A stretch of 64,000 nt of DNA from Bdellovibrionota bacterium FG-1 (GTDB lineage: Bacteria; Bdellovibrionota; UBA1018). The stretch covers positions 64,001 to 128,000 of the forward strand of contig JBBCAW010000013.1 in the NCBI GenBank assembly GCA_051382295.1, given 5' to 3'. How positions within the stretch are numbered: the first letter of the stretch is position 1; every line of letters starts with the position of its first letter. The position numbers and the translations under genes are program-made. Of this stretch, positions 1 through 64,000 are shown piece after piece. Below the pieces are notes generated by a model. The model saw only the letters and a program-made list of their open reading frames with translations. It was not told the DNA's origin and ran no database searches.

Positions 1-268
1 TGCCTGATGGTTTTTTAAGCATCCGAGTCAACACAGCCTGTGCCCGTTCAGCCTGATCCGACTTTGAATGCCCTGCCGAAAGATAGGCCCGCGCCGCCAT
101 AAAAGTGGCGTAATGAGCATAATTTCCAAACGCCATGACTAACGAAAGCTGAATATAAAAAAGCACGAAGCCCAACAAGAGCACCAAAGTCAACGCGAAC
201 TCAATGGTCGATTGCCCCTGTTCGCCCAACCTTTTTCGGTTTTTATACAGCCCCCAAAAACGCATCAT
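1..268 (-). CDS. TadE-like pseudopilin (partial, runs off window start)
   Basis: Not in the ORF track. Manual translation gives MMRFWGLYKNRKRLGEQGQSTIEFALTLVLLLGFVLF...YATFMAARA, with a prepilin G|QxxxEF motif and AAR motif. ATGA overlap with the upstream stop. Confidence 0.8.
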   Translation of the reverse strand, partial: MMRFWGLYKNRKRLGEQGQSTIEFALTLVLLLGFVLFYIQLSLVMAFGNYAHYATFMAARAYLSAGHSKSDQAERAQAVLTRMLKKPSG

Positions 269-543
269 TTAAACCTCGGATTGATAAAAACCCTAAAACA
301 TTCTTCGCATCCTTGAATTCTGGGATGCCGCTTGGGTGTTCCATCATCAAACCCCTGGGCTTTGGGATCACCATATTGATAGGCCCTCGCAAAGTCCGTC
401 GTAATTGGCTTAGTCATCTTGTCCATAAAACCAAACCGGTTCATCCATCCCACCAACGCCACATAAATCATCACCACGACGCTCAAAAGCAAAATATACT
501 CGATGACGGCCTGGCCACTTTCGTCGGAATTTATTAGGGCCAT
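265..543 (-). CDS. Flp/TadE-like minor pilin
   Basis: GQAVIEYILLL prepilin motif, hydrophobic helix, C-terminal CEEC. Start trimmed to ATG 543. Confidence 0.75.
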   Translation of the reverse strand: MALINSDESGQAVIEYILLLSVVVMIYVALVGWMNRFGFMDKMTKPITTDFARAYQYGDPKAQGFDDGTPKRHPRIQGCEECFRVFINPRFK

Positions 544-1085
544 GGCCGAAACCCCCAACTTAAAAGTGGGTGAGAATAGGCCGACCAAACTGCGGCGATC
601 CCGATAGGCACGCCAAACGGCATCGTAAACTTGCGATCGACCTGTGGCATCTCTAACTCGAGTTCGCGCACAAATAACGTCAGCAAAAATCGCATCATCC
701 TCCGAGCGAAGTTAACAAAACGCCCCGTCACAATCAGGAGTCCAAGGGCCATGACTCCGCCTAGTAATAGGCCCAGAATGGCTACCTCTTGCGCGTAATG
801 AAGCCCACCCCACGCGCCCAGCGCCATAAGCCATTTGACATCACCCCCGCCCATAATTCCGAGAGCAAACATCCAGCCGTAAAAAAACAGCCCGCCGGTC
901 GCGCCGAGCAATGAATCGCCCAGCCCGCCCCATCCGGCCAGCCAGGCCGAAACCGCGAGCCCCAGCAACAACGCCGGAACCGTTTGCCAATTATAAATTC
1001 GCCCACGCGCGAGATCGGTCGCGGCCGCAAACGCCGAAAGCACGGACACCACCGGAAAAAGAAGCTCAGTTTTCCCAAATACCAA
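534..1085 (-). CDS. cpaA: Prepilin peptidase, A24 family (CpaA/TadV-like)
   Basis: TD..GRIYN, GGGDVK and PFGVPI motifs; membrane protein within a pilin cluster. Confidence 0.9.
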   Translation of the reverse strand: MVFGKTELLFPVVSVLSAFAAATDLARGRIYNWQTVPALLLGLAVSAWLAGWGGLGDSLLGATGGLFFYGWMFALGIMGGGDVKWLMALGAWGGLHYAQEVAILGLLLGGVMALGLLIVTGRFVNFARRMMRFLLTLFVRELELEMPQVDRKFTMPFGVPIGIAAVWSAYSHPLLSWGFRPWP

Positions 1086-1302
1086 CTGGCGCCCTCCCCG
1101 TTTTCAGATCTTTTTCGAGCTGACCTCCGAGCCTTTTAATCCCGTTATCTAATGTCTGTAAAATAAGACGAGACAAAGCCCCCGCTGCTACCACGGCCAC
1201 CGAGAGCAATAAGATATACTCCACCGTGCCTTGAGCGCGATCGTCCCGAAGGAAAGAAATAAAAAATTGAATAACAACTGTGAACTGAGACTTCCCCATC
1301 AA
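1066..1302 (-). CDS. Flp-like pilin
   Basis: DDRAQGTVEYILLL Flp motif; 78 aa. Confidence 0.75.
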   Translation of the reverse strand: MMGKSQFTVVIQFFISFLRDDRAQGTVEYILLLSVAVVAAGALSRLILQTLDNGIKRLGGQLEKDLKTGRAPVGIWEN

Positions 1303-1351
1303 CTAACCATGATAAACGAAAATTCGTCAAATAGAGACCGGCAAGAATTGC

Positions 1352-1540
1352 TTAGTTATTGCTCATCCCAGTATCAATTTCGCCACTGACCTTATCGACC
1401 ATTCCTTCGATTTTTTTACCAATGGAGGTCTTAAACTTCATCGCGATCATCACCACAACCGACAAAATCAAAATGTATTCAGTCGTGGATTGACCCCGAT
1501 CATCTCTCCAGAGCTGTTTTAGTAAAGTTTTTACATTCAT
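1352..1540 (-). CDS. flp: Flp family type IVb major pilin
   Basis: 62 aa with RDDRGQSTTEYILIL; has its own promoter and an AAGGA RBS. Confidence 0.88.
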   Translation of the reverse strand: MNVKTLLKQLWRDDRGQSTTEYILILSVVVMIAMKFKTSIGKKIEGMVDKVSGEIDTGMSNN

Positions 1541-1561
1541 AAGACTTTCCTTCTTCTTTTT

Positions 1562-1590
1562 ATTATGATTATCTTGACTTATTTAGTCAA
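1562..1590 (-). promoter_or_regulatory. Sigma70-type promoter of flp overlapped by a palindromic operator
   Basis: Minus strand reads TTGACT-N17-CATAAT; palindrome TTGACT-N5-AGTCAA at 1574-1590. Confidence 0.6.
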
Positions 1591-1591
1591 T

Positions 1592-2335
1592 TTAAAAAAT
1601 AACCAATAAAACCGACGTGTTATCGATATACTCCCTCTGACCCAACAGAACGAGGACCCGTTCCGAGGCTTCTTCCGTACTGAGCTCCCCCCCCTGCTCC
1701 CGGGCAAGTTCACTACGCAGGGCAAGAGGTAATCCATCCGTTTGAAAAACCACCCAATCACCCTTCCGGACACGATATTCAAAAATTTCCGGCTCCAACT
1801 GTTCCGCGAGCCCCAACGCCATAAGCGGGATTTGATGATCTTCCCTGTGCTCCGTCAAAAACGGATCGCAGAGCCGCCCGTAGGTCCGAGGAATCACCAA
1901 ATCGACAATCTTGCCCTGCCTCATCAACCAACCCGTGCACGCCCCCACATTGGCCAATGCGAGCAAATCACCATCCAGATATCCTGCGAGAACGGAGGCC
2001 CCCCCTCGTTCATGAATTCCCTTCTGATGATTGAGCGACTTCACTTTACGATTGGCGTGAATCAAAGCATTAAAAAGTACATTACCCGCGAGCGAATAAT
2101 ACGACCGCAATTCAAAAGGCAAAGTCGCATCCAGATCACCAGCCTCTTTAATCAAAAAACCCTTAATCGCCTCGCAAGCCGTCTGTGCGGCAGTACTCCC
2201 GGGCAAAGGCCCCCCAAAGCCGTCCGCGACGACAAAGATGCCTTTATCCTGAATGCTCAACAAATGGTCTTCCTGGGCCGGCCGCCTCCCCTTGCTCGAA
2301 AATGTTACGACACCCCGAATTTTGGGAAGGCTCAT
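1592..2335 (-). CDS. PP2C/PPM-family Ser/Thr phosphatase
   Basis: QED, VADGFGG, TDGL and DNTS motifs; the usual NVGDS motif is replaced by NVGAC. Confidence 0.85.
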   Translation of the reverse strand: MSLPKIRGVVTFSSKGRRPAQEDHLLSIQDKGIFVVADGFGGPLPGSTAAQTACEAIKGFLIKEAGDLDATLPFELRSYYSLAGNVLFNALIHANRKVKSLNHQKGIHERGGASVLAGYLDGDLLALANVGACTGWLMRQGKIVDLVIPRTYGRLCDPFLTEHREDHQIPLMALGLAEQLEPEIFEYRVRKGDWVVFQTDGLPLALRSELAREQGGELSTEEASERVLVLLGQREYIDNTSVLLVIF

Positions 2336-4548
2336 GGCCCAACCCCCTCATCTTTAAAAACTTTGAAATAGCGAGCCAACTTGCGAGTCGCGCGGTCGTG
2401 ATAAATGTCCTCAGTTGGAGCCACTTCCAGGCATTCCTGAAATTTCTTCTTGGCCGTCGTAAAATCACTGTAACTTTCCGCGAGAACCGCCTCGGTATAA
2501 ATCGCTTTGGCCCGATTATGTAAGATCCCGCGAATCCGCTCCATTCCCCTATAGCCAGCCGGGTGAGGCGGATCTACCTGCGTGGCCTTTTTATACAATG
2601 CAAAGGCCTGAGGAAATTCGCCGGCATCTTCAGACTGCTTGGCCTTCACTAATAAGGGATCGCGCCGATTTTTGATCGCCGCCCGGCAGGCTCCTATTTC
2701 CTTACCTGCCAGCGCGATGACCCTTTTATCCGATGCGCCGATATCAGCCACTTTTCCAAAAGCCTCAATCGCGGTGTGAAACTTTCCCGTTTTCTTCAGG
2801 CTCAAGGCCTCCTTGAACATTTCCCAGGCGCGTTGATTAATTTCCCCTTGAATCCGCTTGGTATCTTCATCCAGTCTCTTGCGCTCTTCAAAATCCTCAA
2901 TCTCTTTTTTCCACACCGTGATCTGTTGATTGTCAGGATCTAAGATGCTGACCTGGGCAAACAGCTCCCGTGCCTGCTCATACTGCTTTTTATCCATCCG
3001 CTCCTTGCATTCCTCGAGCAGCGACTGAACCTTGGTCTTGAGCTTGGCTTCTTCTTCTTTCTTGTGTTTTTCGTCTTCTAACGCTTCGAGTTTGCGTTTT
3101 CCTTCCTTAGCAAAACGCTGGATATCGCGCGCGTCTTTATAATCCGGAATCAGAGTCCAAATTTTTTCAAGTTCATAAAGAGCCTTATCGTATTCCTTGT
3201 TTTTAAAGTATTCGAAAGCAAGGTTACGTTGGGCCTCCACGAACCTTTGCTTTTCCGGAGAAAGTGACTCAAAGGTCACCATCACCGGACTGTTCGAAGG
3301 TTTCGCGACGACTCCCGGCCTATTTGACTTCTTATTGGCTTTTTTTGTGCCGGCATCTTCATCGAGAAAGTCCAGTGCAAAATAGACTAACGCTGCGCAA
3401 ATGCCGCCGACGATCAATTTGTCTTTATTGGAAAGGGATTTCCAATTTTTTATTTTTGTAAAAAAATCCATTTTACCCGGATCAGATGGACCAATCCCAG
3501 TAATTCCAGGAATCGCGCCGGGCAAAGTACCTTGCGCGACACCCGCTGGCGAAAGCGTGGATGGAGCCCCCATAAAAGCGGGGTCAATCGGCACCGCATC
3601 GCTCATTAAATTTTCAGGTGCGACGGGAAACGCGACTTCCTCCAAGGGGTGCTCCTCGGAAACCGGGATAAATTGATTTTCTCGGGCCAGGTAGTCCGCG
3701 CTCACCACTTTGAAACGAAACTCGACCTCGCCGATTCGGATCAGATCATCCCCAGAAAGCTCCTGTTCGGAAACCCGAGAACCATTCACAAAAGTGCCGT
3801 TAGCTGACTCTAGATCTTTGATGGTAAAACTCAAGCCGGCCCGCCGAATGATTGCATTTTTTCGAGAGGATTTCTTGTCGTTCAGAACAATATCACAGCC
3901 CTTTCCGCGGCCGATCGACACCTCATCTTGGCTGAATTCATAATCCGCGACGTTTGCCATGCCGGGCGGAAACAAAAGCCGAACATTCACTTTAGCCGCC
4001 GGGGTTAACTTAGTTTTAGCATCGTCATCGGCCAGTTCCACCCGGGTGTGCGGCTCGAGTTCGACCGGTGCGGCTATCTGTTCAACCGATCCCTCCGCTG
4101 ACGCTAACGAGGAAAACGGATTTTTAGCCCCTGCATCTTCAATCGCGAGGCTCTCCCCAGCCAGCTCAGACTCGGAAGCCGGAGAATCCACCTCAATGGG
4201 AACCAAAGTCAACACGGGGCGCGCGGCCTCCGGAACCGGCGCTAAAACCGGTGACTTGGAGAGGGTCACTCGAAGTAGATAGGGACCGATTGAGATAATG
4301 TCGGCTTCTTTGACAATCGCGCGAGAGCACTCCGCGCCGTTAATCATCAACGGTGCAAACTCACTCTTTTTTTCGACCTGCACACCTCCCTCGACCACCT
4401 TAAAGACGGCATGCTCCCTGGAAATTGCCCGATCCTCAAGTCGAATGACGCATCCATCGGCGCGGCCAAGGACGGCTTCCCCTTCGATCGGACAGGTCCG
4501 AATCGTCTCACCATTTTTGAGAATAGTCAGCACGGCGACTGCGGCCAT
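2332..4548 (-). CDS. Double-FHA, single-TM, TPR/coiled-coil protein
   Basis: FHA motifs LGR..ISREH and IGR..SSRKN..SANGT; one central TM helix; TPR-like helical C-terminus. Confidence 0.85.
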   Translation of the reverse strand: MAAVAVLTILKNGETIRTCPIEGEAVLGRADGCVIRLEDRAISREHAVFKVVEGGVQVEKKSEFAPLMINGAECSRAIVKEADIISIGPYLLRVTLSKSPVLAPVPEAARPVLTLVPIEVDSPASESELAGESLAIEDAGAKNPFSSLASAEGSVEQIAAPVELEPHTRVELADDDAKTKLTPAAKVNVRLLFPPGMANVADYEFSQDEVSIGRGKGCDIVLNDKKSSRKNAIIRRAGLSFTIKDLESANGTFVNGSRVSEQELSGDDLIRIGEVEFRFKVVSADYLARENQFIPVSEEHPLEEVAFPVAPENLMSDAVPIDPAFMGAPSTLSPAGVAQGTLPGAIPGITGIGPSDPGKMDFFTKIKNWKSLSNKDKLIVGGICAALVYFALDFLDEDAGTKKANKKSNRPGVVAKPSNSPVMVTFESLSPEKQRFVEAQRNLAFEYFKNKEYDKALYELEKIWTLIPDYKDARDIQRFAKEGKRKLEALEDEKHKKEEEAKLKTKVQSLLEECKERMDKKQYEQARELFAQVSILDPDNQQITVWKKEIEDFEERKRLDEDTKRIQGEINQRAWEMFKEALSLKKTGKFHTAIEAFGKVADIGASDKRVIALAGKEIGACRAAIKNRRDPLLVKAKQSEDAGEFPQAFALYKKATQVDPPHPAGYRGMERIRGILHNRAKAIYTEAVLAESYSDFTTAKKKFQECLEVAPTEDIYHDRATRKLARYFKVFKDEGVGP

Positions 4549-5513
4549 CAGAGGCTCCCCCCCTTGCTGGTTTGGGTCTCTAACTTTTCGAGCTGCTCTG
4601 TGGCCTCAATAAAAGCAGGATGCGTTTGTTCCCGAAAAAGAATCCGCAGCACGGCTTCGAAATGCCCTTTAGCCTCCTTGAACTTACCAGCCTCCATGCT
4701 TCGTTTTCCACGTATGAGATGGTTTTCAAATTCCGCTTTGATATCCCGTTCACAATTTTCCAAATACAACGTTGCCAAAGGATGACCTGGCGACATTTGC
4801 AAGACGGTTTCGAATTGTGCCTTGGCTCGAAGGTAATTTCGGGCCATGTATTCACGAAAGCCAGTTTTAAAAAATTGCTCAACCATCCGAGCGGTTACGG
4901 GGTCGGGCGGAGAACCTGGCAAATATTTGCGCAAATCGTCCGGGGTTTCACTTTTTTTCTTACTGGGTTTGGAGCGCGAGGAATCGCCGGGCATCAGATA
5001 AAGAATGATCGCGACCACCCCGATTATCCCAAAGAGCACCAGCCGTCCCTTGGAACCCGATGAATTTCCCTGCGGCGACCTTACTTTTTTGCGTTGATCT
5101 TCAAAAATAGAATTCGCGGCGTTGATTTCCTGCGAACTACGAGGAGGCGCCACCAACATCATCGTTGCCGCGTCGCCCGCTACAAACTCAAAGGTGGTCT
5201 CGCCAAAAGTCAGGGAGTCCCCGTTCTTCAATTGGGCCTCGCGAGTGCTACGGCTGTTATGGAGCAGGCCGTTGGCGCTCCCCAAATCTTTAACGGTCCA
5301 GCCCCCTTGCACAAGGCGGAGTTCCGCATGTCGCCGCGAAGCCTTCAGGTCTGACACCACGATATCGCTCTCTTCGCCGCGACCCAAGGTCGCCTGGGTG
5401 CCCGTGATCACAAAAACAGCCCCGGAGTCGGGCCCCTGCACAACCTTGAGTCGGGCCTGCTCGCCTTGCTGCCGAGGCACACTGACCTGCTTGAATCGAA
5501 CGGCCGCACCCAT
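4548..5513 (-). CDS. FHA-TM-TPR protein
   Basis: LGR..ASRRH..DLGSANG, TM helix, TPR-like tail. Start trimmed to ATG 5513. Confidence 0.85.
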   Translation of the reverse strand: MGAAVRFKQVSVPRQQGEQARLKVVQGPDSGAVFVITGTQATLGRGEESDIVVSDLKASRRHAELRLVQGGWTVKDLGSANGLLHNSRSTREAQLKNGDSLTFGETTFEFVAGDAATMMLVAPPRSSQEINAANSIFEDQRKKVRSPQGNSSGSKGRLVLFGIIGVVAIILYLMPGDSSRSKPSKKKSETPDDLRKYLPGSPPDPVTARMVEQFFKTGFREYMARNYLRAKAQFETVLQMSPGHPLATLYLENCERDIKAEFENHLIRGKRSMEAGKFKEAKGHFEAVLRILFREQTHPAFIEATEQLEKLETQTSKGGSL

Positions 5514-5521
5514 TGAGTCTT

Positions 5522-7144
5522 TTACCCCTCCGTCCTTGCCGCCGCAAAAACATAACAGCGGGCTGGGGAGCCCACCGCCACCGCGCGGCATTGATAAGTC
5601 ACTCCTGAAAAATCGTAATCCTCGGCAGCCTCGCCTCCCGAGGCGCGGTCAAAGATATCGTTAAAAAAGGGCCCTATCGATTGGTCACGGGCAACGGCCG
5701 CAATGGGCTGACCAAGCGCATGATCCGAGCGAATCCCACTCATGTCTTCGAAAAGCGTATTGATGTAAATAATATTTCGATCCGAATCACAAACCAGTAA
5801 ACCCAGTTTAGAAACCCCTCCTAGCATTCGAAACGCGACGACAAAATCCTCGACGCTCTGCTGCGCATTTCCGCCCATACCCCCAAGGAGGCCATCGCCG
5901 CCGCCCCCACCCTGTGGAATTCGCTGCAAAGCCGAGTTAATAATGTCCCAAAGTGGATTTAACTCCTCGAATTTAAACTCATGAGTGACCTGCCCCATTT
6001 CACCTTTCAGTGCCTTATCCATATCTTCGTTCAGCTGGGTGAGGGGCTTTAACGTCAATTTATACAGAATAAGCAAAATCACCCCGCCTAATAGGCCAGT
6101 AAGCACGAGAGTCTCCGAATAAGTCATGCCCATCTCGCCCAGATCTGGCGTCGACAAACTCGTATCAATCGAAACAATGGCCATCCCAACGGTGACGTTG
6201 CGTCCCGCCTGCTGACTCAAGATGCGAACGGGTTCAACCGCGATCACCAAATCGTCCGCCTCGCGCACCAATCCGTTTTCACGCCCGTTGCGAAAAAGGT
6301 CGCGCGCTCGAGTAGAGAAGGCGCCCTCTGGGCCAGCATTAACATATTGATTCAACTTGCTGCCAGGAGCGAGAACCCTGCCGTCTAGATCAGTCAAAAC
6401 GGCGACTCTCACGCCTTCGGCCGATTCAGCGGTGCCGATTTCGGTTTTAGTTTCCATTCGTGAGGCCAAAAAACCGGCATTATGCTCGGCAATTTGCCGG
6501 GCCATAAAGCTTGCGCGCCGGCCGATTTCCTTAACCAAGTGAGTGCGATTTTGTTCGAGCAAGGGATAGACCGAAACCACTAGATTACCGATGGCAAACA
6601 CGGAGAGGGCGGCCACGCAAAGAACGCGCCACTCGTGTCGAAGATTCAAATTGTAAAAAATCGGCATCAGATGATGCTCAAAGGTCCAAAGCAGCCGGCC
6701 TTTAAGGTCCTTGGGCGCGGGGGCCTCCAAAATTCCAGGGGCAGCCCCTAGAGGATTCATGGACGTCGGTATTGCGCCAGTTGCCCCGGGCTTGACCGGA
6801 AATTGCAGCAAATCTCCTAGCTCATTCAAAGCCGGAGCGACGCGCGGCGGACGCGATGGAGGTTGTGAGACCTCGAGGACATACTCGCCAACGCTAATGC
6901 GATCACCCGTGCGTAATTTTTTAGATTTGGCGAGCACTCCATTCACAAAAGTTCCGTTCGAACTACCGCGATCTTCCACGGTCAATTCGCCCTGGCTCAT
7001 GACGAGCACGCAATGACGTTTGGACACTTTCGCGGAAGGCAAAACCACGGTACTACCCGCCTGCCGGCCAATCGAGGTTTCGCCCTCTTGAACCGCAAAG
7101 CTCGTTCCACGACTCGGACCGGCTACGACGGTTAACTTATACAT
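5522..7144 (-). CDS. FHA-TM-periplasmic-TM-HAMP-PAS-like protein
   Basis: IGR..VSKRH..SSNGTFVNG; two TM helices; HAMP-like KPLTQL..EELNPL; PAS-like IIYINTLFEDMSG..LGQPI. Confidence 0.8.
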   Translation of the reverse strand: MYKLTVVAGPSRGTSFAVQEGETSIGRQAGSTVVLPSAKVSKRHCVLVMSQGELTVEDRGSSNGTFVNGVLAKSKKLRTGDRISVGEYVLEVSQPPSRPPRVAPALNELGDLLQFPVKPGATGAIPTSMNPLGAAPGILEAPAPKDLKGRLLWTFEHHLMPIFYNLNLRHEWRVLCVAALSVFAIGNLVVSVYPLLEQNRTHLVKEIGRRASFMARQIAEHNAGFLASRMETKTEIGTAESAEGVRVAVLTDLDGRVLAPGSKLNQYVNAGPEGAFSTRARDLFRNGRENGLVREADDLVIAVEPVRILSQQAGRNVTVGMAIVSIDTSLSTPDLGEMGMTYSETLVLTGLLGGVILLILYKLTLKPLTQLNEDMDKALKGEMGQVTHEFKFEELNPLWDIINSALQRIPQGGGGGDGLLGGMGGNAQQSVEDFVVAFRMLGGVSKLGLLVCDSDRNIIYINTLFEDMSGIRSDHALGQPIAAVARDQSIGPFFNDIFDRASGGEAAEDYDFSGVTYQCRAVAVGSPARCYVFAAARTEG

Positions 7145-7494
7145 AGTTCATCCCCTGCGACGATCGCGCAACGATCGATTGTACCCACTGGAAGCTCCAA
7201 CGTGGCTTGCGCGCGTCGATCCCAAACGGGAAATAATTTCCACGGGCGCAGATTTCGGTGCACTGAAGTCACCTCCCACAATGCATCCCCTTGCGATGGC
7301 CGCACAAAAACGACATCGATCGCAATCCGCATGAACCACATATGAATGTCATGACAAGGCGACAACCAAAGTCCCTCCCCCAGCTCAAGCCGAGTTGTTC
7401 CGATTAAACCTTTCAGGCGAGCCCAAAAGTGGTCTGCCACGATACACTTCTCGGCAAGGAGGCTTTTATTTTTGAGGACTTGTATACGAATCAT
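7132..7494 (-). CDS. DUF192 family protein
   Basis: RLKGLIG, IHMWFM..IDVVF and LELP.G motifs. Confidence 0.85.
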   Translation of the reverse strand: MIRIQVLKNKSLLAEKCIVADHFWARLKGLIGTTRLELGEGLWLSPCHDIHMWFMRIAIDVVFVRPSQGDALWEVTSVHRNLRPWKLFPVWDRRAQATLELPVGTIDRCAIVAGDELCIS

Positions 7495-7521
7495 CCCAAC
7501 CCCTTAAATTCATTACATTAA

Positions 7522-8457
7522 TCAAGGAACTCCATTCGGATAGATCTGTTGAAGAGCCACAGGAGCAAAAATCAGGATAAAAACGGCAGGGACAATGAAG
7601 AGCATCATGGGGATCAACATTTTTTGAGCAGCCGCGGCCCCGGCCTTTTCGGCCATGAGCATCCGCTGCACACGAATCCCCTCGGACTGTTGCCGCAGGA
7701 CTTTTCCGATCGAAGCGCCCATCTGGTCAGCTGAGATCAAAATTGCGACAAAGGAGTTCACCTCTTGCACATCAAGACGTGCCGCCATTTCGCGCAAAGC
7801 ATCTTGGCGAGATGAACCCACTTTGATTTCCTTGAGCATTTGGCCCAGCTCTTCTACGAGGGGACTGGGTATCGCCTTTTCGACGACCTTTCCGATGGCG
7901 CCAATAAAATCCAGCCCCGCTTCAGTCGAAAGTGCGAGCAAATCGACGATAAACGGCATGGCTTTGATCACTTGCTTTTGACGGCCCTCGATTCGGCCCT
8001 TGACCCAGATGTCTGGGTAAAACCAACCAACAATACCGGAGGCGACAATGTAAAACCAATCGACATCGAGCATGTCCGCCGCCCGTAAAAAACCGCCGAC
8101 CAACGGGAAAAAGACGATCAAAAAAAGTTTGAACGAAATAAATTCGTCCGAGGTGAGTTCGTCCTTCACCCCCCCCGCAATGATTTTTCGGCGGTATTTT
8201 TTGCGTTGGCGATCCCAAAACGGCTTACCCCGAATCATGGGAACAACGTATTGCGTGAACAGGGGTCGCGTTATCTTAACCAAAAAACTCGAAGACTTTC
8301 GATCACGTTGGTCTTCGAGGTTTTCTTGGGCCACGCGTGTTTCTTGCTCTGCCATGACCATTCGGCCCAGCAAAAAGGCGCCCACAAAAATCAGCACATA
8401 GGCCGCATAAAGGACCAGCTGACCGTTTTCAATAGCCTCGATTCGAATATCCGCCAT
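7522..8457 (-). CDS. tadC: TadC-like type II secretion system F family platform protein
   Basis: PFIVDLLALSTEAGL, G.SR..AL and AEKAG..KMLIP motifs; TM helices. Confidence 0.9.
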   Translation of the reverse strand: MADIRIEAIENGQLVLYAAYVLIFVGAFLLGRMVMAEQETRVAQENLEDQRDRKSSSFLVKITRPLFTQYVVPMIRGKPFWDRQRKKYRRKIIAGGVKDELTSDEFISFKLFLIVFFPLVGGFLRAADMLDVDWFYIVASGIVGWFYPDIWVKGRIEGRQKQVIKAMPFIVDLLALSTEAGLDFIGAIGKVVEKAIPSPLVEELGQMLKEIKVGSSRQDALREMAARLDVQEVNSFVAILISADQMGASIGKVLRQQSEGIRVQRMLMAEKAGAAAAQKMLIPMMLFIVPAVFILIFAPVALQQIYPNGVP

Positions 8458-8468
8458 AGCTATCCTGC

Positions 8469-8495
8469 TTATCGGTATTTTGGCGGCTTTCTTAA
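8469..8495 (-). promoter_or_regulatory. Putative sigma28/FliA promoter of the tadC-FHA operon
   Basis: Minus strand TTAA-N15-ACCGATAA, ending 11 nt before the ATG. Confidence 0.5.
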
Positions 8496-8535
8496 TGATG
8501 TTTACTCGAATTCACGAGGCTGGTAAACTTGACTT

Positions 8536-9267
8536 ATGCCCTTGAAAAGACTTCATTTTATCCTGCCCGCTCTGGGACTACTCCTTCCAGAGCTCGCTTC
8601 AGCCACCGACCGGCTTCTCTGGGATGCCTGGTATACGGTCACCGTCAATAAAACGATGCACTATGAGTATTATAACGAACACGCCGAGATCAAAAAAGAC
8701 CGCGTGGTATTTCAGACTCACGCCTGGAAAAAAGAAGAACACTACATCAACGAGGAACAACTCGGGGCTTTTGCCGCCAATGATCCCGATTTGACCCCGC
8801 TTTTTTTTAATTTTCACTCGAATTACCGAACAACCGAAATCAGTATTGATGGAAACGTGAAAGACGGCAAACAACTCACAGTTCACATTCGCAAAGGCCA
8901 AGCGGAGCCCGCGGTGGTGAAACGCATGGTTCCAAAAAAAACATTTTTAGCTTCGCTGTTTCCGATCTGGCTTGGAAATCATTTGGCAAATTTCAAACCC
9001 GGCCAACTTTACGGCTTTCACAGCATTTTGGAAGATAACCTTGAATCTGGTTTTACGGCCGTCAACGGTCAAGTTCGCAGGGAGCCTGACGATTCATTCG
9101 CTCAAACCACCCACACCCTCCGTCTTCAAGTGATTTATCAAAACCTCAAATCTTTTTGGTGGGTAGAGCCGACGGGTGGGCCCGTGCGGATCGAAATGCC
9201 CTCGCAAAAAACGCTCGTTGAACGAGTGGAACGGCAAAAGGCTGAAACGTTTCTCACCGGAGAGTGA
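8536..9267 (+). CDS. Hypothetical exported protein
   Basis: 243-aa ORF with signal peptide; beta-rich. Confidence 0.75.
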   Translation: MPLKRLHFILPALGLLLPELASATDRLLWDAWYTVTVNKTMHYEYYNEHAEIKKDRVVFQTHAWKKEEHYINEEQLGAFAANDPDLTPLFFNFHSNYRTTEISIDGNVKDGKQLTVHIRKGQAEPAVVKRMVPKKTFLASLFPIWLGNHLANFKPGQLYGFHSILEDNLESGFTAVNGQVRREPDDSFAQTTHTLRLQVIYQNLKSFWWVEPTGGPVRIEMPSQKTLVERVERQKAETFLTGE

Positions 9268-9282
9268 TCGAAAGGCAAAGTC

Positions 9283-10197
9283 ATGACCCGTCTGTTGTGG
9301 GCTCTCGCCATTTTGCTTATTATTTTCGCTAGCACGCGCGCCCTCATTCGTGCCTTGCCCGGCGATCCGCTCGAAACTCTCATCACAGAAAGCGGAACCA
9401 CGCTCTCCGTTGAGGAACTTCGCGCGGACCTCGGACTGGATCGCCCCTTTTTGCCGGCCTTGGCTCACGATCTGAGTCGTGCGATTCAGGGGGATTTTGG
9501 GATTTCTCTTCTAAGCCGCGAGCCCGTGGCACCGCTGATTTCAAAAAGACTGATCAAGACCTTCGAACTCACGAGCCTGGCCCTCGTCCTGACTCTGTTG
9601 ATCAGTATTCCGCTCGGCCTTGCCGCAGCGACCAAGCCTCGAGGCTTTTGGGATCGAGTCTGTGATTTTCATGGTGCGCTGACCGCCGCCCTTCCTACCC
9701 CCTGGCTTGGCCCCATTCTTTTGATTTTATTTGCGGTCAAGTTTCCGATTTTCCCCGCTGGCCAAAGCGTCGCACTTCCCGCGCTCACTTTAGCGCTCAG
9801 CTTTTCAGGACTTTGGGCGCGGTTGATCCGTGAGCGTGTCCGCGACACTCTCGTTCGAGGATCAGCGGATGGCGCGCGAGCGCGTGGGCTTCCCGAATGG
9901 AAGGTCCTGCTCAAATATGGTCTTGCACCCACTTCAGGCTCATTATTGGCTTATCTCGGCACCCAATGGGGCGTCCTACTCGCAGGTGCTTTTGTCACTG
10001 AGGTTTTATTTGATTGGCCAGGAATGGGCTCACTTTTGGTTGAATCGGTTCTTAAACGCGATTATCCCATCGTCGAAAGCGCAACTTTTGTGGCGGCGGC
10101 CGCGTCCTTTTTCGGCACCTGGGCCGGTGATTGGGCTCAATCGTTTGTGGATCCTCGACTCAGGCCTGGAACCCAAACCGTGGCGGCAGGAAAATGA
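9283..10197 (+). CDS. dppB: Peptide ABC transporter permease (DppB/OppB-like)
   Basis: PGDP, ARARGL, TEVLFDWPGMG and RDYP motifs. Confidence 0.9.
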   Translation: MTRLLWALAILLIIFASTRALIRALPGDPLETLITESGTTLSVEELRADLGLDRPFLPALAHDLSRAIQGDFGISLLSREPVAPLISKRLIKTFELTSLALVLTLLISIPLGLAAATKPRGFWDRVCDFHGALTAALPTPWLGPILLILFAVKFPIFPAGQSVALPALTLALSFSGLWARLIRERVRDTLVRGSADGARARGLPEWKVLLKYGLAPTSGSLLAYLGTQWGVLLAGAFVTEVLFDWPGMGSLLVESVLKRDYPIVESATFVAAAASFFGTWAGDWAQSFVDPRLRPGTQTVAAGK

Positions 10198-10991
10198 AAA
10201 ATTTGTCCATTCATTTGGCCCGTCTCTGGCTTGGCCTTTGGTTAATGACGGCACTCCTGATTGGGCTTGGGACAGGGTTAGGATATTTTCCGCACCTCAT
10301 TGAGCATAACCTCCCCCGAACCCTGGGAGGGCCTACTTTTCAACATCCATTCGGTTTTGATGCGTTTGGACGAGATCTTCTTTTGATTACTTTGCAGGCT
10401 TCCTCGATAAGCGCATTTTTTGCGGCTTTTGCCACGCTGACCGCGTCGGGATTAGGCGTGCTACTGGGCACTTGGATCGCCATTTCCCCCCATCGTCTGA
10501 ACTTTTTCCTTTCCCGATGTCTCGAAACAGTGCTGGCCTTTCCCTCATTACTTTTTGCACTCGCTTGGGCCGCCATCCGTGGGCCAGGTTGGGATACTTT
10601 GGCTATGTCACTCCTTTTAGGGAGCGTTCCGGGCCTTACCCGTCTTATTCAAGTACGAGCCCGAGAAATCCTGTCCGAAGACTATGTGCTGGCAGCGCGA
10701 TCCCTGGGCGCCAGCGGGCTTCGGGTGGGCTACCGCCATATTGCCCCTGCCGTAATTTCCTTTTGTCGGATTAAGGCACCCAATCTTTTTGCATCGGCAC
10801 TGATGGCCGAAGCCACCCTTTCTTTTTTAGGCTTGGGAGCCCCTATCGGCCGAGACACCTGGGGGTCACTGCTGGCACAAGGGAAGGATTACTTGATTGA
10901 AGCACCTCATCTTGCCTTTGGGGCTGGGCTTCCCTTGGTTTTGACAGTGCTGAGTGTGCAGATTTTAGCTTCACGACAATCGCGGAATTGA
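10194..10991 (+). CDS. dppC: Peptide ABC transporter permease (DppC/OppC-like)
   Basis: HPFGFDAFGRD, YVLAARSLGAS and EATLSFLGLG motifs; ATGA overlap with dppB. Confidence 0.9.
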   Translation: MKNLSIHLARLWLGLWLMTALLIGLGTGLGYFPHLIEHNLPRTLGGPTFQHPFGFDAFGRDLLLITLQASSISAFFAAFATLTASGLGVLLGTWIAISPHRLNFFLSRCLETVLAFPSLLFALAWAAIRGPGWDTLAMSLLLGSVPGLTRLIQVRAREILSEDYVLAARSLGASGLRVGYRHIAPAVISFCRIKAPNLFASALMAEATLSFLGLGAPIGRDTWGSLLAQGKDYLIEAPHLAFGAGLPLVLTVLSVQILASRQSRN

Positions 10992-11007
10992 GCTAGTATC
11001 GGGGACG

Positions 11008-12150
11008 ATGGCTGCTCAACCTCGCAAGTCTCCCGATAAACCCAGTCCCGGCAATCCCACTCAAACAGCTCGTACGGCTTTGGGTCAGCTTTTTATCATG
11101 GGATTCAGTGGCCCGGAACTTTCTGCGGAAACTCAAGCCTTCATCTCCCAGGCGGGAATCGGCGGACTCCTGCTCCAAACCGTGAATTACGAATCACCAG
11201 CACAATTAGCCGAGCTCAGCAATCAAGCTCAGGAATGCAGCAAAGAGTTTCCACTTTGGATCGCAGTGGACCACGAGGGAGGACGGGTTCAAAGATTCAA
11301 AAAACATTTTACGCGAATCCCCGATGCGGCGGTCATTGGCGCCATGAACTCCCCTCGTCTCGCTTTTGAAATTTCCGAGATGGTCGCAAAAGAGCTGAAA
11401 GCGGTTGGCATCAATCTCAACTTTGCACCGGTGGTCGATATCGCCACGGACCCTCGCAACGCAGTCCTCGTCAACCGCGCCTATGGAAACACCGAAGACA
11501 CGGTTTCCAAAATTGCAAACGCCGTTGTGCGAGGCCATGTGGTGCAAGGTGTACAACCCTGCATTAAGCATTTTCCCGGTCACGGGGACACCGGTACCGA
11601 TTCGCATTTTTCACTCCCGCGCGTCGATACAACGCTCGAGATTTTGCGCGAACGCGAATTTAAGCCTTTTACCAAAGCCTTTAAATCTCGTTGCGCGATG
11701 GTGATGACTGGCCACATCGTTTGCACTCGGCTTGACCCTGAATTCCCAGCCACCCTTTCGGCTAAAATTCTTCGGGGAATTCTGCGAACCGAATTACGGT
11801 ATTCGCGGTTAATCATCAGTGACGAAATGGAAATGAAAGCCATTTCTGATCACTATAGTGCTGAACACGCGCCCATCCTTGCGCTCCAGGCAGGTTGTGA
11901 CGTTCTCCTTTACAAAGCCGAAGCAGGTGCACGCCTCGCCTATGCGGCGGTCCTGAAAGCGCTAGATGAGGGTCAACTCGCCCCGGCAATTATCCTCGAA
12001 GCAGCTCGACGAGTGCGCGACTTCAAGCAAAGCACGTTACTTCCCTATCACCCCGCCAAGGTCGCCGACGTGGGAAAAACCGTCGGAATTCCCGAACATC
12101 AGCAGCTGATGGAACAGGTACTCGCAGGTCCGGCTTCGGGCGAACACTGA
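11008..12150 (+). CDS. nagZ: Beta-N-acetylhexosaminidase (GH3)
   Basis: VDHEGGRVQR and KHFPGHG.T..DSH signatures. Confidence 0.92.
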   Translation: MAAQPRKSPDKPSPGNPTQTARTALGQLFIMGFSGPELSAETQAFISQAGIGGLLLQTVNYESPAQLAELSNQAQECSKEFPLWIAVDHEGGRVQRFKKHFTRIPDAAVIGAMNSPRLAFEISEMVAKELKAVGINLNFAPVVDIATDPRNAVLVNRAYGNTEDTVSKIANAVVRGHVVQGVQPCIKHFPGHGDTGTDSHFSLPRVDTTLEILREREFKPFTKAFKSRCAMVMTGHIVCTRLDPEFPATLSAKILRGILRTELRYSRLIISDEMEMKAISDHYSAEHAPILALQAGCDVLLYKAEAGARLAYAAVLKALDEGQLAPAIILEAARRVRDFKQSTLLPYHPAKVADVGKTVGIPEHQQLMEQVLAGPASGEH

Positions 12151-12336
12151 TCCGCTTTAATACGTAAACTGTATTTAAAAACCCCCACCCCAACTCCATC
12201 TACTGCCGCAGCCAGGCAGTTCAGCGATCTCACCCCGACAAAAACCCATTGAGCCTCGCCAAATTCAGCCTACAACTAAAGCTCCTTGCCTTTTTAGACG
12301 CAACGCGTTAACAATCACCCCACTGAGGAGTATCCC

Positions 12337-13097
12337 ATGAAATCCGTGCTCAGTTTCAATGTAATTGCCTCGCTATTAGCTACTTCGCTCGCGCAAGCGG
12401 CGCCGGTTTGTACTGATCCCAATTTTTCAAAAGCGCTGCAACTCATCGATCAAAACGTTGCAGAAATTCAGATCGCTCGCGACCTAAACGCCGCGATTTT
12501 AGCAGATCGAAAACACGATCTCAAAGGGGCCACCACCCTCACTCATACAGCGACCGTATTGACCGCAGTCGATCTTGTCACAATAGGTGTAATCGCGGGA
12601 TGGTACGCAGGTGCCCATTTCATAGGGCCCGCTACCGCTTCAGCCGAAGCTCTAGAAAGAACAGCTAATAGATTCATTCGCGGGCTTGCCGTGTTGGGCT
12701 CGGGCATCGGCGGTGCAGGCGTGGGCGCGGCCAGTGGAATTGGGGCCACTTACTACCTCTACTCCCAGGCTGGCAAAATGGACTTCACACTCGCATTTGA
12801 ATCAATTGAAAAGGGCACCCCCTTTGTCGCGATCAATTCCGGCGACACTCTGTCTCGGGTCCAAGACCTCATTAAACGCTATCGAGAGGTACACAGTAAA
12901 GTAGGACAAATCACGGTGTCTCGTTTGACGGAAATCGAACAAAAAACCACTGGTATAGCCTCGGCTGGGGTGACCTCGCGTCGATCAAAGCCTTGGTCGC
13001 CGAAAATAAAACCCACGTCGAAATCTACGATATCGAGGCCAAGCTATTTCAGGGGCTGAGTAACGAAATCGGAAACCTATGCGGAATTCTCCATTAA
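12337..13097 (+). pseudogene. Secreted glycine-zipper helical protein with an apparent frameshift at A6 (12941-12946)
   Basis: GAGGAG RBS and signal peptide. The ORF stops at 13059, but the -1 frame reads NHWYSLGWGDLASIKALVAENK...NLCGILH* to 13097. Confidence 0.55.
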
Positions 13098-13693
13098 ACT
13101 CACTCCATTTAGACCGCTTTGATGCTCTCTTGTTTGATCTGGATGGCACGCTCGCTGACTCAATGGAAATTCATAACCAGGCGTGGATTGCGACACTTCA
13201 AGAATTGGGATATCCGATGACTCACGCGATCTTGCAAGAATATGCGGGAATTCCCAATCCAAAAACAACGGAACTTTTTAACGAGCGTTTTGGCTGGAGT
13301 CTCGATCCTCATACAATTTCGATCGATAAAGAATCCCGTTTTTTGAAAAACGTCCAACGCGTCCGCCCGATCCACGAGGTTCTTGAAATTGCCCGGAAGC
13401 ATCACCTCACCAAAGCGATGGCCATTGTGTCCGGTGGCTCCAAAGACTTGGTCCGGCGAATTTTGGCGGCCCTTCAAATCGAAGATCTCTTTCCAGTCCG
13501 CATTTGCGCAGAGGATACCCCCCGCGGAAAACCTCACCCCGATCCGTTTCTTTTCGCCGCTCATCTTTTGAAAGTCAGCCCTGAAAAATGTCTGGTCTTT
13601 GAAGACGGCGAGGCCGGAATTCAAGGCGCCAAAGAAGCGGGAATGGGGATTGTGCACGTTGGAGCGAAGTTTGACTTGACGTTTTTGGGCTGA
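13079..13693 (+). CDS. HAD-superfamily phosphatase (YqaB/beta-PGM-like)
   Basis: FDLDGTL, GKPHPD and VFED motifs. Confidence 0.92.
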   Translation: MRNSPLNSLHLDRFDALLFDLDGTLADSMEIHNQAWIATLQELGYPMTHAILQEYAGIPNPKTTELFNERFGWSLDPHTISIDKESRFLKNVQRVRPIHEVLEIARKHHLTKAMAIVSGGSKDLVRRILAALQIEDLFPVRICAEDTPRGKPHPDPFLFAAHLLKVSPEKCLVFEDGEAGIQGAKEAGMGIVHVGAKFDLTFLG

Positions 13694-13855
13694 AAAAATT
13701 TATTAAACAGCCACTATTGTAAATCAATAGTTGACAACTACAGTTCAAGCCAGTACACCTCCGACCTGTCAGTAATAGACCGATAACCAAAACCTGAAAT
13801 TGAAAAATACCATAATTTCATCAAGTTAAAAAAATAAACCCCCTGCATTTATTCT

Positions 13856-13884
13856 TTGACTTATTTAATCAACTATTGTATTTT
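13856..13884 (+). promoter_or_regulatory. Sigma70-type promoter with palindromic operator
   Basis: TTGACT-N17-TATTTT; TTGACTTATTTAATCAA matches 1574-1590 at 16/17 positions. Confidence 0.55.
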
Positions 13885-13911
13885 CCACTCCGTCATTTGG
13901 AGGATTTTGCC

Positions 13912-14565
13912 ATGAATCGGAATTCGAAAATTTTGGGAACCGCGATTACTCTAGCCGCCCTCAGTCTCATTTGCCTCGAAGCGATCCACGCCGACGAGGC
14001 ACCCCCCACCGCCCCACTCATACCCGGAAAAATTCTCATTACCATCACCACCGATAAAGACGGAAGTACCCCCCAAAAACTTCACCAGTTTAGCCTGAAT
14101 GTCATCACCAACGAAGCCAATGAAATTCAGGGCATCTTCTACTTTGAAAAAGGCCGCGAACGGATGCCATGTATCAAAAGGGTGTCCTTACAAAATTGTA
14201 TCATTCCCCTTTCGGACATCGGCAAAGAGGGCGCGGTTCTAGAGCGTGCCATCAACCCCATGTCAAGAACCCGCTTTGACGTCATTACCCTCAAGATCAC
14301 CTCACCTATTGATCTGGCCACTTCCTCAGGGACCGTCACCATTCACTATCTCGCACAAGCGATTTCGGCGTTGGACCCCACGCAAGCCGACGTCTACGGT
14401 GACTTTGATATTACGCTCGGCAAAGTGGACGGCGCATGGAAAGCCTTTTTACCCGTCACAGACAAGGCAAAGACCCCCACCTTGATCAATAATCTTTTCA
14501 TGGAAACCTTGTTCTTTCCCTTCGGCCATTATGCCATCGGAATCAAACAGGTGAACCCAAGTTAA
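13912..14565 (+). CDS. Hypothetical exported protein
   Basis: GGAGG RBS before ATG 13912; signal peptide; beta-rich. Confidence 0.75.
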   Translation: MNRNSKILGTAITLAALSLICLEAIHADEAPPTAPLIPGKILITITTDKDGSTPQKLHQFSLNVITNEANEIQGIFYFEKGRERMPCIKRVSLQNCIIPLSDIGKEGAVLERAINPMSRTRFDVITLKITSPIDLATSSGTVTIHYLAQAISALDPTQADVYGDFDITLGKVDGAWKAFLPVTDKAKTPTLINNLFMETLFFPFGHYAIGIKQVNPS

Positions 14566-14602
14566 TCTGGAGTTTTCGGAAGGTCGCAGCTTACAATGAA
14601 TC

Positions 14603-16048
14603 ATGACCTCACGCACGACTCCACCGGCCACCACTCCTCAAGGTAAATTTGTTCAAGGCTTAGGCCTCATGGACGCCACCAATCTCGTCGCTGGCGCGAT
14701 GATCGGCTCCGGTATTTTTGTGGTCAGCCAGGATATCGCACGAACGGTGGGATCACCTGCCATGCTCCTCCTCGTTTGGCTAGTTACGGGCCTGATGACC
14801 TTGGCGGTCGCGCTTTCGTATGGCGAGTTGGCAGCCATGTATCCCAAAGCGGGCGGACAATACGTTTATTTACGTGAAGCTTATTCTCCGATGTGGGGTT
14901 TTCTGTATGGCTGGACTTCCTTTCTGGTCATCCAAACCGGCACGATCGCGGCAGTCGCGGTCGCCTTTGCCAAATATCTGGGAATCCTGATCCCAGCGAT
15001 TTCGACTCAAAACTGGCTCTGGCAAGCCGGCCATTTCAGCTTAGGCGATCACACCGTAACCGTCGGACTCAACACCGCCCAGCTCGTTGGCATTGTGATC
15101 ATTGCAATCCTGACGGCCAACAATTGTATCAACCTCAATGCGGGTAAATGGGTTCAAAACATCTTTACTGTGGCCAAAATCGCCGCACTCGTCGCTCTCA
15201 TCGCGGTCGGGATTTTCTGCATCAGGCCTGACGGAGCCTTACACGAAGTAGGTTTTTTCGAACGACGCACTGGTGGCGACTGGGGGACCATTCCACTTTT
15301 TGCCGCAATGTGGGTGGCGATGGTGGGCTCAATGTTCTCAGCTGACGCATGGAACAATATTACGTTTGTCGCAGGCGAGGTCCGCAATCCGCAACGCAAC
15401 CTCCCGCTCTCGCTCGCTTTTGGCGCGGGAGGCGTGGTGCTTCTCTATTTTTTGGTCAACGTCGGTTACTTGGGCGTACTTTCCTTTGACCAAATTGCGC
15501 ACGCACCAGAATCAAGAGTCGCGGCGGCGGCGATGGGGCAGATCGTTCCTTGGGGTGCGATCGCTATTTCGGTCGTGGTGATGGTTTCGACTTTTGGCTG
15601 CTTAAACGGAATCATTCTGGCCGGACCCCGACTTTATTGGGCCATGGCACGTGATGGACTTTTTTTTAAAGCCACCGGAGAACTCGGAACCCGAAGTGGC
15701 GTGCCTACCAAAGGCCTCATCCTTCAAGCATGTTGGGCCGTGCTATTGACCCTGTCAGGCACCTACGGTGATTTGCTGGATTACGTGATCTTTGCCGCAC
15801 TTTTGTTTTATGTTCTGACCGTCATCGGCGTTTTTGTGCTCCGTCGTAAAGCACCCAAGCTAGATCGGCCTTACCGCGCTTGGGGCTACCCGGTTGTTCC
15901 TACTTTATATATTGGATCAGCCAGCGTCATGATGATCATGTTGCTCATCTACAAACCCCTTTATACTTGGCCCGGGCTTGCCATCGTTGCCCTGGGAGTT
16001 CCGGCTTATGGAGTGTGGCTCAAAATCACTTCACCCAGTTCGCGTTGA
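14603..16048 (+). CDS. APC-family amino acid permease
   Basis: MIGSGIF, YGELAAMYPKAGGQY and EVRNPQRNLP motifs; about 12 TM helices. Confidence 0.93.
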   Translation: MTSRTTPPATTPQGKFVQGLGLMDATNLVAGAMIGSGIFVVSQDIARTVGSPAMLLLVWLVTGLMTLAVALSYGELAAMYPKAGGQYVYLREAYSPMWGFLYGWTSFLVIQTGTIAAVAVAFAKYLGILIPAISTQNWLWQAGHFSLGDHTVTVGLNTAQLVGIVIIAILTANNCINLNAGKWVQNIFTVAKIAALVALIAVGIFCIRPDGALHEVGFFERRTGGDWGTIPLFAAMWVAMVGSMFSADAWNNITFVAGEVRNPQRNLPLSLAFGAGGVVLLYFLVNVGYLGVLSFDQIAHAPESRVAAAAMGQIVPWGAIAISVVVMVSTFGCLNGIILAGPRLYWAMARDGLFFKATGELGTRSGVPTKGLILQACWAVLLTLSGTYGDLLDYVIFAALLFYVLTVIGVFVLRRKAPKLDRPYRAWGYPVVPTLYIGSASVMMIMLLIYKPLYTWPGLAIVALGVPAYGVWLKITSPSSR

Positions 16049-17118
16049 AAGCGCGCTTTTGAAAACTCGGCCGCGCGACGACGACAGGCCCGTTCATCGA
16101 TCGTACAACAGCCAGATTCAAGCAGGGTGACGGCCTCCATTAATGCCTGCACTGTTTGAGGCCGAAAGAAAACTCCGGTTTGCTCGGTAACCGTCTCCGA
16201 AGCGCCCCCTTCGCCAAAAGCAATCACAGGAGCACCGCTGGCCATCGCTTCGAGGGGGGTAATCCCAAAATCCTCTTTGCCCGGAAAAATAAACGCACGA
16301 CAGGTGGAAAAAAGCTGCGCAATTTCATCATTTGAGAGCACGCCTCTCCATTCGATCGTGGGCCCTGCCATCGCACGAATCCGCACCTCGTCCTGCCCCG
16401 CACCTACAATGACCAGCGGGAGCTTGAGCTGATTGAATGCCTCAATGGCGAGATCCACTCGCTTGTACGGCGCAAAAGCCCCCACCATCACGTATTGGCA
16501 CCCTGGCGCGCGCGGGCTTGTAAAGCGCGACAAATCGGCAAACGGATAAATCACCCGAGCTCGCCGTCCATAGGCTGAAAATATCTGCTCGGCGATGTAA
16601 TGACTATTGGCCACGATTTCGTCGACCCGATCCGCCTGGCTCACGCGACGATCCCAGTTTTGCAAATAGGGCCGCACTGCGCGAGCGGCCAGCCTGACCG
16701 GGAGCGACGCTTTTTCGGGGCCGAAGTATTCGTCGTAGCGATCCCACATATAGCGCATGGGTGCGTGAACATAACTGATATGGACCGCCCCCGGCGGCTT
16801 GCGAATCCCCTTGGCCACACAGTGAGAACTCGAAACGACCAGGTCAAACCCCGTCAAATCAAAAGACTCGATCGCTCGAGGCATCAGCGGCAAAAAATGA
16901 CGATACCGATGTGCCACACCCGGAAAACGCTGCAAAAAACTAGTATGCTGCTGGAGGGCCGCAAGTCTGGGTGAAATCTTGTCCCGAAAACTGACCAGCG
17001 TGAAAAGCTCAGCCTGAGGAAACATCTCGGCGATGCCCTCAAGAACATACTCCCCCCCCCGCATTCCAGTCAGCCAATCATGAACTAACGCGACTTTTTT
17101 AAATTTCGGCGCATTCAC
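16006..17118 (-). CDS. GT4 family glycosyltransferase
   Basis: HDWLTGMRGGE and EDFGITPLEAMASG motifs; GTG start at 17118 overlaps the upstream stop. Confidence 0.9.
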   Translation of the reverse strand: MNAPKFKKVALVHDWLTGMRGGEYVLEGIAEMFPQAELFTLVSFRDKISPRLAALQQHTSFLQRFPGVAHRYRHFLPLMPRAIESFDLTGFDLVVSSSHCVAKGIRKPPGAVHISYVHAPMRYMWDRYDEYFGPEKASLPVRLAARAVRPYLQNWDRRVSQADRVDEIVANSHYIAEQIFSAYGRRARVIYPFADLSRFTSPRAPGCQYVMVGAFAPYKRVDLAIEAFNQLKLPLVIVGAGQDEVRIRAMAGPTIEWRGVLSNDEIAQLFSTCRAFIFPGKEDFGITPLEAMASGAPVIAFGEGGASETVTEQTGVFFRPQTVQALMEAVTLLESGCCTIDERACRRRAAEFSKARFQRELGEVILSHTP

Positions 17119-18122
17119 AGCTGGGTCCGAAAATAATCCAAACTCTCTTGAAGGCCAGTTTTCAAATCCACGCGGGGCTCCCAGCCCAAAAGCTTTTGGG
17201 CCCGCGAAATATTGGGACACCGACGTTTAGGATCGTCCTCTCGCGCCGGCACATAAGTCAATTTCGAAGCGGTTTTGGAAAGCTCGATCACGGTCTTGGC
17301 AAAGTCCAACACCGTTCGCTCGACCGGATTGCCGATGTTCACGGGATGAGTGACGGAACTTTCAAAAAGACGAATAATGCCATCGACTAAATCCGAGACA
17401 TAGCAAAAACTGCGGGTTTGTAGGCCATCTCCGTGAAGTGTCAACGGCTGCCCCTTCAAGGCCTGAACGCAAAACTCAGGCACGATTCGACCGTCATCGG
17501 CTCTCATCCGCGGACCATAGGTATTGAAAATCCTGACCATACCGCCATTCAAAGCTTTTCGAGGACTTCCATCAGGGTGCCGTCCTACTCCACGAATCGC
17601 GGTGCTGACATAGGCCTCAGCAAAACGCTTGGTTTCGTCGTAACAGGCCCGAGGGCCTAAGGTATTCACATTGCCCCAATAGTCTTCACTCTGAGGATGA
17701 ACAAGCGGGTCACCATAGATTTCGGAAGTCGATGCCAATAAATAGCGTGCTCCATGGCGAAGCGCGAGGTCAACCGTTTGAGCGGTTCCGATGGAATCGA
17801 CGGCAAGAATTTCGAATGGAATTCGATCAAAATCCACCGGACTGGCCGGACAGGCAAAATGAAAAACACCCTGAAGTCCGTATTGCTCAATGAACGGGAA
17901 AAGAGTGTCTGCCAGCGGCAAACACACGTCACGTTCCACGAGTTGGAATCGAGGATGAGTCAAGACCTGTGAGAGATTTTCGCGCCGTCCAGTGAGAAAG
18001 TTATCCACTCCTGTGACCGCATAGCCTTTGCTCAGCAGCGCGTCCGTCAAATGAGATCCAATAAACCCAGCGGCACCCGTAATAATGACATGTTTTGGCA
18101 TGATGAGACTTTTCATTACCAC
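17115..18122 (-). CDS. UDP-glucuronate decarboxylase (UDP-xylose synthase)-like SDR
   Basis: TGAAGFIGSH, CPASP, STSEIYGDP..HPQ.E.YWGNVN and CYDETKR motifs. Confidence 0.9.
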   Translation of the reverse strand: MVMKSLIMPKHVIITGAAGFIGSHLTDALLSKGYAVTGVDNFLTGRRENLSQVLTHPRFQLVERDVCLPLADTLFPFIEQYGLQGVFHFACPASPVDFDRIPFEILAVDSIGTAQTVDLALRHGARYLLASTSEIYGDPLVHPQSEDYWGNVNTLGPRACYDETKRFAEAYVSTAIRGVGRHPDGSPRKALNGGMVRIFNTYGPRMRADDGRIVPEFCVQALKGQPLTLHGDGLQTRSFCYVSDLVDGIIRLFESSVTHPVNIGNPVERTVLDFAKTVIELSKTASKLTYVPAREDDPKRRCPNISRAQKLLGWEPRVDLKTGLQESLDYFRTQL

Positions 18123-18125
18123 AGC

Positions 18126-19223
18126 TCAGCCGACTGAGTCACGGTAGATCTGATCCATCTGAATTCCCAAATTCAGCACGCTATAACGGCGCATCAATTG
18201 CGCGCGACTTTCGCTTGAACTCGGCAAAACCTCGCCCGCGACGGTCCGTGCCAATGCCTTAGCCCAGGCCTCAATATCCATCGGGTCGACCCAAAGTACC
18301 TCGCCCTGAAGCAAATCAGCAAGCGCCTCGCGGTGGGGCGCTATTCGTGAAACCACCAAAGGAATGCCAAGACAAGCGGCCTCGATCGGGGGCAAACCAA
18401 AACCCTCATAAAGGGAGGGGAAAACCACCGCCCCTGCCCCCGCCATCAAGGCACGAGCCTCCTGATCTGGAAGGGCGCCTAGGCAGTGCACACCGGTGGA
18501 GTCACTGCCCTTCATTTCGCCGGGGCTGAGATTCAGCACCAACTCCCAACCCTGCGCGCCCGCGTGCCCGTTGCGATATTTTTCAAAGCCCGCAATGAGT
18601 GTTTTGAGATTTTTATGGGGCTTAGAATTTGAGAGACAGAAAAAATACCGTCTCCGCGAAAGGTTGAATTTTTTCAACACCGGATCAATCTCTTCCTGGT
18701 CAACCTTCTCTAAAAAGCAGGGATCCAACGCATTAGGAATGACTTGAATTTCGCGAGGTCCCAGCCACTGCAATAATTCTTTTTTCGAAAATTCCGAAAC
18801 GGTGGCGATTACTTTTGCCTTCAGTGCAAAGGGTTTCAGTACTCGTTCATAATAGGCCTTTTTTCCTCGACCGCCGAACTGAAGATGGTTGAGATCATGA
18901 ATGGTCACCATCCACGGACAAGGAACCCGGAGCAGCGCCGAAAATGTGGGACTATGATAAAAACGAGCCTCGAGCTTTCGAAGGAGCACCGGAATTTCGA
19001 TGAGTTCCCAGGGACTCAGAAACCCTGACCCAACCCTCACTGTTTCGAAACCCGTAAAGGTTGCCATGGGGGCCTGGCTACTGGTCAAAAACACAGGCGA
19101 GTAAGGCAAGGTCATTCCTCTTTCCACCTGCCTGAGCCCAGCCACCATCAGGGACACGTATCGCCCAAAACCGTGCGGAACTGCCCCCACCATTCGCGCA
19201 TCAATGACAATTCGGGGTTTCAC
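18126..19223 (-). CDS. GT4 family glycosyltransferase
   Basis: IDAR, TIHDL, KPHKN and PSLYEGFGLPPIEA motifs; GTG start at 19223. Confidence 0.9.
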   Translation of the reverse strand: MKPRIVIDARMVGAVPHGFGRYVSLMVAGLRQVERGMTLPYSPVFLTSSQAPMATFTGFETVRVGSGFLSPWELIEIPVLLRKLEARFYHSPTFSALLRVPCPWMVTIHDLNHLQFGGRGKKAYYERVLKPFALKAKVIATVSEFSKKELLQWLGPREIQVIPNALDPCFLEKVDQEEIDPVLKKFNLSRRRYFFCLSNSKPHKNLKTLIAGFEKYRNGHAGAQGWELVLNLSPGEMKGSDSTGVHCLGALPDQEARALMAGAGAVVFPSLYEGFGLPPIEAACLGIPLVVSRIAPHREALADLLQGEVLWVDPMDIEAWAKALARTVAGEVLPSSSESRAQLMRRYSVLNLGIQMDQIYRDSVG

Positions 19224-20482
19224 GAAGAGACCTCCTCGCGGAGCTTTGAACTCTCGGCCCAAAGAAGGATCCAAGCCACTGACCACATCATTTGATGCAT
19301 GACCTTGCCCTCCCAAAAATTAACTTGGGTCAAACCGTTCAGATGAAAACCGATCCACGCAAAAAGCAAACCGGATGAAAACCCCACGGAATTTCGAGAG
19401 GACACCCCGATGATTCGAAACAATAATCCACACCAAAGCAGCCAGGCCAACGCACCCAAAATTCCGGTTCCACCCATCATATCGATCAAATTATTATGTG
19501 CATGCCCGGTAAAAACGGATCCGGCATTGGGCAAGGACTCCAAGTAATAGGATGAAGCCTCGATATTGCGGCGAAAGCCAGTGCCGGTCAAAGGGCGAAG
19601 CCTTAAGAATTCAAGATTGGCCTTCCAAAGCTTCTCACGGTCACCAATACCCATCACAGCGGTGGCGCGTTGTTGAATGGAAGGAAGCTGCGCGATTCCT
19701 CCACCCAAGGCCACTAAAAGAGCGGCGGCGATGACCGCTTGTTTGCGAGGAAGTGCGTGAATCACCCAAATGAGAAGCGCCAGAGGAAGGCTTAACCACA
19801 GCATTCGTGAATAAGTCAGAAACAAAGTCGCAAAACCAAGAACGAGGCTCAAAAGTAAAAACCAGACAGGAAAAAGCCCCTTCAGGCGGGCGGGCCGCAA
19901 ACGAGCGGTCCATTGCTGAGTCACCCAATCGAGCACGGCAAAGAACGGAAAAATGAAAATGCTCGCTACCGAAAGATGATGACCTAAAAAGAGCGTCGCG
20001 TGAAAATGGGTTTCATTTTTCGGAATCGGCTGAGACCTTGGCCAGCCGACAAAGTATTGAAAAATTCCGATAGCTGAAAGCACCGTAAAAGTGATGATCC
20101 AAGTTTTGAGAACGGTCGTCCGCTCGGCTTCATCCAAGCGACGCAGTCCAAGCACGAGCAAAATCGGCCAGGCAAAGTACCAGACCTTCGCCAAATCCCA
20201 CCATTCTGGCTGCACAAAATGCCCGCCCCAACCCACCGGCCAAAACACCGCGCCCAAAAGACTGAGCGCCAGAGCCGCTACGAGCAGACCCGAAGCCCCA
20301 CAAAATCGCCGTACCCAGAATCCGCGCGCCGTCTGAACGCTGGCCTGCCAAAGTCCGCGAGGGCCGCCACATTCCCAGACGAGGGCCGCAAAGAGGATCG
20401 CCGCGCCGATACTCATCACAGCCATCGATATCAAAGTCGATGCCGCATAAAGGGCAAAGGCGAAAGTCAGACCTTTCTTCAT
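19220..20482 (-). CDS. O-antigen ligase (Wzy_C/WaaL-like) family protein
   Basis: Multi-TM; TYSR, R..LW, PLTGTG and HAHN motifs. Confidence 0.88.
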   Translation of the reverse strand: MKKGLTFAFALYAASTLISMAVMSIGAAILFAALVWECGGPRGLWQASVQTARGFWVRRFCGASGLLVAALALSLLGAVFWPVGWGGHFVQPEWWDLAKVWYFAWPILLVLGLRRLDEAERTTVLKTWIITFTVLSAIGIFQYFVGWPRSQPIPKNETHFHATLFLGHHLSVASIFIFPFFAVLDWVTQQWTARLRPARLKGLFPVWFLLLSLVLGFATLFLTYSRMLWLSLPLALLIWVIHALPRKQAVIAAALLVALGGGIAQLPSIQQRATAVMGIGDREKLWKANLEFLRLRPLTGTGFRRNIEASSYYLESLPNAGSVFTGHAHNNLIDMMGGTGILGALAWLLWCGLLFRIIGVSSRNSVGFSSGLLFAWIGFHLNGLTQVNFWEGKVMHQMMWSVAWILLWAESSKLREEVSS

Positions 20483-20800
20483 GAGGAGACTATGCCTTTG
20501 GGTATTGCAACCGAACAAGGGTAAAAGCAAAGACCACTATCGCAGCGGCGGTAATTTTTGATAACTATCTGAATTTTATAACAAAAACGACAACCCAAAG
20601 CCCCGTTTTGGCCATCACCTGCCGAGCAAAAGCCCGAGCGCCCCGGTTACAATTCGGCATCGCGACATCACGTCAGGAAAGTATGAGTAGAGTATGGGTG
20701 AAATATCTTGGGTTCGAGCGAAGTCGCCAGTAATTTGACACGCTTTGAAAGTAAGAACACAAATTCAAAAATTTTCGATTTTATTCCGATCAGTTACCAG

Positions 20801-21235
20801 ATGGCGTTGCCAATATTTAAGACGCGGCAAAAAACTTGGCTTTTAGGCCTTTTCATTCTTGCTCTCAAAATTCTTGAAAGCGGGAGTAACTCTCTTTGCC
20901 AAGCCGCCCCCCCTGTCTTTCCACAGGGCCCCGAAGGCTTCCGAATCGGAATGGAAATGGAATTTCTTCCGGAATCCTTTGCGCTTCTCACCCCGTACTT
21001 TGACTTCGACCGACTTCAAAAAGAGCAAGGAAAAGAGATCACGGAATGGTTGCCCAATGCCTTTTGTGAGGACTACCTCAAAAATTCCCCTCAAGCTCTG
21101 GCCGACCTGCCTGCACCGCTTCGGGCCAAATTAACTCAAGGACTGCAGCTCGATTCCATCATCGTGCATGAAAAGCCTATACCTTTATCAACCGGATGCC
21201 TACGGAAAGGGGCTCATCGGTGTCATCAGCAATGA
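20801..21235 (+). CDS. Hypothetical exported protein, possibly an N-terminal fragment
   Basis: Signal-like N-terminus and RIGMEMEF motif; overlaps the next ORF by 68 nt in another frame. Confidence 0.45.
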   Translation: MALPIFKTRQKTWLLGLFILALKILESGSNSLCQAAPPVFPQGPEGFRIGMEMEFLPESFALLTPYFDFDRLQKEQGKEITEWLPNAFCEDYLKNSPQALADLPAPLRAKLTQGLQLDSIIVHEKPIPLSTGCLRKGAHRCHQQ

Positions 21236-22151
21236 TCGCATCGAAGCGAGAGCTCACCACTTAGCATTAAAAGAGGAATTAGAATTTAACATCAAAGCCC
21301 TCTCCCTTGATGAAGACAAAGCCCTTCAGATGATCGATTCTGAGATCAAACATCTCCTGTCGGACTACGTCGTAGACAAAATCGCCGAACTCAAGGTGAG
21401 TTATTTGGTCGACTTTGTCCCCCTCATGAACCACGAACAACTTCGGCGAATTGAGCCAAAGCTCGAACTACTCGACTACCTAAGTAAACTTTCCAGTGGA
21501 AAGGTGCCCAAAGACTTCTGGACCCGTGCTCCCGAATTAATGACCAACTCAGATTCGAGTGTTGGAGAAAAAATTTCTTATTTTTTAAAAAACCAAAACT
21601 CCTGGCCTAACGAATTTTGGGACCACATCCAAAAACTGCTCATGCACCCCAACCCCTCATTTCAAAAAATAGCCTGTTTAGCACTCCAGGGAAATGCGCC
21701 CTGGCCTGAAGAGATCTGGCGCCAAGTTCACGCACTCCTGAAAAGCCCTAATCAAAATTTGAGGAAAAATCTCATCGTTGCCATGAGGGGTCAGTCACAG
21801 CTGCCTGATTTCATTTGGAATGAGCTTCCAAATGTCATGACCTCCAAGCCAGAAGTTCAAGAAGCACTCCTCGTCTTGTTAAAAAAACATGCGCAATGGC
21901 CAGAGCCCGTGTGGGAAATTCTTCCGACTTTAATATCGAAGGCCGACCGCTGGGTCCTTCACTCGATCTTCACTGCCCTTCAAACCCAATCCCACGGCTC
22001 CGAGGATTTTCGGGCTAAATTTCTGTCATTAATGGCAAAACTCCCTGAGAAGACCCGAGACAAAATCCCCGAAAATCTCCGTCTTCAACTCCTGCAACAC
22101 CACGGAGGCTGCCTCTCCCAAGTCAACGCGCTTTTACCGCCGCTGCGATAG
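21168..22151 (+). CDS. HEAT-like alpha-helical repeat protein
   Basis: About five ~33-aa repeats of type (W)PxxxW...L. Confidence 0.65.
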   Translation: MKSLYLYQPDAYGKGLIGVISNDRIEARAHHLALKEELEFNIKALSLDEDKALQMIDSEIKHLLSDYVVDKIAELKVSYLVDFVPLMNHEQLRRIEPKLELLDYLSKLSSGKVPKDFWTRAPELMTNSDSSVGEKISYFLKNQNSWPNEFWDHIQKLLMHPNPSFQKIACLALQGNAPWPEEIWRQVHALLKSPNQNLRKNLIVAMRGQSQLPDFIWNELPNVMTSKPEVQEALLVLLKKHAQWPEPVWEILPTLISKADRWVLHSIFTALQTQSHGSEDFRAKFLSLMAKLPEKTRDKIPENLRLQLLQHHGGCLSQVNALLPPLR

Positions 22152-22997
22152 CACCGCCCCCTGCTTCAAAATCCCCACCCGCGCGAGCGCAAAATCATAC
22201 CGAACCGGATCCAGAGGATCATAAATTTTGAGGGCGGCTGTGACTTCCAAAGCCGCTAACCATCCCAAGCTCTTACGCTCGGTCAACCTGAGCTGCTGAC
22301 TGATTCGACCGGTATGAGTATCTAAAGGGATCACCAATTGCGAAGACCGCACAAAACGCCCCCCCGTAAAAGTGTGAGCCAGAGGCCCCCCCTCGGTCCA
22401 CAACCCTGGATCAATGCCATCTTTGCGCCCCATCCATCGTAACAACATGCACCAACGCTTGCAGCAACTCCCATCACGCGGCGCGGTTAGCAAATAGCCA
22501 AAGGAGCTAGCAGCCACTTGAGTGTCTAGTTTCACAGCCCATTTACGCCAATGATCCATCAAACTATCCAGTGCAACCGTAATATCCGAAGCGCCGGGTT
22601 CTAAACCCAACACAAACTGCGCCCCCAGCGATCCATGAGTGCGCCAGCTTTGTTCCAAAAGCCTGAACAAAAGCACCAAATCCTCGCCGCGATTAAATCG
22701 GTGAACAAAGCCGACAAACTCGCTCTTTGCATGCCGCACCCCAGCAGCAGTACCCAACCTCTTCACAAAGGCCGATGGAGAATCCGTCCCCATCCTGTTC
22801 AGAGCATCCTGCACCGAGCGTTTGATCTGTTTGACATTTCCATAGGCTAAAAGAGCCGCTAGAACCGCTACAGCCTCCTGATCCCAGGGATCTGAATAGT
22901 GATGAACAAACTCAAGTGGATCACTCGGAAGATAAGCTTCTCGGTGGAATTGTTCCTGAACGGAATTCAATAATTCAGGCAAGGACAGTCTCGGCAT
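22134..22997 (-). CDS. TIGR02757/DUF2400 family protein
   Basis: LAYGNV, SCCKR.CM.LRWM.R.D.ID.GLW, IPLDTH and DPVRYDFAL motifs. Confidence 0.88.
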   Translation of the reverse strand: MPRLSLPELLNSVQEQFHREAYLPSDPLEFVHHYSDPWDQEAVAVLAALLAYGNVKQIKRSVQDALNRMGTDSPSAFVKRLGTAAGVRHAKSEFVGFVHRFNRGEDLVLLFRLLEQSWRTHGSLGAQFVLGLEPGASDITVALDSLMDHWRKWAVKLDTQVAASSFGYLLTAPRDGSCCKRWCMLLRWMGRKDGIDPGLWTEGGPLAHTFTGGRFVRSSQLVIPLDTHTGRISQQLRLTERKSLGWLAALEVTAALKIYDPLDPVRYDFALARVGILKQGAVLSQRR

Positions 22998-23105
22998 GGG
23001 TGCCTCATACCAAAATAAGCTCCACTTCGCCCAATTGCTTTACAAGGAATTCACTAGACTGGTAAACCCTCCCAAAGACCCCTTTCTGAGGAGACTCCCC
23101 GCGCT

Positions 23106-26100
23106 ATGAGAACCGACATTCGCAAGATCCTACTCATCGGCAGCGGCCCCATTGTCATCGGTCAAGCGTGCGAGTTCGACTACTCCGGCACGCAAGCACT
23201 CAAGGCTCTTAAAGAAGAGGGTTATCAAGTCGTTCTGGTCAACTCCAACCCCGCAACCATCATGACCGATCCGGAACTCTCGGACCGGGTTTACGTCGAA
23301 CCGCTGACTCCCGAATTTTTAGAACGAATCATCGCAAAAGAACGTCCCGATGCTCTGCTGCCCACGATGGGCGGCCAAACCGCGTTGAATCTAACGATGG
23401 CGCTCCACAAGTCAGGGGTCCTCGCCAAATACCATGTCGAACTTCTCGGCGCTTCGCCCGAAGCAATCCACAAGGCCGAAGACCGCGAAACCTTCAAGGC
23501 CACGATGTCTGCCATCGGCGTCGATAGCGCCAGGAGCGCAGTCGCGCGCAGCCTGGATGACGCTCGTCGCATCATCCAGGAACTTGGGCTTCCACTCATC
23601 CTACGTCCGTCTTTTACCCTGGGTGGCGAAGGCGGAGGGACCGCCCACACTGAAGAGGAGTTTTTAGAAAAAGTCGAACGAGCGCTTTTCCTTTCGCCCA
23701 CCGGCGATGTTTTAGTCGAGGAAAGCCTGATCGGCTGGAAGGAATTCGAACTCGAAGTCGTGCGCGATCGCAATGACAACGTCATCATTGTTTGCTCGAT
23801 CGAAAACTTTGACCCTATGGGAGTGCACACCGGAGACTCGATTACGGTTGCCCCCGCTCAAACACTCACCGATCGCGAGTACCAACATCTCCGGGACCTG
23901 TCGATCCGGATCATCCGCGCGATTGGCGTCGAAACCGGTGGCTCCAACATCCAGTTTGCGGTCAACCCCAAAGACGGCCGAGTCATCGTCATTGAAATGA
24001 ATCCGCGAGTCTCGCGCTCATCAGCACTCGCCTCAAAAGCCACCGGTTTTCCAATCGCACGAGTCGCAGCCAAGCTCGCCGTTGGTTACACGTTAGACCA
24101 ACTCACCAATGACATCACCGGCACCACCCCTTGTTCGTTCGAACCTTCGTTGGACTATGTGGTCACCAAAATTCCGCGCTTTGACTTTGAAAAATTTCGA
24201 CCCACTGAGCCTTTTTTGAGCACACAAATGAAGTCCGTCGGCGAAGTCATGGCCATTGGCCGCACTTTTGAAGAATCACTGGGCAAAGCCCTCGCGGGCC
24301 TTGAAACTGATTCGCCTTGGTTCATGCCCCTCGAAAAACAAAAAGGCCTTCCCCCGGCCCCAGCAGGCTGGATCAAGGGACCACGATGGGACTTAATCGA
24401 AAACCCACACTCACGACGAATTCTCGCCATCGGCGATGCCCTTCGCCAAGGAACCACTCCTGAAGAAATTGCCCGGCGTTCTCATATTGATCTTTGGTTT
24501 CTCCAAAGAATCGCGCTGCTCTTGGATGGTGAAAAGCTCCTAAAATCCCAACCCTGGCCGCTTCCGGCAAAAGAACTCCGGGGTCTCAAGGAGCGCGGGT
24601 GGACTGACCGGGGCATCTCGGGGGTCCTCGGGATTCCAGAGGATCAGATTCGGATCGCGCGCGAAAAATTAGACATTCACGCCGCCTTTCATTCGGTGGA
24701 TACTTGCGCCGCTGAATTTGAGGCAAAAACGCCCTATCTCTATAGTAGTTACCGGGGAAAAGACGAATCTAAAGTTTCCTCTCGCCCTAAGGTCATGATT
24801 TTGGGAGGGGGCCCCAATCGCATCGGACAGGGAATTGAATTCGACTACTGCTGCGTTCATGCCTCCATGGCCTTGCGCGCGATTGGATTCGAAACCATCA
24901 TGGTCAACTCAAACCCTGAAACGGTAAGCACGGATTTTGATATTTCCGATAAGCTTTATTTTGAGCCTCTCACTCCCGAACATGTCCTCAATATCGCACG
25001 AGTCGAAAAACCTCTCGGCGTGATCGTCCAGTTTGGCGGCCAAACCCCGCTAAAAATCGCCAAAGCGCTCGAGCAAGGTGGGCTCCGCGTTCTAGGCACT
25101 ACCACCGAAAGTATCGACCAAGCCGAAAATCGTGGCAAATGCGAAGAACTCGTTCGTTCCTTGCGACCTCTTGGTCTTGAACAACCGGATGCCGCGACTG
25201 CCTTTACCATTGACGAAGCCGTCGAGCGAGCCAATCAACTCGGTTATCCTGTTTTAGTGCGACCTTCTTATGTGCTCGGCGGAAAAGGCATGAAGATTGT
25301 CCACAGCGAGACTTCGCTCAGAGAATGGATCGAAGAAGCCATTCATGTCAGCGACACACACCCCGTCCTCATTGATCGCTTTTTAAATAAAGCCACCGAG
25401 GTCGACGTAGACGCCATCAGTGATGGCCACGAATGCTTTATCGGCGGTTTGATGGAGCATATCGAGGAAGCGGGAATTCACTCGGGCGACAGCGCCTGCT
25501 CACTTCCCGTCGCGACCCTTTCGGTGAGTATCTGTGATCGAATCCGGACCTACACGCGCGAACTCGCTAAACGCCTCAAAGTGGTTGGCCTCATGAACGC
25601 CCAGTTTGCGATTCAAGGGGACCGAATTTTCCTTTTAGAAGTGAACCCTCGTGCTTCGCGAACCGTGCCCTTCATCAGCAAAGCCGTAGGCAAGCCCCTG
25701 GCCAAAATCGCCGCGCAGGTCATGCTCGGCAAATCTTTGCAAGAACTCGGCATTCAAGAAGACCTTGACCTAGGCCTCACGACTTTTAACGTGAAAGCCC
25801 CGGTTTTTCCTTTCAATAAATTTCCAGGTGTTGATGTTCTCTTGGGACCCGAAATGAAATCCACCGGTGAAGTCATGGGGCGAGGGCGAACCTTTGCGGG
25901 CGCTTATGCAAAGGCGCTGGCGGCAGCAGGCATGACTTTGCCCTCAAGTGGAAATGCCTTTTTATCGATTCGCGACGAAGACAAGGCTGAAATTTTGATG
26001 ATCGCCCAAGGATTAAAAGACCTGGGCTTTGAACTTTGGGGCACACACGGCACGGCGTCGTTTCTGAATAGTTATGATTTGGGGTGCACGCCGATCAATA

Positions 26101-26327
26101 AAGTCCGAGATGGATCCCCCCATTGCGTCGATGCCATTCGCGAAGGCCGTTTTGCCCTAGTTATCAACACCACGTCCAACGAAGGCGCAATCAAGGACAG
26201 CTTCTCTATCCGACGGGCCGCGCTTGAACGGAAGGTACCTTATAGCACCGTGACTTCTTCAGCCCGCGCCATGCTCGAGGGCATCAAAGAGCTACGCAAA
26301 GGCCCCCTTGAGATCCTTCCGTTATGA
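23106..26327 (+). CDS. carB: Carbamoyl-phosphate synthase large subunit
   Basis: [35 protein letters not shown], duplicated ATP-grasp domains and MGS tail. Confidence 0.99.
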
Positions 26328-27532
26328 TGGGATTTCTTGGCTTCTCACTGGTCAGTTTCATCGCGTTAGTTCGGCTTTTGACACAAAATGTGCCCGGCCA
26401 TTACCGGGTTTTTACGGGTGCCGGCCACGCCATTTGGAATGGCATCAATCCCTATGCTTCCGATTTTGGAACGGGAGTAGGCTATTTTTTTTACTCTCCC
26501 TTTTGCGCGATGACTGTCTTTGGCCCCCTCTCGGTCCTTCCCGAAAAACTCGGCATGGCGATGTACATGCTCATTTCATGGGGCTTTTTTGTCTGGGGCG
26601 TCACCGCTTTTTGGAAAAGATGGGCGCAACCGTCCCACAACCGTTGGCTGCAATGGTTTTGGATCGCAATCGCGCCCCAAATGTTTGGCGGCATCCTCGC
26701 CAGCAAACTAGAAATCATCATTGCCGGACTTCTACTGCTCGCCCTGGCTTGGCTGTATGAGACCCCGAGAAAAACCTGGGCCGCGTGCACTCTGCTAGCG
26801 ATGACCCTCAATTGGAAATTTCAGTCCATCCCAATAGTTGGACTCCTCTCGTTAGCCATGTGGATCATTCGCCGAGATTGGCGAACTCCCGTCCGAATGG
26901 GAGCGATGATTATTGGGCTTTTTCTTTTACCGTTTGCCTTTTTTTCATCCGAGTTTTTGTTTCATGCCCAACAGACGTGGCAATCGAGCCTTTCACGTTT
27001 TGTGGGCGAGGCCTACCTGAATTACGAAAATCTGTTCACCTTCTTACATCAAGGCTTTGGCCTTCCTTTTACCTTCAAAATGACCCAAGTCCTCACCGGA
27101 GTGACGGGTGTCGCCTTTGCCGGCACCTTAGTCGTTTGGCTTCGGACCGTGTCAAAACGCCGGTTCACCCAAGAACAACAGATCCGAGGCGCAATCCTCT
27201 TGGTCACAGCCCTAGGATCCGCCTTCATGACAGCGTTTTCTCCGCTGGGGCAAAACAATGCGTTGATCTTGTATGCTCCACTTTTGCTCATTGGATTTAT
27301 TTTAGGCGCTGATTTGCAGTCCGGGAAAAAAGGTTGGGTCGGGGTCTTAGTCCTGACTTTTGTGGGGATGACGCTACTCTATTCCGACTTAGTACCTTTA
27401 CCCCTCCGAAATGAATTCCGAAACCTTTCCCTCAAGCCGGTTTTTTGCTTGGGCTTGGGAATCGCCATTGTGATCCAAACTTTTTTATTCGCAAAACAAG
27501 GACAAAGAGGGCCAAATCATGTCGCAACCTGA
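26324..27532 (+). CDS. GT-C fold membrane glycosyltransferase (GT87/DUF2029-like)
   Basis: G.NPY..FFYSP motif; multi-TM. Confidence 0.7.
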
Positions 27533-27824
27533 AACGACGACTGGTCATTGTTGGAAATGTGGACAAGCGCTCACGTTACTGGATTATGGCCGGCAGGACA
27601 GCTGCCGAAAATGCGGCTTAGATACCCGGGTTTGTAAGAACTGCATTCATTACGATCTTGACTACAATAATCATTGCCGGGAAAACCAAGCGGACCGTGT
27701 CGTTGAAAAAGAACGCGCCAATTTTTGCGATTATTTTAAGCCGAAAGCTGGCGGTGGTGCGAATGCCCCCACTCGGGATCACCTCAAGGCTGCGGCCGAT
27801 GCCCTCTTCAAAAAGGGAACCTAA
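27519..27824 (+). CDS. Small Cys-rich putative metal-binding protein
   Basis: CWKC, CRKC, CKNC and C...ANFCDYF. Confidence 0.8.
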   Translation: MSQPETTTGHCWKCGQALTLLDYGRQDSCRKCGLDTRVCKNCIHYDLDYNNHCRENQADRVVEKERANFCDYFKPKAGGGANAPTRDHLKAAADALFKKGT

Positions 27825-27827
27825 TTT

Positions 27828-28511
27828 ATGCCTCTCGTAGAAACCCGAAATATCAAAAAGTCCTACACCCGTGGCCATCAAGCGGTGGACGCTCTAAAAG
27901 GTGTTTCCCTCAGTATTGATCAAGGTCAGTTTGTTTCTATTATGGGACCGAGCGGTTCCGGCAAAAGCACGCTGATGCATATCATCGGTGGCCTGGATCG
28001 GCCCACCTCCGGTCAGGTGATTCTTTCTGGGCAGGGGATCGAGTCCTACTCCGATGACGAGCTTTCGGCCTTTCGGCGGCGAAGGCTCGGATTTATTTTT
28101 CAATTTTTTAACTTGCTCCCCACTCTCAGCGCCCTCGAAAACGTCGCGTTACCCTTGCTCCTCGACGGCAAGCCCATGCGTGAAATCGCACCGAAAGCCA
28201 CTGAATTACTGACCCTGATCGGCCTAAAAAATCGCATTGATCATCGCCCTGATCAGCTTTCAGGTGGCGAAATGCAACGCGTGGCGATTGCCCGCGCTTT
28301 GGTGACTGATCCCCTTTTGATTTTGGCTGACGAACCCACGGGCAATCTCGACACCAAAACGGGCACCACAGTGTTGGAACTCCTCGCACAAATGGCCAAG
28401 GAACGGGGCCACACCATTTTGATGGTCACTCACGATCCTAAAGCGGCGTCCTTTGGAAATCGTCTGATCACTTTACGCGATGGCCTGATCGAGTCTGATG
28501 GTGCGATATGA
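27828..28511 (+). CDS. ABC transporter ATPase (LolD/MacB-type)
   Basis: [17 protein letters not shown] and DEPTGNLD motifs. Confidence 0.95.
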
Positions 28512-31108
28512 ACCGCAATCTGTTCCAATACGTCGGTCTCAGGCATCTCAAAATGAAGCCGACTCGAACCATCTTAACGACCATTGGAGTTTCGCTCGGA
28601 ATCGCCCTTTATGTTGGAATCGCCATTATCAATCGCTCCACGTTGCATTCTTTCAAGGAGAGCATTGAAGCCGTCGCCGGCAAGGCGACTTTAATCGTGT
28701 CGGCGGGTGAAGCCGGCTTTCCTGAGTATCGCCTTGACCTGATCAAAAAGGTCCCTGGCGTCAAGTACGCAGTACCCATGGTCGAATCCCGCGCTTATTT
28801 TGCGGGCAACAAGGACTCCAGTGAAACCATCACCATTTTGGGCGTGGACTTACTCCAGGAACAAGCCGTTCGAACCTACAAAACCACTGACGAACAAGTC
28901 ATCGATGACCCTCTCGTATTCTTGAACCAACCTGACAGCATCATCATTACTCGCGCTTTTGCGGCCCAACATCACTTCAAGATCGACTCGACTTTTGCAT
29001 TAGCTACGGCTCATGGCACAAAACGATTTACCGTTCGAGGCATGCTCTCGCCCGAGGGGCCTGCCAAGGCCTATGGCGGTGCCATTGCGATCATGGACAT
29101 CGATGGTGCTCGTATGACGTTCGGCAAGGAAGGCAAGATTGATCGCGTCGACGTCGTCACGGTCGCGGGCGAGGACATCGATCAAGTCGCCCAACGGATC
29201 AACCACGCCGTCGGTAGCGGCTACCGCGCCGAACGTCCCGAAACGCAAAATGAAAACATGGAAAGAATGGTCAAAACCTATCAGGTGATGCTGACCTTTT
29301 TCAGCACGCTTGCGTTGCTTGTGGGCTTATTTTTAGTCACCAATTCCGTGAGCATCGCCGTAGCTGAGCGAAAACGTGAAATCGGCACTTTGCGCGCGCT
29401 CGGCGCGACTCGTGGAGGAATTCTCACCCTCTTTCTCTCCGAAGCCGTCGTCATGGGCGCGATGGGCGCTTTTGTGGGGGCCTGGCTTGGGCGGGGTTTG
29501 GCCGCCGTTTTGCTCAGCTTGGTGACCCGCTCGATGTCGTCTCAATACCTCACGCGCATTGATGTCTCGACCCTCCTCTTCGGGCCTGGCGAGGTTTTGC
29601 GTGCTGTCGCTCTGGGTGCAACGGCGGCCTTTCTGGCCGCGCTGTTTCCGGCCTGGCGAGCAACCACGATTGACCCTCTCGAAGCCATGCGCCACCACGA
29701 GGTCGGCGAAAATGCCAACCAACAGGGCTTTTTTCGATACTCACCCTGGATCGGTGTGGGCCTGTTATCTTTCATGGGTTTAGCAACATGGGCCGGCCTT
29801 CCAGTGCGTTTTCAATGGATCGACACCCTTTGCCAGATCTGCGCGATACTGGGATCCGCGTTGCTCGGCCCGACTTTGGTGGTTTTTCTCATTCGCTTGA
29901 TGCGACCCTTGGTTCTACGAATGGGCGGCACGATTTCGCGCCTCGCCCAAGACAATCTGCTGCGCAATCCCAGACGCACCGGAAGCAATGTCATGAGCTT
30001 AATGGTAGGACTCATGCTGACCATCATGATCGCGATCGTCAATGTGAGCTTCCGCATGACCATCACCGATTGGTTCAACCGTATTCTTCGGGCGGATTTA
30101 TTTGTTTCGTCCACGGGACGTCTGATTTCCTATCAAACCCAACCTCAACATGAAGACCTCGGGCCTGAACTTGAAAAAATTCCAGGCATAAAAATGACCA
30201 ACGGAAAGGGCGCCTACGGAATTCGTTTTATCCACGTCACCTATGAGGGACGGCAGCTCGGGATGAAGGCGTGGGATGAACCTGATCCCGCGGCAAATTA
30301 TTCTATTCTCGATGTGCAAGATCGAACGCCGTTCCAAGCAGGGCGGGACCTTTATCATTCGCCGGACCCTACTGTTTTAGTTTCTGAAAACTTTGTACTT
30401 CATTTCAAAAAGAAAACCGGAGACAGCCTCGACTTAGACACCCCTTCGGGACGAAGTTCATTTCGAATCGTGGGGGTCGTCGTGGATTTTGCAGGACCGG
30501 AGGGTATTCTCTATATCGATCGGCAGCTTTATCGCCGAATCTGGCATGATCCCTTGGTCAGCGCTTTTGGACTCAATCTTGCGCCCGGCGCTGATCTAAG
30601 TACGGTTCGACAGGAGATCGATCGTCAATTTGGGCGGGCAAGAAATATTTCAGTCACCTCCAACGCCGAACTGCGCGACCAAATGGTCAGTGTGATCGAT
30701 CAAAGCTTTGCCTATACCCGCGCTATCGAAGGTGCCGCGCTTTTAGTCGGACTTTTAGGCCTCCTCAATACATTGCTGATTAGCGTCATGGAGCGGATGC
30801 GCGAATTAGGAATGCTGCGCGCCGTCGGAATGTCTCGTAGCCAAGTATCCAAAATGATCCTCCAAGAAGCCCTGGTGCAAGGGGCCTTAGGTGCGGTGGC
30901 CGCGGTTGTTTTAGGGAGTGGAATCGCCTACCTGTGGATTAAGTACAGTTTAGCCCACGTTTTGGGTTGGATGATTCATTTTTACTTTCCATGGCTCGCT
31001 GTCGGAGGCACCGTTTTAGTCGGAACGGCTGTTGCTTTATTTGCCGGCTTCTTTCCAGCTAGGCGAGCTTCCCTTCTTGAGATTTGCGAAGCTTTAGAAT
31101 ACGAATAG
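28508..31108 (+). CDS. FtsX/MacB-like double ABC permease
   Basis: Two ER.RE.G.LRA.G FtsX motifs; 866 aa. Confidence 0.92.
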   Translation: MNRNLFQYVGLRHLKMKPTRTILTTIGVSLGIALYVGIAIINRSTLHSFKESIEAVAGKATLIVSAGEAGFPEYRLDLIKKVPGVKYAVPMVESRAYFAGNKDSSETITILGVDLLQEQAVRTYKTTDEQVIDDPLVFLNQPDSIIITRAFAAQHHFKIDSTFALATAHGTKRFTVRGMLSPEGPAKAYGGAIAIMDIDGARMTFGKEGKIDRVDVVTVAGEDIDQVAQRINHAVGSGYRAERPETQNENMERMVKTYQVMLTFFSTLALLVGLFLVTNSVSIAVAERKREIGTLRALGATRGGILTLFLSEAVVMGAMGAFVGAWLGRGLAAVLLSLVTRSMSSQYLTRIDVSTLLFGPGEVLRAVALGATAAFLAALFPAWRATTIDPLEAMRHHEVGENANQQGFFRYSPWIGVGLLSFMGLATWAGLPVRFQWIDTLCQICAILGSALLGPTLVVFLIRLMRPLVLRMGGTISRLAQDNLLRNPRRTGSNVMSLMVGLMLTIMIAIVNVSFRMTITDWFNRILRADLFVSSTGRLISYQTQPQHEDLGPELEKIPGIKMTNGKGAYGIRFIHVTYEGRQLGMKAWDEPDPAANYSILDVQDRTPFQAGRDLYHSPDPTVLVSENFVLHFKKKTGDSLDLDTPSGRSSFRIVGVVVDFAGPEGILYIDRQLYRRIWHDPLVSAFGLNLAPGADLSTVRQEIDRQFGRARNISVTSNAELRDQMVSVIDQSFAYTRAIEGAALLVGLLGLLNTLLISVMERMRELGMLRAVGMSRSQVSKMILQEALVQGALGAVAAVVLGSGIAYLWIKYSLAHVLGWMIHFYFPWLAVGGTVLVGTAVALFAGFFPARRASLLEICEALEYE

Positions 31109-31113
31109 CCCCC

Positions 31114-31977
31114 ATGTACAAGCACAATCGTCAGCAAGTAGATATCAGTTCCTTGACTGGGTTTGCGGTGCTCGTTTTTGTGAGTTTAACTTTTGCATTC
31201 CTGGCTGTTTGGCATTCTGCAAGAGCAGACTCACTCACGGCTAAGGACATCATGACTCGAAACGAGGACGCCCGCAAAGTCGATGACGTAATTGCGACCG
31301 CTTCAATCACCACAGGGGGGGGGGGCTCCGCCGAAAGGGTCAAAACGTTTACCTGGTGGCGAAAGCTCATGGCAGACCGAGTTCATTTTAACACCCTTAC
31401 GCGTTTCCACACTCCCGCCGAAGTTCGCGGCGAGGGAATTTTATTTGTGGAGCACGATCATGACGAGAACGACGTGCAGATGTACCTCCCCGCCTTCAAA
31501 AAAGTGAGACGGGTGGAGAGCCAAAGCCAAAGTGGCAGTTTCATGGGAAGCGAATTCAGCTATGCTGATATCGCAACCCCTCATGTCGATGATCACCACT
31601 ACTCGTTGCAAAAGGAATCTGAATGCCCCATCGATGGCGGTAAAACCCTGCGCTGTTACGTGGTCGAAGCAACGCCCGTGTCTGAAGCGGTCAAGGAGCG
31701 GACCGGCTATTCAAAAACAATTGAATGGGTTCGACCTGATAACTTTATGGCCGTTAAAGGTGAGTTTTTCGACAAAGAGGGCGTCCTCTGGAAAAAAATG
31801 GAAGCTCATCAGATCAAAGAAGTAGATACCGCCAAGCATAAATACATAGCTCACCAAATCCGGATCGAAAATGCCAAAAGCGGTAAGTTCACCCTCCTGG
31901 AATTTTCGGAAGTCAAGGTCAACACCGGCATTACGGATTCCATTTTTACCGTCCAAAATCTTTCTCGTGAAAAATAA
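31114..31977 (+). CDS. Outer-membrane lipoprotein-sorting (LolA-like) protein
   Basis: F..PAEVRG, YLPAFKKVRR and FMGSEFSY.D motifs. Confidence 0.85.
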   Translation: MYKHNRQQVDISSLTGFAVLVFVSLTFAFLAVWHSARADSLTAKDIMTRNEDARKVDDVIATASITTGGGGSAERVKTFTWWRKLMADRVHFNTLTRFHTPAEVRGEGILFVEHDHDENDVQMYLPAFKKVRRVESQSQSGSFMGSEFSYADIATPHVDDHHYSLQKESECPIDGGKTLRCYVVEATPVSEAVKERTGYSKTIEWVRPDNFMAVKGEFFDKEGVLWKKMEAHQIKEVDTAKHKYIAHQIRIENAKSGKFTLLEFSEVKVNTGITDSIFTVQNLSREK

Positions 31978-33211
31978 TATCGCCCTTGTTTATGCGGCGC
32001 TCACGCTCCCCGGCATTCCACTGACCGGAAAGATCTTCAGCGATATTTATCTTCCAGCACGGGATCTGGATACTTCCAGCTATCACCAAGTTTCAGCCTC
32101 CGCCTGGTTGCAAGGTGACCCAAAACTCGGCGAAAATGGTTACGCGCGCTTTATTTTGACAGCCGACACCCTCGATTCCGCCGCAAATTCCCCGGGCGCC
32201 AACCTAGGCCTTCGCGAGGGCTACGTGGGATACGCCAAAAATGGGTGGGAATTTCGCCTGGGAAGGCAACTCATCCCCTGGGGTAAATCAGATGCATTTA
32301 ACCCCACTGATTATCTTTCGGCAAAAAATTATGCACTTTTTAACCCGGATGACGAAGTCCGGCGTATTGGCAGCACGAGCCTCTGGCTGAATTGGACACC
32401 GACTCAAGGAGCCTCGCCCCTGAGCGTGACCGTGGTTGCCACCCCGGCTTTTCCGCAAAGCCATTTACTGATTCCTTCGTCAGCCATTCCTGCTGGCGTT
32501 ACGCTGGTGCCCCCCCCTCAGACGCCCCCTACGACTTTTGGAAATACTGAGACCGCAATCAAATTGGCTTATACCGGAAACGCGTGGGACGCCTCATTAT
32601 CGGCCTTTCGTGGGTATAACCACATGCCCGAGTTTGCCATCTTCGATATTTCGGGTTCTCCCCTTCAACCTGTGATTACGCTGGTTCAAACCTTTCACCC
32701 CATTCGCGCCGCAGGAGGTGATGCCTCCTTCACTTTTGGAAAATGGATTGGCCGCGCTGAAACCGCTTATTTTTGGACCCAAAATGACGACGGCACCCAA
32801 CCCCTCATCCAACCTTCGCATTGGGACTCGGTCATTGGGGCGGAACGCCCTTTAGGCGATGACTTTCGTTTTCAAGTCCAGGCCATTTACCGATACCACC
32901 CAGCCTTTCAAGAGCCCACCGCACTGGCCAAGGCAAATGCACTCCTCCTAGGCTATCAAGAAAAAAGCCGTCCCGCTGCGACCTTTCGCCTGGCCTATAG
33001 CAATGAAGCCAATGGCTGGGATATTGAGTTGTTTTTAATGGCCAATTTTTCCGGTGGAGACTACCTAGCCAGGCCTAAAGTAACTTATGCATGGACCGAT
33101 GCTGTAAAATCCACCGCCGGAGTTGAGTACTATGGAGGTCCGGATGACCGGCCCTTAGGCGCCCTTAAATCCTACAATTCGGTTTTTATTGAGGGAAAGT
33201 ATGTGTTTTAA
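31967..33211 (+). CDS. Outer-membrane beta-barrel protein (DUF1302-like)
   Basis: LREGY, GRQLIPWG.SD.FNPTD and a C-terminal KYVF beta-signal. Confidence 0.75.
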   Translation: MKNNIALVYAALTLPGIPLTGKIFSDIYLPARDLDTSSYHQVSASAWLQGDPKLGENGYARFILTADTLDSAANSPGANLGLREGYVGYAKNGWEFRLGRQLIPWGKSDAFNPTDYLSAKNYALFNPDDEVRRIGSTSLWLNWTPTQGASPLSVTVVATPAFPQSHLLIPSSAIPAGVTLVPPPQTPPTTFGNTETAIKLAYTGNAWDASLSAFRGYNHMPEFAIFDISGSPLQPVITLVQTFHPIRAAGGDASFTFGKWIGRAETAYFWTQNDDGTQPLIQPSHWDSVIGAERPLGDDFRFQVQAIYRYHPAFQEPTALAKANALLLGYQEKSRPAATFRLAYSNEANGWDIELFLMANFSGGDYLARPKVTYAWTDAVKSTAGVEYYGGPDDRPLGALKSYNSVFIEGKYVF

Positions 33212-33254
33212 GAATTCTTGCGTTAACCTGAGATTATGTTACGTGTAAATTTCT

Positions 33255-33734
33255 ATGCCGGATGAAAAAATCCCAATGACGGTAGTCGGAAAAAAGGCGC
33301 TCGATGAGGAGCTTAAGCGGCTCATGACCGTTGAGCGTCCATCGGTCGTGAAAGCAATCGAGATCGCGCGCGGTCACGGCGATCTTTCGGAAAACGCCGA
33401 TTATTCGGCCGCCAAAGAGCGACAAAGCTTTATTGAGGGCCGTATTCAGGACATTAATGGCAAGATGGCTCGCGCACAAGTCATTGATCCCACCACCATT
33501 AAGTCTGAAAAGATCGTTTTTGGCGCGACCGTCCTGCTGGAAGATCAGGACTCGGGTAACCGGGTGACTTATAAAATTGTGGGAGTCGATGAGGCTGATG
33601 TCAAAAACGGAAAAGTAGGAATCACTTCGCCTATTGCGCGCGCGCTCATCAGCAAAACGGCAGGAGACGAAGTAGTCGTTCATGCCCCCAAGGGACAAAT
33701 TCGTTACGACGTCATCCATATCCGATACGAATAA
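33255..33734 (+). CDS. greA: Transcription elongation factor GreA
   Basis: HGDLSENADY and SPIARAL motifs. Confidence 0.97.
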   Translation: MPDEKIPMTVVGKKALDEELKRLMTVERPSVVKAIEIARGHGDLSENADYSAAKERQSFIEGRIQDINGKMARAQVIDPTTIKSEKIVFGATVLLEDQDSGNRVTYKIVGVDEADVKNGKVGITSPIARALISKTAGDEVVVHAPKGQIRYDVIHIRYE

Positions 33735-35928
33735 ATCGCGCCCCCATTTACCACAAGACACCCCGGTTCAATTTGTTAAGGGTGTAGGGCCACGCCTCGG
33801 TGCGATTTTTGCCAGCCGAGGTGTCCACACGGTTAAGGATTTACTCTTCTTTTTTCCCCGTGCCTACGAGGACCGGAGTCAACTCTTACGGATATCCGAA
33901 CTTAAAGAAGGAACGACCGCCACCGTCGCCGTACGGGTCACTGGCATCCGCCAGATTCCTATCCGCGGGCGCTTCAACAAGTCTATGCTCGAGGTGCGCT
34001 GCACCGACGAAAGCGGAGCCTCGCTCGGACTCAAATGGTTTCATGCACCTAAAGGGATGGAGCAACGTTTCAAACCCGGCATTCAGCTCATTGTTACAGG
34101 CATAATCAAAAATTTCATGGGCCGTCCGGAAATCATCCACCCTGAAATCACTTGGGGCGTCAGCGCCGACACCGACTCAGAACAAGAGAATCACAGCTTT
34201 GGGCGAATTGTCCCCATTTATACCGAAATTGAGGGCGTTTCGAGCCGTATTCTCCGTAAGGTATTATGGGAGGCTCTCGAAAAATACGCGAGCACCCTCA
34301 CCGAAGATCTTCCCACCCCTTTTCTCCAAGCTCACTCGTTACCTCGACTGTCAGAAGCGGTACGCCAGATTCATTTTCCACCGGAACCGCTTGCCTCAAC
34401 CGAAGAAGGCGCAGAAATCGCATCACTGCTAGAATTTGCGACCCCCGCGCACCAACGCCTGATTTATGAGGAATTTTTTAAATTTGAATATTTGATCCTT
34501 CGCCAACGCCTTCGAATGGAGAAGGCCCATGCCCCCCCTCTGGGCAGTGAGGGCGGAAAAGAGGCCCTCTATGCTCTTGAAAGACTTTTGCCCTTTGTTC
34601 TCACCGGCGGCCAAAAAAAAGCCATTCAGGACGTGATGGAAGACCTCCAGAAACCCCATCCTATGAACCGCCTGATCCAAGGGGACGTGGGTTCCGGAAA
34701 AACCGCGGTGGCCTTTCTCACTGCTGGATGCGCGCTGGCCGAGGGCGGCCAGGTCGCATTGATGGTGCCTACAGAAATTTTGGCCGAACAACACTATAAA
34801 AGTGCACTCCAACTTTTCGGCGGACGTCTCAATGTCGCGATTTTAACGGGCAAAACGCCCCAGTCCGAACGCACTTCACTCCAAGGTCGCCTCCAGGCTG
34901 GCGAACCCATTTTGGTGATTGGTACTCACGCTTTGATTGAAGAGCCTGTGATCTTTCCGAACCTGGTTTTTAATTTGGTCGATGAACAGCACCGTTTCGG
35001 AGTCGATCAAAGACGCACGCTGCGGAATAAGGGAATGCACAAGAACCCCGTGACGGGACAAATCACCCTGCCCCACACCTTGATCCTCACTGCCACGCCC
35101 ATTCCTCGTACTCTCGCCTTGACGGCCTACGGCGACCTCTCGGTCAGTAGCATCACTGAGCTTCCGCCTGGGCGCACGCCCATCGTGACTCGAATCGCTC
35201 GCGACCGAACCCAAGTTCTCAGGGCCTACGAGCAAATTCGCAGAGAACTGCAGCAAGGCCATCAGGCCTACTTCATCTATCCCCTCGTCAACAACAGCGA
35301 GGCGGAGGGCTTTACCCAACTCAAATCCGCCGTGGCAGAGGCCGACCGCTTAGCCAAAGAAATGTTTCCAGAATTCAAAGTCGCACTTTTGCATGGCCAG
35401 ATGAAACCCGACGAAAAAGCTGGCATTATGGAGGCGTTTAAAAATCGCGAATTTCATCTTTTGGTCTCCACGACCGTGGTCGAAGTCGGCGTAGACGTGC
35501 CTAACGCCACGGTGATGGTGATCGAGCACGCCGATCGATTTGGCCTCTCCCAACTTCACCAGCTCCGAGGACGCGTGGGGCGTGGAGCCGCACAATCCTT
35601 CTGTTTTCTTTTTGCGCCCCCCCGAAGTGCCGCAACCACGGCACAGAGGCTTGAGGTTCTAGAAGAAACCCAAGACGGCTTCAAAATCGCGGAAGCCGAT
35701 CTCGAAATACGAGGCCCAGGGGAGTTTTTGGGTACACGCCAGGCCGGCGGGCTGCCTTTTCGACTGGCTCATTTAGTCCGCGATCGCCAATGGCTGCTCC
35801 AGGCCCGAGACGATGCCTCAACACTTCTTAAGGAAGATCCAGAACTTATCAAGACTGAACACCTTCCTTTGCGGCAGTATTTTGAAAGAGAAGGTCGAAT
35901 TCAAAGCGACCGTTTGAAAACGTCCTAA
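33682..35928 (+). CDS. recG: ATP-dependent DNA helicase RecG
   Basis: KGVGP, QGDVGSGKT, DEQHRFG, TATPIPRTL and QLHQLRGRVGRG motifs. Confidence 0.97.
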   Translation: MPPRDKFVTTSSISDTNKSRPHLPQDTPVQFVKGVGPRLGAIFASRGVHTVKDLLFFFPRAYEDRSQLLRISELKEGTTATVAVRVTGIRQIPIRGRFNKSMLEVRCTDESGASLGLKWFHAPKGMEQRFKPGIQLIVTGIIKNFMGRPEIIHPEITWGVSADTDSEQENHSFGRIVPIYTEIEGVSSRILRKVLWEALEKYASTLTEDLPTPFLQAHSLPRLSEAVRQIHFPPEPLASTEEGAEIASLLEFATPAHQRLIYEEFFKFEYLILRQRLRMEKAHAPPLGSEGGKEALYALERLLPFVLTGGQKKAIQDVMEDLQKPHPMNRLIQGDVGSGKTAVAFLTAGCALAEGGQVALMVPTEILAEQHYKSALQLFGGRLNVAILTGKTPQSERTSLQGRLQAGEPILVIGTHALIEEPVIFPNLVFNLVDEQHRFGVDQRRTLRNKGMHKNPVTGQITLPHTLILTATPIPRTLALTAYGDLSVSSITELPPGRTPIVTRIARDRTQVLRAYEQIRRELQQGHQAYFIYPLVNNSEAEGFTQLKSAVAEADRLAKEMFPEFKVALLHGQMKPDEKAGIMEAFKNREFHLLVSTTVVEVGVDVPNATVMVIEHADRFGLSQLHQLRGRVGRGAAQSFCFLFAPPRSAATTAQRLEVLEETQDGFKIAEADLEIRGPGEFLGTRQAGGLPFRLAHLVRDRQWLLQARDDASTLLKEDPELIKTEHLPLRQYFEREGRIQSDRLKTS

Positions 35929-36010
35929 TCTTGACATTTCCTTCAACTTTTGCAATTATCAAGAAGTTATCAAAAGCCATCGGGCTACCTAACGGCGGGA
36001 GTTTACAATC

Positions 36011-36433
36011 GTGCCTCATTCCTTACCCAAGCGGCCAAAACTTGTCGGAGCGTTTATTCGCGAACGTCGTGAAGAGCTTGCCATCTCTCAGCGGGCCCTC
36101 GGTTTACTTTTTACCCCCCCGGTAACGACTCAATTTATTTCAAACGTCGAAAGAGGGGTTACGCCACTTCCACCCGTGCACGTCCCCGTACTGGCAAAAG
36201 CTCTGAAGACCAATGAGACTGAAATCATGGCTCTTTTAGAAAAAGAGTACACCTTCAAGCTGTCAGGACGCTTAGGGTTTATTCAAGAAGCCACTCTCAA
36301 TACCCCGCCACAGATGGCCATAGCGGCTGATCATTACGATTTTATTCAAAAATTTTATGAAGCTTTTCGATTAGCCGATCACCAGACCCGCCAATCTTTC
36401 GTGAACCTTTGTGAAACGACCTTGAAAATTTGA
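36011..36433 (+). CDS. XRE-family HTH transcriptional regulator
   Basis: IRERREELAISQ..QFISNVERG; TTGACA at 35931 upstream. Confidence 0.85.
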   Translation: MPHSLPKRPKLVGAFIRERREELAISQRALGLLFTPPVTTQFISNVERGVTPLPPVHVPVLAKALKTNETEIMALLEKEYTFKLSGRLGFIQEATLNTPPQMAIAADHYDFIQKFYEAFRLADHQTRQSFVNLCETTLKI

Positions 36434-36449
36434 GTCCTGCTCTCTTGCT

Positions 36450-37514
36450 TTGGCAATACCCAAGAAGGTATACGTTAGAGAAGAGATGATGATCGATTCA
36501 CCCAGCAAGCCCAGGCCTCCCGGAGCACGCAAAAAAAGCGTGGCTGAACGAATGCGCACGGGGGAACGCCCACCCGTGAGTCACGGTTACGTCAAAGGGT
36601 TTGATGGAACTAAGCTTTTTTATAGTACCGAAGGTCAAGGCAAGCCGCTGGTTTTTTGTTATGGACTCGTTTGTTCGAGTCTTCATTGGACCTACCAGAT
36701 CGAGCATTTTCAGCGCACTCACCAAACCATTTGGTTTGACTATCGCGGACATCAGAACTCTGAAACTCCAAAAGACATGAAGAGTCTCACGGTTCATAAC
36801 ATTGCTCGTGATCTGGGCACGGTTCTGGACGAACTCGGAATTAAGGAAACCGTCATTCTGGGGCACAGTATGGGCGTTAATGTTGTATTGGAGTTTTACC
36901 GCCAACAGCCGGAACGCGTGCTCGGGATGGTGCTTGCGAACGGGACCGCGACACGTCCGCTCGAAAATCTTTTTCGAAACAATGTCGCCCAAAGCGGCTT
37001 TCGCCTTCTGAAAAAGGCCTACGAAAAGTCCCCTGAAGCCGTTTCACTGCTTTGGCGAATGTCCAAGGGGAACGCCTTAGCCCGCACCGCTGTAACCCTG
37101 GGAGGTTTCAATGCGCATCTCACCCCAAAAGCGGATATCGAGCTTTATGTCGATCAAGTATCCGAAATGGACCCCGCCATACTGATTCATTTAATTGAAA
37201 ACTACGAGGAATACGACGCGACGGCATGGCTTCATACGATCCAAGTGCCCACGCTCATCTTGGCTGGCGAACAAGACAATATGACGCCGGTAGAGCAACA
37301 AGAACTCATGAACCAACTGATTCCTCGCAGTCGTTTTGAGCTGATCCGCCACGGCTCCCATTGTCCTCAGATGGATTTACCGGAACTAGTGAACCTCAAA
37401 ATTGAAAAATTTCTGGACGAGATCAACTATGGGTCACAGTCCATTCAGACCACGGGAAACGCCAATCCGACCACTGAGACGCATCCAAGCCCTGATCCAG
37501 AAGCGTCCGTCTAA
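36450..37514 (+). CDS. Alpha/beta hydrolase
   Basis: DYRGH, GHSMG nucleophile elbow, GEQD and SH triad. Start uncertain. Confidence 0.9.
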   Translation: MAIPKKVYVREEMMIDSPSKPRPPGARKKSVAERMRTGERPPVSHGYVKGFDGTKLFYSTEGQGKPLVFCYGLVCSSLHWTYQIEHFQRTHQTIWFDYRGHQNSETPKDMKSLTVHNIARDLGTVLDELGIKETVILGHSMGVNVVLEFYRQQPERVLGMVLANGTATRPLENLFRNNVAQSGFRLLKKAYEKSPEAVSLLWRMSKGNALARTAVTLGGFNAHLTPKADIELYVDQVSEMDPAILIHLIENYEEYDATAWLHTIQVPTLILAGEQDNMTPVEQQELMNQLIPRSRFELIRHGSHCPQMDLPELVNLKIEKFLDEINYGSQSIQTTGNANPTTETHPSPDPEASV

Positions 37515-39426
37515 ACGCCTCTAAACAGAGTTGACCATGGCACTTTCCTTCGCCCACATGAGTCACGGATAGGACCGCCTCAGGTGATTGAAGGCTACCG
37601 TTTTTCAACCGTTCAACCACCTGCTCTACGGTAATACCTAAGCAAGGGCAAAGGGAGTTTTCACCCTGAGTCGGCGCTGGGGACTCCGTCAGGCGAATCG
37701 CCATTCCACGATGAACTTTTTCCTGGCATGCCAATTTTTGCACTCCGTCAACCGTCACCTGACAAAGACCACAACTCCCATCTGGGCAATAAAGAACATC
37801 CTCAGGTCGGCTCTGGCCCGTTTCAAAAAGCGCCACCGTCACCGGAATCTTTTCGCGCACCATGCGACGCTCGCCATCTAGCGTAATATCGACTTTTTCA
37901 GCTGAAAGCTCGGAGCGGCTCACCGCTTTCATAAATATCTCATCCTCAACCGAGGCCGTCCTGGCGCGCTTAACCGACCGCGCTTCCCAAAGTAAATGGG
38001 TTGGAATATCCACCTGCACAAGCTGCGAAACCACCTCATCCGAGCCGTCGTTTAAGGTCTCGTGGACTCGATCTGAGGGCGCCTCCAAAATCTTGAGCAC
38101 TCGCACGCCCCCCATGCGCTCGCCCCGGCGATTAACGGCCACCGCAAATTCGCCTTCTTTCCAAGGTCGAACCCCACGCCAGGGCAAAACCAATGTCGAC
38201 ATAGCGTGCTCGCTATTTTCCTGCAACATCGTAATCGCGCCGCTCGGGCAAGCCTGAACACAAAGACCACAGCCCACGCATTTAGATTCGTTTAAAATTG
38301 CAGCCTCGCGGGGAATACGACCGATCTCGATGGCTCCATGCGGACAAATCGTCATGCAGACCTTGCAAGCAATCTGTTCAAAACACTCGACTGAAGCGAC
38401 CAATCGCTTTTTTTGCTCGGTTTGCGGAGTTCCGCTAAAAGCTCGAATGGCCTTAAAGTCCGTACTGGCCACCCATTTACCTTGATAAGCAGGCACAAAA
38501 GGCTCTTCACGATGGTGAAAAAAGTTTTTCAGTTTCATCCGAGCGCGCTTAAACACCCTCTCAATTTCGTCTTTTTTATCCCTATGCTCTTGAAGATCCG
38601 TGGCCAAGCCTTTGACAATCTTTCCGGCTAGCCAACGACAACGAGTTTCCTCAAGAACCCAGCCTTCGACATCCTCCACTTGGGATGCTCGTGCCGTCTG
38701 TTCCAGTTCAAAAAGCGAAGACCCTGGCGGGTGTTCGCGAATCCCTGCTAAATCCCGAAAAGGCCCGGCGGAAACCACCCTCGCCACCTCTAAAATGCGA
38801 AGTCCACGCGCATCTTGAATGCGCAACTCCCAAAGCAACGCGGCTTTAGGCGAAAGCTTAACGGGTTTAGCCTCGAGCAGTCTGCCCCCGAGCGACTCAA
38901 AACGCCGCTTTTCCACTTCCCATCCCGCAAACCGTTTCGCCCCCCATTGAGCAAAGGACTCAATACAGTAAACTTCGCCCACTCCCGATTCAAGCAAGGA
39001 GATGCCAAAACGAAGCGCCTCATTTCCCGTGCCCAAGATCGCAGTGGCCGGATCCCACTGGACCCGACTTTCTTTTCGCAAACGCTCCGCCGTAAAAAGG
39101 GGGATCAAGCCTTGAGATCTCCAACCCGAGAACGAATCAGGCAGGCAGGCGTTTTGGGTGACTTTAACGATTGCACGGGCATGAATTCGATGGATGCGCT
39201 TTTGGACATCTTCAAGCAGAACGATACCGCCGGTGCCTGGAAGTGGAATCACGCCTTTGACTGAAATCGATTCACCGCCAAAAAGACCGACTTCGAGCCC
39301 CATTTCCGCGCAAAGCGTGGAGAGGGCCCGCAGCCCCGCGGAAGGCCATAGTGATACGCGAGGGCCCGCCACAATCGCGACGTCAAAGCGTCCCTCTCGC
39401 ACGCTGAGCTCGCCTATGCCGTTCAC
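37423..39426 (-). CDS. Fused oxidoreductase: degenerate FAD/NAD domain + 2x[4Fe-4S] + [2Fe-2S] + BFD-like [2Fe-2S]
   Basis: ECFEQIACKVCMTICP, CVGCGLCVQACP, YCPDGSCGLC..LAC and CPC..GKCHGQLC; GTG start at 39426. Confidence 0.8.
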   Translation of the reverse strand: MNGIGELSVREGRFDVAIVAGPRVSLWPSAGLRALSTLCAEMGLEVGLFGGESISVKGVIPLPGTGGIVLLEDVQKRIHRIHARAIVKVTQNACLPDSFSGWRSQGLIPLFTAERLRKESRVQWDPATAILGTGNEALRFGISLLESGVGEVYCIESFAQWGAKRFAGWEVEKRRFESLGGRLLEAKPVKLSPKAALLWELRIQDARGLRILEVARVVSAGPFRDLAGIREHPPGSSLFELEQTARASQVEDVEGWVLEETRCRWLAGKIVKGLATDLQEHRDKKDEIERVFKRARMKLKNFFHHREEPFVPAYQGKWVASTDFKAIRAFSGTPQTEQKKRLVASVECFEQIACKVCMTICPHGAIEIGRIPREAAILNESKCVGCGLCVQACPSGAITMLQENSEHAMSTLVLPWRGVRPWKEGEFAVAVNRRGERMGGVRVLKILEAPSDRVHETLNDGSDEVVSQLVQVDIPTHLLWEARSVKRARTASVEDEIFMKAVSRSELSAEKVDITLDGERRMVREKIPVTVALFETGQSRPEDVLYCPDGSCGLCQVTVDGVQKLACQEKVHRGMAIRLTESPAPTQGENSLCPCLGITVEQVVERLKNGSLQSPEAVLSVTHVGEGKCHGQLCLEAFRRTLLDQGLDASQWSDWRFPWSEWTVTHS

Positions 39427-40691
39427 ACTCTCTCCTTCTCCCCCCCAAAACGCGCACAGGCGCTTCGGGAGTTTCGAACCACATCGGCCAACGGACCATC
39501 GCAACCGGGGATCACGTAAACTTGTTGATCGTCATCCAGGCCCAGACGCCAAGCTGCCTTTTGATCCCATTCGAAAATAGCTCGGGGCTTCATCGCTAAA
39601 ATAGAAAAGCGATCCCATTTCAAAAACGTATGACATAATTCGGACACCGCGCCAAACGACTCGGCGGATCCCCAGCTTTTTCCACCAGCCGGCGAACTCA
39701 CTTGATCTAACGGCACCAAAGCTCCCGCCCGCAACACGGCCAGGCGATTCAAATGTTGCAGGGTGGGCTGCGGAAAGCCTTCGACCTCAGCCCAAACCGC
39801 CATATCCCTAAAAATACCGATCACACTGGGATCCAACGACTCGCGCGACAAAAGCGACCACTGCTCCCAAAGTCTCACCCCCGTGGGCAAAACTGGCGCG
39901 ACTTCAGCCTTCTTTGCTTGTGCCAAAACCCATGGGCTCATTCGCGGGGTCCAAAACACCAGAGCCCCTTCCTTAAGTCGCGCGGTACGAAGGGTTTTTC
40001 CAGCATAAAAGCGCACGCCCCCCGGCATAAGCTCGGTTTGGCTAGCCTGACAAATGACCCCGGCAGGCCCCGCCCGTTCGCGTACAAATTCCAGGAGGCC
40101 ATTTCGATAACGGACCACATCCATGTCCGAAATCTTGGGAATCAATAGTCCGCGACAATTTCCTACGGGCCTGGAAAATCCTGGAAAACGGGTCTCCGCT
40201 TGTGCGCCCTCAAAGATTTGGGGTTTTAACCCAGCATCCGCGGCTTCCACATACAGTTCTTCCAAAAGTTCCCACGGCCAATCACGATCTCGCTCGTTCA
40301 AGGTAATCCAAAGTCGTGAACGACTCCGAACATGGGGGGCTTCAAAATCATGAAACCCCTGTCCCACCCCGCCGCCGGTCCAAAGTTCCACAGCCCCCGG
40401 AAAATCGGGCCGCAGCTCCTCGATCACGCGCTCCGGATCACTCCGCTTTAGACGTCCCGGCATTCGTCTTAAATTAATACTAGCGGCATCCTTATCGGGA
40501 CTCACCGGCCACATGGGATCCAGAGGCAACTCGGAGTCTTCTAAAAAAAAATCACGATCCGGATTCAGCAATAAAACGGTCTTCCCCTGGGCCATCAGAA
40601 AATTTGCCGCCACTAAAGGCGCTAAACCGGTCCCGACTAAAGCCACGTCGTAAACCCCGGCTACCGCAGAAAGCGCCCCCGAAGTTGTCAT
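39423..40691 (-). CDS. Divergent FAD-dependent oxidoreductase-like protein
   Basis: N-terminal YDVALVGTGLAP Rossmann-like motif; the remainder is divergent. Confidence 0.6.
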   Translation of the reverse strand: MTTSGALSAVAGVYDVALVGTGLAPLVAANFLMAQGKTVLLLNPDRDFFLEDSELPLDPMWPVSPDKDAASINLRRMPGRLKRSDPERVIEELRPDFPGAVELWTGGGVGQGFHDFEAPHVRSRSRLWITLNERDRDWPWELLEELYVEAADAGLKPQIFEGAQAETRFPGFSRPVGNCRGLLIPKISDMDVVRYRNGLLEFVRERAGPAGVICQASQTELMPGGVRFYAGKTLRTARLKEGALVFWTPRMSPWVLAQAKKAEVAPVLPTGVRLWEQWSLLSRESLDPSVIGIFRDMAVWAEVEGFPQPTLQHLNRLAVLRAGALVPLDQVSSPAGGKSWGSAESFGAVSELCHTFLKWDRFSILAMKPRAIFEWDQKAAWRLGLDDDQQVYVIPGCDGPLADVVRNSRSACARFGGEKERV

Positions 40692-41998
40692 ACGTTAAGA
40701 AAACCACCCATGACACGTCGAAGTGCCGTTTGCACTTGGGCTTTTTTGTATTCGCTATGCGCGCTATGGCCCTTTTCATTTTGGTCAGCGCTTTTCACAT
40801 CCATGATTTGCACTTCAAAAGGGTAAAAGAAACGAATTTCCCGCTGCAAATATTTGAGGTCAATTCGATCAATCCGCTTGGCGATTTCTTCTTGCGCGCC
40901 TTTTTGTTTCACGAGGCTTTTAAGCTCTCGAACATCATCGTACAAAGGATTATTAAGCTTAATCAACTGACGGCAAGTAAACTGAATCGCGCGATAAAAC
41001 TCACTCGAATGGGGATTTTCAGAACTTGTCACCGGGGGCAAACAGGCAGTCTCCAGCTCGAGGAGCAATTGCTCCTCGCTGATTTCTCCAGCATCGGCGC
41101 GTGCCAAAGACTCACCCAATTGGTTTTTAAAATTATCCAAGTCCACTAAGGTGTTGCGCGAGCGACTGGGCTTGATGTTGGGCGGCATCACAATCATTTT
41201 ATCTCTGAGATATTTGACGACCCGCAAGGCCCCGAGACGCGTCACAGAAACAAAACGAAGGCCAACCCGATCAAAAATATCCTCAGCCACATTTTCAGGC
41301 TTGTGCAACAGCTTCAAAATCGTTGAATCACGAGATTTTTTCGGCTTGGTTTCAAAGGCCACGAGGTCCACCCGCAAAGGATCGTTATCGTTTTCGCCCA
41401 AATAAAGCTGACCACTCTCCGTGCGATGAATGACTCTATAAAAGCGATCAAAGATCTGTTGCTGAAGATCGCCAAAATAAGAGCTACGCAGGTCTTTATC
41501 AATATGGGCGATCGTATGCATCACCTTGAGCAAACTACAGGCCCAATTACGCAATGCAATAGCTTGATCTAAGGCCTCACTCCGCGCTGACAACGGGTGG
41601 GTCAGGCTGGCCATCAAAAATAATTCACGAATATCCGCCATTTCAACCACTTGTCGCGGAATTTCTAATCTCAGACCATGAGGGTTGTCGGGCTGCAAAA
41701 AAAATTTACGCACGAAATTAAGAGCTTCATGAAAATTACCCATAACCTCAGCCCGTTCAATCGGGTTGTCCAAGTCATAACCATAACTCATGATAAAACG
41801 GTTCGCTTCGTCCAGGCTTTGGATCTGAAAACCTTGCGGCGTATCGATCGTCGACTTACCGCCGATAATCACATCCAGCACGTCCCAGCGAAAATCATAT
41901 TTGGTCCTAAAAAGAGATGTCGGAGGAGTCACATCCGAAAGACTAGCCCATTCGGGTTTGCGCCGGCAATGATCATCATTAGATGCAGTGCACCACAT
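40688..41998 (-). CDS. TIGR04552-like protein with a RelA/SpoT-type nucleotidyltransferase domain
   Basis: K.RDS..LKLLHK, IFDRVGLRF, YRAIQF, FEVQI and SAHSEYK motifs. Start uncertain (possibly GTG 41932). Confidence 0.8.
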   Translation of the reverse strand: MWCTASNDDHCRRKPEWASLSDVTPPTSLFRTKYDFRWDVLDVIIGGKSTIDTPQGFQIQSLDEANRFIMSYGYDLDNPIERAEVMGNFHEALNFVRKFFLQPDNPHGLRLEIPRQVVEMADIRELFLMASLTHPLSARSEALDQAIALRNWACSLLKVMHTIAHIDKDLRSSYFGDLQQQIFDRFYRVIHRTESGQLYLGENDNDPLRVDLVAFETKPKKSRDSTILKLLHKPENVAEDIFDRVGLRFVSVTRLGALRVVKYLRDKMIVMPPNIKPSRSRNTLVDLDNFKNQLGESLARADAGEISEEQLLLELETACLPPVTSSENPHSSEFYRAIQFTCRQLIKLNNPLYDDVRELKSLVKQKGAQEEIAKRIDRIDLKYLQREIRFFYPFEVQIMDVKSADQNEKGHSAHSEYKKAQVQTALRRVMGGFLNV

Positions 41999-42036
41999 TC
42001 ATTTTGTTTACACAAAACAATCAATTTGAATGATAC

Positions 42037-42630
42037 ATGAAACTCTCAATGACTCAGCCTCATGCCTCAACCCCCCATCGTTTCCAAACCCCCCGAAGAC
42101 TCCTCCGCTGGGAAAAAGTCAGAGGTCCTCGCGCGATTTTGGCGATCGCGACCGGAACTGCTCTCGGAGCCGGACTCGTACCGCTCGCCCCAGGAACAGC
42201 AGGCACGCTCGCCGCTCTTCCGCTCGCGTATTTTACAAACGAGTGGCCCTGGCCTTTACGTATCGCTCTTTGGACCGCCTTGACCGCCGCCGGGACCTGG
42301 GCCGCCAAGGTTTTCGACGAACTCATGGGCACAAGCGACAATCAAAACATCGTGATGGATGAAGTGGTCGGCCTAGGGATCACTGCATGGACCGCTGGCC
42401 ATGACGTGACCTCTCTGCTAGTGGCCTTTGTGTTGTTTCGGTTTTTCGACATCCTCAAACCATTTCCGGTCCGAAATATAGACACCTGGTCCAAAAAGAA
42501 GGCATCGGAAAACACACCCCTTTCACAATGGTATGGCGGTTTTGGAGTCATGGCAGACGACTTGGTCGCAGGCCTCCAGGGGCTCTGCTGTATGCTTTTG
42601 CTGCAGTGGCTCCATATTCTACCTTCATGA
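42037..42630 (+). CDS. pgpA: Phosphatidylglycerophosphatase A
   Basis: APGTAGT, IVMDEVVG, FRFFDILKPFP and GVMADDLVAG motifs. Confidence 0.93.
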   Translation: MKLSMTQPHASTPHRFQTPRRLLRWEKVRGPRAILAIATGTALGAGLVPLAPGTAGTLAALPLAYFTNEWPWPLRIALWTALTAAGTWAAKVFDELMGTSDNQNIVMDEVVGLGITAWTAGHDVTSLLVAFVLFRFFDILKPFPVRNIDTWSKKKASENTPLSQWYGGFGVMADDLVAGLQGLCCMLLLQWLHILPS

Positions 42631-42727
42631 TTTCAACGTATTAACGCACGGCCCAATTTAGGGTATTTTTCTTTAACTGAATCAACAAATCAAATCGGGG
42701 TGCCACTTCCATTTCATTTCTTTTTCA

Positions 42728-42743
42728 TGGTACGGTCCGTGCT
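42728..42743 (+). promoter_or_regulatory. Putative sigma54 -24/-12 promoter of recA
   Basis: TGGTACG-GTCC-GTGCT (GG-N10-GC), 70 nt upstream of the ATG. Confidence 0.5.
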
Positions 42744-42813
42744 CAACAACCCCTCCAATCAGGCCAGTGGACGCCCGAGATAAAACCCCGAGATGTAATA
42801 GGAGATAATTTAA

Positions 42814-43995
42814 ATGGATATGGAAGAAAGAAAAAGTACGCTTGAATCCAGTCAAGGCACTGGTCAAAAAAACAAGGCCATCGATTTAGCGGTTCAAGCC
42901 ATTGAAAAACAATTTGGCAAAGGCTCGATTATGCGCCTGGGAAACGAGCAGGGTCTTGCCAATCAAGATGTCCCAGCCGTGCCCACCGGCTCACTGAGCC
43001 TCGATATCGCACTGGGGATCGGCGGATTGCCCCGCGGTCGTATTTGCGAGATCTATGGACCAGAAGCTTCCGGCAAAACGACGCTCACGTTGCACGCCAT
43101 TGCTGAATGCCAAAAACAGGGTGGCGTGGCGGCCTTTATTGATGCCGAGCACGCCCTTGACGTCACCTACGCTCGCAAACTCGGAGTGCGCACGGATGAT
43201 CTGCTCATCTCGCAACCCGACACCGGTGAACAGGCCCTCGAAATCGCAGATATGCTGGTCCGTTCCGGTGGCATCGACCTGCTTGTGGTCGACTCGGTGG
43301 CGGCCCTTGTTCCTCGCGCTGAAATCGAAGGCGAAATGGGTGACAGTCACATGGGTCTCCAGGCCCGCCTCATGTCACAGGCTTTGCGCAAACTCACGGG
43401 CACGATTAGCCGCAGTAAAACGCTGTTGATCTTCATCAATCAGATCCGAATGAAGATTGGTGTGATGTTCGGTAATCCAGAAACCACCACGGGTGGCAAT
43501 GCGCTGAAGTTCTATTCGTCGGTTCGTTTGGACATCCGCCGCATCCAGGCGATTAAAGATGGCGAAAATGTCATTGGCAATCGCACCCGGGTGAAGGTTG
43601 TTAAAAACAAGATGGCACCTCCCTTTAAAGAAGTGGAATTTGACATCATCTATGGCGAAGGTATTTCCAAAGAAGGCGACATGCTGGACTTGGCGGCCAA
43701 CCTCAACATCATAGAAAAATCCGGCACTTGGTACACCTATAAGGATGAACGCATGGGGCAGGGTCGTGAAAACTCACGCAACTACTTGAAGCAACATCCT
43801 GAAGCGATGGAACAGATTCGCAAAGAGGTGATGATCAAAGCCGGAATTATGAAAGCACCTCAAACGGCAGCAACTACTCCTTCTAGTAGTACTGCTCATG
43901 CGGGCGCAACCGTCGCAGGGGCGGCAACAATCGCGGTTTCGGCAACGGCCAAACCTGCTGCATCGGCTAAGCCAGCAATGGCGAAAAGTAAGTAA
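42814..43995 (+). CDS. recA: Recombinase A
   Basis: GPEASGKTT and [23 protein letters not shown] motifs. Confidence 0.99.
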
Positions 43996-44016
43996 GCAAG
44001 TCAATTAAACGACTCG

Positions 44017-44065
44017 AAAAAGCCCTTGAGAACACGCATGATGCGGGCCTCAGGGGCTTTTTTTT
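44017..44065 (+). terminator. Intrinsic, probably bidirectional, terminator after recA
   Basis: AAAAAGCCCTTGAG...CTCAGGGGCTTTTTTTT. Confidence 0.8.
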
Positions 44066-44070
44066 ACCCT

Positions 44071-45093
44071 TTAGTCCCCAATCACCCAACCGCCACCCGG
44101 CGTCGGAGTGACAGTCCAACCAGCCACGCCACCATTCATTCGCCTGAAAAAAACGAGGTGTTGGTTGGCATCCGTCGCGCGAACCACAAAATTCCAAAGA
44201 CGATCACCCATCGTGGCAGAAAGGCCGGTATGGCGACACACAAAGGATTGTTTCCAAGTCTCGCCCGCTTTTAACTCCACTTGCAGGGCCCCAATGCCGT
44301 CGAAATCACAGGGCATAAATTGATCTGGAGCGGATTCTGAAAAGTAACCCGCTTCGACTCGTACCCTTTGCGACAAAACCGGAACAATCGAGGCTTCGGC
44401 CTTGGCGAGATGAATTTCGTCTACTTTACCGCGATTCAACATGCGATTTTCAATGAGCTTCAGATTACCATTCAAAGGTTCGCGTCCTGGAAGATAAGCT
44501 ACACAGCGCACTGACCCCGAAAATTGCCGTTTGGTGACATGAAATTTTCCGTCAGCCGCAGTAAACACATAAACCGTGGGATCGGTCGGATTACCATGGG
44601 TATCGATCGTGCCCGCCGTCGGAGTCGACGTTGTCCAAAAACGCAGATCTTCGCTTCCACGCGGAACCACATTTCTAAAACCATCCGCTTCCAAAACAAC
44701 ATAGTCGTCCTGTTGGCCCAGCGGAAATCCCGTGGGCAAACGCCAGGACAGGTCAGTCAAATACCCACGAGCATCCATCGCTAGGCTGGCCGGCGTAAAG
44801 GGATGACTGGGGTCGTAAGATTTATCCGCACAAAGCTTCTCCGCCTCTGCCTGACTGTAAAAACCACTGACAATATCGCTCACCACGAGACCAGCGGTTT
44901 CATCCACCCAAACTTCTCGCGTGCTCGAAGTCCGAGCCAAGAGTCTAAAGGTTGCATGAGCCGTGTTCACTTCCACGGGTACCTGTCCCAACGCGAAATC
45001 GCCGGCCGCGCTCGCCGAAGGCAAACCCAAATCGAGCATTAAACCCAAGGCCGGTACAAGAGCGAGCGTCCACTTTGCTTTCAAATTCTTCAT
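44071..45093 (-). CDS. Exported protein with a DUF1566/Lcl-like domain
   Basis: Signal peptide; D..AGLV, A...C, WRLPT, FWTTS and VRCV motifs. Confidence 0.65.
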   Translation of the reverse strand: MKNLKAKWTLALVPALGLMLDLGLPSASAAGDFALGQVPVEVNTAHATFRLLARTSSTREVWVDETAGLVVSDIVSGFYSQAEAEKLCADKSYDPSHPFTPASLAMDARGYLTDLSWRLPTGFPLGQQDDYVVLEADGFRNVVPRGSEDLRFWTTSTPTAGTIDTHGNPTDPTVYVFTAADGKFHVTKRQFSGSVRCVAYLPGREPLNGNLKLIENRMLNRGKVDEIHLAKAEASIVPVLSQRVRVEAGYFSESAPDQFMPCDFDGIGALQVELKAGETWKQSFVCRHTGLSATMGDRLWNFVVRATDANQHLVFFRRMNGGVAGWTVTPTPGGGWVIGD

Positions 45094-45126
45094 AAAATTG
45101 CTACTTTCAGGATTACTGTCTTCAAA

Positions 45127-45639
45127 TCAAAAAAATGGGTGACAGGCTTGGCAATTACTTGCCTGAGGCTGATGGGTTTTTCGGTCGGTATGACAAGATT
45201 CACATCTCACACGACGAACGGGTTCATCCAAATTGTGCTGAGCATTGTGACAGTTCGTACAATGAGCGCGATGCTGAGGCACCGAATGTGCGCCGCCCCC
45301 ATTATCACCTCTAAAAAAGGCGCCATGGCACCAAAAACAAGCCTTGGGGTTTTGCGAAAACCCAGGGCCTTGCCCCCCATTGGCAGGCTGCGAATCATGG
45401 CAATTTTGACAAATAGCAGGAGTGAGCTGTTGCTGCGGAGGCGCTACCGGCTTCTCCGTTTGATGGCAAAGAACGCACATTCCTTCGAGATTTCCGATAA
45501 AATGTTGCTGATGATATTTAGGTAATTCAGGAAACGTCCCGGTCTCGTCTCCACCACTAGCCCTTGGCGGAGCCATGCCGCAAAGAAACACAAAACTGAC
45601 GCAGGCAAAGAGAACCATTAAACTTCTTTTGTATAGCAT
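45127..45639 (-). CDS. Small exported multiheme (6 CxxCH) cytochrome c
   Basis: CVLCH, CQNCH, CFWCH, CTNCH, CESCH and CQACH; signal peptide. Confidence 0.9.
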   Translation of the reverse strand: MLYKRSLMVLFACVSFVFLCGMAPPRASGGDETGTFPELPKYHQQHFIGNLEGMCVLCHQTEKPVAPPQQQLTPAICQNCHDSQPANGGQGPGFSQNPKACFWCHGAFFRGDNGGGAHSVPQHRAHCTNCHNAQHNLDEPVRRVRCESCHTDRKTHQPQASNCQACHPFF

Positions 45640-45921
45640 CTTAACACCTAATACATTTCATTTACTGTACCAAATTTATCATCTTATACACCGAGGAGCA
45701 AAGCTTGTCTAGACCGGTTTTCTGCAGTGCAACTAGTCGATATACTTAATAAAATAGCAAAAAACGCGGCGAAAACCAGCCATTGATCCCGACTTGGAAA
45801 ACAAGATGAAGTGGTGTCGTAGGCGTCTGCAAACAGGTCTCTTCATCTAAAGACCCAACCCAAGCGCGTCCTCAGCCATGAGGGCTCCGGGTTACTCAAA
45901 CGCTGTACCCGCGAACCTCCT

Positions 45922-46059
45922 CTAGCTTCGATCTAAGTGACGAGAAACCAAATCAATAAGAAAAACGAGAAGTTTACAGATCACCAAAAAAAATGTAGCT
46001 CTAAACTTCAGCTTTTCATACCGACGCCGAGAAGAATAATGTGGGTTCTTATTCTTCAT
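45922..46059 (-). CDS. Unannotated 45-aa basic/hydrophobic small protein
   Basis: Manual translation MKNKNPHYSSRRRYEKLKFRATFFLVICKLLVFLIDLVSRHLDRS; SD GAGAGGTG ends 4 nt before the ATG. Confidence 0.55.
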   Translation of the reverse strand: MKNKNPHYSSRRRYEKLKFRATFFLVICKLLVFLIDLVSRHLDRS

Positions 46060-46063
46060 AAGG

Positions 46064-46102
46064 CACCTCTCTTTCTCTTGGGAAGGGAGGTGTTTTCCTT
46101 TT
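46064..46102 (+). terminator. Plus-strand intrinsic terminator with no annotated plus-strand gene upstream
   Basis: CACCTCTCTTTC-TCTTG-GGAAGGGAGGTG followed by TTTTCCTTTT; G:U pairs favour the plus strand. Confidence 0.55.
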
Positions 46103-46135
46103 CACTCACGCCTGAGTTGGGCTGGGCGCTTTCAA

Positions 46136-46152
46136 CGCAAAGTCAGTACCAA
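46136..46152 (-). promoter_or_regulatory. Putative sigma54 promoter
   Basis: Minus strand TTGGTACTGACTTTGCG (GG-N10-GC), close to consensus. Confidence 0.55.
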
Positions 46153-46244
46153 AAAAGATGCTAAATATCGGCTGCTTTTAGGCATAGACCGTTCGAATTC
46201 CGGACGGTTTGCGCGAAATGCGACTGATACCAAATAAAATGAAT

Positions 46245-46997
46245 CTACTTTCGATGCACCAACTGCACCGACGCCTGATCCGTCGGAAAAAGGATCATCT
46301 CCTGGACATTCACGTGTTTCGGCCGCTGCACGCACCAAAGAATGGCCTCAGCGACATCCGTTGCGCTCAAAGGGGTCATGCCGGCATAGACCGACTTAGC
46401 CTTTTCAGCATCGCCTCCAAAGCGAACCAGACTAAACTCAGTCTCCACCATTCCGGGCGCGATCGAGGTGACGCGCACGCCCGTTCCATTCAAATCCTGG
46501 CGCATACCCTCATTCAGGGCTCGTACGGCAAACTTGGTGGCCGCATAAACCGCCCCCTGAGGATAGGTCCAATATCCGGCCACAGAGCCAAGATTCACCA
46601 CGTGCCCGACGCCTCGCTCAATAAAACCAGGTAAGACCGCCCGCGTCACATAAAGCAGCCCTTTAATATTCGTGTCGATCATGAGTTCCCAGTTCTCGGA
46701 ATCATCGGTTTGAATCGGACTTCGTCCACTCGCCAAACCTGCATTATTGACCAAGACATCGATTTTCTTAAGCACTTCCGCATTTACGTCTGCCCACGCC
46801 TGAACGGCTTTTTTTGAACGCACGTCCAACTCAAAACAATGAACTTCGACTCCATTTTTGGCTCGAATCTCCTGCGCAATCGCATCGAGTCGTTTCTTTC
46901 GTCGGGCTACCAACACCAATGAGAAACCGGCAGCTGCAAAACCCCGTGCGCACGCCTCCCCTATTCCACTCGAAGCCCCCGTAATCAATACCGCCAT
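46245..46997 (-). CDS. Short-chain dehydrogenase (YdfG-like)
   Basis: TGASSGIG, NNAG, YAATK and PGMVETEFS motifs; GGAGG RBS before ATG 46997. Confidence 0.93.
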   Translation of the reverse strand: MAVLITGASSGIGEACARGFAAAGFSLVLVARRKKRLDAIAQEIRAKNGVEVHCFELDVRSKKAVQAWADVNAEVLKKIDVLVNNAGLASGRSPIQTDDSENWELMIDTNIKGLLYVTRAVLPGFIERGVGHVVNLGSVAGYWTYPQGAVYAATKFAVRALNEGMRQDLNGTGVRVTSIAPGMVETEFSLVRFGGDAEKAKSVYAGMTPLSATDVAEAILWCVQRPKHVNVQEMILFPTDQASVQLVHRK

Positions 46998-47072
46998 CTT
47001 TTTTTCCTCCGGCTGCTTGCCAGTCACCTTCGCACTGGACAGCAACCAAACTCCAGACATAATCTTCTAAAA

Positions 47073-49736
47073 ATGAAAGCTGCCGAAATCCGTTCCAAAT
47101 TCCTAAAATACTTTGAAAAAAACGGCCACACGATTGTCGAAAGTTCGTCCCTGGTTCCGCAAAACGACCCGACGCTTCTTTTTACTAACGCCGGAATGGT
47201 TCAGTTCAAAGACGTTTTCTTAGGCAAGGACCCGCGCCCCTACAAACGGGCCACGACCTCGCAAAAATGCGTACGCGCCGGCGGCAAACATAACGACCTC
47301 GAAAATGTGGGCTACACCGCACGCCACCACACTTTTTTTGAGATGCTCGGCAATTTTTCGTTTGGGGACTACTTCAAAAAAGAAGCGATTCACTACGCTT
47401 GGGAATTCGTCACTCAAGAACTCAAACTTCCCAAAGACCGCCTCTATGTCACCGTTTTTGAAAAAGACGACGAAGCCGCCGAGATCTGGCACAAACAGGA
47501 AGGCGTTCCACAAAATCGGATTTATCGTTTTGGCGAAAAGGATAACTTTTGGGCCATGGGCGATACAGGTCCCTGCGGACCTTGCAGCGAAATTTTTATC
47601 GATCGCGGCGAAAAATACAGCTGCGGTAAACCCACTTGTGCGATGGGCTGTGATTGCGATCGATACATGGAGTTCTGGAATCTCGTGTTCATGCAATACG
47701 AACGCGATGCCAGCGGAAAGCTGACCCCACTCCCCAAGCCCTCCGTCGACACTGGCGCAGGCTTGGAGCGCATTGCCTCCATCCTTCAAGAAGTCGACAC
47801 TAACTATGACACCGATATTTTTCAGCACATCATTAGTGAGACCGCCAAACTGGCCGGAAAACCCTACGATCGCAAAAGTGACACGGCGGCCATTTTCAGA
47901 GTAATCGCGGACCATTCTCGCGCCACTGCATTTCTGATTGCCGATGGGGTCATGCCCTCCAACGAAGGACGTGGCTATGTTCTCCGTCGAATTATGCGCC
48001 GGGCGATCCGCATGGGCCACAAGCTGGGACTCGATAAACCCTTTCTCGACAAGACCGCTGGGTTTGTCATCGAACAGATGAAGGACGCCTACCCCGCACT
48101 GGTCGACCAAAGAGCTTTTATCGAAAAGGTGGTTTTTGCCGAAGAAGAGCAATTTCTTCGAACGCTCGACAAAGGAATCGCGCTCTTTCATGAGTGGCAA
48201 AAAGAAAAACCCACCGAAAAGACCTTGCCCGGCGAGGTGGCCTTCAAACTTTATGACACCTTTGGTTTTCCGCTGGATCTCACGCGGGTGATGGCCGCGG
48301 AACTTGGAATTTCGATAGACGAAGCCGGTTTTGAAAAATGCATGGATCGACAACGCGAAATGGCCCGAAAAAACTGGAAAGGTTCAGGCGATGAGACCAT
48401 CAGTGCGGTCTATCAACAACTCGCGGCTGAACTTCGCGGTCAAGGAAAGTTACCTCAATTTGTCGGTTACGATACGCAAACGGCGCGTTCCGCTTGTATC
48501 GCAATTTTACCGAGTGATAATAAATCCCCACACCTCGAGGCGGTTTTTGCTGAAACCCCCTTCTATGGCGAAAGCGGGGGCCAGGTCGGCGACCGCGGAC
48601 GCGTGACGAGCGAAACCTTTGAGGGCGAAGTAGTCGATGTGCAACGCCCGGTCCCCGAACTCAGTGTCGTTCATATCAAGCCGACTCGCGGAAAACTGGA
48701 GGTCGGTGCATCCTATACCCTCACCACCGACGCAGAGTTGCGGGCCCTCATCGCCCGCAACCATACCGCCACCCATCTTTTACACTGGGCCTTGCGCAAC
48801 GTGCTCGGTAAACATGTCAAGCAAGCGGGTTCCTTGGTTCAGTCTGATTTATTGCGCTTTGACTTTACCCATTTTCAACCCGTGACTGAGACTGAGCTCA
48901 AACAGGTCGAGGATCAGATTAACGCAAAAATTTGGGGCGCCCATGCCGTACTCAAGAAGGAAATGGGCAAGGAAGAAGCCATCGCCACGGGTGCCATCGC
49001 TTTCTTTGGAGAAAAATACGGCGAAAAAGTCCGAGTCGTACGCGTAGGCGATTTCTCGACCGAGCTTTGCGGCGGCACTCACGTCGATAACTCGGCAGAA
49101 ATCCATCTTTTTAAGATCGCCAACGAAAACGGAATCGCGGCAGGCGTCCGTCGAATCATTGCGTATACGTCCAAAGGCGCTTTCGAATACCTTCGCGCAC
49201 GGGACGAACAAGTCAAAGCGCTGCGCGACCAACTCAAAGTCAGCACGACGGACGAAATTCCGAGCCGCATCGAAAAAATGGGACAAAACGAGCGCGAGCT
49301 TCGCAGACAAATTGAAGTTTTTCAGTCCAAGGCTGCGGCAGGCGAGGTCGACGAAATGATCGGTCACGCGCAAACGATTGGTGCGATTCAACTGGTAGCG
49401 GCGATTGCCGCTACGGATGCCGAAGGAATCAAACGACTGCGCGACCTGGCGGATCGAGTGAAGCAAAAACTTCCCGCAGCCGTGATCGTGCTCGGAATGA
49501 AAGACGCCACGACTGAAAAAGCCTCGCTCCTGATAGCCGTCGGTCCCAAGGCCCCGCCATCGCTGAGTGCTGCTGACCTTTTAAAGGAACTCGCGCCCTT
49601 CATCGACGGTCGCGGGGGCGGTAAGCCAGACATGGCTCAAGCGGGCGGCACCAAGCCAGCAGGACTGACAGATGTCCTCAAAAAAGCGCCCGAGGTCGTC
49701 AGCCGACGCCTGGGAATGGGACAAGCGGGTCAATGA
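47073..49736 (+). CDS. alaS: Alanine--tRNA ligase
   Basis: DPTLLFTNAGM, RHHTFFEMLGNFSFGDYFK, HTATH, ELCGGTH and GGGKP.MAQAGG motifs. Confidence 0.99.
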   Translation: MKAAEIRSKFLKYFEKNGHTIVESSSLVPQNDPTLLFTNAGMVQFKDVFLGKDPRPYKRATTSQKCVRAGGKHNDLENVGYTARHHTFFEMLGNFSFGDYFKKEAIHYAWEFVTQELKLPKDRLYVTVFEKDDEAAEIWHKQEGVPQNRIYRFGEKDNFWAMGDTGPCGPCSEIFIDRGEKYSCGKPTCAMGCDCDRYMEFWNLVFMQYERDASGKLTPLPKPSVDTGAGLERIASILQEVDTNYDTDIFQHIISETAKLAGKPYDRKSDTAAIFRVIADHSRATAFLIADGVMPSNEGRGYVLRRIMRRAIRMGHKLGLDKPFLDKTAGFVIEQMKDAYPALVDQRAFIEKVVFAEEEQFLRTLDKGIALFHEWQKEKPTEKTLPGEVAFKLYDTFGFPLDLTRVMAAELGISIDEAGFEKCMDRQREMARKNWKGSGDETISAVYQQLAAELRGQGKLPQFVGYDTQTARSACIAILPSDNKSPHLEAVFAETPFYGESGGQVGDRGRVTSETFEGEVVDVQRPVPELSVVHIKPTRGKLEVGASYTLTTDAELRALIARNHTATHLLHWALRNVLGKHVKQAGSLVQSDLLRFDFTHFQPVTETELKQVEDQINAKIWGAHAVLKKEMGKEEAIATGAIAFFGEKYGEKVRVVRVGDFSTELCGGTHVDNSAEIHLFKIANENGIAAGVRRIIAYTSKGAFEYLRARDEQVKALRDQLKVSTTDEIPSRIEKMGQNERELRRQIEVFQSKAAAGEVDEMIGHAQTIGAIQLVAAIAATDAEGIKRLRDLADRVKQKLPAAVIVLGMKDATTEKASLLIAVGPKAPPSLSAADLLKELAPFIDGRGGGKPDMAQAGGTKPAGLTDVLKKAPEVVSRRLGMGQAGQ

Positions 49737-51577
49737 AGATGAGACACATCACGACGAATTTATTGACGACCAGAATGATCCTGGCCTTAACTGGTATTTT
49801 GATAGTGACTGGATGTACTCATCGGGAAAACGATGGAAACCTTGCCGTTTTCCATGGGCAACTCAAGGATGATGTTAAAACTTGGGATCCCGCCAACGCA
49901 TATGACTCAGTTTCCTTAGAGGTCGTGCCGAGCGTGTATGAGGCTCTCTACCAATACTCCTATCTTTCGGACACCTACAAACTCGTGCCGCTCCTCGCAG
50001 CGGATATGCCAAAAATTTCAGCCGATCGCCTGACTTATACTATTCCGATTAGGCATGGAATTAAATTTCAAGATGACCCTTGCTTCAAAAACAATCACGG
50101 AAAAGGACGAGACCTCAAGGCACAAGACTTTATTTATGCCTGGAAACGTCTGGCCCTGCCGCCCCTGGATTCGCAAGGTTGGTGGATCTTTGACGGAAAA
50201 ATCGTCGGGATCAACGCCTTTCATGACAACCTCGTCAAAGTGAACCAAACGCCTCAAACCCCGCAAACTCCCAAAGACCTCTTATCCAAGGCTTTTGCGG
50301 AAAACATCGAAGGCATGAAGGCATTGGACGACTTCACGCTCCAAATCAAATTAACCAAACCCTACCCCCAATTGATGTGGGTGCTGGCGATGACCTTTAC
50401 TGCGCCGGTCGCCGAAGAGGCGACGACTCAGTACGCCGACGACCGCGGAAATCTCACTGACCACGCGGTCGGGACCGGACCGTTCTTTTTGAAAAAATGG
50501 GATCGAGGACATCGCGTAATTTTGGAGCGCAACCCGACCTTTCATACAGATTTTTATCCAACTAATGGTGCGTTGGATTACCGCAAACTCGGCTTATTGA
50601 CTGATGCTGGCAAGCTCCTGCCCTTTTTGGATCGTTTGACTTTTGATGTCATGCGCGAGTCCCAGCCCCGTTGGCTTGGCTTTATGAACGGCGACCAAGA
50701 TCTACTGGACATCCCCAAAGACAATTTTGGGCAGGCGGTTTCGAATCGAACCCATGTATCCCCCGACCTGGCGGCCAAAGGGGCGAGACTCAATATCGAA
50801 ACCGGCGTGGTATTTCGGTACGTTTCCTTCAATGTTAAAGACAAGCTTTTCGAAAATAAATATTTGCGGCAAGCGCTTTCAGCAGCCATCGATCGCGAAA
50901 AGTGGATCGACCTCTTTACGAATGGGACAGGAAAAAAGATGACCCATGCTCTCCCCCCGGGGACACCGGACCGTCCCGCCCAGCCTAAGCTCAAATATGA
51001 CTTTGATCTCAAGCTTGCCAAAGATTTACTTAAAAAGGCCGGCTTTCCGGAGGGACAAGGACTTCCGCTGATTCACTTTGATCTGCGAGGCGCCGATACC
51101 GTAAGTCGGCAACTAGGCGACTTTTTTACCCAGCAATGGGGCGCGATAGGAATCAAAGTCAATGTGATTGCCAACACCTTTCCGGCTTTTCTGGAGAAAA
51201 TGAAACTGGGACAATGGCAAACTTCAATCGGCGGCTGGTCGATGGACTACCCCGATGGAGAAAACGTCTTTCAACTCATGTACGGTCCAAACAAATCCCC
51301 TGGTCCCAATGATACTAACTATGACAACCCTGAAATGAACAAACTCTACGAACAAATCGCAGTGACCGAGCCCGGCCCCACTCGCGCGGCGACTATCGAA
51401 AAAATCGATGAAATCCTTCAAGAGGATTGCCCGTGGGCTTATGGTTACTACGAAGCCACTTATATGCTCACCCAACCCTGGATTCTTAACTACCGCGTGG
51501 CTGACATCATTCAAAACAAGTACAAGTATTTACAGGTTAATCGCGAAATCAAAAAAAGATATCAAGCCAACCGTTAA
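49733..51577 (+). CDS. Peptide ABC transporter substrate-binding lipoprotein (OppA/DppA family)
   Basis: Lipobox VTGC; WDPA, VGTGPF and RQALS.AIDR motifs. Confidence 0.9.
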   Translation: MKMRHITTNLLTTRMILALTGILIVTGCTHRENDGNLAVFHGQLKDDVKTWDPANAYDSVSLEVVPSVYEALYQYSYLSDTYKLVPLLAADMPKISADRLTYTIPIRHGIKFQDDPCFKNNHGKGRDLKAQDFIYAWKRLALPPLDSQGWWIFDGKIVGINAFHDNLVKVNQTPQTPQTPKDLLSKAFAENIEGMKALDDFTLQIKLTKPYPQLMWVLAMTFTAPVAEEATTQYADDRGNLTDHAVGTGPFFLKKWDRGHRVILERNPTFHTDFYPTNGALDYRKLGLLTDAGKLLPFLDRLTFDVMRESQPRWLGFMNGDQDLLDIPKDNFGQAVSNRTHVSPDLAAKGARLNIETGVVFRYVSFNVKDKLFENKYLRQALSAAIDREKWIDLFTNGTGKKMTHALPPGTPDRPAQPKLKYDFDLKLAKDLLKKAGFPEGQGLPLIHFDLRGADTVSRQLGDFFTQQWGAIGIKVNVIANTFPAFLEKMKLGQWQTSIGGWSMDYPDGENVFQLMYGPNKSPGPNDTNYDNPEMNKLYEQIAVTEPGPTRAATIEKIDEILQEDCPWAYGYYEATYMLTQPWILNYRVADIIQNKYKYLQVNREIKKRYQANR

Positions 51578-51578
51578 G

Positions 51579-52556
51579 CTAAGCGGCTCGCGCAGCTTGT
51601 CGACGAAACACGGATGCCATGATTTGAACCAATTCTGGATCAAATTTTCCGGTTTCTTTTTGAATGATGGCCACGGCTTGCTCCGCGGAGTGAGCCGTGC
51701 GAAAAGGCCGTTTACTGATGAGCTCGCTGAAACTATCGGCTAAGGCCACCACCTTGGCTGGATAATAGATCGTGTTGCCATGCAGTCCGTTCGGATAACC
51801 CCGTCCACTGGGTTCTTCGTGATGTTGGTACACAATATGCCGAACGGGATCCGCGATGTTAGGGGTGTTTTCGATGAGCCGCATCCCCAACTGAGGATGA
51901 GTTTGTAGAAGCTCAAGCTGTTCTGGGGTCAAATCGCTCGGGTTGCCGCTCAATTCTTTGGGTAGGAGAGTCATCCCGATATCATGCAAAAAACCCCCGA
52001 GCCCAATGAGCTCGAGGGTTTTTTGACTGAACTGGCCCGTTCCTTTGGCAATAATCGCGCTAAAAATCGCCACTGCAATCGCATGATAATAAAGATAATC
52101 GCCATGAGAGACCAATTTCAAAATAACTGCGAGCGTGTTGGGACTTTGCACCATGAGCTCAACATAACTGTGAATGACCCGTTGGGAGGCTAGCGCGGTC
52201 TCTTCGCTAATGGGAACCTGGCAAAAAAGCTCGGCAATATTTTGCTCCGTCATATTCAGTAAAATGGCGATCTTTTTTTCCTGGGGGGTTTGCGGATCAT
52301 TCAAAAGAACATGCGCGGGACGAGCGATAAAAGCTTGATAAACTTCGAGATCCTCGGCCCGAATATGGAGCTTTTCGACACCTTTTTGTATGTATTGCGC
52401 GAGTCGTTTGTAATCTAAACCCGTGGTCTTAGAAAAAACGTGAGCGTGATTGTCGTCCGACAATTTAAGAAAAACATCAAAATTGATATCACGAGTCGCG
52501 CTCCGAAAGACCTGAATATCAACCTCGATCAGCCCGCCTTCAACGCTAGGTGCCAT
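51579..52556 (-). CDS. HD-GYP domain phosphodiesterase
   Basis: HDIG, HHE...GRGYP and ADSF..LISKRPF motifs. Confidence 0.9.
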   Translation of the reverse strand: MAPSVEGGLIEVDIQVFRSATRDINFDVFLKLSDDNHAHVFSKTTGLDYKRLAQYIQKGVEKLHIRAEDLEVYQAFIARPAHVLLNDPQTPQEKKIAILLNMTEQNIAELFCQVPISEETALASQRVIHSYVELMVQSPNTLAVILKLVSHGDYLYYHAIAVAIFSAIIAKGTGQFSQKTLELIGLGGFLHDIGMTLLPKELSGNPSDLTPEQLELLQTHPQLGMRLIENTPNIADPVRHIVYQHHEEPSGRGYPNGLHGNTIYYPAKVVALADSFSELISKRPFRTAHSAEQAVAIIQKETGKFDPELVQIMASVFRRQAARAA

Positions 52557-52631
52557 GAAATACCCTCACTTTTAAGCGTATCGGCAACGACCTCAATAAC
52601 AATGAGGCAGGGCAGAGAGCAGAAATTTACC

Positions 52632-52658
52632 TCAGGTACAGGAAAATTCTGCCGATAA
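52632..52658 (+). promoter_or_regulatory. Putative sigma28/FliA promoter
   Basis: TCAG-N15-GCCGATAA with a perfect -10 element. Confidence 0.6.
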
Positions 52659-52742
52659 GCATTACAGAAGGTGCCCTAGGGCCCTTTCAAAAAACAGTCG
52701 CAAGGAGGCGAAATTTAACGACTTTTGAATGGAACAGACCTT

Positions 52743-53147
52743 ATGCGTTGGTACAGGATCATCGCCCCGATTATCACCGTGCTTGCATTTTTAACAACCC
52801 CCAAGATCAGCCTCTCGGCAGATTTTGTGGTCTACAGTGTGTACAAAGGTCTCGACCTGGGGATACCCGGCGAAACCCCGCAAAAAGACTACTACGTCAA
52901 CATGGGTTCGTCGCAAGGAATCCATATGGGGTCACACCTGGATGTCCTACGCCGACTTCCGACTTACGATGTTTTAAACGAAAAACTTTATAAAGACGTG
53001 ACCTTTGCCATCGCCAAACTTAAGGTCATCCACGTCGAAAACAATGCAGCGATTTGCCGACTTGAAAAAACCCTACCTCCAGATAAAACACCGGTCACTT
53101 CGCCTCACGGGGTGATGGTAGGGGATCTGGTTCGGACTGCTGAATAA
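52743..53147 (+). CDS. Hypothetical exported protein (FlgT C-terminal-like beta domain)
   Basis: Signal peptide; YYVNMGSSQG, IAKLKVIHV and VMVGD motifs. Confidence 0.7.
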   Translation: MRWYRIIAPIITVLAFLTTPKISLSADFVVYSVYKGLDLGIPGETPQKDYYVNMGSSQGIHMGSHLDVLRRLPTYDVLNEKLYKDVTFAIAKLKVIHVENNAAICRLEKTLPPDKTPVTSPHGVMVGDLVRTAE

Positions 53148-53149
53148 TA

Positions 53150-53196
53150 GGCAACGCTCAAGTCTTGTCGGGGGACTTAAACACCTGAACGTTGCC
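53150..53196. terminator. Hairpin between convergent genes
   Basis: GGCAACG...CGTTGCC with inner AAGTC/GACTT; no clear U-tract. Confidence 0.35.
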
Positions 53197-53210
53197 CATT
53201 TCCGCCTCAA

Positions 53211-53630
53211 TTAGGCCGCTTGCGTCACTTCAACACTCGGGTCAACCTCCTTGCCCTCTGCCTGGGCCCCATTGGCTGGAGTGCTCCGTTTTCGTCCCAA
53301 AAAGCTCACATGATCCGCATGAACTTCAAACACGAAACGGGCTTCCCCCGATTTGGCGGTATATTTACGGGTTCTCACCATGCCTTCAACAAAGACAGCC
53401 TGTCCTTTTTCAAGATATTGGTGGCAGGCCTCGGCCTGCTTACCCCATACGACAACACGGTGCCATTGAGTCTCCTCCTTTTCGACCGCTTGAGCGTCAC
53501 TCCCCTGCTCTGCGACCCGCCGAGACGTGGCTAACGGAAAATGGACCACAGCCAATCCGTTTTTGGTCTCGCGTTGCACGGGATTAGCCCCCAAACGACC
53601 GATGAGGAGGATTTTGTTAACGTCTTTCAT
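53211..53630 (-). CDS. ssb: Single-stranded DNA-binding protein lacking the acidic tail
   Basis: VNKILLIGRLG, TQWHRVVVWGKQAE and KG..VFVEG motifs. Confidence 0.93.
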   Translation of the reverse strand: MKDVNKILLIGRLGANPVQRETKNGLAVVHFPLATSRRVAEQGSDAQAVEKEETQWHRVVVWGKQAEACHQYLEKGQAVFVEGMVRTRKYTAKSGEARFVFEVHADHVSFLGRKRSTPANGAQAEGKEVDPSVEVTQAA

Positions 53631-53704
53631 AAGATTACTCTCTTTCACAAACGAGCCCCGGGTAGGGGACTCTTAGTTTTCGAATGGTTCGCACTCCTCC
53701 CTTT

Positions 53705-53720
53705 TGCGAGTCGCGTGCCC
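53705..53720 (-). promoter_or_regulatory. Putative sigma54 promoter of ssb
   Basis: Minus strand GGGCACG-CGAC-TCGCA (GG-N10-GC). Confidence 0.4.
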
Positions 53721-53940
53721 ACTTTTACCGGCAAAAAAGGCCATTTTTTGCAAAAAACCGGACTCCTCGACCGAAAATCGGACTCAGTTTGGGTCGCCGT
53801 GACCGCCCCCTCACGAAGAATCCGATCAAAATTCTGAGGCTTACGTTTAAATCGGGTTGATTTTTGACCAAACTGGACTATCTTGGCCTAGCAAAACGTC
53901 TTTTGCTTTTATCGCAGCTTTTCCTTGAGGAGGATTCACT

Positions 53941-54447
53941 ATGACACTTTCGAGCGCGACACTTCGCCGCTTAGCTTTTTCTTTGATGTTGGGCACCTTG
54001 GTTTACGCCGCAGGTTGTTCCAGCAATAAGCCAAAAACCGACGAGGGCGCGGTTCCCAATGCCCCAGCCGCAGACGAAAATCTTTCGGGAGATTCGGATT
54101 CTGGCAAGGCAATGGGTCTTCAAACGGTTCATTTTGGCTACGACTCATCCACTCTGGACGCTGAAGCTAAAACGGTTCTTGAAACGAATGCTAGCCTCCT
54201 AAAAGGCAAAGCGAGCGTTAAAGTTCAAGTGGAAGGTCACTGCGATCACCGCGGCGGCATCCAATACAATATCGCTTTGGGCGAAAAACGCGCCAATGCC
54301 GCTAAGAGCTACCTTGTAGACCTCGGCGTCAGCGCGGACCGAATTTCAACGATCAGCTTTGGTAAAGAGCGTCCGTTGGATACCGGAACCTCTGAAGCTG
54401 CCTACGCCAAGAATCGTCGTGGCAATTTTGTCGTTACCGCTAAGTAA
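53941..54447 (+). CDS. pal: Peptidoglycan-associated lipoprotein
   Basis: Lipobox AAGC; EGHCD.RG..YN.ALG.KRA and SFGKERP..KNRR motifs. Confidence 0.93.
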   Translation: MTLSSATLRRLAFSLMLGTLVYAAGCSSNKPKTDEGAVPNAPAADENLSGDSDSGKAMGLQTVHFGYDSSTLDAEAKTVLETNASLLKGKASVKVQVEGHCDHRGGIQYNIALGEKRANAAKSYLVDLGVSADRISTISFGKERPLDTGTSEAAYAKNRRGNFVVTAK

Positions 54448-54497
54448 TTTAAAAGTAATCGGTTGAAAAGACCGATCACTTCGTCCATCGTAAAGTA

Positions 54498-55085
54498 ATG
54501 ACGAGGACTGACAAACATCAAGCTTGTAACATCAGTTCTTCGGCACAAGTTGAAGGGGCAGGACGTAAGTTCTGCTCCTTCTTTTTTTTGGTTTCACTAC
54601 TGACGTTGTCTTTCACCGTTTCTCTCGGAGGGTGCGCGATCTTAGGAACCCGCCCCGTTCAAGAAATGTCCAATACCGCCGCATCGATTCGGGCGGCCCG
54701 CGAGGTTCAAGCGGACACGCTTGCGCCTGAGCTTTTTCGCCAGGCCAATGAGTGGTTCTTCAAGGCCAAACGTGAATATAAATTTAAGAATTTTGATCTC
54801 GCCCAATCTTATGCCAAAAAAGCCCGTCTTTTTGCCGAAGAAGCGGAGTTTGAAGCGATTCGAAACGGTGGCAACCGATCCGATACCGCAATCGCAGACC
54901 CCATGGCTTCTGGACTCACTAGCCCCTCCCCTCCGCAAACAACGCCCTCCCGCGAACCCTATCCCTATCCGACACCGTGCGGAACACCAGCGGACGCCCC
55001 CCCCCCTCCTAGTCCAACTGCACCGGAGCCTTTGAGCTCACCGTCGCCCTCAGCAGCTCATTTTCCTGGCCCACGGCCGTCTTGA
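54498..55085 (+). CDS. DUF4398-like lipoprotein with a Pro-rich tail
   Basis: Lipobox LGGC; P.QEM...IRAAREV.A..AP and A..AEEAE. Start uncertain (possibly TTG 54588). Confidence 0.75.
   Translation: MTRTDKHQACNISSSAQVEGAGRKFCSFFFLVSLLTLSFTVSLGGCAILGTRPVQEMSNTAASIRAAREVQADTLAPELFRQANEWFFKAKREYKFKNFDLAQSYAKKARLFAEEAEFEAIRNGGNRSDTAIADPMASGLTSPSPPQTTPSREPYPYPTPCGTPADAPPPPSPTAPEPLSSPSPSAAHFPGPRPS
54552..54589 (+). terminator. Strong intrinsic terminator
   Basis: GAAGGGGCAGGAC-GTAA-GTTCTGCTCCTTC followed by T8. Confidence 0.75.
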
Positions 55086-55115
55086 GAGCTTGATCAGGTC
55101 TCGATTATGTTTCGG

Positions 55116-56216
55116 CTACTGAAGAGTGGTGTGAAACCGTCGTAGGCTGGCTAAACCTGTCACCAAGGCCATAATCATTAAAACCCCAATATGAAGGGCC
55201 ACATATTGACCACCGCCGCCCTTCAACATGATATTACGAAGTAACCCCATAAAATGGGACAATGGGTCAATATAGGAAAGCCAACGAATCGTCGCGGGCA
55301 TGTTTTCAACCGGAAACATTAAACCAGAAAACATAATCATCGGAAACATGAACAAAAACCCTGCCAACGTCGCCTGCTGCTGATTCTTGCAATACGTCGA
55401 AATCAGGGTACCCAGCGCAACCGCAGTGCATACGAAGGCCAAGGTAGCGATCAACAGAATGAGCAGAGCCCCCCTCATCGGGACTCCAAACACAAATACC
55501 GCCACTGCCAGAATGAGTGGAAAATTAGACATTCCAAGAATGACGAAAGGGATTGTTTTTCCGTAAATCACTTCTGAGCGGGAAATAGGGGCAGAAATGA
55601 GCATCTCAAAGGTGCCCATTTCCTTTTCTCGAACGATTGCAAGATTAGCCATGACCATGGTTGTGATGAGCATGAGCATGCACATCGTGCCTGGAATCAT
55701 AAAAACGGATGTTTCCAAGTCTGGATTAAAGAGCACGCGCTGTTCGATTTGAATGGGAGCAATCGGAGCCACCTGCTTCAGGTTCTGCCAGACGGAATGT
55801 TGTACGATATTTTTGAGATACCCTTCAACAGACTGTGCTTGCGTCACATTGACCGAATTAATTAAGAGTTGTAACTTTGCATCCCCCCGCCCTAACGCCC
55901 GCGTAAAACCCCCGGGAGGGGCGACCAGTACCGCGTCTGCATCCCCAGACTCAATCAGCTTATAGGGATCCGTCTCAGAACTCACGGCGGGAACAAACCA
56001 CTTGCTTGCGATACTTCTTTCGTAAATATCACGCAAAACCGTATCTTTAGAATCAAACAAAGCCGCCAACTTAACATTTTTGACTTCGGTAGAGATCGCC
56101 ACGCCAAATAACGTGAGCTGAATCATCGGCATCACAAAAAGCATGACACGCATCCGAGGGTCTCTCAGTGTTTGTACCAATTCCTTTTTTATAAATCCTC
56201 GTAAAGTCTGATTCAT
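55116..56216 (-). CDS. ABC-2 permease (YbhR-like)
   Basis: KE..Q..RD, IVREKE.GTFE.L and SG..FP.ENMP motifs. Confidence 0.92.
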   Translation of the reverse strand: MNQTLRGFIKKELVQTLRDPRMRVMLFVMPMIQLTLFGVAISTEVKNVKLAALFDSKDTVLRDIYERSIASKWFVPAVSSETDPYKLIESGDADAVLVAPPGGFTRALGRGDAKLQLLINSVNVTQAQSVEGYLKNIVQHSVWQNLKQVAPIAPIQIEQRVLFNPDLETSVFMIPGTMCMLMLITTMVMANLAIVREKEMGTFEMLISAPISRSEVIYGKTIPFVILGMSNFPLILAVAVFVFGVPMRGALLILLIATLAFVCTAVALGTLISTYCKNQQQATLAGFLFMFPMIMFSGLMFPVENMPATIRWLSYIDPLSHFMGLLRNIMLKGGGGQYVALHIGVLMIMALVTGLASLRRFHTTLQ

Positions 56217-57331
56217 GGTTCCAGGTCTCTCTTAAACTTCCGAGTGCCCAGTGCAATCACAAACACACCGAAACAAATCAGACCCAAAAAGGGACCCCAC
56301 AACGCTAAAAAAGGAGTACCCTGCAGAAAAGTTTCCCTTGAAATCTGCATAAACCAACGCGCGGGAAGAACCATCGTGAGGTACTGCATCGCCTTAGGCA
56401 TGCTTTCAATCGGGAACACAAAACCCGAAAGCAACTGAGTCGGCAACATGCCTGTCATCATTGCAAGCTGCATCGCGACCTGTTGTTTACGGGTCACCAC
56501 CGAAATCAAAAGCCCCTGTCCTAGATAGGCAATTAAAAAAAGCACGGCTCCAAGCGCAAAAACAGCCATATTACCCACAAAGGGCACACCGAATACATAC
56601 CGAGCAATCAGAAAGATAAAGGCTACGGTCGTGAGACCCAGCATGCCATAGGGGGTGAGCTTGCCAATAATAATTTCGATGGGTTGTACGGGGGTTGAGA
56701 GAAGTAGTTCCATAGAGCCATTTTCATACTCACGCGCGATCGTAAGCGATGTGAGCAATACCGATAAAATTCCCATCACCACGACATTAAGACCAGGAAT
56801 CACAAACCACCGGCTGTTTAATTCAGGGTTAAAGACGAATCGTGTGCGCAACTCATAAGAGCTTGGGGGATTAAAGCCCGCAATTCGGTACGAAGCTAAG
56901 GCCTGAATGTTGCCGATATAGCCCAGAACGGGGCCGACCGTCGAACTATCCGAGCCATCTAGCAAAATCTGCACCTCAGCACTTCTCCCGGCAAATACGT
57001 TTTTCTCAAAGTCTGGCGGGATCATCAATGCAGCCCGAGCCCTTTCTGAGGTTAAAGCACGAATCGCATCGGTAGGTGAACTCGAAGGCTGAACAATGAA
57101 ATACTTTGAGCTCGCAAAGGTGTCCAAAAAACGCCTCGAGGTTTGCGAGTGATCCGCATCGCTGACTGCTAAAGGAATGTTTTTGACATTGAACTCAATA
57201 GCCACGCCAAACATGATGACCATGAACACCGGCAGTCCCAGCGCGGCACCCAAGGTAAAGGGATCTCGAGAAATATGATAAACCTCTTTCTTGGCAATCG
57301 CAAAGGCTCGCCGCCAGACAAATGCTTTCAT
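56213..57331 (-). CDS. ABC-2 permease (YbhS-like)
   Basis: KE..HI.RD, FNPELNS and IAREYENGSME.L motifs. Confidence 0.92.
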   Translation of the reverse strand: MKAFVWRRAFAIAKKEVYHISRDPFTLGAALGLPVFMVIMFGVAIEFNVKNIPLAVSDADHSQTSRRFLDTFASSKYFIVQPSSSPTDAIRALTSERARAALMIPPDFEKNVFAGRSAEVQILLDGSDSSTVGPVLGYIGNIQALASYRIAGFNPPSSYELRTRFVFNPELNSRWFVIPGLNVVVMGILSVLLTSLTIAREYENGSMELLLSTPVQPIEIIIGKLTPYGMLGLTTVAFIFLIARYVFGVPFVGNMAVFALGAVLFLIAYLGQGLLISVVTRKQQVAMQLAMMTGMLPTQLLSGFVFPIESMPKAMQYLTMVLPARWFMQISRETFLQGTPFLALWGPFLGLICFGVFVIALGTRKFKRDLEP

Positions 57332-58263
57332 TGGTTTTTGGCCTCCACTGCGCGAATAAAAACATCTTCCAGTGAAGGCTTGATTTTCCGAATATGAAAA
57401 CGCGTCGCAAAAAAAGGCGCAACTTTAGCCCATTCATCATAGGCCCGAATGGAAGCATGAAAACGCAAGCCATAGGGTTCAAAAAAAGAGAAAACCTCAT
57501 GCTGGCTCAGTTCAGAAACAGCGGAAAAACTTAAAGGTTCCTTGGGGTCAAACTCAAACACCGGCATTGGAAAGGTGGAACTCTTGAGACCGTCCGGAGT
57601 ATCCAGCGAAATGATCACGCCGTCGCGCATCAGGGCGATTCTGTCGCATTGTTCGGCCTCATCCATATAGTGCGTGGTTACAAAGACAGTTTTTCCCTGT
57701 TTTGAAAGTTTTCGAATCAGCGACCAAAACCGTGCCCTAGCTACCGGAAAAACTCCCGCTGTAGGCTCGTCTAGGAAAATAATTTCAGGATCATGCAGGA
57801 GCGCAGCAGCAAGCGCCACCTGTTGCTTGACTCCTCCCGGCAGATCATGAACAAGGGTCTTCATGGAGTGCTCAAATGAAATGAAATCAAAAAGCGCTTT
57901 GCGACGTTTCAAGTAAGTGGCGCGATCGAGCTTTCTCAATGCTGCAATAAAATCGAGATTTTCATCCACCTTAAGATCATCATAAAGAGTGAACTTCTGT
58001 GACATATAGCCCACTTTGGCCTTGATCGCGAGTTCACCATCCTCGAGCCTCACACCTGCGATCAAGACCTGCCCAGAGGTGGGAGTCAAAAGCCCACAAA
58101 GAACGCGAATCGTGGTGGTTTTTCCGGCACCGTTAGCACCCAGAAATCCAAAAATCTCACCTCGCCGCACACCAAAAGAAATACCATTCACCGCGGTAAA
58201 GTCGCCAAAACGAACCGTGAGGTCCTTGACTTCAACTGTTGCCTCAACACCCGAGCTATTCAT
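57328..58263 (-). CDS. ABC ATPase (YbhF second-half-like)
   Basis: GANGAGKTT, YMSQKF and DEPTAGV motifs; ATG at 58263. Confidence 0.92.
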   Translation of the reverse strand: MNSSGVEATVEVKDLTVRFGDFTAVNGISFGVRRGEIFGFLGANGAGKTTTIRVLCGLLTPTSGQVLIAGVRLEDGELAIKAKVGYMSQKFTLYDDLKVDENLDFIAALRKLDRATYLKRRKALFDFISFEHSMKTLVHDLPGGVKQQVALAAALLHDPEIIFLDEPTAGVFPVARARFWSLIRKLSKQGKTVFVTTHYMDEAEQCDRIALMRDGVIISLDTPDGLKSSTFPMPVFEFDPKEPLSFSAVSELSQHEVFSFFEPYGLRFHASIRAYDEWAKVAPFFATRFHIRKIKPSLEDVFIRAVEAKNQ

Positions 58264-58990
58264 TGGCTCCCCGGCGCATAAAGAGCTCATCAAAGCTGCG
58301 CACCTTTTCGCGCTCAAGAAGCTGACGGGGTTCGCCCTCGGCGACGACCGAGCCACGTGTCATAAGATGCACTCGACCACAACGCTCGGCCTCGTCCATA
58401 TAGGCCGTTGTTAGTAAAATAAGAATTTCCTGATCTGCTAGGCGGTAAAGAAGCTCCCAAAACTCGCGCCGACTAATCGGATCAACGCCATTGGTGGGTT
58501 CATCCAACAGTATAATCCGTGGTGACCTCAATAGCGCGCACATCAAGCCTAGTTTTTTGTACATTCCGCCCGAAAGCTTGCCCGCTGGCCGATCCGTAAA
58601 CTCGGTCAACCGCGTGATTTGTAACAGCTCAGTTCGGCGCTGTGCATAGGTTTCTTTTGAAATGCCATACAACTCTCTAAAAAACTCGAGATGCTCGTCA
58701 ATGGATAGGTCCGAATAAAGACTTTGCTGTTGCGGCATATAAGCAACACTGGCCCTGACCTCCTCAAAATCAACCGGGCGCTCACCGAGCCGATACTCAA
58801 CACGGCCTTGATTCGCTTTCAAGAGGCCCAACATGATGCGCATCAAGGTGGTTTTTCCGGCGCCTTCGGGACCAATGATCCCGTGCATCGATCCAGACGA
58901 AAAGTTCAAGGAAACGCCCTTCAGCGCTTCCACCGCTTTAAAAGACTTCCGAACTTCATGCACTTGAATCGAAAGCGCTGATTGCGACAT
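58256..58990 (-). CDS. ABC ATPase (YbhF first-half-like)
   Basis: GPEGAGKTT, LSGGM.KKL and DEPTNGVDPISRREFW motifs. Confidence 0.92.
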   Translation of the reverse strand: MSQSALSIQVHEVRKSFKAVEALKGVSLNFSSGSMHGIIGPEGAGKTTLMRIMLGLLKANQGRVEYRLGERPVDFEEVRASVAYMPQQQSLYSDLSIDEHLEFFRELYGISKETYAQRRTELLQITRLTEFTDRPAGKLSGGMYKKLGLMCALLRSPRIILLDEPTNGVDPISRREFWELLYRLADQEILILLTTAYMDEAERCGRVHLMTRGSVVAEGEPRQLLEREKVRSFDELFMRRGANE

Positions 58991-58995
58991 TTTTC

Positions 58996-59766
58996 CTATT
59001 CCTTGGGTAATTGCAGCTCAATTGTCATGCCAGGCTTAAGAATTTGTTCTTCGTTTGCACCTAGAAAACTCACTTTTACCCCAAAGACGAGACGAGTTCG
59101 TTCTGAGCGAGTCTGGACGTTTTTGGGAGTAAACTCGGCCTCAGCGTTAATCTTAACGATTTTACCTAAAAATTTGCGGCCACTCAGCTCAGAAAGGATG
59201 CCCGTGAGTTTCATGCCCGGTTTTAAATGGGCGACGGTAATTTGAGGCACGTAGATATAAGCCCAAATGTCCTTAATATTTGCTAAAGTCACTAGCTTCA
59301 CGCCAGCATTCACCCATTCTCCAGGTTCGTGATATCGACTCAAGACGGTGCCCTGAATGGGCGACCGAATCGAACACCACTTCAGATGAACATCGACTTC
59401 TTCTTTTTTATTTTTTACTTGATCCATCGTGTCTTGCGAAATGGTTCCTGAGCGAAATAGGCGCGAGTTTCGTTCATAGTTCTGATTGGCCAGCTCAGCC
59501 GCTACCTTAAAGTCCTCACAGGAAAGAGCTACGACCTCTTGGTTCTCTTTGACCTCATCTCCTTCTTGAACTCCAAAAGCTGCGATTGACGAGGGGAGTT
59601 GAGCGGATAAATCCACTTTTGTGGCCTCGAGAGTGCCCGAGAATAAAAAGTCATTTTCAAAAAAGAAGGATTTGATCGCGACGCCAGCAATGATGAGGGT
59701 GATCATGGCCCCAACCGCAAAGATCCTACGCGAAGGTCCTTTTCGTGTGGACTGTTCGTTAGTCAT
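58996..59766 (-). CDS. HlyD-family periplasmic adaptor (YbhG-like)
   Basis: AEFTPKNVQT..ER..LVF and LKPGM motifs. Confidence 0.92.
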   Translation of the reverse strand: MTNEQSTRKGPSRRIFAVGAMITLIIAGVAIKSFFFENDFLFSGTLEATKVDLSAQLPSSIAAFGVQEGDEVKENQEVVALSCEDFKVAAELANQNYERNSRLFRSGTISQDTMDQVKNKKEEVDVHLKWCSIRSPIQGTVLSRYHEPGEWVNAGVKLVTLANIKDIWAYIYVPQITVAHLKPGMKLTGILSELSGRKFLGKIVKINAEAEFTPKNVQTRSERTRLVFGVKVSFLGANEEQILKPGMTIELQLPKE

Positions 59767-61168
59767 GAATACCTTCCTTGCCCGAAAGGGCTATAAGAGT
59801 AATAATTTGATTGAGGATCTGTGCGTCAATGTGCGCCGCACCTACTTTCGCTTGTAGGGCAGCATTATTGGCAGTCTGGACATCGATCAAATTATTTTTA
59901 CCGGCCTTGTAAGAACCATAATAAAGTTTTGCGCTTTCCTCGGATTGTAAAACATCTTGCGCCGCAAGCTTTTGCTGTTCACGGAGGCTGCTGAGCATTT
60001 CCAGGGATTTTTCATAATCTCGCAGGAGATCGACGCGCAACTGATCGGCTCGAAAACGTGTGCCGTCAGCCTCCTTTCGTTTTTCGGAGGCAAGATGCCA
60101 AGTCGGATCACCTAAATACAGGGGCATCGACAGGCTCAGGGCTACTGCATTTTGGTGAATTTGCTCGGGTATCGGCCCATTTGGATAAGTGAGGGTTGTG
60201 CTGGCTGACACCCCGAGTGTGGGAAGAAGCTTGGCTTTCTGCCCTGATGCCGCTCGATCGGTAGCATCTGCGAGGAGTAACTGACCTCGGAGTTGCGGAT
60301 GAAGGTCATTAGGTGCTGAGGATTCAAACTGACCAAGAACAGCCAAAGTAGTCGAAAGTGTGTCGAGTTTAAGCACGAGAGAAACGTGCTCCACATCGGG
60401 GGGTCCGGGGTAATAAAACTGCGAAGACCGAAAAGCCTCCGTAAGATGACCAGGTCCGACAAGGGCCATTAAATCTCTCAACACCGCCGAGAGGTCTGCT
60501 TGCTTTTGCTTAAATTGCAACTCGTAGCTTAAAATTTGCCGATTGGATGTGACCAAATCAAGGCGGGTGGCAGCCCCAGCGTGAAAACGTGTCGTAATGT
60601 CGTGGTCTTGAGCTTTCGCTAATTTGAGCGAACCATTGACCAGACGAAACTCCTCTAGCGCTAACTGTACACGCACGTAAGTAGAGCGAACAAGATAAAG
60701 AAGCTGACTCTGGACGGCCTCTCGATCTTGGCCACGCGCCTCGGCAAGTTTGTTTAAAGATTGGTATGAATCAAGGGCAGAAAAGTTGTCCCAAAAGGTA
60801 TAACTCAAGGCAGGGCCAATACTATAGCTCGAATGTGACGTCAGTTGAATGGGGGGGCCTGCCCCTATCGCCAAGCTCGGTACGGTACCCAGATACTGAT
60901 ACCCGGCTTGAAGCGTAAGCCGAGGCAGAAGTGTCGAAAATCCCGCTTTGGCCTGCTCTAAGGCAGCCTCTTCGTCTGTGGCCGCCGCCTTGAGACGACT
61001 TGAAAACCTGATCGCTTCAGATTCAGCATCTCGAAAGGATAGCTCGAAGTTTTCACTTTGAGGTAATGCGAAAGCAGATCCAGCCGCGCATAAAGATGCT
61101 ATCGCATAAATCAAAATTCCAAGCGAAACACTGGGATTACCCTTTTCAACACGAATGTAAGTATTCAT
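59759..61168 (-). CDS. TolC-family outer-membrane efflux protein
   Basis: Two OEP repeats (LLP.L.L; Y.AG....D); signal peptide. Confidence 0.9.
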   Translation of the reverse strand: MNTYIRVEKGNPSVSLGILIYAIASLCAAGSAFALPQSENFELSFRDAESEAIRFSSRLKAAATDEEAALEQAKAGFSTLLPRLTLQAGYQYLGTVPSLAIGAGPPIQLTSHSSYSIGPALSYTFWDNFSALDSYQSLNKLAEARGQDREAVQSQLLYLVRSTYVRVQLALEEFRLVNGSLKLAKAQDHDITTRFHAGAATRLDLVTSNRQILSYELQFKQKQADLSAVLRDLMALVGPGHLTEAFRSSQFYYPGPPDVEHVSLVLKLDTLSTTLAVLGQFESSAPNDLHPQLRGQLLLADATDRAASGQKAKLLPTLGVSASTTLTYPNGPIPEQIHQNAVALSLSMPLYLGDPTWHLASEKRKEADGTRFRADQLRVDLLRDYEKSLEMLSSLREQQKLAAQDVLQSEESAKLYYGSYKAGKNNLIDVQTANNAALQAKVGAAHIDAQILNQIITLIALSGKEGIHD

Positions 61169-61341
61169 AGATACTCCCAAAAAATCGCCTAACGTTGGCC
61201 AGTATCACCTCATGAACCGAGGATCCGATTTTATAGCCCGATCTATTGCACTGTACAGACTTGATATCGACCTTCAACACAAAAACGTCCCGAAAGAGGT
61301 GGCAAAAACAAAAACTCGAAACTGCTCGCATCAACTAAAAT

Positions 61342-61470
61342 TTGATATTCGGCGCTGGGGTAAATGGATTGGATGTCACGCTTCGTCACGGTAAGCGTGT
61401 CCGCCTCGCTGATCATCGTGAGATGGTGGAATTTGTTTCATGCTCCTATCTAGGCTTAGATCAACGGCTA
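61342..61470 (+). pseudogene. 5' fragment of a PLP-dependent alpha-oxoamine synthase-like enzyme
   Basis: GKRVRLADHREMVEFVSCSYLGLD, after which recognisable similarity stops. Confidence 0.6.
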
Positions 61471-61720
61471 TTCTATTCCAGTCTTCGTGTTCGCGAGCCA
61501 GAAATGCAATCCTGGTCAGCGCCTCGGACGTGTTTCAGGAATCAGACAGCTGTCTGTCGCCTTACTCACACTCCTCTTGGTACCCGCCCTTTCGTCTATG
61601 ACGGAAGGCTTAAAACCATTAGCCGCAGCCTTTGCTCTCATGGCGGCTATTATCTTCCTATTTTCTTGGATGTCTAATGCTTTGCCAAAGACCACCTACC
61701 CTCCGCAGAAAGAAGACTGT
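61471..61720 (+). pseudogene. 3' fragment of an MFS-like membrane protein
   Basis: ..PGQRLGRVSGIRQ followed by two TM helices, typical of an MFS C-terminus. Confidence 0.45.
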
Positions 61721-62525
61721 ATGAAACACCTCTATCTCATCCAACAATCGCGTTTAAAAGTAAAATGGGCCAATCTGGTTTCACCGGAACTACGCCTCGT
61801 TCTGATCACGAACCCCCTCACCCGAAATAAGCTTCCCGATACTGATGCAAATCGGATTGACCGACTTGTCGTGACTGAAGATTTTCGGTTCGAAAACCTC
61901 CTGGCCATTATCGAATCCGACCCAAAGTGTCTCGAAGACTCCATCGTTTTTGTAACCACCGACGAATTTTTGGTGGCTACCGTTGCGCAGCTTAACGAAC
62001 ATTTTGGACTACCGGGCGTTCAACCCGAGCAGGCGCTTCGTTATTTGAATAAAGAAAAAATGAAACAAGCCCTTGTCGATAGCGGCATACGATACCCTCG
62101 GTTTGTTCGTTTCGAGCCGCAGACCTTCGAGCTCGAGGGCCAGAAATACCTAAAACGCATCCTCCGATACACCGGACTACCTTGCTTTATAAAGCCGCTT
62201 ACGGCTGCTGGAGCTTTAGGAACCGAAAAAATTGAAAATCCAGAGCAACTGCTGCGCTGGGCAAATGGACACCTAGGAGATTACGAATATGAGATTGATG
62301 AATTTATCACGGGCGAACTGTTTCATTTAGATTCAATTATCTTAAAATGGGAAAATCAGCCTCACGTTAAGTGGACGGTATTTTTTTCCGCCGGCTGCTT
62401 TTTTTGACGGAAAAATTTGTGGAAGTTTTGCCCTACCCCCTTCTGACTCGCGCCACCAAGCGCTTGCCAAACTAAACCAGAGCGTCTTGGAAAGGTTAGG
62501 AATTTTTAATGGAGCCTACCACTTA
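61721..62525 (+). pseudogene. ATP-grasp ligase, frameshifted and IS-truncated
   Basis: NK..MK, GLP.FIKP...AGA.G and DEFI.G..FHLDS motifs. After an extra A at ~62344-62347 the other frame continues NGKISL...GAYHL up to the IS end. Confidence 0.75.
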
Positions 62526-62545
62526 GCGTCCGCCCAACAATAACT

Positions 62546-63493
62546 TTACATTTTCTGAGGTCGGATCGTGTAGTTCCACTTCGGCAGATTTGGATGAAAG
62601 TCCATGCGCAGTTTTTGCATTTCTGCGTCTGTGATCTTAACCCCTTTGGGGTAGTGACGACGGATAAGACGGGCAGAGACGCTCAGGCCCGTCTTGGTTT
62701 TGGTCGTTCGAATGTAGTTCAGTACGGTTTTGAAGCTTGAGAGCGGTATACCGGCCCAATTCTTGCTGATTTCGCTAAAGAGGCGGTGCTCGATCGGATT
62801 CCATTTCGATGCACCAGGCGGGTAGTGGCTGACATTTACTGTAAGCCCGTGGATATTACAGAGTTTGTGTTGAAGTTGATATTTCCATGCACGTGTTCTG
62901 CAGCCGTTACTTCCGCCCGCGTCCGCCAGGATGAGAAGTTTTCTGCTGTCCGGATATTGTTTACAGCCCTCATGAGCCCACCAGCTGACAATTGAATCCA
63001 CGGCGAATTCGGCGGTGTCAGCACTTTTGCCGACGCACACGAACCCACGGTTTGACGTCGTGTCGTAAATTCCGTATGGCGCCGCCATACCTTTTCCGTC
63101 CGATCGAAAATCGTGATCGTTGACCAGTTCCGGTGTCTGCCGCCACGTTTTGCCTGGATTTTTAAACTGCCCCACCAACTCTTTCTTCTTGGTATCCACG
63201 CTGATGACCGGATGGGCATTTCTCTCAAATTTATCCCGGAAGTTTCGGATCGTGCCAAATTGCTCGTTCCGGATTACCTGAGTGGTCTTTGATCCTCTGG
63301 ATAGTTTTTTGTGATTAACACGCAAGGAGAAGTCCATCTGCTTCAAAAGCCTTCCAACGGTGTTCTTGGATACGCGCAGCCCAAGTCGTAAAAGCTGGGC
63401 AGATATTTTCTCGGTCGTCTTGCGAGTCCACTTCAAGCCGCTCATCGGGTCGCCGGCAGTTTCGTAGTCCATCAAGCAGCGGATCTCTTTCAT
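62546..63493 (-). CDS. ISAzo13-family DDE transposase, catalytic ORF
   Basis: GDPMS.LKWT, ISVDTKKKE, HDF, DAGGSN, SKWNPIEHRLFS and WNY motifs. Confidence 0.93.
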   Translation of the reverse strand: MKEIRCLMDYETAGDPMSGLKWTRKTTEKISAQLLRLGLRVSKNTVGRLLKQMDFSLRVNHKKLSRGSKTTQVIRNEQFGTIRNFRDKFERNAHPVISVDTKKKELVGQFKNPGKTWRQTPELVNDHDFRSDGKGMAAPYGIYDTTSNRGFVCVGKSADTAEFAVDSIVSWWAHEGCKQYPDSRKLLILADAGGSNGCRTRAWKYQLQHKLCNIHGLTVNVSHYPPGASKWNPIEHRLFSEISKNWAGIPLSSFKTVLNYIRTTKTKTGLSVSARLIRRHYPKGVKITDAEMQKLRMDFHPNLPKWNYTIRPQKM

Positions 63494-64000
63494 GATCTCC
63501 GGTGTTTTTTTTCCAGGGCCACTCTACCGCCGCCCTCTCTTCGGGTTCGGTCGATTTCGACATCTTGTGCCAGTAACTGCCGTCTTCCAGCGGCCACTGT
63601 ATGTGCGTCGAGCCCCAGTAGTTCTCCTATTTTGCGATCACCACCATGGCCGAGCTTGAGGGATTCCAGGCCGGCATAGAGCCGCTGCTGTTGCTCGTCC
63701 AGCAGACAAAAAAACAGGATAATCGCCGCTTTCAGCTCATCAGGGATGACTTCATGTCCCAGCATTCGGAATCCCGGTTCCGCTTCCTGCTCCCGGCGGA
63801 TGGTCAACTGTTTGCGCCGAAGCTCGACATCGTTTGAGCAGTAGACATAAAGTCCGGATATCTTCTCGCGCTGAATTGTGTGACGACCAATCAAGGTCAA
63901 CAGAGCCTGTTTTACTTCAACATGAAGAGCATTTTCCAATTCGTCCGCATGGTAACCATTTGGTGCCCGATTCACGAATGCAGCGATCGTCTTGAGAAGA
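63490..64000 (-). CDS. ISAzo13 transposase upstream ORF (open to window end)
   Basis: LDEQQQRL.AG.E...GHGG and R.GGGR motifs, ending at an A8 slippery tract. Confidence 0.85.
   Translation of the reverse strand, partial: LLKTIAAFVNRAPNGYHADELENALHVEVKQALLTLIGRHTIQREKISGLYVYCSNDVELRRKQLTIRREQEAEPGFRMLGHEVIPDELKAAIILFFCLLDEQQQRLYAGLESLKLGHGGDRKIGELLGLDAHTVAAGRRQLLAQDVEIDRTRREGGGRVALEKKHRRS

Follow-up and report, generated by a model that had tools for sequence, protein, structure and literature searches.

A three-gene run in Bdellovibrionota bacterium FG-1 places a predicted RelA/SpoT-fold pyrophosphokinase (gene 1) ahead of two proteins related to amino-acid dehydrogenase subunits, in which the flavin motifs are eroded and the iron-sulfur cysteines are conserved (genes 2 and 3). 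The preferred explanation, held tentatively and with somewhat less than even confidence, is that genes 2 and 3 encode a flavin-less iron-sulfur sensor pair that tunes the gene 1 enzyme. In this scheme gene 1 would likely use ATP to place pyrophosphate on a nucleotide acceptor, and the dehydrogenase-derived pair with its broken flavin motifs would likely act as a joint iron-sulfur/pyridine-nucleotide sensor of redox, iron, oxygen or NAD(H). The signal would reach gene 1 and modulate its activity, with the pair serving as a lineage-specific add-on regulator rather than as an obligatory subunit. The original prediction had proposed an undescribed module of this general type, and no published description of the trio was found in the literature.

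Organization of the locus

The window comprises the 64,000 nucleotides of contig JBBCAW010000013.1 that were analyzed. As first described, the three genes are on the minus strand and are joined by two 4-nt start/stop overlaps (Table 1). Homologues of gene 1 align only from approximately residue 24–34 and, counted from the closest start codon in 39 loci, are ~401–446 aa long; on this comparison the true start of gene 1 is probably GTG 41932 rather than the annotated ATG. Promoter and terminator scans gave counts near shuffle levels (6 versus 3.4 ± 1.8 and 5 versus 8.7 ± 2.9, respectively).

Table 1. Features of the three-gene locus and its flanks, with positions in the window.
Feature	Position	Strand	Remarks
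Alpha/beta hydrolase, convergent	36450..37514	+	Ancestral downstream flank; immediately 3' of TIGR04552 in L115 and G020
Gene 3, PDH alpha-gamma-delta fusion	37423..39426	-	667 aa, GTG start; Fer2_4 domain permuted
Gene 3, BFD-like four-Cys site	37525..37650	-	C593, C595, C629, C634
Gene 3, Fer2_4 [2Fe-2S] domain	37690..37899	-	C547, C552, C555, C567
Gene 3, beta domain	37957..38226	-	Matches post-ferredoxin region of intact dehydrogenase fusions
Gene 3, predicted 2x[4Fe-4S] ferredoxin	38248..38385	-	Eight Cys (C348-C393)
Gene 3, glutathione/thioredoxin-reductase-like two-Rossmann unit	38602..39399	-	NAD-type motif (GTGN..E156) retained, FAD motifs disrupted
Gene 2-gene 3 overlap and upstream run	39423..39448	-	GTGA overlap (39423-39426); purine-rich Shine-Dalgarno-like run upstream of gene 3
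Gene 2, DAO-clan protein	39423..40691	-	422 aa; sarcosine oxidase/proline dehydrogenase beta-like, FAD motifs eroded
Gene 2, altered dinucleotide fold	40530..40634	-	GxGxAP, N43-P44, acidic DxDFFxEDSE loop
Gene 1-gene 2 overlap	40688..40691	-	ATGA stop/start
Gene 1, TIGR04552/TIGR04562 protein	40688..41998	-	436 aa; annotated ATG 41998
Gene 1, catalytic E395-V-Q397 and H414..Y417-K418	40745..40816	-	
Gene 1, acceptor loop N328..Y335-R-A-I-Q339	40976..41017	-	Tyr kept; guanine-recognizing His replaced by Gln
Gene 1, helical hairpin insertion	41021..41140	-	Residues ~287-326; phylum-wide; deleted in G020 (also without genes 2-3)
Gene 1, ATP/Mg side	41255..41347	-	K218, K221, S225, K229, D243, G246, R248; aligned to RelP and RelSeq
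Gene 1, H161xxxH165 in N-terminal helical domain	41504..41518	-	Invariant (78/78, 86/86); C154 mostly kept
pgpA, divergent	42037..42630	+	Ancestral upstream flank; also adjoins TIGR04552 in lineages without genes 2-3

Gene 1 is a predicted RelA/SpoT-fold protein

Gene 1 belongs to the uncharacterized TIGR04552/TIGR04562 family, exemplified by Myxococcus xanthus MXAN_4858 and Bdellovibrio NC01 DOE51_RS08710, and its scores of 372.5 and 389.2 bits exceed the curated HMM cut-offs of 125 and 140. A RelA/SpoT synthetase fold is predicted from its structural model. VIA matches ranked 1–8 were all RSH synthetases (Z 7.1–9.4), among them 8acu (Z 9.4, rmsd 2.9, 137 aligned) and 6fgk (Z 9.2, rmsd 3.3, 154 aligned), and the first unrelated match lay below this set at Z 6.9; CapRel and Tas1 (Z 6.0 and 5.9) ranked under Rel, RelP and RelQ. 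A wide sequence profile matched RelP (E 0.005). In the Foldseek comparison suggested with the original prediction, the best rows were RSH proteins with E values of at least 0.038, and nothing was matched at E ≤ 0.001. Searching PDB sequences with the in-order profile returned only E 0.15–0.68, and the score with Pfam PF04607 (RelA_SpoT), 18.4 bits, is under the gathering score of 27. The host genome also encodes a canonical long Rel; a global HHalign alignment of gene 1 with this protein was not obtained and local pieces aligned weakly.

The anticipated lack of hydrolase, TGS and ACT domains was borne out in HMM family searches, in which the HD, TGS and ACT families gave no match. The large insertions that had been noted proved to be two helical segments (residues ~285–327 and ~346–388) that accompany an N-terminal helical domain. 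The first of these was considered as a partner-specific docking site, which was rejected as a general role since the hairpin is present in lineages that lack the partners. No fused form of gene 1 (771–2200 aa) was detected at E ≤ 1e-5, a weak line of evidence; no relative was found on viral contigs, and an initial metagenome scan, for which one distant protein was the query, gave no match.

The synthetase motifs singled out in the original prediction (K221/S225/K229, D243..G246.R248, Y335.AIQ339, E395VQ397 and H414..Y417K418) are all present and show little or no variation among 86 in-order rows. The ATP/Mg residues are invariant both in these (86/86) and in phylum-wide rows (78/78), and gene 1 is probably catalytically active. 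The canonical Syn1 Arg is replaced by P219, beside the invariant K218. The acceptor side differs further: Q339 occupies the Syn3 His position in 86/86 in-order rows, the Syn4 Arg is absent with M, V, L, F or Y at position 399, and the Y335/Q339 side is variable across the 78 phylum-wide rows. Syn3 SxH and Syn4 IR are given as the guanosine-recognizing motifs in PMC12226406. Because the guanine-recognizing His is replaced by Gln, the product of gene 1 may be other than ppGpp. A ppGpp-type product is possible though not probable, another nucleotide is rather doubtful, and an RNA end or other acceptor is unlikely. The H161xxxH165 motif with C154 is a possible ligand or metal site.

Genes 2 and 3 are remodeled dehydrogenase modules

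Comparison with intact relatives upheld the sarcosine/proline-dehydrogenase ancestry of genes 2 and 3 with eroded flavin motifs. Membership of gene 2 in the DAO clan is indicated by PF01266 matches in 12/96 members and by a profile match of 97.9% (E 2e-12). The third Gly of the FAD motif is found in 0/86 gene 2 rows, and invariant N43-P44 stands where an acidic residue is expected (Asn in 86/86; D/E in 29/29 control DAO proteins). These changes tip the balance slightly towards loss of FAD binding by gene 2; altered FAD binding is also possible because G20, G22 and G399 are retained.

Gene 3 comprises, in order, a pseudo-reductase, 2x[4Fe-4S], beta, [2Fe-2S] and BFD-like domains (model pLDDT 89.7). 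Sequence comparison shows its descent from PDH2-type (alpha-gamma-delta-beta) dehydrogenases: intact single-chain fusions of 1160–1190 aa, which were found in six genomes of the phylum, matched gene 3 with 99.9% HHalign probability (E 1e-32). Relative to these fusions GAGPAG is broken, and the acidic residue, the GGQL loop and the CTG and AGD motifs are gone, and gene 3 has fairly likely ceased to bind FAD. The NAD-type motif is preserved, GGGNIG/EA of the fusions corresponding to GTGN/CIE, with G132 in 40/40, N135 in 39/40 and W169 in 39/40 sequences. The Rossmann erosion initially ascribed to both proteins is confirmed in the FAD motifs, and gene 3 keeps its NAD-type site. The Fe-S cysteine motifs are intact as predicted, all 16 Cys columns being kept wherever aligned in 78 triads. 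Gene 2 showed no significant similarity to the DAO segment within the intact fusions above that to DAO proteins in general, and a shared donor operon for genes 2 and 3 is therefore not supported.

A relative of gene 3 that is also eroded and has the same permuted order is present in genome G098, in which TIGR04552 was not found. Plasmid tblastn and short-protein searches with gene 3 returned generic ferredoxins only, except for one 286-aa partial close relative.

The trio is conserved in one order

TIGR04552 is a single-copy core gene present in 235/251 genomes of the phylum, across which no conserved neighbor, including any antitoxin-like gene, was identified. The co-location of the three genes on which the original prediction was staked holds within one order but not in the loci examined outside it. 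Genes 1 and 3 are co-oriented and close together in 53/60 sampled related genomes (in another 5/60 the locus is truncated at a contig end or incomplete), and genes 2 and 3 directly follow gene 1 in 17/19 in-clade metagenome loci. Neither neighbor accompanies TIGR04552 in 38 named loci outside the order or in 61 out-of-clade metagenome loci; of the latter, 49 have at least 600 bases downstream. The gene 1-gene 2 overlap occurs in 31/40 loci, with a widest gap of 19 nt, and that of genes 2 and 3 in 32/39.

The flanking genes are adjacent in 28/40 and 30/39 loci (70–77% syntenic). The pair is an insertion because pgpA and the hydrolase are the ancestral flanks. A quick IQ-TREE tree of gene 1, with SH-aLRT support only, shows one gain of genes 2 and 3 (SH-aLRT 91) and two nested joint losses, in the G020 and G023 lineages. 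In the single G020 case gene 1 sits on a long branch (0.93, against a median of 0.3) and has lost the hairpin, and G023 retains an ordinary gene 1. The distance correlation of gene 2 with gene 3 is 0.96 and that of gene 1 with gene 3 only 0.70–0.78, in pairs that are not independent; housekeeping neighbors correlate with gene 3 at 0.62–0.80, like gene 1. Complex prediction for gene 1 (residues 24–436) with gene 2 (10–420) gave no verdict (score 0.00 in two runs, controls not folded) and counts neither for nor against contact.

Discussion

The products of genes 2 and 3 very likely associate in a complex. The pair would need another job because its ancestral chemistry appears impossible and yet it has been kept across 12 families. 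The persistence of the pair behind gene 1, the single gain with two joint losses and the altered gene 1 of G020 also favor a regulatory link. Against such a link, gene 1 is partner-free in the loci examined outside the order, is ordinary in G023 after loss of the pair and shows no special rate covariation with gene 3. These observations, with the high local synteny, the insertion between ancestral flanks, the tight rate coupling of gene 2 to gene 3 and the G098 protein, suit a hitchhiking operon, in which a self-contained non-canonical oxidoreductase or electron carrier landed once behind gene 1 and is held there only by its promoter and ribosomes, with no functional contact. Dependence on the gene 1 promoter could by itself keep the gene order fixed. 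This explanation is a possible one, short of probable: in 60 genomes and 80 metagenome loci no fully assembled case had genes 2 and 3 separated from gene 1, overlap-type spacing is retained in 12 families, and an independent catalytic role is hard to name once the FAD motifs are lost.

Information might instead flow in the reverse direction, with gene 3 (through its retained nucleotide site) or gene 2 (through its remodeled site) binding or chemically altering the product or substrate of gene 1, so that the trio would be a signal plus receptor or a short pathway. Alpha subunits of the dye-linked proline dehydrogenase-type family bind ATP or NAD+ non-catalytically, and both the preserved second Rossmann motif of gene 3 and the new N-P motif and acidic loop of gene 2 fit such a role; retention of gene 1 throughout the phylum without this receptor makes it unlikely. 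It is decidedly unlikely that gene 1 makes no messenger and either adds pyrophosphate to an RNA end or another acceptor or serves as an inactive scaffold, with genes 2 and 3 unrelated or acting as an inhibitor as in toxSAS modules. The loss of both the Syn3 His and the Syn4 Arg, the canonical long Rel already in the genome and the RSH-fold tRNA pyrophosphokinases described in PMC11782079 are in its favor. However, invariant catalytic residues argue against a scaffold, single-copy core status without a conserved antitoxin-like neighbor against a toxin, and the low ranking of CapRel and Tas1 against a toxSAS-like protein.

Alarmone synthetases are known to respond to ribosomes, protein partners, allosteric nucleotides and antitoxins. 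If the sensor-pair explanation is true, an Fe-S pseudo-dehydrogenase dedicated to this task would add a type of input not yet on that list. More speculatively, and on balance doubtfully, TIGR04552 may be an overlooked phylum-wide class of RelA/SpoT-fold pyrophosphokinases that makes a non-(p)ppGpp signal in predatory bacteria, and that in one order is directly switched by a dead amino-acid dehydrogenase recruited as a four-cluster iron-sulfur/NAD sensor; alarmone-type signaling would then be under redox control through a pseudo-enzyme complex. Regardless of the partners, the gene 1 family is near-universal in Bdellovibrionota. The developmental phenotype of the M. xanthus member is gliding-gene-like, a one-base deletion in a Bdellovibrio member exceeded 75% in one evolved line, and the identity of the family's product is open to direct testing in two predators with tractable genetics.

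Comparison with known systems

Among the loci examined, the trio is confined to one large group (order) of predatory-type Bdellovibrionota. Other TIGR04552/TIGR04562 genes adjoin an acyltransferase in Bdellovibrio-type loci and varied neighbors elsewhere, whereas gene 1 here leads a three-gene run. With RelP and RelQ, both small alarmone synthetases, and the SYN domain of Rel/RelA/SpoT, gene 1 shares the predicted fold, the K/S/K ATP helix, the catalytic Asp and Glu and H..YK, and, like the small enzymes, has no hydrolase, TGS or ACT domain. It differs from RelP and RelQ in being approximately twice the size, with the additional N-terminal domain and insertions, and from RSH proteins in the replaced Syn1, Syn3 and Syn4 residues and its score below the Pfam cut-off. 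The family was not among the Bdellovibrio RSHs in two RSH surveys. Identity with bdRel was rejected, as the bdRel rows examined come from Betaproteobacteria and Rel is the sole entry for B. bacteriovorus.

Gene 1 resembles the toxSAS proteins FaRel2, CapRel, Tas1 and Apk2 in fold class, in its non-guanosine acceptor loop and in the potential regulators beside it. In contrast to these, it is a single-copy core gene with no phylum-wide antitoxin, its structural scores with CapRel and Tas1 are lower than those with Rel, RelP and RelQ, and it lacks the Apk-type GxN and YH signatures as set out in PMC12226406. A toxSAS module is defined by a cognate antitoxin beside the synthetase, whereas the partners of gene 1 were lost in G020 and G023.

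Genes 2 and 3 have a module set in common with dye-linked L-proline dehydrogenase alpha-beta-gamma-delta (PdhA/F/X/B), the Pyrococcus horikoshii alpha4beta4 enzyme (1y56) and heterotetrameric sarcosine oxidase (2gag), namely a DAO subunit, a two-Rossmann reductase, 2x[4Fe-4S] with beta domain, Fer2_4 and a BFD-like domain; 1y56_A and 2gag_A align over the whole gene 3 range. The DAO-clan subunit and all Cys sets of these dehydrogenases are present, but the intact FAD sites of the DAO and alpha subunits are not, the motifs being lost in both gene 2 and gene 3. Compared with dye-linked proline dehydrogenase, Fer2_4 of gene 3 has moved behind the ferredoxin and the DAO gene comes first.

Three overlapping genes and their flanks

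The three open reading frames, both 4-nt overlaps and every motif quoted in the original prediction, which described a RelA/SpoT-like synthetase (gene 1) joined to a degenerate flavoprotein (gene 2) and an Fe-S protein (gene 3), were all found in the window sequence. Because alignments of gene 1 homologues open only at residue 24-34, counted from ATG 41998, the gene probably starts at an internal GTG. The trio is flanked on one side by divergent pgpA-recA and on the other by a convergent alpha/beta hydrolase-HTH-recG-greA block, in which recA, recG and greA were named from sequence and from Pfam matches of homologues. The hydrolase gene shares 92 bases with the 3′ end of gene 3, and a comparable overlap recurs among many relatives. 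Among named relatives, those nearest to gene 1 come from MAGs labelled as Bdellovibrionota-type (Oligoflexia, Bacteriovoracaceae, Bdellovibrionales).

Coordinates of the trio (window positions) and of related features at other loci
Feature	Position	Strand	Description
Gene 1	40688..41998	-	TIGR04552/TIGR04562 protein, RelA/SpoT-synthetase-type
Probable gene 1 start	41932	-	GTG
Gene 1/gene 2 overlap	40688-40691		ATGA
Gene 2	39423..40691	-	DAO-clan protein
Gene 2/gene 3 overlap	39423-39426		GTGA
Gene 3	37423..39426	-	Reductase-like and Fe-S domains
Alpha/beta hydrolase	36450-37514	+	Convergent with gene 3
Second RelA_SpoT protein	L033:1330-2220 (G000:C58 ~17320-17646)	-	296 aa
TIGR04552 of lineage G020	L154:6454-7596	+	Helical hairpin deleted
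Gap between gene 2 and gene 3	L089:2626-3525		~900 bases
Reductase-like protein of genome G098	L261:5041-6411	-	457 aa

Gene 1 resembles RSH synthetases

Gene 1 was placed in the TIGR04552/TIGR04562 family by HMM search; its match to Pfam RelA_SpoT is sub-threshold. The best eight VIA matches of its AlphaFold2 model (pLDDT 79, pTM 0.72) were Rel, RelP, SpoT, RelQ, RelA and exported SAS, with 132-164 residues of the RSH synthetase domains aligned at Z 9.4 to 7.1 and rmsd 2.9-3.8, followed by other nucleotidyltransferases at Z ≤6.9. As these Z values are modest, the RSH fold call is based on consistency of rank together with the motifs. The Foldseek comparison that had been suggested also ranked the RSH family first, but without significance. 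An 18-row phylum-wide profile of gene 1 matched RelP with an E of 0.005. TIGR04552 is present in 235 of 251 genomes of the phylum, nearly always as a single match, and was found in none of 14 control genomes. The genome that carries gene 1 encodes a canonical long Rel as well. A second, stand-alone RelA_SpoT domain in this genome (42.9 bits, above cut-off) is part of a protein whose N-terminus is signal peptide-like by eye, and which resembles an exported small alarmone synthetase, here in a predatory-type bacterium.

Among 78 gene 1 sequences surveyed (40 from the bacterial order of the window's genome and 38 from outside it), K218, K221, S225, K229, D243, G246, R248, N282, N328, E395, Y417 and K418 were invariant, and Q397 and H414 were kept in 77. 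When aligned, the invariant residues match the ATP-donor and Mg residues described for FaRel2/RelP in PMC11782079. An HxxxH motif is invariant on the N-terminal helical domain. On the acceptor side, position Y335 is Y or F. The Syn3 SxH histidine, to which PMC12226406 assigns guanosine recognition, is replaced by Q in all 86 in-order rows; outside the order the residue is Q, K or N. In that study, swapping motifs did not by itself switch specificity, and the product of gene 1 is therefore not readable from sequence. Gene 1 is most likely an ATP-dependent pyrophosphokinase, a predicted activity, with a non-standard acceptor site.

Genes 2 and 3 have lost flavin-binding motifs

Gene 2 was assigned to the DAO clan with a language-model score of 0.97, an E of 5e-4 against sarcosine oxidase and a 97.9% profile match to 29 DAO proteins of the same order; PF01266 was matched by 12 of 96 family members. 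The family is small (155 matches among 1.84 billion representatives). In all 86 rows the third Gly of GxGxxG is missing and the ribose-binding acidic residue is replaced by Asn. D/E was kept in 29 of 29 control DAO proteins, which were picked for GxGxxG and so are a control for the acidic residue only. Gene 2 still carries G20, G22 and G399.

The gene 3 model (pLDDT 89.7) has Fe-S domains after a two-Rossmann reductase unit, and aligned over its full range with the alpha chains of P. horikoshii proline dehydrogenase and sarcosine oxidase. When the phylum was searched, intact relatives were identified in six genomes (L255-L260) as single-chain Fer2_4/Pyr_redox_2/2x4Fe-4S/BFD/DAO fusions of 1162-1188 aa, in which the motifs are intact and all proline-dehydrogenase-type subunits are joined; their best solved-structure matches are both 1y56 chains. 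In three of these loci a glycosyltransferase gene lies no more than two genes downstream. Gene 3 aligned with the fusions by profile at 99.9%, and compared with them its FAD motifs are broken or deleted whereas an NAD-type motif is retained. Sixteen Cys columns are complete across 78 triads, apart from two rows that are truncated within the final four. The proposal that the Rossmann motifs are eroded and the Fe-S cysteines intact was borne out, for the FAD motifs of both proteins and the cysteines of gene 3. Gene 3 is predicted to hold four clusters; its BFD-like site could hold a single iron, as in 1y56. In genome G098, an eroded reductase is combined with a beta domain and a C-terminal 2Fe-2S domain in the permuted order of gene 3, without 4Fe-4S cysteines.

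Distribution and history of the trio

Co-location in other genomes, the absence of which would have refuted the original prediction, was observed in 53 of 60 sampled relatives, where gene 1 and gene 3 are co-oriented and near each other on one contig. The remaining seven comprise three with the genes on separate contigs that end at or near them, two with gene 1 only and two with gene 3 only, the last being incomplete genomes (56% and 72%) with gene 3 at a contig end. The order 1-2-3 with tight spacing was seen in 40 of 40 regions read in detail, drawn from the co-located set. At L089 a gap separates genes 2 and 3, and gene 3 is split in two pieces. The gene 3 profile matched 84 of 86 genomes of the order and none of 10 from other orders of the class. 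Neither gene 2 nor gene 3 adjoined TIGR04552 in 38 named loci outside the order, from which L114 was omitted as it ends at a contig edge. When 80 metagenome loci were scanned, gene 2 lay next to gene 1 in 17 of the 19 that share 59% identity or more with members of the order (two of the 17 being near-copies of genomes already counted), and was absent beside TIGR04552 in the other 61. Both exceptions belong to the G023 lineage and have 5 kb of readable DNA downstream.

Two in-order lineages have gene 1 without its partners: gene 1 is followed directly by the hydrolase in G020 (97% complete) and by the HTH gene in G023 (89% complete), and genes 2-3 were not detected at any other place in these two genomes. 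The TIGR04552 protein of G020, a 2.0 Mb genome, has a cleanly deleted helical hairpin of ~33 residues and a long branch. At L115, a partner-less TIGR04552 lies between the same pgpA and hydrolase flanks; genes 2-3 were therefore inserted into an older locus. Rooted at its midpoint, a quick ML tree built from 90 gene 1 proteins requires three changes, one gain of genes 2-3 (SH-aLRT 91) and two nested losses.

At seven Bdellovibrio-type loci (L139, L140, L143, L145, L150, L153, L172), TIGR04552 is without the second insertion and carries F/K in its acceptor loop; it overlaps a gene of ~245 aa downstream, after an unknown gene of ~220 aa. The ~245 aa gene is an acyltransferase (PF01553) in the three that were scanned (L140, L145, L153). 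With pgpA adjoining TIGR04552 in other lineages, a link to phospholipids is possible.

Discussion

Genes 2 and 3 likely form one complex. The complex has likely lost flavin-dependent amino-acid oxidation, but would remain able to store or transfer electrons and to bind either a pyridine or an adenine nucleotide. Tentatively, it is a putative sensor that tunes gene 1. Several controls tell against a sensor. The neighbourhood is conservative, with the hydrolase adjacent in 28 of 40 regions and pgpA in 30 of 39. Pairwise distances of genes 2 and 3 correlate at 0.96, but the gene 1-gene 3 distance correlation (0.70-0.78; kin are not independent in either) is no higher than that of recG, hydrolase, pgpA and recA with gene 3 (0.62-0.80), and TIGR04552 was not found in G098, which encodes the permuted gene 3-like protein. 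That genes 2-3 merely share expression with gene 1 is only a little less probable than the sensor. It is unlikely that the pair acts downstream of the product of gene 1, and slightly less likely still that gene 1 is RNA-targeting or inactive.

The trio is real and order-wide, and no description of it, or of an activity for TIGR04552, was found in the full-text literature, in which subscription papers are mostly uncovered. The M. xanthus 'SYNTH' entry YP_633016.1 presumably lies near MXAN_4858, judged by accession interpolation and locus tags. If the two are the same, an automatic survey had already flagged the RSH link of the TIGR04552 family in 2011, and this was not followed up. MXAN_4858 is called uncharacterised, with a gliding-gene-like fitness pattern (bioRxiv 10.64898/2026.08.28.747804), and a one-base deletion in a TIGR04552 gene is among mutations >75% in one line (PMC9888234). 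Among the rows listed, PMC3153485 gives Rel only for B. bacteriovorus and one unclassified 'SYNTH' protein each for M. xanthus and Sorangium; among those of PMC7229694, B. exovorus, Bacteriovorax BAL6_X and H. marinus have Rel only and M. xanthus an extra Rel[S].

The regulatory logic, a putative link from the gene 2-3 pair to gene 1, would be new if true. Matching of fusions to subunits relies on the domain content of PdhF and PdhX. The intact fusions share their module set with alpha-beta-gamma-delta proline dehydrogenase (subunit names from PMC4364671), whereas in gene 3 the Fer2_4 domain is relocated behind the ferredoxin.
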